Assembly: GCA_964016885.1 (NCBI GenBank)
Contig: OZ024744.1
Location: 9,920,001-9,984,000 of the forward strand
DNA: 64,000 nucleotides
DNA from: Eledone cirrhosa
Lineage: Eukaryota
Direction of reading: 5' to 3'
Position numbers and translations under genes: made by a program. Under the pieces are notes generated by a model, which did not search any database, had not been told where the DNA came from, and worked only from the letters and a program-made list of their open reading frames with translations. Positions 1 through 64,000 of this stretch are shown here, one piece after another (position 1 is the stretch's first letter; each line of letters begins with the position of its first letter).

Positions 1-560
1 TTGTGACACCTACATGACCACTTTACAGTGTGAACTGGGTACTTCTTGTCATGACACCTATATGACTACTTTACAGTGTGTACTGGGTACCTTTTGTTAT
101 GACACCTACATGACCACTTTACAGTGTGGATTGGGTACTTCTTGTCATGACACCTACATGACTACTTTACAGTGTGTACTGGGTACCTTTTGTTATGACA
201 CCTACATGACCACTTTACAGTGTGGATTGGGTACTTCTTGTCATGACACCTACATGACTACTTTACAGTGTGTACTGGGTACCTTTTGTTGTGACACCTA
301 CATGACCACTTTACAGTGTGGATTGGGTACTTCTTGTCATGACACCTATATGACTACTTTACAGTGTGTACTGGGTACCTTTTGTTGTGACACCTACATG
401 ACCACGTTACAGTGTGGACTGGGTACTTTTTGTCGTGACACCGACACAACCCCACTTTACAGTATGGACTAGGCGCATTTTGTTGTAACACCTACATGAC
501 CAATTTACAGTGTGGGCTGGGTGTTTTTTTTTGTTTATGACACCTATACAACCACTACAG
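1..560. repeat. 48-bp minisatellite with alternating A/B units (96-bp dimer), in the 3' UTR of the minus-strand RTE that follows
   Basis: GACACC recurs at 5, 53, 101 and onward (period 48); units alternate gtacttcttgtcat and gtaccttttgtt; the reverse complement resembles the RTE 3' UTR unit at ~63830-63930. Confidence 0.85.
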
Positions 561-1559
561 TGGGAGTTTCATGGGGGCATATTGTCTATATGCTTCAGCT
601 TCGGCTTGTACCGGTTGAAACTGGGGTCTTTTGTATTACTGCGTGACGCCAGAGGTCCTGTGACATTGCCTATGAGAGGTGCAATTGGGCAACCTCATCC
701 CGGTTCTTCTTGGGTTTCCCCACTCCAAGGCTTCTGCTCTGCACCTTTTTATGCAGCTGTCATCCTTCATACGCATCACATGTCCATATCAACGCAACCT
801 CCTCTCTTGCACACATTTAATTCCTCTTATGCTCAGTCTCTCTCTTAATTCATTTATACTTTGCTGTTCGCGTATATTACTATTACACATCCATCGGAGC
901 TTAAAGGCTTCATTTCGTTCTAATCTACGCAAGTCTTCTACAGACAGCGCCCAGCTCTCACCACCATGTAACACTGCTGTTTGTATACACGCATCATACA
1001 ATCTGCCTTTCATTTTGAGGGAGAAGCCTTTTGTAGCCAGTAGTGGCAGTAGCTCCCTGAACTTCTTCTATCCCGTTCTTACCCTAGTTACTGTACTTTC
1101 AGAACATCCACCTCTGCTGCTAATTCTGTCTCCTAGATAGCAGAAGCTGTCTACTGTTTCTACAGAGTCCTCTCAGAATTTGGTAGTGCTTTTTTCCTGT
1201 GGTCATTTGTTGCTTACAACTGCTACATGTGAAGCCTACATTCTTAACTAAGCTTCCTGAGATCGCATTACATTTCATGTATACCTACAGTTTGTACTTT
1301 GGGCAGAGGATAGAATTTCTACCCACACCTTTCTACACCTACCTGCGCTGTTAATACAGTGACCCTGGTAGCAGAAGCTGTCTACTGTTTCTACAGAGCC
1401 CTCCTACAGTTTGTTATTGCTGGTTCCCTGTGGTAGTTTGTTGCTTATTGTCCCGATGTAAAGCCTATATTCTTAGCTAAACTTCCTGAGATCCCACTAT
1501 ATCTCTTGTGCACCCATAGTTTGCATTTGGAGCAAAGGATGGAATTTCTACCCACACCT
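561..1559 (-). mobile_element. Decayed RTE LINE 3' fragment
   Basis: Minus ORF 789-1013 (MKGRLYDACIQTAVLHGGESW...LERNEA..LRWMC) matches the C-terminus of the RTE at 63128-63688; SRQLL segment is duplicated at ~1140 and ~1370. Confidence 0.85.
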
Positions 1560-2044
1560 GAGCATCAGAGGAATCAAATGCTGTGTGCAGGAGAGGCGGT
1601 TGTGTTGGTATGGACATGCGATGCGTATGAAGGATGACAGCTGCATAAAAATATGCAGAGCACTAGAAGTTGATGGAAGCCTCTGAGTGGGGAGACGCAA
1701 GAAGACCTGGGATGAGGTGATAAAAGCCGACCTTACCCAATTGCACCCCTCAAAGGCGATGACACAGGACTTCTGGCTTCACGCAGTAATACAGAAGACC
1801 CGAGCCTCCACAGGTACAAGCCGGAGCTGAAGCATATAGATAATAATCCCCCATCCCCTCTCACTACAAAGTGGTCGTGGAGGTGTCACAACAAAAAGTA
1901 CTCAGTACACCCTATTAAAGTGGTCACGTGGGTGTCACAACAAAAAAGCAGCCAGTCCACACTGTAAAGTGGACGTGTAGGCACCACAGTAAAAAAGCAC
2001 CCAGCACTCACTGTAAATGAGGTTGGTGTTAGGAAAGCATCCAT
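1560..2044 (+). mobile_element. RTE LINE 3' end and UTR, joined to the SINE that follows
   Basis: Encodes GIKCCVQERRLCWYGHAMRMKDDSCIK..KKTWDEVIK, followed by the RTE 3' UTR with ~48-bp units. Confidence 0.8.
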
Positions 2045-2431
2045 GGAGGCACATGGCTCAGTGGTTAAAGCATTGGCCTTGCAATCGAAGGGTTGTGAGT
2101 TCAATTCTCAGACCGGGTGATGTGTTGTTTCCTTGAGCAAGACACTTTATTTCACATTGCTCCAGTTTACTCGGCTGTAGAAATGAGATGGTAGGGACTG
2201 GGGTCCATATCATTCCACTGCAAAGTGGTCGTGGAGGTGCCACGGCAAAAAGCACCCAGCACTCACTGTAAATGAGGTTGGTGTTAGGAAGGGCATCCAC
2301 CTGTAGAAATCAAGCCAGAATCAGTTCCTGTATGAGCAAGACAAGGTCAGCCGACTGGACATTGCCCACAACAAGACAACCTGTCTAACCCATGCTAGTG
2401 TGGAAGAATGGATGTAAAATGGTGATGATGA
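2045..2431 (+). mobile_element. tRNA-derived CORE-like SINE with an RTE-derived 3' tail
   Basis: A box TGGCTCAGTGG and B box GAGTTCAATTC; central ccttgagcaagacacttt...cagtttactcggctgtagaaatgag resembles the CORE/MIR domain; tail ends aacccatgctag...(GAT)n. Confidence 0.8.
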
Positions 2432-2550
2432 CCTTTCCTACATACTGAGCAAATAATATTTTCGTATTCAACTTTCCTTCCATTTTTCTCTGTCCCTGCT
2501 TCCTTGTGGGTGGCAGTAAGTTACTAGATCATCACAACATCATCATAATT

Positions 2551-3170
2551 ATCATCACCTTTTTATGTGCTTTCTTCCACGCTAGCATGGGTTAGACAGG
2601 TTGTCCTGTTGTAGGCAGTGCCCGGTTGGCTGACCTTGTCTTGCTCATATGTGAACTGATTCTGGCTTCATTTCAACAGCTGGATGCCCTTCCTAACACC
2701 AACCTCATTTACAGTGAGTGCTGGGTGCTTTTTTGCCGTGGCACGTCCACGACCACTTTTCAGTGGAATGATAGGGACCCCAGTCCCTATCATCTCATTT
2801 CTACAGCTGAGTAAACTGGAGCAATGTGAAATAAAGTGTCTTGCTCAAGGAAACAACTCATCACCCAGTTTCGGTTTGAGAATTGAACTCACAACCTTTC
2901 GATTGCAAGGCCAATGCTCTAACCACTAAGCCATGTGCCTCCATGGATGCCCTTCCTAACACCAACCTCATTTACAGTGAGTGCTAGGTGCTTTTTTTCC
3001 GTGGCGCCTACACGTCCACTTTACAGTGTGGGCTGGGTACTTTTTGTTGTGACACCCCCACGACCACTTTGCAGTGGGAGGGAGTGGGGGCATATTGTCT
3101 ATATGCTTCAGCTTCGGCTTGTACCCATGGGAACTCGGGTCTTCTGTATTACTGCGTGAAGCCAGAGGTT
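2551..3170 (-). mobile_element. Inverted second copy of the RTE-3'end plus SINE composite
   Basis: Diverged reverse complement of ~1775-2431; SINE head ends at ~2942. Confidence 0.8.
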
Positions 3171-3295
3171 ATGGTCCTGTGTTACGGTCCAGAGGTTACA
3201 GTCCTGTGACTTTGAGAGGTGGGGTGTAAATTAGAATATTTTACAAAACAAAACTAGGCAAAATAAGAAATTATTGATTTTCTGTCTGCTGTTTT

Positions 3296-4080
3296 CATCA
3301 TCATCATCATTTTATGTCCGCTTCTCCCTGCTTGCAAAGGTGGGACGGGTCCTATTCAGCACAGCATCTCTCCACTTGTCACGGTCCTTTGTCATCTCCT
3401 CGGTGAGCTACAGTGATCTGAGGTCTGCTCTCACCACGACCGCCCACGTTTTTCGTGGTCTTCCTCTACTGCGTCTTCCTTCAACTGGGATTTCTTTGCC
3501 CTTCTTTACCCAGCAGTCATCTTCCATGTGCATCACATGTCCATACCATCTAAGTCTTCTCTCCCACACACCACAACTTATCCCTCTTATACACAGTTTC
3601 TCTCTCAACTAATCACATGTCCATACCATCTCAGTCTTCTGTCCCACACACTACAACTTATCCCTCTTATACCCAGTGTCTCTCTCAACACATCACATGT
3701 CCATATCATCTCAGTCTTCTCTCCTGTACACCATAACCTATCCCTCTTATACACAGTTTCTCTCTCAACTCATCACATGTCCATACCATCTCAGTCTTCT
3801 GTCCCACACACTACAACTTATTCCTCTTATACCCAGTGTCTCTCTTAACACCTCACATGTCCATACCATCTCAGTCTTCTCTCCTGCACACCACAACTTA
3901 TCCCTCTTATACACAGTTTCTTTCTCAACTTGTCTATGCTTGGTCGTTCACGCACATTGACATCCAACGGAGCATACTTGCTTCATTTCTCTCCAGCCGT
4001 CGCATATACTCTGCAGTTGCTGCCCATGTCTCACTACCATGCAGCTTCGCACATCTCACACAGGCATCATATAACCGTCC
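3296..4080 (-). mobile_element. RTE LINE (second family) 3' fragment with an internal 5x 80-bp tandem expansion
   Basis: ORF 3408-3608 (RRLRWYGHV..GRPRKTW); (CAT)n tail at 3296; tcacatgtccata units start at 3531, 3611, 3691, 3771 and ~3851. Confidence 0.85.
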
Positions 4081-4267
4081 TATTATTATTGAGGGTTGAC
4101 ACATAGATAAGATTGTTTTCTTGGTTCAATGTGATTATTTACACTGCTTCATCATCATCATCATCACCGTTTTATGTCCGTTCTTCCATGCTAGCATGGA
4201 TTAGACGGGTCAATGAGTGCAAATATAGCTAATCTGAAAATTATCGGTTATACCAGATCATCCTGAC

Positions 4268-5081
4268 ATCATCATCATCACCATCATCGTTTAACCTCCA
4301 TCTTCCACGCTAGCATGGGTTAGACGGGACGGGAGTTGTCCCAATTTGAGGCAATGTTAGTCGGGTGACCGTGTCTCGCTCATATAGGACTATCTGGCAG
4401 GTTTTCTACGGCTGGATGCCCTTCCTAACACCAACCACAATTACAGTGTGGAACTGGGAACGTTTTACCGTGTTACCTACACGGCCACATTACAGCGTGG
4501 ACTGTGTTTTTTGTTGTGACACCTACATGATCTCGATCTCATTTATTTGGACTGGATGTTGTGGTACCAACTTTACAGAGAGAGGGTGGTGTTGGTGGGA
4601 GTTGGAGGATAGGGTAGGGGTAGTGGATTGGGGTGTATATTTGGTTAAGAGGTGCCTACTGACTAGGTTTTGCTTTGTACATAGGCAAGGTGGGTCTTCT
4701 GTATTACTGCGTAGCGCCAAAGATCTCGGTCCAGTGGCATTGTCTAAGGTCAGAATTTATCATATCGTCCCAGGTTTTTCTGGGTCTACCTTCATAACAA
4801 CCATCAATTTTGATCGCCCTGCACTTTTTTATGCAGCTGTTGTCTTTCATGCGCATCACTTGACCATACCAATGTAGTCTTCTCTCAAGTAAACAGCATC
4901 TGATCCCTCTTATTCCTAATTTCTCACTTAGTTCATTTATGTTTTGCCATTCACGTATTACACATCCAACGGAGCATATATGCTTCAATCATTTCCAGTC
5001 TGTGCAGGTCCTCTGCACACAATGCCCATGTCTCACTGCCATGTAACATTGCTGTTCCTATATAAGCATCATACAATCTGT
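4268..5081 (-). mobile_element. RTE LINE 3' fragment ending ~50 bp upstream of the cyclase splice acceptor
   Basis: ORF 4704-4988 matches the RTE C-terminus; 3' UTR and (CAT)n tail at ~4268. Confidence 0.85.
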
Positions 5082-5131
5082 CTTATATATGTATATTTTA
5101 CTCATTAACAAGATGTATTTCTCTTCTACAG

Positions 5132-6642
5132 ACGGTGTAACTGCTGAAGAGATTGAAACAAACCTTGAAACGATCAAGAGAAAATTGCAAATGCCTCCAA
5201 TTCATCCCTGCTTACTTACGTTTGACAACAAAGTAATTGAAAAAGAGCTGAACATATACAACGTTGTCGAAATGCCAGAGAAATTGCATGTCAAAGTAGA
5301 AGTTGTAATATCTTTTATCTTATTCTTTATTATTTCAATTGCTTCTTTTGTCATGTTTCAGCGAACTACGGCCTGGCTTGTACTTTTCCCTGTTTTTCTT
5401 ATGATTGAAATATTCTTTATTTTTAAAATTTTATTCCGCAAGAAGTACAAGTTTTTGCAAAACTTCTCTGAACGTTGGGTTGTGCGAAGCATTGAAGGTA
5501 CCTTTTTAGCATTCATCCCAGTTCTTGCTGTATTCTCAAACTTTTATTGCCCAGGATTTGTAGATCGCATGTGGCAGGAGAAATGTTTCTGTATTACTTT
5601 TATGATCGCACTTTTTAATTTCACAACTTTTACAACAGTAAATTCAATGATGAGGTCAATCATGGCTATAATCTCATTCTTTATCTTCCTTTTAATCCAC
5701 ACTCTGACTGCCTGTACACCAAGTGATGACATAGAATCTGACCTGTTGTATGATAACGCATCAGATATTGTTACTACACAAATGCCACTCCCTAATGCAA
5801 TCTTCAGCAGGTCGGATCGTTTCCTCTTCATCATAGACTTGGATTTAATGCTGCATCTTCTACTTATATTATTTTTAAATAGAGAATGTGAAGTTAGCTA
5901 CCGAATTTGCTATCATTGCGATGCTGAGGCCATCTCTTTTCAGAAAGATATAAAAGAAAATAAAGACCAGTTAGAATGGTTATTACACAATATCATTCCA
6001 GAACACATATCTTCGAAACTGATAAATGGTCGCTATTCTAAAAACCATCAGTATATTGGTGTAATTTTTGCTGGTCTTGTAAACTTTAATGAGCTGTATG
6101 AGGAATCTTATCAGGGCGGGAGGGAAATGCTGAGAGTTTTAAACGAATTAGTTGGAGACTATGAAGATCTCCTCGATGATCCACGCTTCAAAGATGTAGA
6201 GAAAATCAAAACTATTACTAGTACATTCATGGCAGCTTCTGGCTTAGATGAAACGAAGTGCCAACAAAATAAACATAAATATGCACACCTATTCAACCTA
6301 ATGCTATTTGCTATGGAGATGCATAAAGTTATTGAAAACTTCAATAAAAGTATGATAAACTTTGAATTTATTCTAAACATTGGGTACAACTTTGGCGAAG
6401 TTACCGCTGGGGTTATTGGAACAACTAAACTGCTATTTGATATTTGGGGAGATACTGTTAATGTATCAAGCAGAATGTACTCCAATGGAGCTGCAAGAAG
6501 GATTCAAGTTCCATCATCGAACATTGAAATATTATCGGAAATGTTTGACTTTGAATATCGAGGTACAATATTGATTAAAGGCAAAGGAGAAATGGGGACC
6601 TACCTTCTCGTAAAACAAAAAGAGGGAGCTAGCTGGTACTAA
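5132..6642 (+). CDS. ADCY9: Adenylate cyclase type 9-like terminal coding exon (second TM cluster plus C2 catalytic domain); upstream exons not seen in this window
   Basis: GVIFAGLVNFNELYEESYQGGREMLRVLNELVGDYEDLL, VEKIKT..STFMAASGL and VTAGVIGTTKLLFDIWGDTVNVSSRM are AC9-type C2 motifs; hydrophobic TM segments lie upstream; acceptor ttctcttctacAG at 5130-5131; stop TAA at 6640-6642. Confidence 0.9.
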
Positions 6643-6699
6643 ACTGATGACAATTTTATTGTTTAATCCTATTTTGAAAATACTTTTCTTTAGAGGAAT

Positions 6700-6705
6700 A
6701 ATAAA
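6700..6705 (+). promoter_or_regulatory. Candidate polyadenylation signal
   Basis: AATAAA 58 nt after the stop codon; weak evidence in such AT-rich DNA. Confidence 0.25.
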
Positions 6706-6784
6706 TTAAAAAAATATCCTGGAAAATATAACATAATAGCAGTATTCCTGCTGTAGATATCAGCTAGAAAATATATTATTGTTA

Positions 6785-7000
6785 CTAGCAGAAAAACCAC
6801 CCTTCAGGTGGTTTTTCTGCTAGCATGTGTAGTGTGCATATTGATATTATATGCAAATATACATGCATGTAGATATGATACGTCAAATAAAATCGTAATT
6901 GAGAATATACACAGAAATTGAAGAGAGACTGTGTTACACTGTCTTCTGTAATCAGTAAAGTAATTCATGATACATTTAAAAAAGACGATATTATATATAA
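6785..7000 (-). mobile_element. Non-autonomous Helitron family B, 3' part
   Basis: Terminal A|CTAG with hairpin ctagcagaaaaaccacc-cttca-ggtggtttttctgctag; homologous to 18288-18510. Confidence 0.7.
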
Positions 7001-7404
7001 AAATATATATAAGGAAGTTTTATGATTGTTTTTTTATGTCTCTCTCTCACAGATGTACACCCATTACGGTCTCACCTCATACCAGACAACACATCCAATA
7101 CAGTTGTTTTCTCTTTTATCTGTCTCTCTGTTAACTGTTCTCCTGGGCAAAGCCGGGTACCTCAGCTATTTGATAATAGGTCTCCCCTATCAGGGATAAT
7201 TTGGGCTGAACAACAACAACATATCTGGAATGTGAAATGTGGGTGACAATAGTTGCTGGACACTTTCTTCCATCCCTAAAAGGGATTTCTGAGTTAAAAT
7301 CCTGCCGAGATTAGCTTTGCCTTTCAACCTTACAGGGGTCTATAAAATAAAGTACCAGTAATGGACTGGGGTAATTGTTGGCCTTATGCCATTATTTATA
7401 GTTA

Positions 7405-7675
7405 CTAGCAGAAAACCGCCCTTCGTGAGTGTTATGATATAACGGATGCTAACCGGAAGTGTTGACATTTGAAGATTTTAAAAGAAGTGAATCTTAAAAT
7501 AAGCAATCATTATATATAAGAATATTTATGTTTAATGAACAGCTACGAAATTTAGTACAAAAATTATGTAACATTCATTCATTATTTATTCAAAGTAATC
7601 TAACTTATTTTACTAACGGGATAAAAAAAAATAAAACGGACACAATCCCGTACTCCTCCCTTTATTATATTATGG
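7405..7675 (-). mobile_element. Non-autonomous Helitron family B, internally deleted copy
   Basis: Starts actagcagaaaaccgcccttc; body matches 18560-18770. Confidence 0.6.
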
Positions 7676-7964
7676 TACTATTTTTCTAGGTGAATACTTG
7701 GAGTAACACTTAGCTATGACAAATCTCAGGTAGAATTACAGAATTCAGCAGAGAAGCCTATCTTTCATGTTTTTATTTGGTTACTAAATCATGTTCAGAT
7801 AGAAAGAGGCTCCATAGCAACATTTTTATTTTAGTTGGCAGTAAATACAATCTGTATCTTCTTTTGTAATCTATTTTAACTCAGCAGCTCATGTTTCATG
7901 TTGATCTTCAGCTGCAAGCTTCTATTGCTTTTAGCAGTGGATGTGGTTGTGGTGGTGGTGGCAA

Positions 7965-8465
7965 TCTATATACTACTAAAAGTCTGTGATTGCTTGCTTT
8001 CTTGTCTGTAATGTAATACAGCCAAAAGGGCGCATAATGGGAAAATACTTAGAAAGAAAGTCACCCCAGAAATGGGAATACAAATGGAATAAAACAAGTT
8101 TTGCATAAATAGGACCACGGGTTCCCGAGTTATGGGGTTTTCTGGGTACCTTCATAAACAGAGAAACAGAGAGAGAAAGAGAGTGGTTGTGAGAGAGACA
8201 GAGAAGGACAATGGAAGAGAGCTGGTGTTGTTGTGTGCATATATATATGTGTGTGTGTGTATCTATGACCAGTGCATATAGATCACAGACAACCACATAT
8301 ATATACACACACACACACACATATACATACAAACACACATATATAGGCCTTCCAGTTTCATTTCATATTATATACATGTCTGTATATTTTAATTATTTTT
8401 AAGTGAACATGATTTTTTTTAAATATTTGAAGTGAATGTGACCCAACAGGTCACAGGTGGTCTAG
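7965..8465 (+). mobile_element. Non-autonomous Helitron family A
   Basis: A|TCTATATACTACTAAAA 5' end; 3' hairpin gtgacc-caaca-ggtcac then CTAG|T; no TSD; internal microsatellites. Confidence 0.8.
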
Positions 8466-8688
8466 TGAAACACATGATACTAGGTAGATAGCAGAGGAAA
8501 CAGCTTTTTGAAAAGAAGCTTCCTGTTTGCAAGTCTTGCTACTTATTGTAGCTTGGAATGTGCTGGTTGAAGGAAAGGAAAATAAATTAATAAATGAATA
8601 AATAAAACCTTAGATTCGGAGACTGAATTTTTTTTATCAGAAAGAGAAATATTATTTTTGCAATTAATGAGATTATTATTATTAATAA

Positions 8689-9240
8689 CTAGACCACATG
8701 TGACCCTTCGGGTCACGTTCCCTTCAAATTATATTTAAAAAATTATTTTCACTTAAAATAATTTTTATATAATTAAAATATACACAGACATGTATATAAT
8801 GTGAAATGAAACTGGAAGGCCTATATGTATATGTGTGTGTATATATGTATGTATATATATATATATATAAATGTGTGTGTTTGTATGCATACATGTGTGT
8901 GTGTGTATATATGTGGGTGTCTGTGATCTATATACACTGGTCATAGACACACACACATATATATATATATACGGCACCACCACCAGCTCTCTTTCAATCT
9001 ACTCTCTCACAACCACTATCTCTTTCTCTCTCTCTCTGTTTATGAAGGTACCCAGAAAACCCCATAACTCGGGAACCCGTGGTCCGATTTATGTGAAACT
9101 TGTTTTATTCCATTTGTATCCCCATTTCAGGGTCAACTTCCTTTGAAAGTATTTTCCCATTATGCGCCCTTTTGGCTGTATTACATTACAGAGAAGCAAG
9201 CAAACAATCAAGCAATCACAGAGTTTTAGTAGTATATAGA
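8689..9240 (-). mobile_element. Non-autonomous Helitron family A, inverted copy
   Basis: Reverse complement of 7965-8465; hairpin gtgacc-cttcg-ggtcac; ends A|CTAG and TAGA|T. Confidence 0.8.
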
Positions 9241-9703
9241 TAGATGGTTTCATTTATTGGCCACAAGGACCGACATATAGGGGACAGTAGGGGTTTTACA
9301 CAAAAATTGAGTAAAAGATAAGAAAACAATAACAATAAAGAAAAATACAACAATGAAAATTCCCCAATAGGGAGGGGGGGGGGGGGTAACCACCCAGGGT
9401 TGACTCAGGCACCCCACCAACCCTGAACTATTTATTGTTTTGGAGGAGATTTGGGAGAATAATTAGAATATTGGAATATTGGAAAAAATTCTTGCAGTAT
9501 TTAATTATGGCCCTTTATATTCTGAGTTCAAATCCTGCTGAGGTCAACTTTGTCTTTCGTCCTTCTGGTGCCCAGAAAATTAAGTACAACTGAAGGACTG
9601 GGGTTGATATAATTGATTAATTATTTCTGAAAACATTTCTAGCTTTGTTTGAAGCAATTATTATTATTATTTAAACTGGCAAAATCATTCGAATATTAAC
9701 AAC

Positions 9704-10262
9704 AGGGTGTTCCGAGGCCATAGTATCTAGAATAAAGATGGGTTGGAAGAAGTTTAGGGAGCTGCTTGCTCTGTTGGCAATGAAGGGTTTCTCCCTGCGG
9801 TTATATGATGCCTGTGTAAGATGCGCGATGCTGCATTGTAATGAGACATGGGCAGCAACTGCAGAGGATATGCAACGGCTGGAGAGAAATGAGGCAAGCA
9901 TACTCCGTTGGATGTGCAATGTCAATGTGTGTGAACGACCAAGCATGAATGTGTTGAGAGAGAAACTGTGTATAAGAGGGATAAGTTGTAGTGTGCAGGA
10001 GAGAAGACTGAGGTGGTATGGACATGTGATGTGCATGGAGGATGACTGCTGGGTGAAGAAGTGCCAAGAAATCCCGGTGGAAGGAAGATGTAGTAGAGGA
10101 AGACCACGAAAAACATGGGCGTAGGTGGTGAGAGCTGACCTCAGATCACTGAAGCTCACAGAGGAGATGACGAAGGACCGTGACAAGTGGAAAGATGTTG
10201 TGCTGAATAGGACCCGTCCAAGCCTTGCAAGCAGGGAAAAGCGGGCGTAAAATGATGATGGT
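9704..10262 (+). mobile_element. 5'-truncated RTE LINE (second family)
   Basis: ORF 9738-10124 GWKKFRELL...RLRWYGHV...GRPRKTW; tail gcaagcagggaaaagcgggcgtaaaa(TGA)n. Confidence 0.85.
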
Positions 10263-10753
10263 GAGGACATGCAGTATATTTATATAGTTATAGTTCTTTA
10301 TGGTCTGTGTTCAAATCCTAGTGTGGTTACCTTTACCTTTCACTCTTCCAGGGTCAATAAAACAAAGTACCAGTCAAGTACTGAGGTTTAGTGTAATTTT
10401 CTAACCACTCCTCTCCAAATTTTTGTCCTTGTAAACCTATATTAGAAATTATTGTTAGCCACACACTCACACACTCACATGACAATAAACATACTCATAC
10501 ATACACTCACCACCAATAATATATATAGTAAATACAAAATACCCTAAAAAAGACATTCATTGAGAACTCATTGAAAAGGCTATAATTGTGTGGCAAAAGA
10601 CTTTGACAATTCAAATAATGGTAAAAAAATCAATTTTTTAATGAACAACAGCCAGTGCTTGTGGGTTTTGGTAGAATAACCTTCCTAAAATACAGTAATA
10701 TTACTAATTTATATTCTTGATATGAGAATCAGTTAATTTAATTATATCTAGAT

Positions 10754-11100
10754 GCAGACATGGCTGAGTTATTAAGAAATTAACTTTGCAATCAGGAAGT
10801 CCTGGGTTCAGTCCCACTGTATGGTGTCTTGGACAAGTGTCATTTACAATAGCCTTAGGTCAAATCATTCATTGTAAATGAAATTGGTTACATGTAAACT
10901 GTGTTGAAGTCCATTAGATAGATTGTACCTTTAATTCAAAGGTCTTGCTTTGTCACACACTGTAATCATACTAATTCTGTCTGAGAACTAAGTTAAGGGT
11001 ATTATATTCTGTGAATTACTCAGCCATGTACATGTTAATTTAACAAGTAGTTTTGTTAATAAAATGACTGTATGTTCCTTTGCCAAAACTGATAAAGGAT
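10754..11100 (+). mobile_element. Old tRNA-derived SINE (CORE-like); a related minus copy lies at ~23020-23167
   Basis: Head gcagacatggctgag...gggttcagtccc followed by cttggacaagtgtc. Confidence 0.55.
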
Positions 11101-11577
11101 CGGTCATTGGAAAGGCTACAACTGTATGACAAAAGATTTTAACAAATCAAATAATTTAAAAACAATTTCTTAAATGAATACACCAATGCATGTGAGTTTG
11201 AGCAGTATGACCCTCCTGAAGTGTAACAATAAAAAGGCTATGACCCTCCTGAAGTGTAACAATATTAAATATTACTATTTCATATTCTTGGAAATAAAAG
11301 AATTATTTAATTAAATCTGGAATTTACTAAATCATACCAACCCCTTCATATTGGCTATATGTGTTAACAATTACTTTATTATGCTTCTCAGACAAATAGA
11401 CTTAGGCTGAACAGGTGTGCAATAGTGGAGTGGAATTAATATTCCATTTCACTAACTTGTGTTTGATTAGTATCATTATTATTATTATTAGTATCATTGT
11501 TGTGGGGCAGTGGATTGGCAGAATCATTAGAGTGTTGGACAAAATGCAGTATTTGTTCCATATCCATATCCAGTTTT

Positions 11578-11955
11578 GGTCATCAGTGTGCTGCGGTTGT
11601 CCCGGACTTCGAGGTAGACAACACCAGGCAATGTCTCACAGCCGCTCTCCATAAATTTCTGTCCATAGTATTGACATCGGCCAAGTTCCATTTATACAAA
11701 TCACTCTTCACGCACTCCAACCATGTCTTCCTTGGTCCGCCGCGATCTCTAGTGCCAAGGATTACCAAGTGAGTGATGGAGTTGATGCATGACTTGGCTC
11801 TCTGTACATGTCCATACCAACAAAGATGTGTGCGAAGGACAGCAGTGATTTATCCACACCCAGCTTCTGGTGGAGTATGGTCGCAAGGGTCCCATCCTTC
11901 AATTTGGCGCCACAGATCCACCTAATCATGGCACGATCATTTCACCTGAGGCATT
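11578..11955 (-). mobile_element. RTE-like LINE 3' fragment (third family)
   Basis: GPRKTWLECVKSDL...DRNLWRAAV and an upstream WYGHVQR motif. Confidence 0.7.
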
Positions 11956-12199
11956 CGTGTGTACAAAAGAACTCTTAATAGCTTCACAAGACTTTTTCTT
12001 GTAAACAAACCACGGATTGTTTTGTAAGTAAGACAATTAAGGAACGAACACAAATTAATAACGACCCATCTTTACAATATATGTTTCTCTCTCTTGTTTC
12101 ATTTGTTATGTTTCATTAAACATATTTGAAAATGTTTCTTTTTTTAATGTTTTCTAATTACTTTTACAAATTTTTTTTTATTCACCTGATTGTTATTAT

Positions 12200-12720
12200 T
12201 ACCAGTAATACACTGGGTAATTGCTGGCCTTGTGCCAAAAGTAGAGACAATTATTATTATGTGGATTGGCAGTATCGGTAGAGGGTCGGACGCCATGTTT
12301 TTCAGCATAGAGTTACGGCCCTTTATGATCTGAGTTTGAATCCCGCCGAGGTTAACTTTGCCTTTCATCCTTACGGGGTCGATTAAATAAAGTACCAGTA
12401 ACACGCACTGGGGTCGATTTAATCGACTTCCCCTCCCCCAAAATTGCTGGCCTTGTGGCAAAAGTAATTATTTCTACTTTTGGCACAAGGCCAGCAATTA
12501 CCCCCAGTGCATGACTGGTACTTTATTTTATCGACCCTGTAAGGACGTAAGACAAAGTTAACTTCCCACCGAGGTTAGCTTTGCCTTTCATCTTTACAGG
12601 GTCAATAAAATAAAGTACCAGTAATACACTGGGGTCAATTTAATTGACTTTCCCCTCCCCGAAAAAGTTGTTGGCCTTGTGCCTAAATCAAAAACAATTA
12701 TTATTATTTTTATTATTATT
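12200..12720. mobile_element. Cluster of a second tRNA-derived SINE family; other copies at ~7270-7400, 9460-9670, 10290-10455, 21195-21370 and 22500-22685 (-)
   Basis: B box gagtttgaatccc plus conserved gaggttaactttgcctttcatcc...aataaagtaccagt...ctggggtcgat; copies occur in both orientations. Confidence 0.75.
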
Positions 12721-12829
12721 ATCAGTTTTCATATATGCATTACAACGGCTATAGACATATAGCAAAAATTCAGGTTATACATGTTCACACAAACAAATGT
12801 ATATATGAGACAATACACATAAACATATA

Positions 12830-13158
12830 TCTATCTATATATTACTGCATGATGGGAAAATACTTTGAAAGGAAGTGGGAATAAATGGAATAAAAAAAGT
12901 TTCGAGTAAATCGGAGAATGGGTTCCCGAGATATGGGGTTTTCTAGGTACCTTCATAAATAGAAAGAGAGGAGGATAGAGAGAGAGATAGTGGTTGTGAG
13001 AGAGTAGATTGAAAGAGAGAGGGAAAGGAGACAGAGAAGGAGAATGGAAGAGAGAAAGACCTGGTGGTGGTGTTGTGTATATATATGTCTGTGTGTGTGT
13101 GTGTGTATCTATGACCAGTGTATATAGATCACAGACACCCACATATATATATACACAT

Positions 13159-13216
<58 letters not shown>

Positions 13217-13347
13217 GCCTTCCAGTTTCATTTCACATCATATACATGTCTGTATATTTTAATTATTTAAAAATCATTTTTAAGTGAACATGATTTTAAA
13301 AAAATATTTTGAAGTGAACGTGTCCCAACAGGCCACTAGTGGTCTAA
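12830..13347 (+). mobile_element. Non-autonomous Helitron family A, first of a head-to-tail pair
   Basis: TCTATCTATAT start; body matches 7965-8465; ends ggtCTAA and runs straight into the next copy. Confidence 0.75.
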
Positions 13348-13765
13348 TACTAAAACTCTGTGATTGCTTGCTTTCTTGTCTGTAATGTAATACAGCCAAA
13401 AGGGCGCATAATGGGAAAATACTTAGAAAGAAAGTCACCCCAGAAATGGGAATACAAATGGAATAAAACAAGTTTTGCATAAATAGGACCACGGGTTCCC
13501 GAGTTATGGGGTTTTCTGGGTACCTTCATAAACAGAGAGAGAGAAAGAGAGTGGTTGTGAGAGAGAGACATAGAGAGGAGAATGGAAGAGAGAGCTGGTG
13601 GTGATGTTATGTGTATATACATATAAACAATGAGTTATATGGTTTGTTGATTATCATTCAAAAAGTTAATTTTATAATAGATCTGAAGCACTCTACAGTT
13701 TTATCTGGAGTATTATTAATATTAACAGTATTAATAAATGGAAAATATCTTTATAATACCATATT

Positions 13766-13825
13766 TATTTTATTATATGTATTTCAAGGACACAACATTT
13801 TAGTGTGCTTTCATCAGATAAAATA
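13766..13825 (-). ncRNA. Minimal type I hammerhead ribozyme motif (Penelope-like pLTR)
   Basis: Minus strand reads tattttat-CTGATGA-aagcacac..gtgtcctt-GAAA-tacata-TA-ataaaata. Confidence 0.7.
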
Positions 13826-15866
13826 TATTTGGTGTGAAGATATTGACATATCTTAACATAGACTTAATAGTATAAGCTCACTAACGGCAGTGAGGTAAAC
13901 ATTAAAAAACACAGGGGTTAACAAGGATACATTAAAACAGAAAAGAACAGTTATTGTAGACGCTAGAAAATTTTGAAAAATAGCATGTTTATATTGGTTG
14001 TGTGGCTGTCGTTAGAGGGTGAAATATTAGTGTAGAGTTATGCATATATATATATATATACACACACGCACACATATATATATATACATAGATATATACA
14101 TGAGCGTAGGAGAAACATGTAACTATAGATATATATGTTTTAACATATATTTTAAGAATGTGAATCTAATTATATTGGTTATATAAAAAAATTGTAATGT
14201 AGTTTAGTAAATTATAATCTACAAATGTATATGGTTAATTATAATAATTATGTGAGTAAATATATAAATTTATTTGTTTAATATGTAAACAAACTATGGG
14301 GAATAACTCTAAATTATATAAGGTTACAAGTATTGCTTTCAAGGTATGTTTTCGATAAACATTGAATAAGATATGCTTTGATCTATTAGGTTCTATAATT
14401 ATTATTATATTATTTATATTGTAAATAAACAACTTAGATAAGATTTTCAGAGCATGATCTAAATGGTTAAGTGGTTAAAGAACATTTATAGAGATTATGA
14501 AAGGTCTTGGAAAATTTATGCAAACAAGAATTAAATATCTCTTTCTTTTTGTTAATTATATTACTAGGATTAGTAATTATATGAAAGGTTTCTTCTGTAC
14601 AAAGATGACAAATTTTGGAAATTGAAGAATTTTGGTATACGGGAGCGTTTCTGATTTTATTCCAAGAGATTGAATACTTAGTGTTATTGTCTTTTAAAGA
14701 CCAAATTAGTTGTGACAGTGAAGTTGAGAATTTCTTATCAGAGCGTTTAAAAGTATGTTTGTGATTATACCAGTGCTCTTTAAATTTTGATGAAGTGGCC
14801 CCTATATAATTATACAGTTTATCTTTAGTTTTAATTGTGCATTTAAATACTAAATTACCATCTAAGCAATTATTCTCTAGCGGGCAAGAGATATTATTCC
14901 TGCAATTTCATTTTCTTATATTGTTATTTGAAGATGCGGTATCATTATTAAGGTATACATTATTGTTATTATAGCTAATGTTATTAATTATATTATTATT
15001 GCTATTTTGGTTTATTTTTAGATTTCTATTATTAATATTTGCCATATTCTGGGCTAGATTCATAGTATTTGTGTGGTATTTGTGGGACTTAGGAAAACAT
15101 TTATCTAGAGCTCTAAAGAATTGGTGTGCTAAAGCTGTCTTAATTCCTAAAGATATTGGGAGTGAATACCAAATTATAGAACGGGTTCTGGCTTTCTTAT
15201 ATGGTTTATTATTTTCGTTAGGTGGTTTATTTTCGTTATTTTTATAATATACAGGTGGGTTTTTATTATTCCTATTTATGTAATTAATTTCATTAGTATC
15301 CGGCTCTGTGTAAAGCGTCGTTATAGTATTCAGCTTTGTTATCAAATATATTTTTATTAGCTGAGAGTCATGATATTCTTTGTTGGACACTATTGACTAT
15401 AGCTTTCTTAACGTTTCTAGGGTGGTTTGAGTAGAAGCTAACATAGTTTAGGTTTTCATTAATCTTATGGAATGGGTAATATAGGCCTGAGTTAAGGTTT
15501 AGTGTAACATCTAAGAAATTAACAATTTTATTATTGTTTTCTATTTCTAATTTAAGGTCATAATTATTAAAGAGGTCTATAATAATTTTCTTTTTTCTGT
15601 TAAGTTCACTATTGTTATGATTATCTACTATGAATAATGTATCGTCACGGTACAAACCTCCGGCAATTTCCTATATAACGAGTTAAGAATGAAGATGCCA
15701 ACGAGGTCTGTAACCTGAGCTGAGTCCGAAGAACCCATACTAATATCAAAATTCTTCGGTCTATCAGCTCTTAAACTCTTAAATCGCTGTTAAACTCTAT
15801 AAGGGTTTTTCTTGCTGTTAATATGATGTTTATTTCATCACTTGATAAATCAGTATGTTTGGATGC

Positions 15867-15927
15867 GTCTAACCCATGCTAGCATGGAAGGTGGATGTTA
15901 AACGAAGATGATGACGATGATGATGAT
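15867..15927 (+). mobile_element. ~60-bp RTE 3'-tail insertion in the Penelope-like RT
   Basis: gtctaacccatgctagcatggaaggtggatgttaaacg(ATG)n matches the RTE terminus at 29483-29535. Confidence 0.75.
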
Positions 15928-16613
15928 ATTAGTGCTTTGTTAAGTAAATTAGGAGTTATTGAAGAATAATAATTAGCTATATCCATTTGTATGAATTTTG
16001 TATTATCTTTATATTTAATATTTACAAACCAGCCTATTACTTCATTTGTACCATTCCAGAGCTTGAGATGTGATTTTTCTTTGAGTATTGGTATAATTTT
16101 GTCCAGTATAATTTTACTAATAATTCCTAGATCAGATTTAGAAGGTGCTAAAAGCCTGATTGGTAGGTCAGCTTCAAAATTTCTTTTATGATCTGTCATG
16201 TTTATTTTCGGTTGTCTTGGTATGAAGAGTTCAGTCCTACGCTCAATTCCTAATTTAGTGATAATTTTAAAAGCTTCGTTATTTATAGGTTTTTTTATAA
16301 TTTTTTCTAAGTTCTTTAAGTATTAAATTGTTGTACTCTTCTTTTTCAATTCCGTATAAGCTGTTTGTTTTGTCGGATTTAACAAGGATTTTAGTTATTT
16401 CCCTTATATTATCAATTTTACATTTGAGGCCTTTAAGGTATTCCTGGCCTCTGTAGGTTTTTTTTTTAATTTCATACCCTGTATTATATTTATTAATTCA
16501 TTTTCAAACTTGTTAACTTATATCCCTTGTGTTTTTGAATGTTTACCTCACTACCGTTAGCGAGCTTATACTATTAAGTCTATAGTATGTCAATATCTTC
16601 ACACCAAATATTA

Positions 16614-16673
16614 TATTTTATCTGATGAAAGCACACTAAAATGTTGTGTCCTTGAAATACATATAATAAAATA
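16614..16673 (+). ncRNA. Minimal hammerhead ribozyme motif (inverted pLTR copy)
   Basis: tattttat CTGATGA (16622) stem II GAAA (16654) tacata TA ataaaata. Confidence 0.7.
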
Positions 16674-16716
16674 AATATGGTATTATAAAGATATTTTCCA
16701 TTTATTAATATTGTTA

Positions 16717-16748
<32 letters not shown>

Positions 16749-17122
16749 ATGGCCAGTGTATATAGATCACAGACACCTACATATATATATATATACACAC
16801 ATACATACATATATCTATATGTATATGTATACACATACACATTTATATATGTACATACACATATATACATATATATAGGCCTTCCAGTTTCATTTCACAT
16901 TATATACATGTCTGTGTATATTTTAATTATTTAAAAATTATTTCTAGGTGAACATGATCCAACAGGTCACGGGTGGTCTAGGATATATACATATAAATAT
17001 ACATGTACTTACACACACACATATAAATATACATGTACTTACACACACACATATAAATATACATGTACTTACACACACACATAATAAATATACATGTACT
17101 TACACACACACATTTATATTCA

Positions 17123-17168
<46 letters not shown>

Positions 17169-17169
<1 letters not shown>

Positions 17170-17458
17170 CGAAGGAGTTGTGGTAAGGAACTAGATGGAC
17201 CATAACGCACCAGAGTACTCAATACTTAGGGTAGTAGAGTGGGAAATAGGAAAAAGTATGACCCCGACGGCAGAGCTCAAGCCGTTTCGACGGCTATTTC
17301 TGGACTAAAGTAAGATTTTTTTTAGTCCAATCCTCTTGACAACTACAATCTTCCCATATAAGGAAGTACCCCTTGAAAAGTTCGGCTATTTATTTACCAG
17401 ACTAAAAAAACTCTTACTTTAGTCCAGAAATAGCCATCGAGGTCATACTTTTTCCTAT
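17169..17458 (-). mobile_element. Hairpin-plus-tail insert in (TA)n
   Basis: Inverted arms 17246-17328 and 17400-17458; left tail reads cactctact..tattGAGTACT on the minus strand. Confidence 0.6.
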
Positions 17459-18287
17459 ATATATATATCTTATACACACACATACGGAATATCATTTGTA
17501 AGCAAGAGTTTTGTTTTGTCTTATTGTGGACTGATTATTGTCACCACAACAACATAAGAACTGTATGTATATCTTAGATCTATTGTCTAGTTTCCATAAT
17601 GCATAAACATATACATCCATACATGTATATGTTACTGTAAGTATGTATATGATGTATATCTGCATATATATGTATGTGTGCGCTCATTATTTTTCGTTCT
17701 AGGAGATTATATGGTCTGTTGTTATTAGACTATTTTTTTGAAGTCACAAATATAGTGAAGTTGCTAATTCAATTCAATTTTCAAATTCTGATGCCGGCTT
17801 TTAATCACATGATGTTTACACATGCACACATCACCCACACACACAGACAGAAGTAGTTCCACAACAGTTAGTTTACCATACCGAGAACAAATGTTTCACC
17901 TTATGTGCATCTTCAGTTCAGTCTGAGTGAGTTGTTTGGAAAAGGAAAACAACTGTATGAATACGCAAGTGCAGAAAAGATCACTTCTCCTAGGCGTTGG
18001 AATCCTACGGCGTAAGGGAGATAACTGCTAATGTCCGGAATAAAATGTTCGAGTTGATTAGAATGTTAAAGTTATTCAATCTGGAGCTTTGTAATTATGC
18101 AAGAGGTATTTCCAGACGTGTGAACAACATGAAAAGAGCTCATTTCTTGAGTTTAGGCAATCGTTATTGTGTTTTTCAAGTCCACACATCTGAAAATACC
18201 TCCTATATATATAGTATAATATATATAGTATAATATCTATAATATAATATATATATAATATATGTATATATAATATATATATATATA

Positions 18288-18776
18288 CTAGCAGAAAAAC
18301 CACCCTTCGGGTGGTTTTCTGCTAGCATGGGTAGTGTGTATATTGATATTATACACAAGTATATATGCATGTAGATATGATACATCAAATAAAATCATAA
18401 TTGACAATATATAATACACAGAAATTGAACGAAGACTGTGTTACACTGTCTTATGTAATCTGTAACGTAATCCATGATACATTAAAAAAGACGATATTAT
18501 ATATAAACTGCATTAGGAGAAAATTAGTGACAGAAATATATGAATATTTATTTAAACGACCACTAACCAGAAGTGTTGACATTTGAAAATTTTAAAGAAA
18601 TGAATCTTTAAATAAGTAATAAAATATATTTAATGAACAGCCACAAAATTTAGTAGATAAATTATGTAATATTCATTCATTATTTATTCAAAGTAATCCA
18701 ACTTATTTTACTAAGGGGATAAAAAAAATGATAAACCGTATGTAGTCCCACACTTCTTACTTTATTATAGTTTAGA
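18288..18776 (-). mobile_element. Non-autonomous Helitron family B, complete
   Basis: Minus strand reads A|TCTAAACTATAATAAA ... hairpin ... CTAG|T. Confidence 0.75.
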
Positions 18777-19009
18777 TATTTATATATATAATGTACATAT
18801 AATATAAATATATATATATAGCATTATGTAAGGTTTTATTCGTTTTCTATCATAAATTGTGTAAAGAAAAATGTTTGTTTGTCTGAGAAGTTTGTTTATG
18901 AAGCTGGATACCTACTTCCTACTATTGAATACCTAAGCATTATTTGAACTCATTGTCAGTTCATTTAACTATGGCAAGTAGAATATATATCTTCTTCTTT
19001 GCTTACTTA

Positions 19010-19480
19010 TTTGTGGGAGGGTCATGGAGGCAGAGTCCTCTGACACTCCTTACCGAATGTCCTGTCTAAAGCAAACATATCCAATTGATCTGGTGTGTCC
19101 TCTTGCCTGGGATCTTCTCCTGGCTCTCCTGCTGGTTAGTTGTGCCTGTAAAATCTGTCCAGCAATTCTTTCCTGAGACATTCTAACCACATGTCCATGG
19201 TATCAGAGCACTAATCGCTCTCAGTTCGGAGAAGTAGCAGGTCTAACTGGAGTGACTTTTTGATCTCTGAGTTACAGTTTCTATTGAGTAATGTTGCTCC
19301 AAAGATCCTTCGGAGGAGCCCCATTTTGGCCACTTGTTTATACGATTATATTCTTTCAGTTATTACCCAAGATTCATGAATATAGGTAAGGATTGGCATG
19401 AATACCGAATTGAAGATAGTGAGTTTGACTTTTACACCTACCTCCCTCTTCAGAAATGTACATCCTCACAAGATGGAGAG
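19010..19480 (-). mobile_element. Old LINE 3' remnant
   Basis: Minus strand contains HGHVVRMSQERIAGQ-like residues and an LLRRIFG motif; heavily decayed. Confidence 0.45.
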
Positions 19481-21399
19481 AATACTTTGCTGATCTCCAA
19501 AAATCCAGTCACAACATCTTAGAGATTGCCAACTTCTCAATGGCGTCACCAGAGCAATGAAGGAGCTCAAATGTAGCATATATGCTAGCGTAGAATATGG
19601 ACGTTAAACGATAATGATAATGATGATGTATTTATATTTGTTTATATAGTCATTTATTTGTATCTGATATTTCATTCCACTATATTTTCATATTTTTTGC
19701 ATATTGCCTTTATGAATGGGCAATAAATAGGCAACTCAGAGTAGCGAGTCAAGCTTTAAATAAATGAATATCTAAAGATCAAAAGATAATTTTAATGCTT
19801 CTGGGAGGGAAAAAATCTTAATGATCTTGAAGGGAAACAACTGATGTAAGAGTTTGTTAAGGGAAATATCTCAGATGAAATTGGAAATGTTGTTTCCGTT
19901 AAAGCCAAGCGACCTAAAATATAAAATTACTTAATTAAATCAGTTAGAATATAGATATAATAAATAATGAAATATACATTAATGATAATGATATTTTTAA
20001 TTAAATCTCTTTTAAAAAAAATTTTCTACCAACATTATCCAGGCTTGAAAGAACAATATTCACAAAATATATTTGGTAAAATATATTGGCCATGGAATTA
20101 CTCAGTTGTCAAAGAATAGGTTGGGGAACCTATGGAGCCATAGAGAAAGATCTTCAATATGTAACAAATGTGGGAAAAAATTTTAAACGTAAAAAATGCA
20201 GGAAAAACCATATCCCAGATTCTGCAACTATCTAAACTGGTCAATGTGGTAGTGACTAGTATTTTAAAAGAAATGTGTTATTGTACATGCATCTGTTGAA
20301 AGTCTCAGTTTAAGCATTTAAAAAACCGTCAGCCATGTCATCTTTTAGGATTAGCTTCTTCTCAACAATTCAGAGGACACATTCCCCACTGCCAGCTATG
20401 TAAGGCTTACATGTCAATCATCTTCCAGTTGATATTGTAATTTACAGGCTTCTTGTTTAAAGTCTAGACATAAAAGTTAATTTATATTCAGTTTGTCCGA
20501 CAACTAAAGGAGGTCATGTGGTTATAAAGTCTTTTCTTGAACAACTCTTTTGTCATGCCAATATATTTAACTCTATTTTCAAATATTAAGTTTATTAGGT
20601 ATATAAATATGTGTGCATATGTTTCACATGAGAGGAAATATTACTCAATAATTATCACATTCAGCTGTTACTTTTCTGTGTCACTACAATAGTTTCATGG
20701 ATTGTGTGGTTCCTCAGGCTATGTTATTTAAATTAACATGAACATTTAAGTAGCAACACACTGTGAAGTCCATGAGCTTACATTATATATATATAATGCC
20801 CAGAAAATAATTTATTTTATTACAAAATTCTGATAAAGTCTTTAGGGATAAATAAAAAAAAATGTTTTATTTAATTGTTTGAATTAGCAGATATCTATTT
20901 TGATTTCGTTTGTTTCTTTTGTTCTTTAATTTAGTTCTTGGATTTTTAAATATATCAAAATTTTTTTTCAATAATTTCACTCACAAACAAAATCTATATG
21001 AAGGTGTATGTCCATGTTTCTATATACGTTTGTCTGAATATTCATAGATTATTTTAATTCTTACAATAATTATATTTTATAGGTTTTGTAATTACGTTAT
21101 AGATTGTATAGAAAAATTTCTTTTTAAATTTACTATATTTTTGATTTTTCCAATATGGATATTTTTTTCTTTTCATGTTTTTTTTAAATTATTTGGCAGA
21201 ATTATTAGAATGTCAGCCTTGCACTATTTCTGGCTTTTTAAACTCTGATTTTTAGATATCACTGAGGTCAACTTTGCCTTTCATCTTTCTAAGAATGGGG
21301 TAATATAATCAACTTTCTGTTGGTCCTTAAAATTGCTAACCTTGTTCCTAAATTAAAAACTATTATTATTAATAAATAAATAAATAACCAATAAAATGT

Positions 21400-22490
21400 A
21401 AATTATTATCATTATTATTGTGAGTCTCTTGTTTTCATCTATCACTGGGTCCAAGCCATTGTCCTCAAACTATATATGATGTTACTTTGAGTAGACATAG
21501 TGTTCCTATAAGGGTTGTTTCCTGGGATTTTGTTGGTGAATTTTCCCTGTCCTTTTTTTTTTTTATTAACCTAGATTCATTACTGGTATAGGTCGGGTAG
21601 TCTTATTCCATATTCTGGAGATCTCAAGGTCTTTATATTTCGACAGATCGTCCGGGAACTGACGTGTTATAATCTGCTGCTATTGAAGTTTTAATCAGCA
21701 TACAGGTTTTATCCTTTGGCGTTTTTAATTATGATGTCTGGCCTGTTTGCATTGACTTCCCTATCTGTCTGCACTGGCGTGTTTCATAGGATGGTTACAT
21801 TATCATTCTTGGCAACTGTTTATGGTTTGCTTTCATTCCAATTTTCAGAGACTTTGATGTTGCATTCCCTGCAGATTTCCAGTATAAGCATACTGATGTC
21901 TTTCTGTGGCAGTGAATATTAGGCAGCCAGAGATAATGTGATCAAGTGTTCCACATATCCTACACATTTTGATGATGTGATGATGTGACATAGTTCTAAG
22001 ACTCTGGTCTTGGCCAGTGATGATAAAACACTGTTTTTTGCTTTGAGTTCAATAACATTGAGTGATTGATATTTCTGTTGTTGGACAACATCTGCTTCTT
22101 TAAGCTTTGCCTATAATTTTCCTTATTTGTTGGTGTCATTATTGTTTTGCCTCTTGTTTTATATAGGCAAAAGTTGTAGCCTTGTTTTCATTTTGTGTTA
22201 ATTTGGGATTATTCAGTTCTTGTAAAAATGTTCTCAATTCTTTCCTGGTTGAATGCAGTTTCTTTCTACATATGCATTGTTTGGAAATTTTGAGAAGGGG
22301 TATTGTGCTATTGAGAGATGGTAGTGGTTTTTGTCCCCAGGATCATCCCAAGTGTAGCAAAGGTGGTATTCCATAGAGGACTGTTTGCTTCAGTCTACCA
22401 GGCTGACAACAGATGGCAACAGTATTGCATGATTCTGTAGCAGGAAGAGGGCAACCAGCGATAAAACCAATCTTTATGTTGAAATCTATT
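21400..22490 (-). mobile_element. Decayed Dong/R4-like non-LTR element with restriction-like endonuclease
   Basis: Minus strand: TLDHIISGC knuckle remnant, VQTDREVNANRPDIIIK, KYKDLEISRIWNKTTRPIP; (TAA)-rich 3' flank. Confidence 0.7.
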
Positions 22491-23179
22491 ATCCAATTCT
22501 TAATAATTGTTTCTACTTTAGGCACAAGGCCAGCAATTACCCAGTGCATTACTGGTACTTTATTTTATCGACCCCATAAGGATGAAAGGCAAAGTCAACC
22601 TCGGCGGGATTTGAACTCAGATCGTAAAGGGACGTAACTATGTTGGAAAGCATGGCATCCGACCCTCTACTGATACTGCCAATAATGAAACTTAAACATG
22701 CTTCATATATATATATATATACACACACATATATATATGTGTGTGTATTTATTTATATGTATGTATCATCATCATTTAATATCTATTTACGTGATGATGA
22801 TACAAATATATATTTATATATCACTATATTCAAAACAAAAGCAGCATATGTTAGACAAGTTTTCACAGGAATATATATATATATATATGTATATACACAC
22901 ATATAGGTTTTTCTATTTGTGTGTATTCTGGTGTATTCATATGTGAGCATTTTAGTCTGATATTTAGTCATTCGATAAAATAACCCAATATACCAATACA
23001 CACACACATTTATATATACAGTGGGCTTTCATAGTTTCCATCTGCCAAATTGTACATCGTCTATCTGAAATCTACAGTAGAAGACAGTTGCTGAAGATGT
23101 CAGGCAGTGGGACTGAACTCACATTAGCATGGTTGCAAAGTGAATTTCTTAACAACATATCTATGCTAATACACACACA

Positions 23180-23466
23180 TGCGCACACACACATATATAT
23201 GTGAATGTGAGTGCATGTGGATATATATGTTTGTTTATATGTTTATGCATGTATATATATATATATATTATATATATATGTGTGTGTGTATATATGTATA
23301 TATCTACATATATATATATGTGTGTGTGTGTATATATATATGTATGTATGTATATATATATGTGTATATGTGTGTATATATGTATATATCTACATATATA
23401 TATATGTGTGTGTGTGTGTATATATATATATATGTATGTATGTATATATATATGTGTATATGTATG

Positions 23467-23503
<37 letters not shown>

Positions 23504-23622
23504 GCATGTATATATATATGTATGTATATATATATATATATGTATGTATATATATATATATGTATGTATATATATATATATGTATGTATATATATATGTA
23601 TGTATATATATATATATGTATG

Positions 23623-23677
<55 letters not shown>

Positions 23678-23743
23678 GTATATATATATGTATATATATA
23701 TATGTATGTATGTATATGTATGTATATGTATGTATATATGTAT

Positions 23744-23784
<41 letters not shown>

Positions 23785-23962
23785 TATGTATGTATATATA
23801 TATATGTATATATATATATGTATATATGTATATATATATATGTATATATATATATGTATATATATATATGTATATATATATATGTATATATATATATGTA
23901 TATATATATATGTATATATGTATATATATATATGTATATATATATATGTATATATATATATG

Positions 23963-24011
<49 letters not shown>

Positions 24012-24012
24012 G

Positions 24013-24061
<49 letters not shown>

Positions 24062-24075
24062 GTATATATATATGT
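23180..24075. repeat. (TA)n/(TATG)n compound microsatellite
   Basis: Seen directly; the overlapping Y/I/M/C ORFs are artefacts of the repeat. Confidence 0.97.
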
Positions 24076-24327
24076 AGGAGGTGAGTTTTATTGTAGTACA
24101 ATAAAGCAATGCAGATATCGGATAAGAAGCACTCTACAGTTTGTAGGACTGGAGTATGCATAATATAATGTTGATTTAAAACTGCACTATCCACAAGTGT
24201 TTTTTAGCCTTCATATCATGTTCTCCTGTTTTATCTGATGAAAACACAAATATTATTGCATGATGATGTTTGTTTTTGAAATGCGCATAATAAAATATAT
24301 GGAACTCCTTTAACCATCTTTTGATCT
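24076..24327 (-). mobile_element. Short Penelope-like terminal remnant (tail plus inverted hammerhead arm)
   Basis: aagcactctacagttt shared with 13686-13701; hammerhead motif on + at 24229-24295. Confidence 0.65.
24229..24295 (+). ncRNA. Minimal hammerhead ribozyme motif
   Basis: ttttat CTGATGA aaacac..gtttttt GAAA tgcgca TA ataaaa; stem III is palindromic (ATGCGCAT). Confidence 0.7.
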
Positions 24328-24489
24328 TATATATGTATATATATATGTATATATATGTATATATATATATGTATATATATATATGTATGTATATATATAT
24401 ATGTATATGTATATATGTATATATATATATGTATGTATATATATATATGTATGTATATATATATATGTATGTATATATATATATGTATG

Positions 24490-24538
<49 letters not shown>

Positions 24539-25311
24539 ATATATATATGTATATATATATATATGTATGTATATGTATGTATATATATATATGTATATAT
24601 ATATATATGTATGTATATGTATGTATATATATATATGTATATATATATATATGTATGTATATGTATGTATGTATATATATATATGTATGTATATGTATAT
24701 GTATGTATATATATATGTATGTATATGTATGTATATATATATGTATGTATATATATATGTATGTATATGTATGTATATATATATGTATGTATATATATAT
24801 GTATGTATATGTATGTATATATATATATGTATGTATATATATATATGTATGTATATGTATGTATATGTATGTATATATATATATGTATGTATATATATAT
24901 GTATGTATATATATATATATATGTATGTATATATATATGTATGTATATATATATATATGTATGTATATATATATATATGTATGTATATATATATATATAT
25001 ATATGTATGTATATATATATATATATATGTATGTATATATATATATATGTATGTATATATATATATATGTATGTATATATATATATATGTATGTATATAT
25101 ATATGTATGTATATATATATATATGTATGTATATATATATATATGTATGTATATATATATATATGTATGTATATATATATATATGTATGTATGTATATAT
25201 ATATGTATATATATATGTATGTATATATATATATGTATGTATATATATATATGTATGTATATATATATATGTATGTATATATATATATGTATGTATATAT
25301 ATATATGTATG

Positions 25312-25343
<32 letters not shown>

Positions 25344-25475
25344 TGTATGTATATGTATGTATATGTATGTATGTATATATATATATATGTATGTATATGT
25401 ATGTATGTTTATATATATATATGTATGTATATGTATGTATGTATATATATATATATGTATGTATATGTATGTATG

Positions 25476-25506
<31 letters not shown>

Positions 25507-25918
25507 GTATATATATATATATGTATGTATATGTATGTATGTATATATATATATGTATGTATATGTATGTATGTATATATATATATGTATGTATGTATAT
25601 ATATATATGTATGTATATATATATATGTATGTATATGTATGTATGTATATATATATGTATGTATATGTATGTATGTATATATATATATATGTATGTATGT
25701 ATATATATATATGTATGTATATGTATGTATGTATATATATATATGTATGTATGTATATATATATATGTATGTATGTATGTATATATATATATGTATGTAT
25801 GTATATATGTATATGTATGTATATATATATATGTATGTATATGTATGTATGTATATATATATATATGTATATGTATGTATGTATATATATATATATGTAT
25901 GTATATGTATGTATGTAT

Positions 25919-25952
<34 letters not shown>

Positions 25953-26008
25953 GTATATATATGTATGTATGTATATATATATATATGTATGTATATGTAT
26001 GTATGTAT

Positions 26009-26042
<34 letters not shown>

Positions 26043-26062
26043 GTATATATATGTATGTATGT

Positions 26063-26096
<34 letters not shown>

Positions 26097-26098
26097 GT

Positions 26099-26132
<34 letters not shown>

Positions 26133-26134
26133 GT

Positions 26135-26168
<34 letters not shown>

Positions 26169-26183
26169 GTATATATATGTATG

Positions 26184-26217
<34 letters not shown>

Positions 26218-26302
26218 TATATATATGTGTATGTATATATATGTATGTATATGTATGTATGTATATATATGTATGTATATATACATATGTATGTATATAT
26301 AT
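24328..26302. repeat. ~2 kb (TA)n/(TATG)n microsatellite
   Basis: Seen directly. Confidence 0.97.
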
Positions 26303-26400
26303 CTTGGGAATTTTACCTGTCCTAAATAGATATGTATATATATATACGTATATAATATTATTCAGAATATTAATAAATGAAGACATTCACATAATAAAAA

Positions 26401-26469
26401 TATGTTTTACAATATATATTTCGAAGGTACTGTGTTGCTTTTTCAGTATGTCCTCATCAGATAAAATAT
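26401..26469 (-). ncRNA. Minimal hammerhead ribozyme motif
   Basis: Minus strand reads atattttat CTGATGA ggacatactg..cagtaccttc GAAA tatata TT gtaaaac. Confidence 0.6.
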
Positions 26470-28121
26470 GACATACCTCAACGGTCTTGATAGTTCAATT
26501 CCAGTATTGGCAGTGATTTATTACAAATCTCAACACTTATATACCATAAATAATAACATGATAAACTTAAATTTAAAGAAGACGAGGACGTGGAGCAAGA
26601 TAGGGATATAAGGAGGGGTGAATATGAGGAGGTGCAAGAAAAAAATAAAATAAATAAATACATACATAAATATTTAAATAAGTAAATAGATGTATTAGGG
26701 AAGAAATATATAAAAAGACAGAAAAAAGGAAGAAAGAGAGGAGAAAGAAGAAATAACGGTAAAAAAGAAAGAAATGAGGGGGGGGGGTAGGTAGCTAGAC
26801 CGTTGTTTTCAAATATTAAGTCAAATTGAGGCAACCAATAAAATAACATGAAATTTTTAATATATTTTGTATCTGGTTATGTTTAAGGTAATTATACTTA
26901 TATATTATATCAAAATTAAACAAATAAAATTATTTTCTATAGCCGTCAGATACATAGTTTAAATAAGTAATACATTTACCAAATATTTTGTTACAACTTA
27001 TAAAAACATTTTTATCTTTAAAGCATATTTAAATAATTATTACGTGTATTAGGATATTTATTAAAACACATACATATATCACCATCAGTATATATATATT
27101 TTTTATATTAAGATCATTGATTGTCATTGATTGTCATTTAATTACAGGATTAAGTTGCAGTTATATTTACTCTCATTATTTCATATTTACTTCAGTAATT
27201 ACTTATTATTATATATAGTTTCCCTTTAAGGATTTTCATATATTATTAAACTGCATAATTCAAGTTAAATATAATTTAGCAGCTATTCCAGATACTCAAT
27301 ATTATTTTTATATCCTGCTTTATGCAATGCTTCATTATAATATACAGCTTTACTATTAAACTTGGATCTATTAGCAGATAGTCTGGATATTCGTTGTTGG
27401 ACACTGTTGACTATGCATTCTTAACACTTTTAGGATGATTAGAATAAAAACTAACATAATTTAAGTTTTCATTGAGTCTTTGGAAGGGGTAATAGAGGCC
27501 TGAGTTCAAATTAAGAGTTCTAAAAAATTAACTATTTTATTGTTATTTTCTACTTCTAATTTCAGGTCATAATTTTTAAAGAATTCTACAATTACTTTCT
27601 TTACTCTATTTAATTCACTATTATTATGTTTAACCACAGTAAATAATATGTCATCTCTATATAAACCACCGGTAATCTCCGGCAGTTTTCTATTTATCAT
27701 ATTAAGGATGAAAATTTTAATAAATATCCTAATACACGTAATAATTATTTAAATATGCTTTAAAGATAAAAATGTTTTTATAAGTTGTAACAAAATATTT
27801 GGTAAATGTATTACTTATTTAAACTATGTATCTGACGGCTATAGAAAATAATTTTATTTGTTTAATTTTGATATAATATATAAGTATAATTTAAACATAA
27901 CCAGATACAAAATATATTAAAAATTTCATGTTATTTTATTGGTTGCCTCAATTTGACTTAATATTTGAAAACAACGGTCTGGCTACCTACCCCCTCCCCC
28001 TCATTTCTTTCTTTTTTACCGTTATTTCTTCTTTCTCCTCTCTTTCTTCCTTTTTTCTGTCTTTTTATATATTTCTTCCCTAATACATCTATTTACTCAT
28101 TTAAATATTTATGTATGTATT

Positions 28122-29535
28122 TGGCCGAGCTAGAGAAGAAATTCCAAACATGGAAGCACGGCCTAGAATCAAAAAGCCTTAAAATTAACCTGGCTAAGAC
28201 TAAAGTTCTAGTTTGTAGGAAAGAAAATAAGGCGCCGGTCCCTTCCGGGAAATGGCCATGCTCAGTGTGTAGGAAAGGCGTAGGTAGAAACTCCATTTTA
28301 TGTCCCAAATGCAAAGTATGGGTGCATAAAAGATGTAGTGGGATCACAGGTAAGCTAACTAAGAACACAGATTTTACATGTGGCCGGTGCTCTGGTTCAA
28401 TAAGTAGCAGCAAGTGCCCAAAAAATACTAGCTCTTTCAATTGCGCAGAGGGTTCTATAGAAATAGTGGACAGCTTCCGTTACCTGGGTGACAAAATCAG
28501 CAGTGGGGGAGGGTGCTCTGAAAGTACAGTAGCTAGAGTAAGAACTGGATGGAAAAAGTTCAGAGAGCTTATACCACTATTAGCCGCTAAAGGGTTCTCC
28601 CTAAAAATGAAAGGCAGGTTGTATGATGCCTGCATATGAACAGCAATGTTGCATGGCACTGAGACCTGGGCATTGTGTGCAGAGGATATATGCAGACTAG
28701 AGAGGAACGAAGCTTGCATGCTCCGCTGGATATGTAATAGTAATATATGTGAACGGCAAAGCATAAACGAACTAAGGAAAAAATTAGAAATAAGAGGGAT
28801 CAGATGTTGTTTACTCGAGAGAAGGCTACATTGGTATGGTCACGTGATGCGCATGAAAGACGACAGCTGTATAACAAAGTGCAGGGCAATAAAGATAGAC
28901 GTTAGCCACTGAGTAGGCAGACCCAGAAAAACCTGGGACGAGCTGATAAATTCCGACCTCACACACTTACACCTCTCCAAGACAATGTCACTGGACCGAG
29001 ACCTTTGGCGCTACATAGAGAAGACCCGCTTTACTTAAATACAAAGTAAAACCTACTACAGTCAGTAGGCATCTCTAACAAAATACACCCCCATCCCACC
29101 ACCCCCACCCCATCCACACCGCCCCTTTGAATGTAAAGCTATGTTGGTGCCACAACATCCAGGCCGAAACAAATGAGATTGTGTAAGTGTCACGACAAAA
29201 AACACACAGTCCATGCTGTAATGTGGCCGTGTAGGCAACATGGTAAAAACCTCCCAGTCCCACACTGTAAATGTGGTTGGTGTTAGGAAGGGCATCCAGC
29301 TGTAGAAAACCTGCCAGACAGTCCACGCTGTAATGTGGCCGTGTAGGTAACACGGTAAAAACCTCCCAGTCCCACACTGTAAATGTGGTTGGTGTTAGGA
29401 AGGGCATCCAGCTGTAGAAAACACGCCAGACAGTCCTATGCGAGCAAGACAACCACTCTTGCCTCAAGTGGGAAAACTCCCGTCCAAACCCATGCAAGCA
29501 TGGAACATGGACGTTAAACGATGATGATGATGATG
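28122..29535 (+). mobile_element. 5'-truncated RTE LINE inserted in the Penelope-like arm
   Basis: AELEKKFQTWK..PHD-like finger..RLYDAC..WYGHVMR; 3' UTR has a ~120-bp duplication at 29210-29420; (GAT)n tail. Confidence 0.9.
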
Positions 29536-29725
29536 ATTTATTTATTTTATTTTTTTCTTGCACCTCCTCATATTCACCCCTCCTTATATCCCTATCTTGC
29601 TCCACGTCCTCTTCTTCTTTAAATTTAAGTTTATCATGTTATTATTTGTGGTATATAAGTGTTGAGATTTGTAATAAATCACTGCCAATACTGGAATTGA
29701 ACTATCAAGACCGTTGAGGTATGTC

Positions 29726-29787
29726 ATATTTTATCTGATGAGGACATACTGAAAAAACACAGTACCTTCGAAATATATATAATAAAA
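29726..29787 (+). ncRNA. Minimal hammerhead ribozyme motif
   Basis: atattttat CTGATGA (29735) stem II GAAA (29770) tatata TA ataaaa. Confidence 0.7.
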
Positions 29788-29965
29788 CATATATTTTTAT
29801 TATGTGAATGTCTTCATTTATTAATATTCTGAATAATATTAATAACTCCATAAAAATTTTTTGATGAGTGCTTTTAATCTATTGTAAAACTATATCCATT
29901 GAGTAATCAATGAACCATATTAATCTATCTTTGGTTATATATGTATATTTATATATGTATATTTA

Positions 29966-29996
<31 letters not shown>

Positions 29997-30005
<9 letters not shown>

Positions 30006-30354
30006 AGAAAACGAAAAATCAGTGCTGCATCTGGACTTAGTTTATTTCATGTTACAAATGTTTCGCCGGCATGTAGCTCAAGTCATGGTCCTTGTATGGA
30101 TCTGGCTGATTCTACTTCTGTGGGTTCTTTCAGACACGGGTCTGAAAGAACCCACAGAAGTAGAATCAGCCAGATCCATACAAGGACCATGACTTGAGCT
30201 ACATGCCGGCGAAACATTTGTAACATGAAATAAACTAAGTCCAGATGCAGCACTGATTTTTCGTTTTCTTTATAATATCTACACTCTACTCTGATGAATA
30301 TTGAGTGCTAATTTTGGCATACCGCCTATGGAAGCACCATAGCTACCACTATAC

Positions 30355-30358
<4 letters not shown>
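29997..30358 (+). mobile_element. Palindrome (two 139-bp arms, 4-nt loop) plus ~80-bp tail in (TA)n
   Basis: 29997-30135 is the reverse complement of 30140-30278; tail cactctactctgatgaatattGAGTGCT. Confidence 0.8.
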
Positions 30359-30404
<46 letters not shown>

Positions 30405-30408
<4 letters not shown>

Positions 30409-30746
30409 AAAAAGATGAAATCGAAAATGCAACTGGAGTCTTATTTTTTTTTAAATATATATATTTATTTGGTTCCTTTACTGGTTTCGCAGTTCTTCTG
30501 CTTTTCAAAAGTAGAGTTGAGATGGAGGGTCTATGGTTTTTCTCAGAAAAACCACAGAGCCTCCATCTCAACTCTACTTTTGAAAAGCAGAAGAACTGCG
30601 AAACGAGTAAAGGAACCAAATAAATATATATATTTTTAAAAAAATAAGACTCCAGTTGCATTTTCGTTTTCATCTTTTTTTCTTTATACTTTCACTCGTG
30701 TAGGACACCTCGGTTATTTTTCATTTTGTAAAAAAAACCTCACTTT

Positions 30747-30748
<2 letters not shown>
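30405..30748 (+). mobile_element. Near-perfect palindrome (two ~139-bp arms, 1-nt centre) plus tail in (TA)n
   Basis: 30405-30543 versus 30545-30683 with a few mismatches. Confidence 0.8.
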
Positions 30749-30783
<35 letters not shown>

Positions 30784-30979
30784 GTATATGAAATGTCAAC
30801 ATCAACATAAAAACTATAAACTCTATTCTACTTATATTGAGTCTTGTTTTTATCTAGTGTTTACCTAATCCACTATATATGCACGTGTGTACGTATATGG
30901 AACTAATAACATATTTTGCATATATGTGTGTGTATATATATATAGAGAGAGAGGTTTACATATACATAAATTTACATAT

Positions 30980-31649
30980 GTTACAACCGGTCACTTTTTA
31001 GCTCTATGAAGAATTAATAAATTAAAAACTCAGAGCAATATATTATTATAATCATGTCTACAGAATTATTAGATAAACAAAATATATACTCCATTTCCTC
31101 TGCCAAACAGCACAATCAACCATATAAAAAATCAATTATACTAAGCCATAAGGATAAAAGCTCCTATGAAGAAATCTCCGACAAATAAACGAGAGTGGCT
31201 TCTTCGCGGTATCCACAGCAGGTTATTTATCCAACATTTCGACAGCATGCATAAATCGACCAAGTACATAATTAACCATATGCAATTCGGTGTAAAGTCA
31301 AACATAGAAGAACTGTGTACATACCGTAACTCAGATATAGTTACGGTATGTACCTGGGATATAGTTACGGTATGTACACAGTTCTTCTATGTTTGACTTT
31401 ACACCGAATTGCATATGGTTAATTATGTACTTGGTCGATTTATGCATGCTGTCGAAATGTTGGATAAATAACCTGCTGTGGATACCGCGAAGAAGCCACT
31501 CTCGTTTATTTGTCGGAGATTTCTTCATAGGAGCTTTTATCCTTATGGCTTAGTATAATTGATTTTTTATATGGTTGATTGTGCTGTTTGGCAGAGGAAA
31601 TGGAGTATATATTTTGTTTATCTAATAATTCTGTAGACATGATTTATAA

Positions 31650-31653
<4 letters not shown>
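30980..31653 (-). mobile_element. Palindrome with two ~290-bp arms plus left tail, abutting (TA)n
   Basis: ~31042-31331 versus ~31363-31653; centre duplicates gatatagttacggtatgtac. Confidence 0.8.
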
Positions 31654-31685
<32 letters not shown>

Positions 31686-31724
31686 TATGTATATATAAAT
31701 ATGTATATATATATATATATATGC

Positions 31725-31819
<95 letters not shown>

Positions 31820-33246
31820 TATGTATATATAAATATGTATATATATATATATGCATGTATATATAAATATGTGTAGATATGTATGAGTGTATATAGGTAT
31901 TTATGTATATATATGTATGAGTGTATATAGATATTTATATGTATGTGTGTGTTGTCTATGTAACTTAAAGTTACATATCTGACTATGAAAAATAGTCAAA
32001 TAACTTTTGCATATAAGCTCCTGGATGGAAAAAATGTAGACAGTATCCAGGGATTTTATATACCCAAGATAGAATATTTTCAGGGTCAAACACATGTGTT
32101 GAAGCTGTTTACTTCAAATTCAAAATTTATAACTCACTCAACAGTTCTAAAAATAAACTGTTCCTTTCATTATATATATACACACATATACATATACACA
32201 CATGCATAATGTCTATTTAATGACATGAAAAAAATGGCAACAGGACGATGGAGGAGATCCTTTTCATTTTTTAAACTTTTTTTCTTTATTCTATTTTATT
32301 TTTTTGCTTTTTTTTACCAACATCACCCCCAATATTTGTCATTTATTCATATAAAGCCTCCATATTATATTAAATTATGTTGTTTTTTTTTGTTTTTGTT
32401 GTTTTTTTAACTATCTTTAAGCAGAAAATATTTCTATTTATTCAAATAAATATTATAGAATACATTATTTGAAAGCACATCGTGATAAATTCAAATCTCT
32501 AAAATACACCTGTTTGTTTTTGTTCTTTATTTTTCTTCTTCTTTATATTGGTTGAAGATGCATCACATATATATATATATATATATAATTTTAATTGCAC
32601 TAATTACACATACAGACATACACACATATACTCGCTCATAGAAACACACGCATATACATAAATACACATATATGCAGAAACATATGTATAAACATATTTA
32701 CACACGCACACACAGACAGATATATATGCACACACACACACTTTGATGGATACATATATTCATACAAACAATGTGCCGCAAAATGAAACTATACTTAAAG
32801 AAAAATATCTGTAGGAATAAAAAATATTTTTACTTCTATTTTTGACCACACTGAGTTTGTATGTGTTTGTGTGTCTATATGTGTGTGCATGATTACATAT
32901 ATGTTTGTATATATATGTTCCCATTCATGCATACATATATATGATGATGATGATGATGATGAGCATAACTTGTGGGCAGGCTAGATGAATGCTGTACATA
33001 CCAAACAAAGACATGGTTTACAATAATTCTGAACACATAGATTAAGTTGGGTTCACATATTGTATATAGGATTAGTTGAAAGTTTGTATGTTTATTTTTG
33101 TCTCATTTGTATCCTATAGTAGTAGGTGTAATAATACAGCACACTGTCACTACAACCACTTTGTGCCACTCATATATATATGTGTGTGTGTATGTCTATA
33201 TATATGTATATGAGATATGTGTGTATATAGAATATGTTTATATATA

Positions 33247-33296
<50 letters not shown>

Positions 33297-33519
33297 TATA
33301 GATATTCTATACTGGGATAATTTATTCAATATCTATTCTCAAGAGGGATTTTCCTCCTTTTTCAATTTTTGGCATTTTTATTTATTTATTAAATTTTTTT
33401 TTTCAATTAATTAACATTTGTATATATGATAAAAACATTAAAAAAATATCGATTGACTGTAAAGGAGGACTTAAATATTTTATGTACCATATTCCTATGT
33501 AATATTTCTATTTTTAATT

Positions 33520-33568
<49 letters not shown>

Positions 33569-33854
33569 CCAACCGGTCGAGATATTTTTTGGGGTATTTT
33601 TTTTAACTGTTATTCCAATGGATGCTTATTATATAAATATCATATGTAGAGATATTAGAGATATATCAGTGTTTTAACCAACTTCTTATTACATACTATT
33701 ACAGTATCTTGTCGAAAGACTGTTTATTTATTTATTATACATACATTTTTTTTTTTTTTGTTGCTTTAATTGAATGTATGATACAAACTTGTCTTATTGT
33801 GTGTCTGTATTGCAAGTATGTGTCTACATGATGATTGATATATATATATATATA

Positions 33855-33933
33855 CAGAGTGTCCCCAAAAATTGTATACACATATTTATTAGAATTCTGT
33901 TCTAGTGTGTATATGCTTTTTAGGGATACCCTG
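33855..33933. mobile_element. 79-bp Tc1/mariner-type MITE
   Basis: TA|CAGAGTGTCCCCAAAAA...TTTTTAGGGATACCCTG|TA, imperfect TIRs with TA flanks. Confidence 0.65.
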
Positions 33934-34392
33934 TATATATATAAACGTATACATACATATATACATGTGTGTGTGTATACATTATATATATAATGTGTGT
34001 GTGTGTGTGTGTGTGTGTGTTACATATACACACACACAAATTTTCTTTCCTTGCAACCTTTAAAGAAGCGTGGAGTTAAACTGCTGGCCTGGATATCTTG
34101 CAAGTTTTAAGCATTGCTAAAATCAATATTAATACTAATTATTATTGATTATTATTATTAATATCATTATTACTGTTATTATTGTTATTATCAATATTAT
34201 TATATTACATTGTACATGTACTTTTTTTTATTTATCTAATTTTTTTTTTTTTTTTTGCTTTTTCATAATTCAGAAGAAAATCTAATGTTCATCTAAAATA
34301 AAATTTGCAGTGAAAGATATAGAGGTGAGGAGCAAAGAAAAAAATGGTTAATTTAAATAAAAACAGAAGGGAATTAGATTTTACGCAACTAT

Positions 34393-34573
34393 TATAGTGA
34401 AATATAATCCTTATTTTATTTCACTATATATATATATATATAGTGAAATAAAATAAGGATTATATTTCACTATATTACACTCTGTCTAGCTCTACACCTC
34501 GACACTGAAGTGAACCTAAACATCGAGTGCTCACCCGGGTGAACCTACAGTAACTCGAAGTTACACTCCCTGG
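34393..34573 (+). repeat. Small palindrome centred on (TA)n plus GAGTGCT tail
   Basis: tatagtgaaatataatccttattttatttcactata mirrored across the TA run; tail cactc...catcGAGTGCT then (TA)n. Confidence 0.6.
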
Positions 34574-35597
34574 ATATATATATATATATATATATATATA
34601 GTAAGATGGAACAATAAACACAAAAATACCACAAAGAAATAAAAGTGGATATGATTTAAATTGCTCCATCTTTAATTAGTTCATTGCAAACTAATTTTTG
34701 TGCAAAATTGCTATTCTCGGTCTGTACATAAACAAACTCCCGAAACATTACATTGGATATAATATATATATATAGAGAGAGAGAGATATATAGATATAGT
34801 TTCTTGTATTTTTCTCCTCCCCTACCCCGTAACTTAAAAAAAATTTTTTCTTCTTGTTTGTTTGTTTCTTTGTACCTTGTTATTAAGGGCAGCTTCACTT
34901 TTATGGTATTAAGAAAAATACTTCGACCCATTGTTTTTGTTATTGTTTGTTTTCTGTTTTCTTTATTGTTTTGTTTTTCATTTGTTTGTTGTTTTTTTTC
35001 TATTATTATAATTGTTTAAGAAAAAACATTTATAATAGATAATCAAAATCATTTTTTTTTCCATCATTTTTTCTGCAATGGTGAAAATCTGATGAATTTC
35101 AATTCCTAAAATTAGGTTTAAAATAGAAATAAACAATTCTAATTGTCACACGACCTGTGGAATTTATAAGTTGTCTTTTTGGATACATAATGTATGGATT
35201 TTTTTTTTATATGCTTAGAAGAAAAACATTTTCGTCATAAATGGAAATCTGTATTTTTTTTTCAATTTTGTTCACTATAGCAAAGAAAAAAAGTTACAAA
35301 AATACAATAAAAAAAAATTTTTTTTTAGAGAAAGATTTCTTGTGAATTTGAAAAATATAGAAAGAAATTTAAAGTGTATTATATATATATATATATATAT
35401 ATTTATATTCTATATTCTATATATTGTATATTATATATATGTGTGATGGTAATGAAGAAAAATAAAGTATTTTCAATTATGTATTAAAATCTGTACCACC
35501 ATAATGAACATTAGTAGTTTTCAATACATACCAATATATTTGTTTGCGTATATATATGTCTGTGTGAGTATCTACATATATGTCTGTGTATATGTAC

Positions 35598-35670
<73 letters not shown>

Positions 35671-35764
35671 TATCTAGCTGTAAAGGCTTTTGTTCACAAA
35701 GAAATAAAAGTGGATATGATTTAAATTGCTCCATCTTTAATTAGTTCATTGCAAAATTATATCA

Positions 35765-37320
<1,556 letters not shown>

Positions 37321-40281
37321 CCTATATTGTGAATTTGTCTACTAAATTGGGTTTTTATTTGCAAAAATAAATACCTTTTTGTTATTTTTTAACTTAGAGA
37401 AATTTGGTATGTTGTAGCTTTGTCAAAAGTATATTAATGTAACACCTCTTTCTCTTTAACATTAGCTCTTTTAGACTTGATAGTACAATTTCTTTATATT
37501 TTTTATATATTTTAAAGTAACTGGATTGTGTTTTCCTCTTTTGTTTATAAAGAAAAGCATGAAAGCAAGTAATTGTCATTAAGTATATCACCTAAAATCA
37601 ATATTTTTCTATTCACCATTCTTCTTCACGAATATGAAAATAAATAAATAAATATACAAAAATAAAATAACAATGTTATTCCATACTTGAAATTAAAATA
37701 AAATTTTAAAAAGTTTATTTATTTTTCTATTTAATATTTAGTTCCAATCAAATGAATTTGCGCTATAAGCATTGTAAGTTTTAAATATATAAAATAAAAA
37801 AGAAAATAATTAGAAAAACCATGAAAATTATCAGTGAATTTATTATTTAAATAATAATAATAATAAAAATAATAATAGTAATAATAATTATATTATTATT
37901 GTTGTTGTTGTTGTTATTATATATATGGTAGTTCATTTCTCCTTTTAAAATAGTATTTATTTTCTTTTTTGTATATATATATATTATACTGTTGTCCAGT
38001 TCACAGATGCCTAGCTATAGTTATGCTAGTGCACTGCCATTACAGTTATTGTTGTTCTTTGATGCATAAAGAGTTCTGTGGTTGAATAGAATCTTACTCT
38101 GTAACTTGTATAATTTGAACAGATGACCTATTCACTCATGTGTGTAGTAGCACAGCTGACCGACCTCACTTTTGGCGCTGCATTGATATCTTGTTGGGAT
38201 ATTAATGTACCTCTCAATGGCAAATTTTAGTACCAGTGGTTCTTGAATTGTTTCTGTGTGCATGATTCTGTTATGATAAAAATGACAAATAAATATATGA
38301 AGGCACCAACATATGATTCTCCACTCCACAAAATAAGGTCATACACAAAACCTTTCAATAAATCCAATTAGATAGGAATTGGTCGCAGCAAAGCAATTTA
38401 CTTCCTGTATAAAGACTGTTGGAATTCACAGATGGGAATAGAACCAGTGATGAATGTTGTGAAGACAAATAGAATGAGGTGTTTAGGTCATGTGTTGATG
38501 AAGGTGATTGGATGACTGGGGTGATGCAAATGAATGTGTAAGGAAGTAGTGGAAGAGCAAGAAAGACATGTATAAAGATGCTGGAGAAGGAAATGAAAGC
38601 CTAGGGTTTTGTAAAGTTGAGGTGTACAGTTGGAAAAAACGGGGGAGTTTGTAAAGGTAGCTCCCTTTAGCATTGAAGATGACCTCAAAATGCTTATTGT
38701 ACATAAATGTTAACATGAGGAGGGAGACCAGAATTAAGAATTGTAATCAACATGGTTGAGAAGGGTCATTTTTCCAGTGAGTCAACTTAACACATTACAT
38801 CAAATATCTCACCTATCAAATATCTGTAGTCATTACAGGTATCTCATTCACTCACTGGATGTTAGGTTTTTCTAGTTCAATATATCCCAATGGTTGATAG
38901 TAATGTTGCAAGAATTTTCTCATTATGATAATGATAAAGAAAATTATTGTGTACAGTGCTCAGGTACACAATTGGTCCTTTTCATTTTTCCATTGTTAAA
39001 TAATATATATATAAACTAGATATCATTCTTTACAAAAACAATATAAGAAATTGGAAACATAGGTGGAGAAGTTAAAAACAGCTCAAAATAGAGTAATCTA
39101 TTATTATAAACAGTACAAAAGGCTATGTTTCATACTCCTTTGAAAGAATTTTCCCAAAAAGTATGTATACAAAACCCTATTATGCTAAAAATAATAATTA
39201 CACATGAAGCAAATTATTCATTAAAATAGACACCAAATACGTTCATGTTACACCATCACTCTAGAGTTGAGTTTGTTTAAATTTTTAAGACTACTACAAT
39301 ATGATCTGGAAATTTTCCTATTGGAAGAGTATTTTTTATAAATGAGTGTCAAAGACTATAAAACAAGTATATTCTACAAATAATAAGGGTGTCCATCAGG
39401 TAATTCAATTCATAAAATTGACTATGCACTAACTCTTAGATGACCATTGATTTGAATTCTAGCTGCTGGATAGTCTACAGTGTGAATTGCCCCAAAAGAG
39501 GATTTTGTGAGGCATGCATGTGTTCTGGATGTTTATGTGGGAGATCATGGGATTTACCATTTTTTTTAATGTAGAAAATACATAAATGTGGGCATATATA
39601 TATATATATGTATGTATATGTATAGGGTGTGCGTGTGTGTTATGAATACACGAAAGAAAGAGACAAGTGGAGGGGATCCACCTAACAAATGCTAGCCCTG
39701 AAAAACAGGTGAAAATCAGCATAATGTTAATATATATACATGTACATATATACATAAGTATGTAGGTATATATGCATGTACACATATACATACATACTTA
39801 TGTATATGTTGGTGTGTGCTATTTATATAGGTATATTTAAATCTGGATGTTTGCTATGTATGGAAATTCTTCAGTATTTGGTCTTATCTTACAGTCCATT
39901 CTACTTAACCATGAAATACATTCATAATCCACTGGTACTGCCACCAAAATATATCGCAATATTTCAATGGTAGGACAGAATAATATATGCAAGTGATTAG
40001 CTAAACTTGGTATTTTTATTGCTACCATAACTGTTTTATGTTATAATAAATTCCTGACAACTATTGCTGCCTAACTCTTTATATTATAATAAAACTGCTA
40101 TATAAAGTATATATATATATGTGTGTGTGTATGTGTATGTACGTATATATATATGTATCTTTATATATATATGTATATATATATATGTGTATATATATAC
40201 ATGTATATATATGTATATATATATATATACTATACATATATATTATTATATATAGTAGCCATGCCTGTATATTCTTTTCAC

Positions 40282-40402
40282 TCTCACAAGCTCCGATGAT
40301 TTGACTGGTTATAACTTTGTATTGGTGATCGAATAACGTGAAAATAAGCGGATAGCGATCTCTAGACCTACCAGTTCAGAGAAACAATTGTCAGCAATGA
40401 GA
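40282..40402 (+). ncRNA. Hammerhead-like motif with long stem II and a U4C core change, in a short island between microsatellites
   Basis: tctcacaagct CCGATGA tttgactggt...accagttcaga GAAA caattg TC agcaatgaga. Confidence 0.5.
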
Positions 40403-40451
40403 TTAAAAACCTTTTTTGTATAGCAAACCGTGTCACTCTTCTTTCCTGATT

Positions 40452-41130
40452 TATATATATATATATATAATTGTGTGTATATATATATATATATGTGTGT
40501 GTATATATATATATATATGTTTATATGTGTATGTATGTATATATATATATGTTTATATATATATGTATGTATGTGTATACATGTATGTATGTGTATGTAT
40601 GTGTATATATATATATGTATATATTTATATGTATGTGTATGTATGTGTATATATATATATGTATATATTTATATGTGTGTATATATATATATGTGTGTAT
40701 GTATGTATATATATACATATATATATTTATATACATACATACACACATATATATATATTTGTGTAAATATATATACATGTATGTATATATATATATGTGT
40801 GTGTATGTATATATGTATATATGTATATATATATATATGTGTATATGTATATATATATATGTGTATATATATATAAATGTATGTGTATATATATGTATAT
40901 ATATATACATATATATATGTATGTATGTATGTATATATGTATGTATATATGTATATATATATATGTATATGTATATATGTATATATATATATGTATATGT
41001 ATATATGTATATATATATATGTATATGTATGTATGTATATATGTATATATATGTATATGTATGTATGTATATATGTATATATATATATATGTATATATAT
41101 ATATGTATGTATATATATGTATATATATAA
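40452..41130. repeat. (TA)/(TG)/(TATG) microsatellite
   Basis: Seen directly. Confidence 0.95.
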
Positions 41131-41134
41131 ATGT

Positions 41135-41481
41135 GGAGGCACATGGCTTAGTGGTTAGAACATTGGCCTTGCAATCGAAAGGTTGTGAGTTCAATTCTCA
41201 GACCGGGTGATGTGTTGTCTCCTTGAGCAAGACACTTTATTTCACATTGCTCCAGTTTACTCAGCTGTAGAAATGAGATGATAGGGACTGGGGTCCCTAT
41301 CATTCCACTGCAAAGTGGTCGTGGAGGTGCCACGGCAAAAAAGCACCCAGCACTCACTGTAAATGAGGTTGGTGTTAGGAAGGGCATCCCGCTGTAGAAA
41401 TCAAGCCAGAATCAGTTCCCGTCCCACCCTTGCAAGCAGGGAAAAGCGGACATAAAATAAAATGAAAATGATGAAATGATG
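41135..41481 (+). mobile_element. tRNA-derived CORE-like SINE (same family as 2045) with a different RTE tail
   Basis: Near-identical to 2045-2328, then gtcccacccttgcaagcagggaaaagcggac as in the RTEs at 3310-3350 (-) and 10215-10260. Confidence 0.85.
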
Positions 41482-41639
41482 TATATATATATATGTATAT
41501 GTATATATATGTATACGTATATATGTGTATATATATATATGTGTATATATATATATGTGTATATATATATATATGTGTATATATATATATGTATATATAT
41601 ATATGTTTATATATATGTATATATATATATATGTATATA

Positions 41640-42632
41640 CGATATTAAACAAATGGAAACTATATCTATAAAATCATATTTATTTCATTATACATATTTC
41701 AGGGATACCATATTAAAAATATGGCAGGCCTTCGTCAGATAAAATACAATATATAAACAGTTTTATAAATAATTTTGACGTACCCTATTATAAGCGACCA
41801 TTATATTTGGAAGCTGTCTGGATAGTGATTTGTTTATAATTATTTAGTTATAGTGTTAAGCACAGTTAGAAAAAACGGAGAGAAAGAAAAAACGGAGGCA
41901 AAGAAAAAACAGAGAGAAAGGGGAGAGGAAAAGAAGAAGATATATATAAATAGATAGGAGGAAGTGAAAAAGAAACAAGAAAAAATAAGAAAGGTAAACG
42001 AAAGCAACAGAGAGATAATAATTCACCATACAGATAGAGAAACTCAAGAGAGAGGAAGTACTATATAGAGAGAGAAGGATAATAATTATTTAGTTATAGT
42101 GTTAAGCACAGTTAGAAAAAAGATGGAGAGTAAAAAACGGAGAGAGAGAGGGGAGAGGAAAAGAAGGAGAGAGAGAGAATATAAATAGATAGGAGGAAGT
42201 GAAAAAGAAACAAGAAAGAAATAAGAGAGGCAAATGAAAGCAACAGAGAGATAATAATTCATCATACATATAGAGAAACTCAAGAGAGAGGAAGTACTAT
42301 ATAGAGAGAGAAGGATACAGTTACATCTTTACGTCATGTCATATCAAGTTGAATTATCAATTCATATGAAATGGATAATAAAAATGCAAATATCAATATT
42401 CATGAATGAGACAGATATATAATATGAGAAAATAACATTGTTCAATAATGACCATATGTTTAGTTTAAAACTCTGAGGTCAATATACCAAAATCTGAGTT
42501 AAAACCTTCAAAAAATTTACCCTATTTATAGGGTAAATTAATATCGTATATCTACTCCAAAATCTTGTCGAGTGCTTTATATCAGTTATAAAATATTTAC
42601 TTGTTGTAACCCAACAATTTTAAATAAAACTT
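41640..42632. mobile_element. Penelope-like terminal remnant: inverted hammerhead arm, ~245-bp purine-rich tandem duplication and tail
   Basis: Hammerhead on minus at 41681-41746; duplication ~41836-42080 / 42082-42318; tail tactcc..gtcGAGTGCT at ~42553-42576. Confidence 0.6.
41681..41746 (-). ncRNA. Minimal hammerhead ribozyme motif
   Basis: Minus strand reads tattttat CTGACGA aggcctgccatatt..aatatggtatccct GAAA tatgta TA atgaaata. Confidence 0.65.
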
Positions 42633-42659
42633 TTGCATATATATATATATGTATATAAA

Positions 42660-45600
42660 GGGATTGTCCCTTTACCCATCTCCCGGGGACCCGTCGGACA
42701 AATGAAAATAAAATTAAAAATAAAAGCAAAAACAAAAACCATAACCTACATAAAAATAACCACTACCACAGTCACCAACAGTCTCCTAAACAGGAAACTT
42801 CTTCCTCTTTTTTAGCCATAATGAATCTGGCAAAAGAACTGGAAAAAAACATTCGAGCTATCACCCAGCACCACCCTCCACTATCACCCCACTGCACAAA
42901 CTCCCATTCCTGCCATTAACAAACAAACAAATTAACAACACACCAAAACAATTAAAACCATCCACTCTCGCCTCAACATTTTTGCTTAACGTCCAAGGCA
43001 TCAGCCCTTCCACCAATACTCAAAAATGGAAGATCAAATTCCTGGAGGACTGGGTTGATGTCCATCCAAACCACATCCCTTTCTTTGTCCTCACTGAAAC
43101 CCATCTCAGTAACCTCCACTTGGAAGCCGAGGTGAAAGTGAACAATTTCAAAGCCATCCGTGCTGATCGCGCTGGCAGAAGAAAGGGTGGGACTGCCATT
43201 TATGTCCATAATTCTTTCTCAACAGAGGCTATGAACATATTCACTAATGGATACTGCAAAGCAGTCACTGTATTCAGTCAAACCAACAACCTAATAGTAG
43301 TTGGGCTCTATAGGCCATCCCAAATGCCTGTACCATGCTTCAAGGAATGCCTCAACAGCATAAAGTGTTTCATCCAAGAGTGTCACCCTGACAACATCTT
43401 AATGATGGGGGACTTCAACCTCCCCGGAGTTGACTGGTCCACAAACAGCCTGCCACCAGGTTCTTCTGCCTCAACCTCTGACAGGGAAGCAGTGGAATCG
43501 CTTCTTGACTTCATGGATGATTTCTTCCTGTCCCAACTGGTGCTCGAACCAACGAGGTGCCACAAAAATGTCCTAGACTTAATTTTCAGCAATCACACTG
43601 ACAATATCCACAATATTGCAGTGGAGAAAACTCTACTCTCTGATCATGACATGGTTCTCTGTGATCTGAGATTCCACCGTCCAATATACAAACCCAATGT
43701 CATCTCTCCTGTCCATCCGTTTGACGCACAATGCAAACTGGGAAGCGATCAGTCATGATCTTGCACATGTCGACTGGTCCTTCACGCACACTCATACACC
43801 CACTAACATCAAAAAGTCCTGGCAGACATTTGTGGACACTGTTACAAACATATGTGCAAAACACACCCCATTAAGAACTATAAACAAATCTAAGAGCAGA
43901 ATCCCTAGAAATAGAAAAATGCTCATCAGGAAAATTAAGAGAACGAACAAAAAAATCAACAAGCTGAAATACTGTCAGCAGCAACACATCAACTTGACTG
44001 CCATTTCATCACTAGAGATTAAAAAACATAACCTCCAAAACAACATGATGTCTATCATCAACAATCAGAGAAGAGCTGAAGAGGCCTGGGCCATTGAGAA
44101 GATCAAACTCAATCCCAAAGTGTTCTTTTCATTTGCAAAAAAACACAAAATCACTGGCTCTACTGTTGGCCCTCTAATTGATGAAAATGGCACTCTTCAA
44201 GACAATGCTAAAACCATGGGTGAGATACTGCAGAAACAATACTGCTCTGTTTTTAGCAATCCTGATATGGCCGATCTGGGCTGTATCGGCGATGTTACTC
44301 CCCATTACACCTTATCGGACATAACGTTTGGCGCCCCTGATGTCTTAGCGGCAATAAAGGAAATCAAGCATAATTCAGCAGTAGGTCCCGATAGGTTCCC
44401 TGCTTGTGTCTTGAAGGCGTGTCAACACCAACTTGCATCTCCTCTTGCCAATCTGTGGCGGAACTCACTGGATGCTGGATATGTGCCAGAAAACCTTCTA
44501 TCCCAGTCTGTTGTCCCATTTTTCAAAAAAGGAAACAAATCCCTTGCCGTGAATTACCGTCCAATCTCACTCACCTCTCATATCATTAAGGTATTTGAGA
44601 GAGTGGTGAGATCGCGAATGACTCACTTCCTTGAGAGTAACAATATGCTGAACTCCAACCAGCATGGATTCCGTAATGGAAGGGATTGCCTGACGCAGCT
44701 ACTGCATCACTTTGATGACATTTTGAGAGCCTTGGGAGAGGGTTCCAACACTGATGTTATCTATCTTGATTTCAGCAAGGCCTTTGACAGGGTTGATCAC
44801 AACATTCTACTGAGAAAGCTGTCCAATATTGGTGTCACTGGAAAGCTGCTGCAGTGGATCAAGAGCTTCCTGTCAAACAGAACCCAACATGTTGTAGTTG
44901 AAGGAGTCAAATCCAGCCCAGCCAAAGTCAGTAGTGGGGTCCCACAAGGCACTGTGTTGGGCCCACTTCTCTTCATCATCTATATTAATGACATCACTGA
45001 CATCATCAAACACAGCAACATTAACATTTTCGCTGATGATTCCAAGCTCCAAAAGGTCATCAATGGCGTGGATGACCGGATAAGCCTTCAGTCAGACCTA
45101 CTGGCTGTTACCCAATGGGCGGAAAAGAACAACATGTTACTGAACGAAGACAAATTCGAATTGATCCACTTTGGAAAAGAGGATGCTCTGAAACTCCCGT
45201 ACTCCCTTCCCTCCGGTGAAACTCTCGTGGCATCTAACAACATCAGAGACTTGGGAGTTACCGTGGACAGCAACATAAGCTGGGCCACGCATATAAGCAG
45301 CAAAGTTGACATGGCCCGCAGAATGTGTTCCTGGATCCTCAGAACCTTCCAGTCGAGAGATTCCCACACCATTATCCTTCTCTTCTCTACTTTTGCTCGA
45401 CCACACCTTGAATACTGTTGTCCACTGTGGTCTCCCCACATGAAACAAAGTATCATGAAACTTGAAGCTCCCCAAAGGGCAATCACGAAAAAGATAGATG
45501 GCATGTCAGACCTTGACTACTGGGGTCGACTAGAAAAGCTGAAACTTTACTCACTCCAACGTCGCCGTGAGCGTTATATTATCTGCATGATGTGGAAAAT

Positions 45601-46001
45601 GTTTCATCATCACTGCCCAAATGATGTTGGCATCCCCTTCAAAATACACCCAAGGCTTGGGCCCCGTGCTATCCATCCCAAACAAAAATCTAAATCGCAA
45701 CTCATAACAACAATACGGCACAATTATTTCACCTCAATCGGCCCTGCTCTCTTCAACATCACACCAGACACGTCAAAACAGAAACTGACCACACAAAATT
45801 CAAGAAGTCTTTGGACAAATTCCTCCAAGTAATCCCGGACAAGCCACCCACACCCGGATATGTCTCTGCAAACAGTAATTCTCTTCTCGAATGGGCCATG
45901 GTGCCCAAATCCTGAATTGAAAGACTTCGCCAGGTGGTGCTATTAAGTTAGACATGGCCTGGGTCAATACTGGCCAAAACATTTCAAAGTTATTTCAAAG
46001 T

Positions 46002-46002
<1 letters not shown>
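42660..46002 (+). mobile_element. CR1-group LINE with near-intact ORF2 (APE endonuclease plus RT), frameshifted near 43725 and near the 3' end
   Basis: LTETHL, GGTAIY, MGDFN, LDLIF, SDH; NYRPISL, QHGFR, YLDFSKAFD, SGVPQGTVLGP, FADD, RDLGV, RPHLEY; tail (ATTTCAAAGTT)x2; flanked by TA repeats. Confidence 0.9.
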
Positions 46003-46050
<48 letters not shown>

Positions 46051-46097
46051 GTATATGTATATATATATATGTATATATATATATATGTATATATATG

Positions 46098-46128
<31 letters not shown>

Positions 46129-46165
46129 GTATATATATGTGTATATATATGTATATATATGTGTA

Positions 46166-46196
<31 letters not shown>

Positions 46197-46209
46197 ATAT
46201 ATATGTATA

Positions 46210-46284
<75 letters not shown>

Positions 46285-46409
46285 GTATATATATATGTAT
46301 ATATATATATATGTATATATATATATGTATATATATATGTATGTATATAGATATGTATATATATATATATATATATGCATATATATATGTATATATATGT
46401 ATATATATG

Positions 46410-46442
<33 letters not shown>

Positions 46443-46542
46443 GTATATATATATGTATATATATATATATGTATATATATATGTATATATATATATATGT
46501 ATATATATATGTATATATATATATATGTATATGTATATATAT
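46003..46542. repeat. (TA)n/(TATG) microsatellite
   Basis: Seen directly. Confidence 0.97.
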
Positions 46543-49473
46543 GTACTAGAAATGAGGAAGGCTCCAGAATCCTGGAATTCTGTGATGCAAATAACCTAAC
46601 TATCTGTAACACTAACTTCAAAAAACGTGACAATCACCTGATCACCTATAGATCCGGGGAACACACAAGCCAGGTAGATTATATCCTTACCAGAAGACGT
46701 GACAGAGTGTCTGTTGTAAACACTAAATCCCTCCCCCATGAAGAATGCACCTCCCAACATAGACTGATAATTAGCGACCTCATAGTCAGGACGAGACGTA
46801 CTCGACAGCAGAAGAGGACTATCCTCAGGAGAAAAATATGGAAGCTAAAGGACCCCACAGCCAGGAATAAATTTCAAAGCATATTACTTGATGCTTTCGA
46901 CAGTAAGGAAGAACATTTAGAGTCGGACAATATAGAGGGAGAGTGGGAATTTCTGAAAGCAAACCTGCTGTTGGCAACAGACGAAGTCTGTGGCTGGAGC
47001 AGGCCTGTAGGCAGGAGGAGAGTAACATGGTGGTGGAACAGTAAGGTGGAGGGGTCAATTAAGGCCAAAAAGCAGGCTTGGAAAGTATGGCGGGATGGGG
47101 GAAGTAGAGAAGACTATCAAGTGGCCAGGAGGGAAGCTAGGAGACAAGTGTACTTAGCAAGAAGGGAAGCTGAGGAAAGAAAGTTCAAGCATGTTCTACA
47201 ACGCGATGACCAAAAACGTGAGGTGTTCAGTATTGCTAGGCAATGCGTCAAGGAAAACCGTGATATTGTCGGGGAGAAGTGTGTACTAAACGACGATGGC
47301 ACACTTGCCATCACCGACGCTGATAAGAAGGTAGCTTGGAAGTGTCACTATGAAAGGCTACTAAATGAGGAGAATAAATGGGAGAAAGACAGTCTCCCCC
47401 ATATCGACCCAATAGAGGGACCAGCAGTGTTAGTCGAGGGGAGTATAATAAGTAAGGCAATCAAGGATATGAAGACGGGTAAGGCGGCTGGGCCTTCGGA
47501 AATAGTTGCTGAGATGCTGAAGGCATCTGGCACGGTGGGACACACCATGGTCACCCGCATAGTTAACCAAGTCGTACAGAATGGGGTTGTTCCGAAGGAC
47601 TGGCATAGCAGCATCATCATTAACTGTTATAAGGGTAAAGGAGACGCCCTAGATAGTAACTATAGAGGCATTAAATTAATCGACCAGGTCATGAAGGTCA
47701 CGGAAAAAGTAATAGCGCAACTAATCAGAGAGAGAATTGACCTAGATGAAATGCAGTTCGGGTTTGTGTCAGGCAAAAGTACCACAGACGCTCTTTTCAT
47801 AGTACGACAACTACAGGAGAAGTACCTAGCTAAAGGTAAACCCCTCTACTTAGCTTTTGTCGACTTGGAGAAAGCCTTCGACAGAGTCCCCCGCTCCATT
47901 ATCTGGTGGGCTCTTAGATAACTAGGCGTTGACGAATGGCTTGTGAGGGCTATACAAGCCAAGTATAAAGAAACAGTCAGCAAGGTTAGAATTAACAACG
48001 AATATAGTGAAGAGTTTAGCGTAAAAGTTGGCGTCCATCAGGGCTCTGTTCTCAGCCCACTACTATTTATTATTGCCCTTCAGGCTATAACAGAGGAGTT
48101 CAAGACAGGCTGCCCATGGGAACTCCTATACGCAGACGACCTGACACTCATAGCAGAATCAATGGCCGAGCTAGAGAAGAAATTCCAAACATGGAAGTAC
48201 GGCTTAGAGTCAAAAGGACTTAAAATTAACCTGGCTAAGACCAAAGTACTAGTTTGTAGGAAAGAAAACAAGGCGGCGGTCCCTTCTGGGAAATGGTCGT
48301 GCTCGGTGTGTAGGAAAGGCGTAGGTAGAAACTCCATTTTATGTCCTAAATGCAAAGTATGGGTGCATAAAAGATGTAGTGGGATCACAGGTAAGCTAAC
48401 TAAGAACATAGATTTTACATGTGGCCGGTGCTCTGGTGCAATAAGTAGCAGCAAGTGCCCACAAAATACTAGCTCTTTCAATTGCGCAGAGGGTTCTATA
48501 GAAATAGTGGACAGCTTCCGTTACCTGGGCGATAAAATCATCAGTGGGGGAGGGTGCTCTGAAAGTACTGTAGCTAGAGTCAGAACTGGTTGGAAAAAGT
48601 TCAGAGAGCTTATACCACTATTAGCTGCTAAAGGGTTCTCCCTAAAAATGAAAGGTGTACGATGCCTGCATACGAACAGCAATGCTGCATGGCAGTGAGA
48701 CCTGGGCATTGTGTGCAGAGGATATACGCAGACTAGAGAGGAACGAAGCTTGCATGCTCCGCTGGATGTGTAACAGTAATATACGTGAACGGCAAAGCAT
48801 AAACGAACTAAGGAAAAAATTAGAGATAAGAGGGATCAGATGTTGTTTACTCGAGAGAAGGCTACGTTGGTATGGACACGTGATGCGCATGAAAGTCAAT
48901 AGCTGTATAACAAAGTGCAGGGCAATAAAGATAGACGGTAGTCACGGAATAGGCAGACCTAGAAAAACCTGGGACGAGCTGATAAACTCCGACATCATAC
49001 ACTTACACCTCTCCAAGACAATGTCACTGGACCGAGACCTTTGGCGATACTCAGTAACAGAGAAGACCCGCCTAACCCCAACCACATTTACAGTGTGGGA
49101 CTGGGAGGTTTTTACCGTGTTGCCTACACGGCCACATTACAGCGTGGACTGTGTGTTTTTTTTTCGTGACACCTACACGATCTCATTTGTTTCGGCCTGG
49201 ATGTTGTGGCACCAACATAACTTTACATTGAAAGGGGCGGTGTGGATGGGGTGGGGGTGGTGGGACGGGGGTGTATTTTGTTAGAGATGCCTACTGACTG
49301 TAGTAGGTTTTATTTTGTATTTAGGTAAGGCGGGTCTTCTCTATTACTGAGTACCGCCAAAGGTCTCGGTCCAGTGACATTGTCTTGGAGAGGTGTAAGT
49401 GTGTGAGGTCGGAATTTATCAGCTCGTCCCAGGTTTTTCTGGGTCTGCCTACTCCATGGCTACCGTCTTTATT
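46543..49473 (+). mobile_element. 5'-truncated RTE LINE (EN C-terminus, RT, PHD-like finger) with an inverted 3' segment at 49073-49473
   Basis: [42 protein letters not shown]; 49328-49473 is the reverse complement of ~48925-49072. Confidence 0.92.
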
Positions 49474-50030
49474 AATAAATAATGTAAAAACAAGCTAAAA
49501 TTCGTTGTCGATATTCCTATCGTATCTTTCTACCAAACCTGGTTCCTCGTGGCAACAACACAACAACTCTCTAAATATTCTTCTCTGCTAAATTCGAATT
49601 TATACCTAAACCAAATTGGTGACAATATATCTACACCAAATTTGTGACCCTCGGCGATTAAGTATGAAAACGCAGCCTATTTGAATTCGCCAGTCGTTTT
49701 AACGGAAATGTGGAGTGGCTTAACATTTGGAATATTCGAATCGGGTTTCTAGACTCGCTTAGCGTAAGTCCATAAAATTCATAATATTCCATTTGTTGAA
49801 GCACGCGACCTACACAATATTTCTGTTATAACTTTCATGTTAACACAAGTAACTCACGCATACAGACGAACACAAAAATACTACACAAAAAGAAATAGTT
49901 TTTTCGACGTCTAACAAAAAATTTCTCTTTTGGATTGAAAATTATTATTGCGAGCATAGTTTGATAAAAACAAAAAAAAAAAAAGAATTTCTCTGGATAT
50001 AGAATTTTGCTCGGCTTATTCAGTTTTTCC

Positions 50031-50798
50031 ATGGCACAGAAATGGAGTATTTCCATTTCGAATCAATACCTTTCACTAAAATCGGGCAATTGGACTGATC
50101 AAATTCACATTCATGCCAGTTTTTACAAATCCAAAAAACGAAATTATCCTATTTCCAATCAGAAATATAGAACGCGCGCGTTAATCTTATCATTACTCAT
50201 AATCGGTTGTGTTGAATTAAATCCTGGACCTGAATTTGAATTCAATGAGACTGACAAAGATCAAAACATTGATAAAGAGAATGAAAAACGGAGAAAAACT
50301 GCAATTAGGAATAGGGAGTACAGACAACGGAAAGCTGCAGAAATAAGAGAAAAAAGACAATCAGACGAAGCAAAATTTAAAAATAAGGCATGGCAAAAAG
50401 CATATAGACTGAGAAGAGGCGATGAGGGCAAAAGTCAGGAGGCATCGTATCAAAACGTGCGCAGACTGAGGGCAGGTGATGAGGGCAAAAATCAGCATGC
50501 ATTGAATCAAAAAGAGCACAGAGTGAGAGCAGGCGATGAGGGCAAAAGTCAACAGGCATTGTATCAAAAAGCACACAGATTGAGAACAGGAGAAGAAGGA
50601 AAAGAAAAAGATGCCAGATATTTTTCACATTATTATTTTACAAATGCACGGTTGATACAACAAAAACACAAATTTTTGTACAGAAAAAACCGAATTCAAC
50701 AATTTAAAGACATTCGCATGCAAAGGGAAATCATGTTACACAAATTCACAAAATCATATTTGGCTTCGAAAAAAGAAAAACCAAAAAATCGGGCATAG
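50031..50798 (+). pseudogene. N-terminal ORF segment with 2A-like motif and 19-aa basic repeats
   Basis: ALILSLLIIGCVELNPGP (motif at 50205-50231); RLRAGDEGK repeats (57 bp). Confidence 0.65.
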
Positions 50799-51099
50799 TA
50801 TAGGGAGAAATTCAAGCAGGGCCTTGAAAAAGTTTCTAAAATCTACAGAGAAGCACAGGGAATTCGAAATTTCATATTTAATGAATTGAAAAAAACAATG
50901 GCTTCAGTTTATGCACACATCAAATTAGCTAAGAAGGAGGGGTTGACTGCATACTGGGGGGAAATATTTTACCATACTTTCACAAATGAACACTTTCTAT
51001 TCCTAAAAAGTACAGTTGATTTTTTTTCCTCTAACACAACTTGAAAACCACAAATTTCTGACTGATGACTGTCCAACAAATGAATGCAGGTGTAAAGAT

Positions 51100-52045
51100 G
51101 GTGATGAGCCAAGTGAGGGAGGTGAGCAAAGTGAGAAAGGTGCACAAGGAGAGGGAGGTGAGCAAAGTGAGAAAGGTGCACAAAGAGGGGGAGATGAGGG
51201 AGGTGCACAAAGAGGGGGAGATGAGGGAGGTGCACAAAGAGGGGGAGATGAGCCAAGTGAGACAGGTGCACAAGGAGAGGGAGGTGAGCCAAGTGAGACA
51301 GGTGCACAAAGAGGGGGAGATGAGCCAAGTGAGACAGGTGCACAAAGAGGGGGAGATGAGCCAAGTGAGGAAAGTGCACAAGGAGAGGGAGGTGAGCCAA
51401 GTGAGGAAGGTGCACAAGGAGAGGGAGGTGAGCAAAGTGAGGAAGGTGCACAAGGAGAGGGAGGTGAGAAATGTGCACAAAGAGGGGGAGATGAGCCAAG
51501 TGAGAAATGTGCACAAAGAGGGGGAGGTGAGCAAAGTGAGAAATGTGCACAAAGAGGGGGAGATGAGCCAAGTGAGAAATGTGCACAAAGAGGGGGAGAT
51601 GAGCCAAGTGAGGAAGGCAAGCAAAGAGGGGGAGATGAGCCAAGTGAGGGAGGTGCACAAAGAGGGGGGGATGAGACAGGTGCACAAAGAGGGGGAGATG
51701 AGCCAAGTGAGACAGGTGCACAAAGAGGGGGAGGTGAGACAGGTGCACAAAGAGGGGGAGATGAGCCAAGTGAGACAGGTGCACAAAGAGGGGGAGATGA
51801 GCCAAGTGAGGAAGGTGCACAAGGAGAGGGAGGTGAGCCAAGTGAGAAATGTGCACAAAGAGGGGGAGATGAGCCAAGTGAGGAAGGCAAGCAAAGAGGG
51901 GGAGATGAGCCAAGTGAGGGAGGTGCACAAAGAGGGGGGGATGAGCCAAGTGAGAAATGTCCACAAAGAGGGGTAGATGAGCCAACTGATGGAGGTGAGC
52001 AAAGTGAGACAGGTGCACAAAAAGAGGGGGGTGAGCAAAGTGACC
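51100..52045 (+). repeat. Frame-preserving 33/24-bp purine-rich tandem array (GAQRGGDEPSE)
   Basis: About 30 units inside ORF 51016-52158; unit lengths are multiples of 3. Confidence 0.9.
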
Positions 52046-52162
52046 AGGAAGATTTTGATGGCAGAAAATGTACAGAACTTCTGACTTTGGCTAGATTGTG
52101 CAAATTTGGTCCCCCCATCAACTTGCCCAGATCCCACTGCATGACTAAAGCTAGCTAAACGA

Positions 52163-54876
52163 ATGCACAAGGCCATACATGAACTTTCACCTGATTTGAC
52201 TGTGTCCCAAATTCGGAAAAAAATGGAAATCTTTGAGCAGTGTAAAGGATTCCATAGGGACAACATCTATTGCATAGGACAGTCTGACTGCACAAATGGA
52301 CTTGAACTGATTCGAAGTATGGCTCCTCACTCTCCTTGCATCCGTACACTTCTGAGATGTGTGTACAAAGTGAGATCAGTCTGTGTCTGGCTAGACTCCT
52401 ATGACATTTCAATCTTGGAAGGAAATTGGTCAATGTTTGATGATCTAGTAAATCCCCAAAACATGTCCAACAATCTGCTAAGCCGTTTGAATGAGATAGT
52501 GGAAAATGAAAATGAAAGCTTGCATTCAGAATCCTCAATCATGGCCAATTTTGCATCCATTATCAAACATTTTAATAAAGAGATTCAAAAAATGAAAATC
52601 AACTCCTGTGACATTTGCAAACAACGAGAATTAGATGCTAAACTCAAAGTCTGGGAGGATTGGAGCCCTTTGACAAATCCCTATCTCCTGGAAACCATTC
52701 AACAAAACTACTCTCTACCATGTACGATTTGCTCTACATGTAGAAATAGTCTTGTCAAAAAGTCGATACCATCATTGGCTTCAATCAATGGCCTAGAAGT
52801 GGTCAAAATTTCAAATGTGTTGTCAAAGTTGAACATGTATGAGCAGATTTTGATCCAAATGGCCAAATGCTTCATCAATGTCATTAAATTGTCAACCTAT
52901 CGTTTCAAAGGTGCACCATCAGATCTAGTAGCTGCTATTAAAGGAATAGCAACTCACATGCCACTACCAGTAGAAAACACAATCAATCATGTAATGAAAA
53001 AACTTCCATCGAATCAAAATGATGCATTTGAAATAATTGTTGATAGTCTTCCAACTAAAAAGGGCACAATTTGGCGATCGCTAGTGAATATGCAAAATGT
53101 CTTTGATGCCTTGGAGTGGCTGAAAAACAACAATGACATTTACAATGACATTTTGATAGACAGAACCACAAATTTAGAGGACATTGTTACATGCACTGGT
53201 GAAAAATCAATTTTCCACACATTCTCACACAAACTGGTGCTGAAACAGTCTATGAACACCATACTGTACAGCAAATCAAGCCTGCACTCCCAAATCAAAA
53301 GGACCTTGAACTGTTTCGCATGAAACGAGTTGAAGGTACTCTTCTTCCAGACAATGATCCAAACCTGGATCTGATGTGCTTCCCCCACTTATTCCCTAAA
53401 GGAAAATTTGGAATGATGCACATGAACAGACCCCATGGTAGAGTAAAGCCATACATGTTCATCAGAAACAGACTCAGACATGAGGACCCCCGGTTTCGTA
53501 GAGACATTCAGTACATTCTCTACAATTTGGACAAGGCTGACAAAAGAGCACTAGATTCTGGCATTTATGCCATAATGAAATCACTCAAAAGTCCAAAATT
53601 GACACTTGCTCAATTTTATAAAAGATTGGAAGACAATGATGAACAATTGGAAAGTGGTTTGTCAATGATGATGGCGAATGTTCGTGGAACAAAGCCATTT
53701 TGGGAATGCAAGTGTTCCGACTTGAATGCCATAGATGAGAAATTCGGTCCTGCCCATTTGTTTATCACTCTTTCATGTACTGAATACTTTTGGCCAGGCT
53801 TGAGGGAATTTTTGGAAAAACTCAATAAAGACATTGCAAATGTTGAAACAAGGCCGATAGGGAATCTCTGTGCAAATGATGTTGTGGCTGTCAGTGAGTA
53901 CTTTCACCATCGTTTTAGTGCTGTTTTTCATGATGTAATTTTAAATAAAAAAGGCCCATTTGGGGAAATTATTCATTACTTTTGGCGACTCGAGTATCAA
54001 CAATGTGGTGCCCCTCACATTCACCTTAAAGCCTGGGTTCGGGACAGTGTAATTTTTGACAAAGATCCTAAAGAAAAAATCAAGCAATTTATTGAACGCT
54101 GCATTACTTGCCGGCTACCATCCCCTGTGGCCAGCCCAAACTTGGAAAATCTCGTTAGACGGTTCCTAGTCCATACTTGTGGCAAAGCATGCTGGAGAAT
54201 AGTGGGGAGAGGGAAAAATTTGCGTAAAAAATGCCGTTTTGGTTTTGCACGTGCAGTGGGGCCATTTCGATTTTTCTCAGTTTCTGAAAGTATCAAATCA
54301 CGAAAAAATGGTAATGGGACAAAAAAACTGTACCAATTGGAAAGAAAAGAATCAGAAAAGTACATAAATGACTACAATCCATGTTTACTTCTAGCCTGGC
54401 AAGCAAATATAGATGTGCAATACATTGGTGAGAATAGTATGATTTTGAATAGATATGTCACCTGCTATCAGACTAAGGCTGAAAAAAATGAGGCTGGGGG
54501 AGTGTGGGCGAATCTGGATCATTCCAAAACAAAATATGGGAAATACAAAAGTACTGGACTGCAATTGCTTGGGAAAAGGGATACAGGAGGGTATGAAGCT
54601 GCTGACAAACTTTTGGGACATCATTTTTACGGGTCATCAGATCATGTTATTTGGGTAGGTGCAGACATTCCCAGTAGGCGCGGCCGCAGATTGAAATCTC
54701 AAAATGATCTCGATGAACTGAGTGAAGACTCAATGGACTTGTTCTACGAGAACATGGTGGAAACTTTTTACAAAAACCGGCCAAAATTCCTGGAAGATTC
54801 CTCCTTATATGAAGTTGCCAGCAAATATGAGAAGACACAAAAAAACCTGTTGACAAAGATGTGGCTACAAAAATGA
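52163..54876 (+). pseudogene. Helentron N-terminal Cys-rich domain plus HUH Rep endonuclease
   Basis: CDIC..CSTC..VFDALEWLKNNNDIY; FPHLFPKG; motif I PAHLFITLSC; motif II YFWRLEYQQCGAPHIH; motif III YVTCYQTKAE. Confidence 0.88.
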
Positions 54877-56770
54877 AATTGCTCAATGACAAGGGGTATT
54901 TTCATAGTGTAAAAGAGCGGGTAGTTAAAGCACCAAATATACAGCTCAAAAATGACACAAAAGAACGTTATTACTACAATCTTCTAATGCTGTTCAAACC
55001 CTGGTGCGATGAGGACAAAGATTTATTTGGGGGCTGCAAAACATTTGAAGAGTCCTTTCATCTGTGTGCAAACAATTTGCCAGATATGGTGAATTTTCAA
55101 AATGTGAGGAAAAAAATCACTGATGCAGTTGAGATAGGGAAGAGGTTGGAGAAGGAGGGTAAAAAGGAGGGAGAGGTCGGAGAAGGGGGGGAGAAGGGGG
55201 CAAGAGATGAGGCTGGTATTGATGTTCCCCAAATTCGAGATGTAGATGAAACTGCTCTACAGACAAAAGAAACACAGCTTAATACAGATCAAATATCCAT
55301 ATACAATCTAATTGTATCAGCAATTGAAAAACAGGAATTGCATTGGAATTCGGTAAAACCACTACCAAGGTGCAGATGTGATGATTGCCCACAATTTCTC
55401 AAATTTGTCTCTGGTGTAAGAGGTACAGGAAAAAGTTTTCTCATTGATATAATTTCTGACAAAGTTACTCAAATTTGTTGCAAGAGAAATGGGGCCCCAG
55501 TAGTCATTTGTGCACCAACTGGTATGGCTGCTTTCCAAATCAAGGGGACTACTTTGCACAGGCTCTTGAAACTCCCAGTCCAACATAGAAAATCACCATC
55601 ATATAGGGAATTAGAAAGTGATGAACTCAAAATTTTGCGATCCACTCTAGAGGGTGTCCGTCTGATAATTATCGATGAAATAAGTATGGTCAGTCATCTG
55701 ATGTTGGCATTTATCCATAGGCGTCTAGATAAGATTTTTGGGGACCAGAGTCAAATGACCAGCCCTTTTGGAAAAATAAATATTCTGGTTTTTGGCGATC
55801 TACTTCAACTTCCACCAGTAAATGAAAAAACACTCTTTTCCAGTATTTCTGCATATGATGCTAAAAGGACTGGTCTGGGAATAAGTGGGCAGTCACTGTG
55901 GAAATTTTTCGACTATGATGAGCTCACTATAAACATGCGGCAAAAAATGACAGTGAAAACTATTCTGAAATGTTGGGTCGAATAAGAATAGGATCACCTA
56001 CAGACATGGACATCAAGACTTTGAGTGAACATTGCCTATTCCCAGATCGCAGGGCAACAATGAGAGAGGCAACTGAGAAACTAATGCAACTTTGCACATT
56101 ACCTAGTCAAAAATTTGTCTGTATTTTGCCTGTCAATGAATCTAGATGAATTCAACAAGGAAATGCTTAAGCATGCCAACATCAGTACAGTTGTAGTTAT
56201 TGCTGAGGACTCAGGAATGCGCCAGAAAGGTCGTAAAAAAAAGTCAAAGTCAAACAAATTTTCCAAACCAAAAAAGGCATCAGACACTGCTGGACTTGAG
56301 ACTGAATTGCAAGTTGGAGTTGGGGCCAGAGTAATGCTGAGACGAAACATTAATTTGGTGAAGGGGCTATGTAATGGTGTCATGGGAACAGTGCAAAGCA
56401 TGGTCAATGGAAAAGATGGGAAAATGGGATAAATCATTGTGGAATTTGATCACATGATAGGCAATGACATTTCAATAGAAAAGGTGACTGCAGACTATGA
56501 AATCTCTCCTGGTGTGTGTGTGACATGAAAACAGTTCCCCCTAAGCCTTGCCTATGCCATCACCATCCATAAATCACAGGGAATAAGTGTTGATGGGGTC
56601 ATTGCTGATCTTGGTCCTCTGTTGTTCGCAGATGGAATGGCCTATGTTGCACTTTCACGAGCTAGGAAACTCTGCAATGTCTATTTGATAGATTTTAACC
56701 CACGAACCCTGATCATGAGTGACAAATCTGCTTGGGAAGAGTACAACAAATTGCGTTCTACAGAAATAAA
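54873..56770 (+). pseudogene. Pif1-family helicase with frameshifts and stops
   Basis: GVRGTGKS, APTGMAA, IIIDEISMV, FGDLLQLPPV, LTINMRQ, GARVMLRRN..GLCNG, QFPLSLAYAITIHKSQG, AYVALSR. Confidence 0.92.
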
Positions 56771-56821
56771 CCACCATGCATGGCTTCTGAATCTTGCATG
56801 CCAAAAAAACGATCATGGCAA

Positions 56822-57750
56822 ATGTTGAATGTGGACAACCCTTCTGAATATGCTCCTCCTACCAAAAAACCTAAATTAGCTACAATTTCCATGCTCACTC
56901 CCATGATTAGACTACAAAATAAGGAAAATGCCTGTTTTGCCAATTCCACACTTCAAGCTATTGCCCAATTGCCCAAACTTTGGGAAACTTTGTTGTCTAC
57001 CCAATTACTTAGTCCAGTTGTTCAGGAAATAGCAAATATTGTCACACCAGGGGATCGGGATGTTTCAATTCTGCGAAGATTAATTGGGGGCAGATTTAAG
57101 GATGGTGCTCAGCAATGTGCCCATGATTTTTTGAAAAATATCTACCCACATTTTCCACCAAATGCACAGCAAATATTCCAATTTCAAGTGAATGAAACAC
57201 TAAGATGCACTAAAAGTCATGAAAATGAATGCCCACGTTTGAATGATCAAATTTGTACTTGCACACATAGACCTGGATGTGGACTCGAAACTCACAAAAC
57301 ACCAGAAATTAAATCAGACTTGACATTGCATCCTATTCAAGGCCCTTAACAGTTTCGTACTTTACTTGTATCAAATGACACCATAAAACAATGTGACACC
57401 TGCACCACCAATACAGAGAATAAAACAACCATCAGGAGAGATTTCCCACCCACAATGCACTACCTTGTAGTATCAATCAACCGATTCCTCATAACCAGTG
57501 GTCAAGAAACTCAAATACATTGTGATTTATTGAATTTCAGTTCAAAACGCCAGCAGTTTTTGATACCAATTTCCAACTTCAATCAGCAATTGTTCACACA
57601 TTAGGTTCCACATCAGGAGGTCATTACACTTGTTTAATTCACAAAGATGGTGACAAATGGGATGAAATTAGTGACACGTGCATAACCAAAAGGCACCCAA
57701 AATTTCCACCTAAATTGCCAAATATTGTTTTACTTTTTAAAAAAAAACTA
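56822..57750 (+). pseudogene. Ubiquitin-specific protease (C19)-like domain
   Basis: Cys box LQNKENACFANSTLQAI; QQCAHDFL; CDTC; YLVVSINRF; His box AIVHTLGSTSGGHYTCL..KWDEISD at ~57585-57675. Confidence 0.75.
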
Positions 57751-58232
57751 TAGGTCCAATATCACTCCAGAATGCTCTGTCCTACACATCCAAGTGAACT
57801 CTATTAGACATTAAAATAATATAGAGTATAAAAATCTGTACTACTATATGAAAAATTTGTTTCATTTGTCAAGCAACTGTGTCAAAGGACAGTGCCGAAG
57901 TATGCAGTAGGTCTGCCCAATGTAACTGTTGTTTTGTAACATGAGCAATTTTTCATTTATATGTAGTACTACAGAAAATTTGTTACATTTGTCAAGCTAC
58001 AGTGTCAGAGGATAGTGCCGAAGTATGCAGTAGGTCTATCCAATGTATCTGTTGTCTGCCAAATCAGTCAAATGTCACTAAAAGCCAGGTGGTTGATAAC
58101 AACTTCTATAAGATTAATTACATGCTCTAATGATCTGAATCCTCGTCGCACCGTTGGCACTACAAAGCTGTGCAAAGTAATACAATAATTTTTGCCCAAG
58201 TATTTTTTATTAATCATTTATTTCTAAATTAA

Positions 58233-58587
58233 GGATAAAGTGCCCATTCGAGGCACAAAACCGGAAAAACAGGGGAAGAGTCTCTTTGCAAGGCTACAGA
58301 AAATAGCGGAAAAGCACCACTGTACACCCATTTTCTACAGTGGTGTCATTCCACGTCCACAAAGTGTAATTGAAAATAAAAATGACTTGGGCAAGAGAAA
58401 TTCTCGTTTGGAAAAGTTTAATTACTGCATGAAAGAAATGATTCAAAAATTGAACTTGCCCAATCTTCACAACATTGAAAATTGGTCAAAATTTGACAAA
58501 TCTGACTTCAAACCAGATATGATTCATTTGAACAATGTTGGAAATCTTAAATTTACACAAATTTTTGCCAATGTTTTTGCCACCTGA
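58233..58587 (+). pseudogene. SGNH/GDSL hydrolase-like C-terminal fragment
   Basis: FYSGVIPRP..RLEKFN..DFKPDMIHLNNVG fits block V (DxxH..G); possible acceptor tttctaaattaAG just upstream. Confidence 0.55.
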
Positions 58588-59277
58588 GGTAATTACAAGG
58601 GGAGGTAATTACGAGTCTCTCTCTATTATCTAATATATTTCAAATTGTATTTTTAACTAAATTCATTTATCATAGTCTAATATTTTAAAAATAGGTGAGT
58701 ACTCCACGATGATGACCCATGTCCCCGGAGCCATCCAGATATCATGTGACCATTTTTGGTTCGCGGTGTCCACATGATATCTGGATGGCCCTTTATACTA
58801 ATTAGTCATTAATCTGCCTGAAAATTATACCAGATCATTCTGATTATTGGCTTGAAATCTTTTACAAAATTAGTATGAGCAACTAAGAGGTCATCGATAG
58901 AAATAGAATTACTTTTTGAAGTTTTCATGCACAGCATTTTTGGGGATTTTAAATAAAAGTTAATATCATAATTCTTATTTTGTATCCCCACATTGCAGAT
59001 ACAGAGAAACATGACAATCCTATATAAAGGTCGTAGACAGCAGTATCAGTTTTTATCCGTAACACCATTGAAATGCACAAGTTTCACCAATTCACTATTA
59101 TGCACTAATCATCTCAAAAGCATTCATGATTTACTAGCTTTGTCATTAAGCCAGTTGCCTCAACTAGATTGCAATTATACTCAAAAGAACTTTAAAATGT
59201 CAATCACTTGTCAGTAATTCACTATGATCATTTAATTATTAGATAGTTGTTGCTTGCATTGCCTTAAAAAATAGTAG

Positions 59278-60377
59278 ACCAGATAGAAAAATGCGTACAG
59301 CAAAAAAAAGTAATATTGTTGGAATATAAACCTTTAAAAATACAGGAGAAGAAACTAAAATAAAACTTTAAAAGAATAGGACAAGAAACTAAAATAAAAC
59401 TTTAAAAGAATAGGACAAGAAACTAAAATAAAACTTTAAAGAATTGGACAAGAAATAAAAAATTTTACAATAATATTAGTGGCAAAATTTTTTTATTCGT
59501 TTCCTATGCTATGCCCCAGTATCTTCTTGATTAGTGCATAATAATTGTCATGCTCTCATTGTGCGTTGCCCCTGAGCGGTTGGTTCTGGTTGGGGTTGAT
59601 TGGTTGAGCAGTTCTGCTCTGTCAGAATGACCATTGCAAGAAGAATTGGCCAATGCAGCTGCAGGTTTCCTCCAAGAATGCACTTCTGGTCCCGCAACAC
59701 CAGACGAAGATGGAGAAGACGACCGGGACAAGATGTCGACTCTGACCACCGACTACGGCACCTCCCTCAAACACCGGTCCTCCCTCCCTCTGTCCCGTCA
59801 TCCCTCCAGTCCTCCTGCTCCCCCTTCCTGTACCAGAAAGCTGTGGCACGCATTCATCTGGACTGCCGGACTTGAACTCAAGGACAAGATGCAAGGAGAA
59901 GATGGACGAGTTGGTCAAGATCAAGGATGAGCGGGACGACAAGACCGTCCGCTGCTGCTCAAGATCTGTGCTCATGGGCCCATGGGTCCATTCACATTAT
60001 GCATGACACATGAGGCGTGGCGCCGAATGATGAAATAGGGGTATGGTTATGGCTCAATTGGTGTTCAAACCAGGATCAAATGATCCCCCGGTCTGACGAC
60101 GACCTCTGAATGTGGAACCCAGAGCCTATGAATGTGGAACTCGATTGTTTACCAATAAAAATGTTGCCACTAATATTATTGTAAAATTTTTTATTTAGTT
60201 TCTTGTCCTATTCTTTTAAAGTTTTATCTTAGTTTCTTGTCCTATTCTTTTAAAGTTTTATCTTAGTTTCTTGTCCTATTCTTTTAAAGTTTTATTTTAG
60301 TTTCTTGTCCTGTATTTTTAAAGGTTTATATTCCAACAATATTACTTTTTTTTGCTGTACGCATTTTTCTATCTGGT
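59278..60377. mobile_element. 1.1-kb foldback-type DNA transposon with ~210-bp TIRs containing ~33-bp tandem repeats (possibly CMC/EnSpm-like)
   Basis: 59278-59485 is the reverse complement of 60164-60377; termini ACCAGATAGAAAAATGCG; GC-rich interior. Confidence 0.8.
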
Positions 60378-60469
60378 ATATATATATGTGTGTATATATA
60401 TATATATGTGTGTATATATATATATGTATATATATATATGTGTGTATTTGTATATATGTGTGTATATAT

Positions 60470-63400
60470 CGGAATTCTGGAGAGTTGAAGAGAGAAAAAT
60501 CTGGACGCTCAGCGACAGTGCCAAAGATAAAGACAAATTCACCTCGTGGACGAGAATGCGAGCATTCCTCTTTGTTTCGGCCGCGGATGGCTAACATAAC
60601 CCCATCTCCCCCCGCTCCCCACCGCTCCCACCCTCCAAACGCAATCCAAAACTTCAGAGTTGGTACCATGAATGTAGGCACCTTAAAGGGTCGCTCTAAA
60701 GAGGTTGTAGAAATGCTTGAACGTAAGGAGGTCGATGTTTGTTGTATTCAAGAGACCAGGTGGAGGGGTGGGTCTGCTAGATTCATTGTGGGTAAAAAAC
60801 GATGCTATAAACTTTTCTGGGTGGGAAATGACAATGGGCTGGGTGGAGTAGGAATCATGGTAGCAGAAAAGTGGGCAGATAAGATAATAGACCTAAATAG
60901 AGTGAACGACAGAATAATTAAAATAAGACTTGTCCTCAATAGAACTACGGTGACAGTAATATCTGCGTACGCACCCCAATCCGGACTGCCTGGCACTATA
61001 AAAGACATATTCTATGAGACACTGATGCTCACTACCTCCCAAATAACCGATAGTGACTATATAATTATTGCAGGCGACCTAAATGGTCACGTTGGACAAC
61101 ATTGTGACGGCTATGATGGAATCCATGGAGGCTCTGAGATTTGGTACTAGAAATGAGGAAGGCTCCAGAATCCTGGAATTCTGTGATGCAAATAACCTAA
61201 CTATCTGCAACACTAACTTCAAAAAACGTGACAATCGCCTGATCACCTATAGATCGGGGGAACACACAAGCCAGGTAGATTATATCCTTACCAGAAGACG
61301 TGACAGAGTGTCTGTTGTAAACACTAAATCCCCCATGAAGAATGCACGTCTCAACATAGACTGATAATTAGCGACCTAATAGTCAGGACGAGACATACTC
61401 GACAGCAGAAGAGGACTATCCTCAGGAGAAAAATATGGAAGCTAAAGGACCCCACAGCCAGAAATAAATTCAAAAGTATACTACTTGATGCTTTCTACAG
61501 TAAGGAAGAGCAATTAGAGTCGTACAATATAGAGGAGCAGTGGGAATTCCTGAAAGCAAACCTGCTGATGGCGGCAGACGAAGTCTGTGGCTGGAGCAGG
61601 CCTGTAGGCAGGAGGAGAGTAACATGGTGGTGGAACAGTAAGGTGGAGGAGTCGATTAAGGCCAAAAAGCAGGCTTGGAAAGTATGGCGGGATGGGGAAG
61701 CAGAGAAGACTATCAAGTGGCCAGGAGGGAAGCTAGGAGACAAGTGTACTTCGCAAGAAGGGAAGCAGAGGAAAGAAAGTTCAAGCATGTTCTACAACGC
61801 GAGGACCAAAAACGTGAGGTGTTCAGGATTGCTAGGCAATGTGTCAAGGAAAACCGTGATATTGTCGGGGAGAAGTGTGTACTTCATGATGACTGCGTAC
61901 TTGCCATCACCGACGCTGATAAGAAGGTAGCTTGGAAGTGTCACTATGAAAGGCTACTAAATGAGGAGAATAAATGGGAGAAAGACAGTCACGCCCACAT
62001 CGACCCAATAGAGGGACCAGCAGTGTTAGTCGAGGGTAGTATAATAAGTAAGGCAATCAAAGATATGAAGACAGGTAAGGCGGCTGGGCCTTCGGAAATA
62101 GTTGCCAAGATGCTGAAAGCATCTGGTACGGTGGGACACACCATGGTCACCCGGATAGTTAACCAAGTCGTACAGAATGGGGTTGTTCCGAAGGACTGGC
62201 ATAGCAGCATCATCGTTAACTGTTATAAGGGTAAAGGAGATGCCCTAGATAGGAGTAACTATAGAGGCATTAAATTAATCGACCAGGTCATGAAGGTCAC
62301 GGAAAAAGTAATAGCGCAACTAATCAGAGAGAGAATTGAACTAGATGAAAGGCAGTTCGGGTTTGTGTCAGGCAAAAGTACCACAGATGCTCTTTTCATT
62401 GTACGACAACTACAGGAGAAGTACCTAGCTAAGAGTAAACCCCTATACTTAGCTTTTGTCGACTTGGAGAAAGCCTTCGCCAGAGTCCCCCGTTCCATTA
62501 TCTGGTGGGCTCTTAGAAAACTAGGTGTTGACGAATGGCTTGTGAGAGCTATACAAGCCATGTATAAAGATACAGTCAGCAAGGTTAGTATTAACAACGA
62601 ATATAGTGAAGAGTTTAGCGTAAAAGTTGGCGTCCATCAGGGCTCTGTTCTCAGCCCCCTACTATTTATTATTGCCCTTCAGGCTATCACAGAGGAGTTC
62701 AAGACCGGTTGCCCATGGGAACTCCTATACGCAGACGACCTAACACTCATAGCTGAATCAATGGCCGAGCTAGAGAAGAAATTCCAAACATGGAAGCACG
62801 GCCTAGAATCAAAAGGCCTTAAAATTAACCTGGCTAAGACTAAAGTTCTAGTTTGTAAGAAAGAAAATAAGGTGGCGGTCCCTTCCGGGAAGTGGCCATG
62901 CTCTGTGTGTAGGAAAGGCGTAGGTAGAAACTCCATTTTGTGTCCCAAATGCAAAGTATGGGTGCATAAAAGATGTAGTGGGATCACAGGTAAGCTAACT
63001 AAGAACATAGATTTTACATGTGGCCGGTGCTCTGGTGCAATAAGTAGCAGCATGTGCCCACAAAATACTAGCTCTTTCAACTGCGCAGAGGGTTCTATAG
63101 AAATAGTGGACAGCTTCTGTTACCTGGGTGACAAAATCAGCAGTAGGGGGGTGGGGGTGCTCTGAAAGTACAGTAGCTAGAGTCATAACTGAATGGAAAA
63201 AGTTCAGAGAGCTTATACCACTATTAGCCGCTAAAGGGTTCTCCCTAAAAATGAAAGGCAGGTTGTACGATGCCTGCATACGAACAGCAATGTTGCATGG
63301 CAGTGAGACCTGGGCATTGTGTGCAGAGGATATACGCAGTCTAGAGAGGAACGAAGCTTGCATGCTCCGCTGGATGTGTAATAGTAATATACGTGAACGG

Positions 63401-64000
63401 CAAAGCATAAACGAACTAAGGAAAAAATTAGAAATAAGAGGGATCAGATGTTGTTTACTCGAGAGAAGGCTACGTTGGTATGGTCACGTGATGCGCATGA
63501 AAGACGATAGCTGTATAACAAAGTGCAGGGCAATAAAGATAGACGGTAGCCACGGAATAGGCAGACCCAGAAAAACCTGGGACGAGCTGATAAATTCCGA
63601 CCTCACACACTTACACCTCTCCAAGATAATGTCACTAGACCGAGACCTTTGGCGGTACTCAGTAATAGAGAAGACCCGCCTTACCTAAATACATAGTAAA
63701 ACCTACTACAGTCAGTAGTCATCTCTAACAAAATACACCCCCGTCCCACCACCCCCACCCCATCCACACCGCCCCTTTCAATGTAAAGTTATGTTGGTGC
63801 CACAACATCCAGGCCGAAACAAATGAGATCGTGTAGGTGTCACGACAAAAAAACACACACTCCACGCTGTAATGTGGCCGTGTAGTCAACACGGTAAAAA
63901 CCTCCCAGACCCACACTGTAAATGTGGTTGGTGTTAGGAAGGGCATCCAGCTGTAGAAAACCCGCCAGACAGTCCTATGCGAGCAAGATAATCACTCTTG
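60470..64000 (+). mobile_element. Near full-length RTE LINE (APE, RT, PHD-like finger) with several frameshifts; 3' UTR runs off the window
   Basis: FRVGTMNVGTL, CCIQETRW, SAYAPQ, AGDLNGHVG, LLYADD; stop at 63688; highly similar to 46543-49072 and 28122-29535. Confidence 0.93.

Follow-up and report, generated by a model that had tools for sequence, protein, structure and literature searches.

The element in the window

The window, a 64,000-nucleotide stretch of the Eledone cirrhosa genome, contains on its plus strand, between 49467 and 60376, an HLE2 element remnant of subfamily A1 (Table 1), which is dead, rearranged, truncated at its 5' side and lacks an endonuclease. Its right end lies at 60376, where CTGG is followed by T. 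On the left, the element is cut short at 49467, as other copies extend about 1.1–1.3 kb further, up to a TC end; the absent part includes this TC end and the 5' hairpin, and no 5' end motif was found in the window. LINE sequence adjoins the break at 49467. A first, sequence-only reading of this DNA had given the element the span 49487..58801, which is too short. Its collinear plus-strand order (2A-like peptide, Rep-Pif1, USP, SGNH) was confirmed, the domain matches following each other as 2A-like peptide, DUF6570, Helitron_like_N, PIF1, UCH pieces and GDSL-like piece, and it had rightly called the copy inactivated: against subfamily A2, tblastn breaks it into 7 segments with frame changes and stops.

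Table 1. Features of the element remnant, in window positions.
Feature	Position	Strand	Remark
HLE2 remnant, subfamily A1	49467..60376	+	homology with other copies begins at 49467 and extends upstream in them
First RepHel frame piece: leader, 2A-like peptide, 57-bp (19-aa) repeats	50031..50798	+
2A-like peptide, LLIIGCVELNPG followed by P (also given as RALILSLLIIGCVELNPG followed by P)	50175..50231	+	Gly-Pro junction 50228/50229
Tandem array of 36-bp units, coding for an acidic, Gly-rich repeat	51105..51989	+
DUF6570	52757..53167	+	PF20209, E 3e-16
Rep (Helitron_like_N), HUH motif FWRLEYQQxGAPHIH	53458..54027	+	PF14214, E 7e-25
Pif1 helicase, interrupted by frameshifts and stops	55404..56730	+	PF05970, E 2e-23; PF21530; PF13538
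USP/UCH (C19) domain, in pieces	56909..57750	+	PF00443; Cys codon 56933, His codon 57622
SGNH remnant: block III exon end, 57-nt intron, last exon with DxxH	58124..58587	+
Displaced segment, 5' of the cargo gene in master copies	58624..59058	+	only the first 16 NADAR codons, 59011-59058
Foldback inner arm, repeating the terminus with its CTGG in inverted orientation	59279..59492	-
Foldback loop, ~660 bp	59493..60156	.	no Pfam match in three frames
Foldback outer arm: 34-bp repeats, 3' end CTGG followed by T	60157..60376	+
11-bp subterminal inverted repeat CAACAATATTA	60334-60344		within outer arm

The RepHel-USP frame

As in other Helitron-like elements, Rep lies upstream of the Pif1 helicase within one protein. 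A sister family has kept an open frame of 2230 aa with USP/UCH in frame after Pif1, and 7 of 110 Rep matches lie in open frames of 2230–2245 aa with UCH in the same frame, which terminates after the USP. The 36-bp array differs in length among A1 copies and is not present in A2. In the window, the UCH pieces match Pfam with E values of 3e-4 and 4e-5, the latter at the cut-off, while the whole domain of an A2 copy reaches 2e-10; PF00443 scores were 41 and 39.6 bits (cut-off 23.9), Cys box and His box are present, and the best PDB match is USP36 (E 5e-5). The sequence-only reading was right about a USP (C19) deubiquitinase-like domain, which is fused to RepHel. Between A1 and A2, dN/dS is 0.135 for Rep and 0.43 for UCH. 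The absence of an AP endonuclease after the helicase was confirmed as well: neither 13 window pieces nor the 2230-aa protein of the sister family, with its open frame, gave a match.

That reading had also not recognised the combination as described. Since UCH has been catalogued in HLE2 elements by HELIANO (PMC11417382), and RepHel-UCH fusion proteins occur in other invertebrates, among them the insects Rhodnius, Bemisia and Linepithema and a sponge, this view fails in part, as does any general link to SGNH, which A2, B and C lack; neither NADAR nor a 2A peptide in a Helitron was found in the literature searched.

Termini and class assignment

Ends of the lineage, which the first reading had missed, were defined from related copies and empty sites. 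They read 5'-TC with a hairpin and CTRG-3', and the target is an A-T dinucleotide, the element lying between the two bases without duplication. The 5' end, ambiguous by one base, is preceded by A in 55 of 56 cases, and all 61 terminal 3' ends from 68 regions read CTRG followed by T. Target-site duplication was absent, as expected of a Helitron-like element, from both empty-site comparisons, one for an A2 element nested within an A1 cargo intron and one for a family B copy in a minisatellite. An asymmetric subterminal repeat, typical of HLE2, measures 11 bp in family A and 10 bp in family B. The 5' hairpin loop occurs in one orientation 297 times and in the other 6 times; together with a single inverted 3' loop in A1, this disfavours parvovirus-like (AAV-type) flip-flop ends. 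An Rfam search gave 0 matches.

Judged from its sequence, the element is an HLE2 (Helitron2-type) rolling-circle element of a lineage without endonuclease. DUF6570, an HLE2 marker according to HELIANO (PMC11417382), lies upstream of Rep (E 3e-16). Before Rep motif 2, where the HLE2 rule has F/Y-x-R, FWR is present, and the diagnostic residue of G-x-P-H-x-H is Ala, neither Ser (the HLE2 rule) nor Leu. A midpoint-rooted RepHel tree of 47 of 79 sequences, with no named HLE1 and no curated HLE2 reference, places the lineage as sister to OTU/UCH proteins of HLE2 type that bear DUF6570 and lack an endonuclease, apart from endonuclease-bearing Helentrons. The sequence-only reading was right to see a rolling-circle element without endonuclease, here of the HLE2 side, while its Helentron grouping does not hold: because no AP endonuclease is fused after the helicase, the element is by definition not a Helentron. 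The A-T target departs from the usual T-T insertion of HLE2. Three traits of HLE1 are present (5'-TC, CTRR-3', A-T target), while the short 3' hairpin, the lack of a 5' hairpin and inverted repeats and the lack of DUF6570 are not. HLE1-like ends on an HLE2-type protein, here in an animal, would be misfiled by end-based annotation; in the literature consulted, this combination has so far been reported for Phytophthora. Close relatives were not found in metagenome and viral contigs, where alignment scans returned distant OTU-bearing relatives and unrelated helicases.

The 3' foldback

The last ~1.1 kb forms a foldback with arms of 135–220 bp in three diverged families; A1, A2, B and C all have it, each with an unrelated loop. 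The A2 loop contains a Cys-rich, PHD-like frame, for which no PHD match was obtained. Among the 61 terminal 3' ends (68 regions), 53 have an inner arm and none was recognised at the other 8, which would fit a foldback that is not required or that was lost after insertion. Subfamily-specific bases are carried by both arms, which thus change together between subfamilies, and across 21 integrated A1 copies none of the 23 private substitutions has a counterpart in the other arm, which speaks against arm-to-arm gene conversion after insertion. Non-autonomous derivatives retain the 5' end and the foldback, and in the shortest of them 14 bp of the 5' end accompany the foldback. An inverted loop is rare, being seen in 1 A1 copy. 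A MITE-like solo foldback was rejected, since 0 of 8 paired modules without a listed 5' end stood alone and the element context was kept. No long inverted repeat was seen in 10 metagenome contigs with related helicases, from which the element ends may have been cut off.

We consider it likely from these patterns that the foldback guides copying as a terminal signal. One might instead regard it as a neutral relic of an ancestral reverse self-insertion of the element end, passively carried because it is located inside the element ends; the 5' hairpin, the short asymmetric repeats and CTRG would then suffice. The inner arm indeed terminates in CTRG followed by T, resembling an insertion between A and T, self-insertion has been proposed for Fusarium elements (PMC5148889), and single-arm copies exist (C1a, C2d, C3a, L293, L297, L303). 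However, arm similarity is 96–100% in copies of A1, A2 and B, against ~40% divergence between families, all three families share conserved sequence upstream of the inner arm, and independent deletion derivatives have kept both arms. We hold a neutral relic to be rather unlikely.

The 2A-like peptide and the predicted NADAR-SGNH gene

The 2A-like motif deviates from the class A core D(V/I)ExNPGP: all 8 intact motifs found carry Cys at the normally invariant Asp position. Mutagenesis of 2A found this Asp to be essential, and high activity was limited to 139 of 1969 one-substitution variants. Nevertheless, the peptide is likely under selection, since all 29 residues are identical between A1 and A2 despite 9 silent codon changes, whereas the flanks differ by 61 amino acids in 224 codons. 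Such motifs occur in two other HLE2 proteins (P0033 and P0072) of 81 scanned, and family B lacks the motif. The earlier 2A-like claim is retained for the presence of the peptide, which shows signs of selection, and is weakened by the Cys and by family B.

The SGNH piece is what is left of a distinct, predicted NADAR-SGNH gene with five exons, located 1–3 kb downstream of the RepHel-USP frame. Of the 11 A1 copies retrieved, 4 carry this gene, and it is absent from all A2, B and C copies. In copy C2c, four GT-AG introns yield an open frame of 335 aa. The window piece has a permuted order, a 57-nt GT-AG intron (58177-58233) and neither block I nor block II, hence no catalytic-Ser block; its GDSL-like match (E 7e-4) is below the Pfam cut-off. 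Master copies contain, in order, GDS, PGA, GSND and DMxH (identified by eye; Pfam scores below cut-off), which correspond to the SGNH block motifs GDS, G, GxND and DxxH. Three consecutive exons match positions 4–67, 82–115 and 118–162 of PF08719 (NADAR) at 18.7, 15.8 and 13 bits (E 0.002–0.13), each below the cut-off of 35.1, and the genome search gave 30.7 bits. Two Glu-bearing motifs of the putative NADAR are seen by eye, while a conserved NADAR Asp is apparently replaced. A PDB search with the NADAR exon gave no significant match, weak searches detected no homologues of the SGNH part or the first NADAR exon, and 160 loci from alignment scans of metagenome and viral contigs contained no NADAR-SGNH match. 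A single-sequence fold of the SGNH part (mean pLDDT 40) was set aside. Contigs aligned to the cargo gene displayed no joints, a result that speaks neither for nor against expression. The cargo is predicted to remove ADP-ribose marks and to cleave esters.

Such a layout bears directly on the first reading's proposal of a new rolling-circle lineage defined by a single virus-like polyprotein from the 2A-like peptide through Rep, Pif1 and USP to SGNH. It agrees with the collinear window pieces, selection on the 2A-like peptide and the shared Rep-Pif1-USP frame. However, the frame stops after USP, SGNH belongs to a spliced gene of its own, fused to NADAR, and is confined to A1, the 2A-like motif is missing from B, and UCH in HLE2 was already catalogued (PMC11417382). 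Inclusion of SGNH in a polyprotein is ruled out, and the proposal as a whole is largely refuted and highly improbable.

It is also conceivable that neither the 2A-like peptide nor NADAR-SGNH does anything for the element, both being passengers acquired from LINE or host sequence. NADAR occurs in an oyster Tx1 ORF1 and in Ectocarpus Gypsy (PMC12477816), esterases in CR1 elements (PMC4021074) and 2A peptides in LINEs (10.64898/2026.06.17.732966); moreover, the first NADAR exon persists at only 5 genome places, and an abundant derivative has lost block I. Yet the 2A-like stretch has no amino-acid change beside its silent ones, the cargo of copy C2c has kept clean introns and an open frame, and no host paralogue was found in the genome. 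We regard passengers as a minority option, though one to be taken seriously.

Discussion

Taken together, we favour, with a probability of roughly 0.6, a dead, rearranged HLE2 copy of a lineage whose members encode Rep, Pif1 and a predicted USP in a single frame, enter A-T sites with no bases duplicated, and likely use the long 3' foldback as terminal signal. RepHel would nick at the 5' TC end and displace one strand. The last 1.1 kb would fold back, with the terminal CTRG inside a stem of 135–220 bp that would signal where to stop and might prime synthesis of the second strand; as the lineage replicates, the similarity of the two arms would be maintained by repair within this stem. The USP may protect RepHel against ubiquitin-dependent turnover, and the 2A-like peptide of family A may act in the ribosome tunnel, causing skipping or reduced RepHel output. 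A1 would have captured a spliced NADAR-SGNH gene, dispensable for transposition; NADAR, if active, might remove ADP-ribose from guanine of exposed single-stranded DNA.

One might speculate further that the released strand primes its own second strand from CTRG and that one branch added StopGo and a NADAR that strips host ADP-ribose marks off its single-stranded DNA, a scenario we hold to be distinctly unlikely in full. To our knowledge, no hairpin-priming step has been described for Helitrons. Carriage of NADAR by a single-stranded-DNA transposon, here in one subfamily only, would hint at host ADP-ribosylation of transposon DNA. How HLE2 elements terminate strand displacement and synthesize the second strand is poorly known; with open-frame, 99% identical family B copies and a precisely bounded foldback, the role of this end is testable by deletion.

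Comparison with known systems

Subgroups c and d of HLE2 in HELIANO, drawn mostly from lungfish and axolotl, likewise combine DUF6570, RepHel and UCH cargo without endonuclease, but there UCH is counted among separate-ORF domains, whereas here it is in frame; HLE2 usually inserts between T and T, our lineage between A and T; and Table S11 of that study has no GDSL/SGNH or NADAR entries (PMC11417382). Proto-Helentron of Phytophthora (PMC4067079) and the HLE2-reverse elements FoHeli3-5 of Fusarium (PMC5148889, PMC11417382) share an HLE2-type RepHel without endonuclease, short inverted repeats and a stem-loop at the 5' end, and the former also ends in CTAG and targets A-T sites, which it leaves unduplicated. 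Our lineage differs from both by a 5' TC instead of TT, an animal host, the USP fusion and the long 3' foldback; HELIANO reported no proto-Helentron-like elements in 404 genomes (PMC11417382). With Helitron2 (Bao and Jurka, PMC3627910) it has in common the missing endonuclease, the 5' hairpin and a 10–11-bp asymmetric repeat 30–45 bp from the 3' end. In contrast to Helitron2, it shows a 135–220-bp foldback including the terminus instead of a visible short 3' hairpin, and its TC and CTRR ends and A-T target are Helitron1-like.

Among LINEs, Leu-rich ...VExNPGP peptides also lie close to the N-terminus of a transposon protein (10.64898/2026.06.17.732966), whereas the carrier here is a DNA transposon and Asp is replaced by Cys. 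The texim genes tied to fish Helitrons (PMC4021074) are likewise Helitron-borne SGNH hydrolase genes with introns, while in our lineage the SGNH part is joined to NADAR in a gene located downstream of RepHel. Because a fish Helentron SGNH (in P0080) gave no significant match to the cargo SGNH, the latter was, by sequence comparison, likely captured independently of fish Helentrons. Finally, Helentrons with OTU or VTD also carry a cysteine deubiquitinase on an HLE2 transposase; activity has been demonstrated for zebrafish VTDs, with prevention of degradation as proposed role (PMC9741609). Our lineage differs from these by the lack of an AP endonuclease, the C-terminal position of its USP and its separate clade, and the predicted USP represents a third deubiquitinase class in these elements, beside OTU and VTD.

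Discussion

We regard the element in the window as a novel HLE2 variant. New are its Helitron1-like ends in combination with a long 3' foldback (a terminal inverted repeat with inner and outer arms around a loop), a 2A-like leader that in family A is apparently under selection, and, confined to subfamily A1, a NADAR-SGNH gene. For the USP domain, the 2A-like leader, the foldback and the NADAR-SGNH gene alike, we infer the functions.

A six-frame ORF listing of the window, with Pfam scans of 13 pieces, bore out the domain order claimed by the sequence-only reading and showed in turn a 2A-like peptide, DUF6570, Helitron_like_N, PIF1, pieces of UCH and a weak GDSL-like piece. As also claimed, these pieces contain no AP endonuclease and the copy is inactive, aligning to a better-kept relative in seven tblastn segments with stops and frame changes. 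The proposed virus-like polyprotein holds for Rep-Pif1-USP only, while SGNH is a separate gene downstream of USP.

Relatives in the genome

In the 3.0-Gb genome, the Rep query gave 828 candidates, of which 105 were scored, yielding at least 110 matches. Among the matches listed, family A occupies about 20 places at 85-97% identity to the query and family B forms a second group at 57-60%. Family A comprises A1, which includes the window copy (core 97% alike), and A2 (86-87%), whose two long copies have one stop in common. Copies of family B share about 99% identity, and open frames of 2230-2245 aa surround at least seven of their Rep matches; the one frame translated and scanned holds DUF6570, Rep, Pif1 and UCH, and the domain scan of this protein found no endonuclease. 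Family C, of which only the 3' part was recovered, emerged from the UCH search (85 matches from 104 candidates) at 40-45% identity. The A1-A2 comparison gives dN/dS values of 0.135 (Rep) and 0.43 (UCH), and the A2 UCH domain matches PF00443 (E 2e-10) and USP36 (E 5e-5).

Features of the elements and their surroundings
Feature	Location	Observation
Window element	window:49467-60376	inverted LINE piece adjoins the 5' break (left truncation) at 49467
Flanking LINEs	window:43670-49466; 60600-64000	decayed, with reverse transcriptase frames; the two nearest the element presumably one RTE-like family
Short repeat and inverted partner	window:30376-30462; 30626-30688	matches flank of copy C18; likely a small, unrelated transposon
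Direct repeats, ~100 bp	window:57791-58063	3' of USP stop; also in A2, there expanded
Nested cluster L069-L072	G000 C28:136.455-136.495M	three B ends, A2 and A1 elements in 40 kb; A2 in cargo intron of A1
A2 derivative, ~3.7 kb (L311, L312)	G000 C1:37.30M; C1:105.02M	young, non-autonomous; 221-aa frame including 2A-like peptide; each with second 5' end upstream
A2 foldback loop	L032:5471-6085	205-aa frame with a stretch that by eye is Cys-rich and PHD-like; no Pfam match to PHD
Family B region	L036	USP and foldback separated by AT-rich filler and the 3' fragment of a LINE, common to B copies

The 2A-like leader

All eight intact 2A-like motifs found read GCVELNPGP. The Asp that Cys replaces here is essential to P2A and F2A. 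Of 1969 2A variants with one substitution, 139 are highly active, and one of these carries a Gly in the core (10.64898/2026.09.24.754024). Nevertheless, the 29 residues up to the junction are the same in A1 and A2, with nine silent changes, against 21/37 identical residues upstream and 142/187 downstream. As judged from sequence comparison, the leader of family A is likely under selection. It likely acts as a nascent peptide, because its conserved length fits the ribosome tunnel, and the odds are about even that it causes skipping or a reduction of output. The peptide is absent from family B, while two other HLE2 proteins carry similar motifs. A joint term search of the literature found no pairing of Helitrons with 2A-like peptides, and the word Helitron is absent from the main text of two 2A surveys (PMC12338488; 10.64898/2026.06.17.732966), whose supplementary tables may bear on this. 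About 35 near-identical matches to the ~3.7-kb A2 derivative suggest its recent burst.

Termini and foldback

At their 5' ends the copies have TC and a hairpin, at their 3' ends CTRG. Among 68 regions, 20 of which were picked by end pattern (8 as pairs, 12 as apparent singles), A precedes 55/56 5' ends, T follows 61/61 terminal 3' ends, and an inner arm is present at 53 of these 61. Empty-site comparisons, which had been proposed as a check, restored the site at A|T without duplication both for an A2 element nested in an A1 cargo intron and for a B copy in a minisatellite; these data also fit both boundaries shifted by one base. A repeat of 10-11 bp at the 5' end recurs 30-45 bp from the 3' end.

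Over its terminal 1.1 kb the element forms an inverted repeat. The arms (A1 about 215 bp, A2 190, B 210-220, C 135) take in the terminus and enclose loops unrelated to one another. Exact genome matches to the A1 end motif number 816, 70 of the first 100 lying in opposed pairs within 1.1 kb (hand count), and those to the A1 5' end 297. Within a copy the arms are 96-100% identical in A1, A2 and B and 86% in C; between families identity is about 60%, compared to 45% for shuffles. Both arms carry the subfamily-specific bases and none of 23 private changes is mirrored, so the arms were likely made alike while the lineage replicated rather than once a copy had inserted. They would pair on the single strand released by displacement. 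Flip-flop orientations occur rarely. Among the passages on termini consulted in the papers cited here, none describes a long foldback of this kind.

The NADAR-SGNH cargo

The SGNH last exon has at least 150 genome matches (all 150 scored; 305 candidates), the best of which fall in a deletion derivative, about 3.6 kb long and non-autonomous, that was mapped at 11 and later 20 loci. The source gene is kept in four A1 copies, separate from and 3' of USP. In copy C2c, splicing out four GT-AG introns (55, 217, 54 and 57 nt) leaves an open 335-aa frame, and exons 1-3 align to successive parts of NADAR (18.7, 15.8 and 13 bits, each below the cut-off of 35.1). The remainder we take, by eye, to be SGNH, with motifs GDS, PGA and GSND, to which other copies add DMxH. 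Eleven A1 copies were fetched: four carry NADAR-SGNH (one interrupted by nested elements), five partial SGNH, one a 22-residue scrap and one nothing. Of this gene the window retains SGNH only from block III onward and NADAR only as 16 codons, the pieces being permuted in order. Other copies share the C19 and SGNH segments in part: UCH is kept in A2 and B, whereas NADAR-SGNH matched in no A2, B or C copy examined. The first NADAR exon occurs at five places in the whole genome, and a genome-wide search found no host paralogue. NADAR undoes guanine ADP-ribosylation (PMC11125620) and is known from Gypsy and Tx1 retroelements (PMC12477816). In the text consulted after a joint literature term search, no Helitron-NADAR link was found; PMC12477816 (Ectocarpus) names both, unlinked.

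Comparison with known elements

The RepHel-USP fusion (RepHel: Rep plus Pif1 helicase), part of the combination that the sequence-only reading did not recognise as described, is already known. In HELIANO, UCH is one of 20 stable cargo domains and shows enrichment in the HLE2 subgroups c and d (PMC11417382), and UCH accompanies Pif1 in 11/77 protein-search matches. However, HELIANO treats UCH as a separate ORF (PMC11417382), whereas in family B it is in frame with RepHel. The suggested search in other invertebrates placed UCH C-terminal to the helicase in all five UCH-Pif1 proteins scanned, including those of Rhodnius, Bemisia, Linepithema and a psyllid. UCH is N-terminal in three of the 11; among public RepHel proteins, the USP domain is N-terminal in P0021, P0073 and P0081 and follows an endonuclease in P0029, which suggests repeated capture. 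VTD-class deubiquitinases carried by Helitrons are active enzymes (PMC9741609). A tree of 47/79 proteins (32 without anchor motifs were excluded, including the only RPA-bearing HLE1 candidate) sets A2 and B apart from endonuclease-bearing Helentrons and groups them with endonuclease-free proteins bearing OTU or UCH (support 0.91).

SGNH genes also accompany fish Helitrons (PMC4021074), yet their sequences show no significant match to the Eledone SGNH. The available text of PMC8788227 and 10.1101/2025.11.06.686955 holds no closer ends than those of proto-Helentron and HLE2-reverse, the closest described (PMC4067079; PMC5148889), and Helitron2 shares with this lineage the same kind of 5' and subterminal 3' repeat (PMC3627910).
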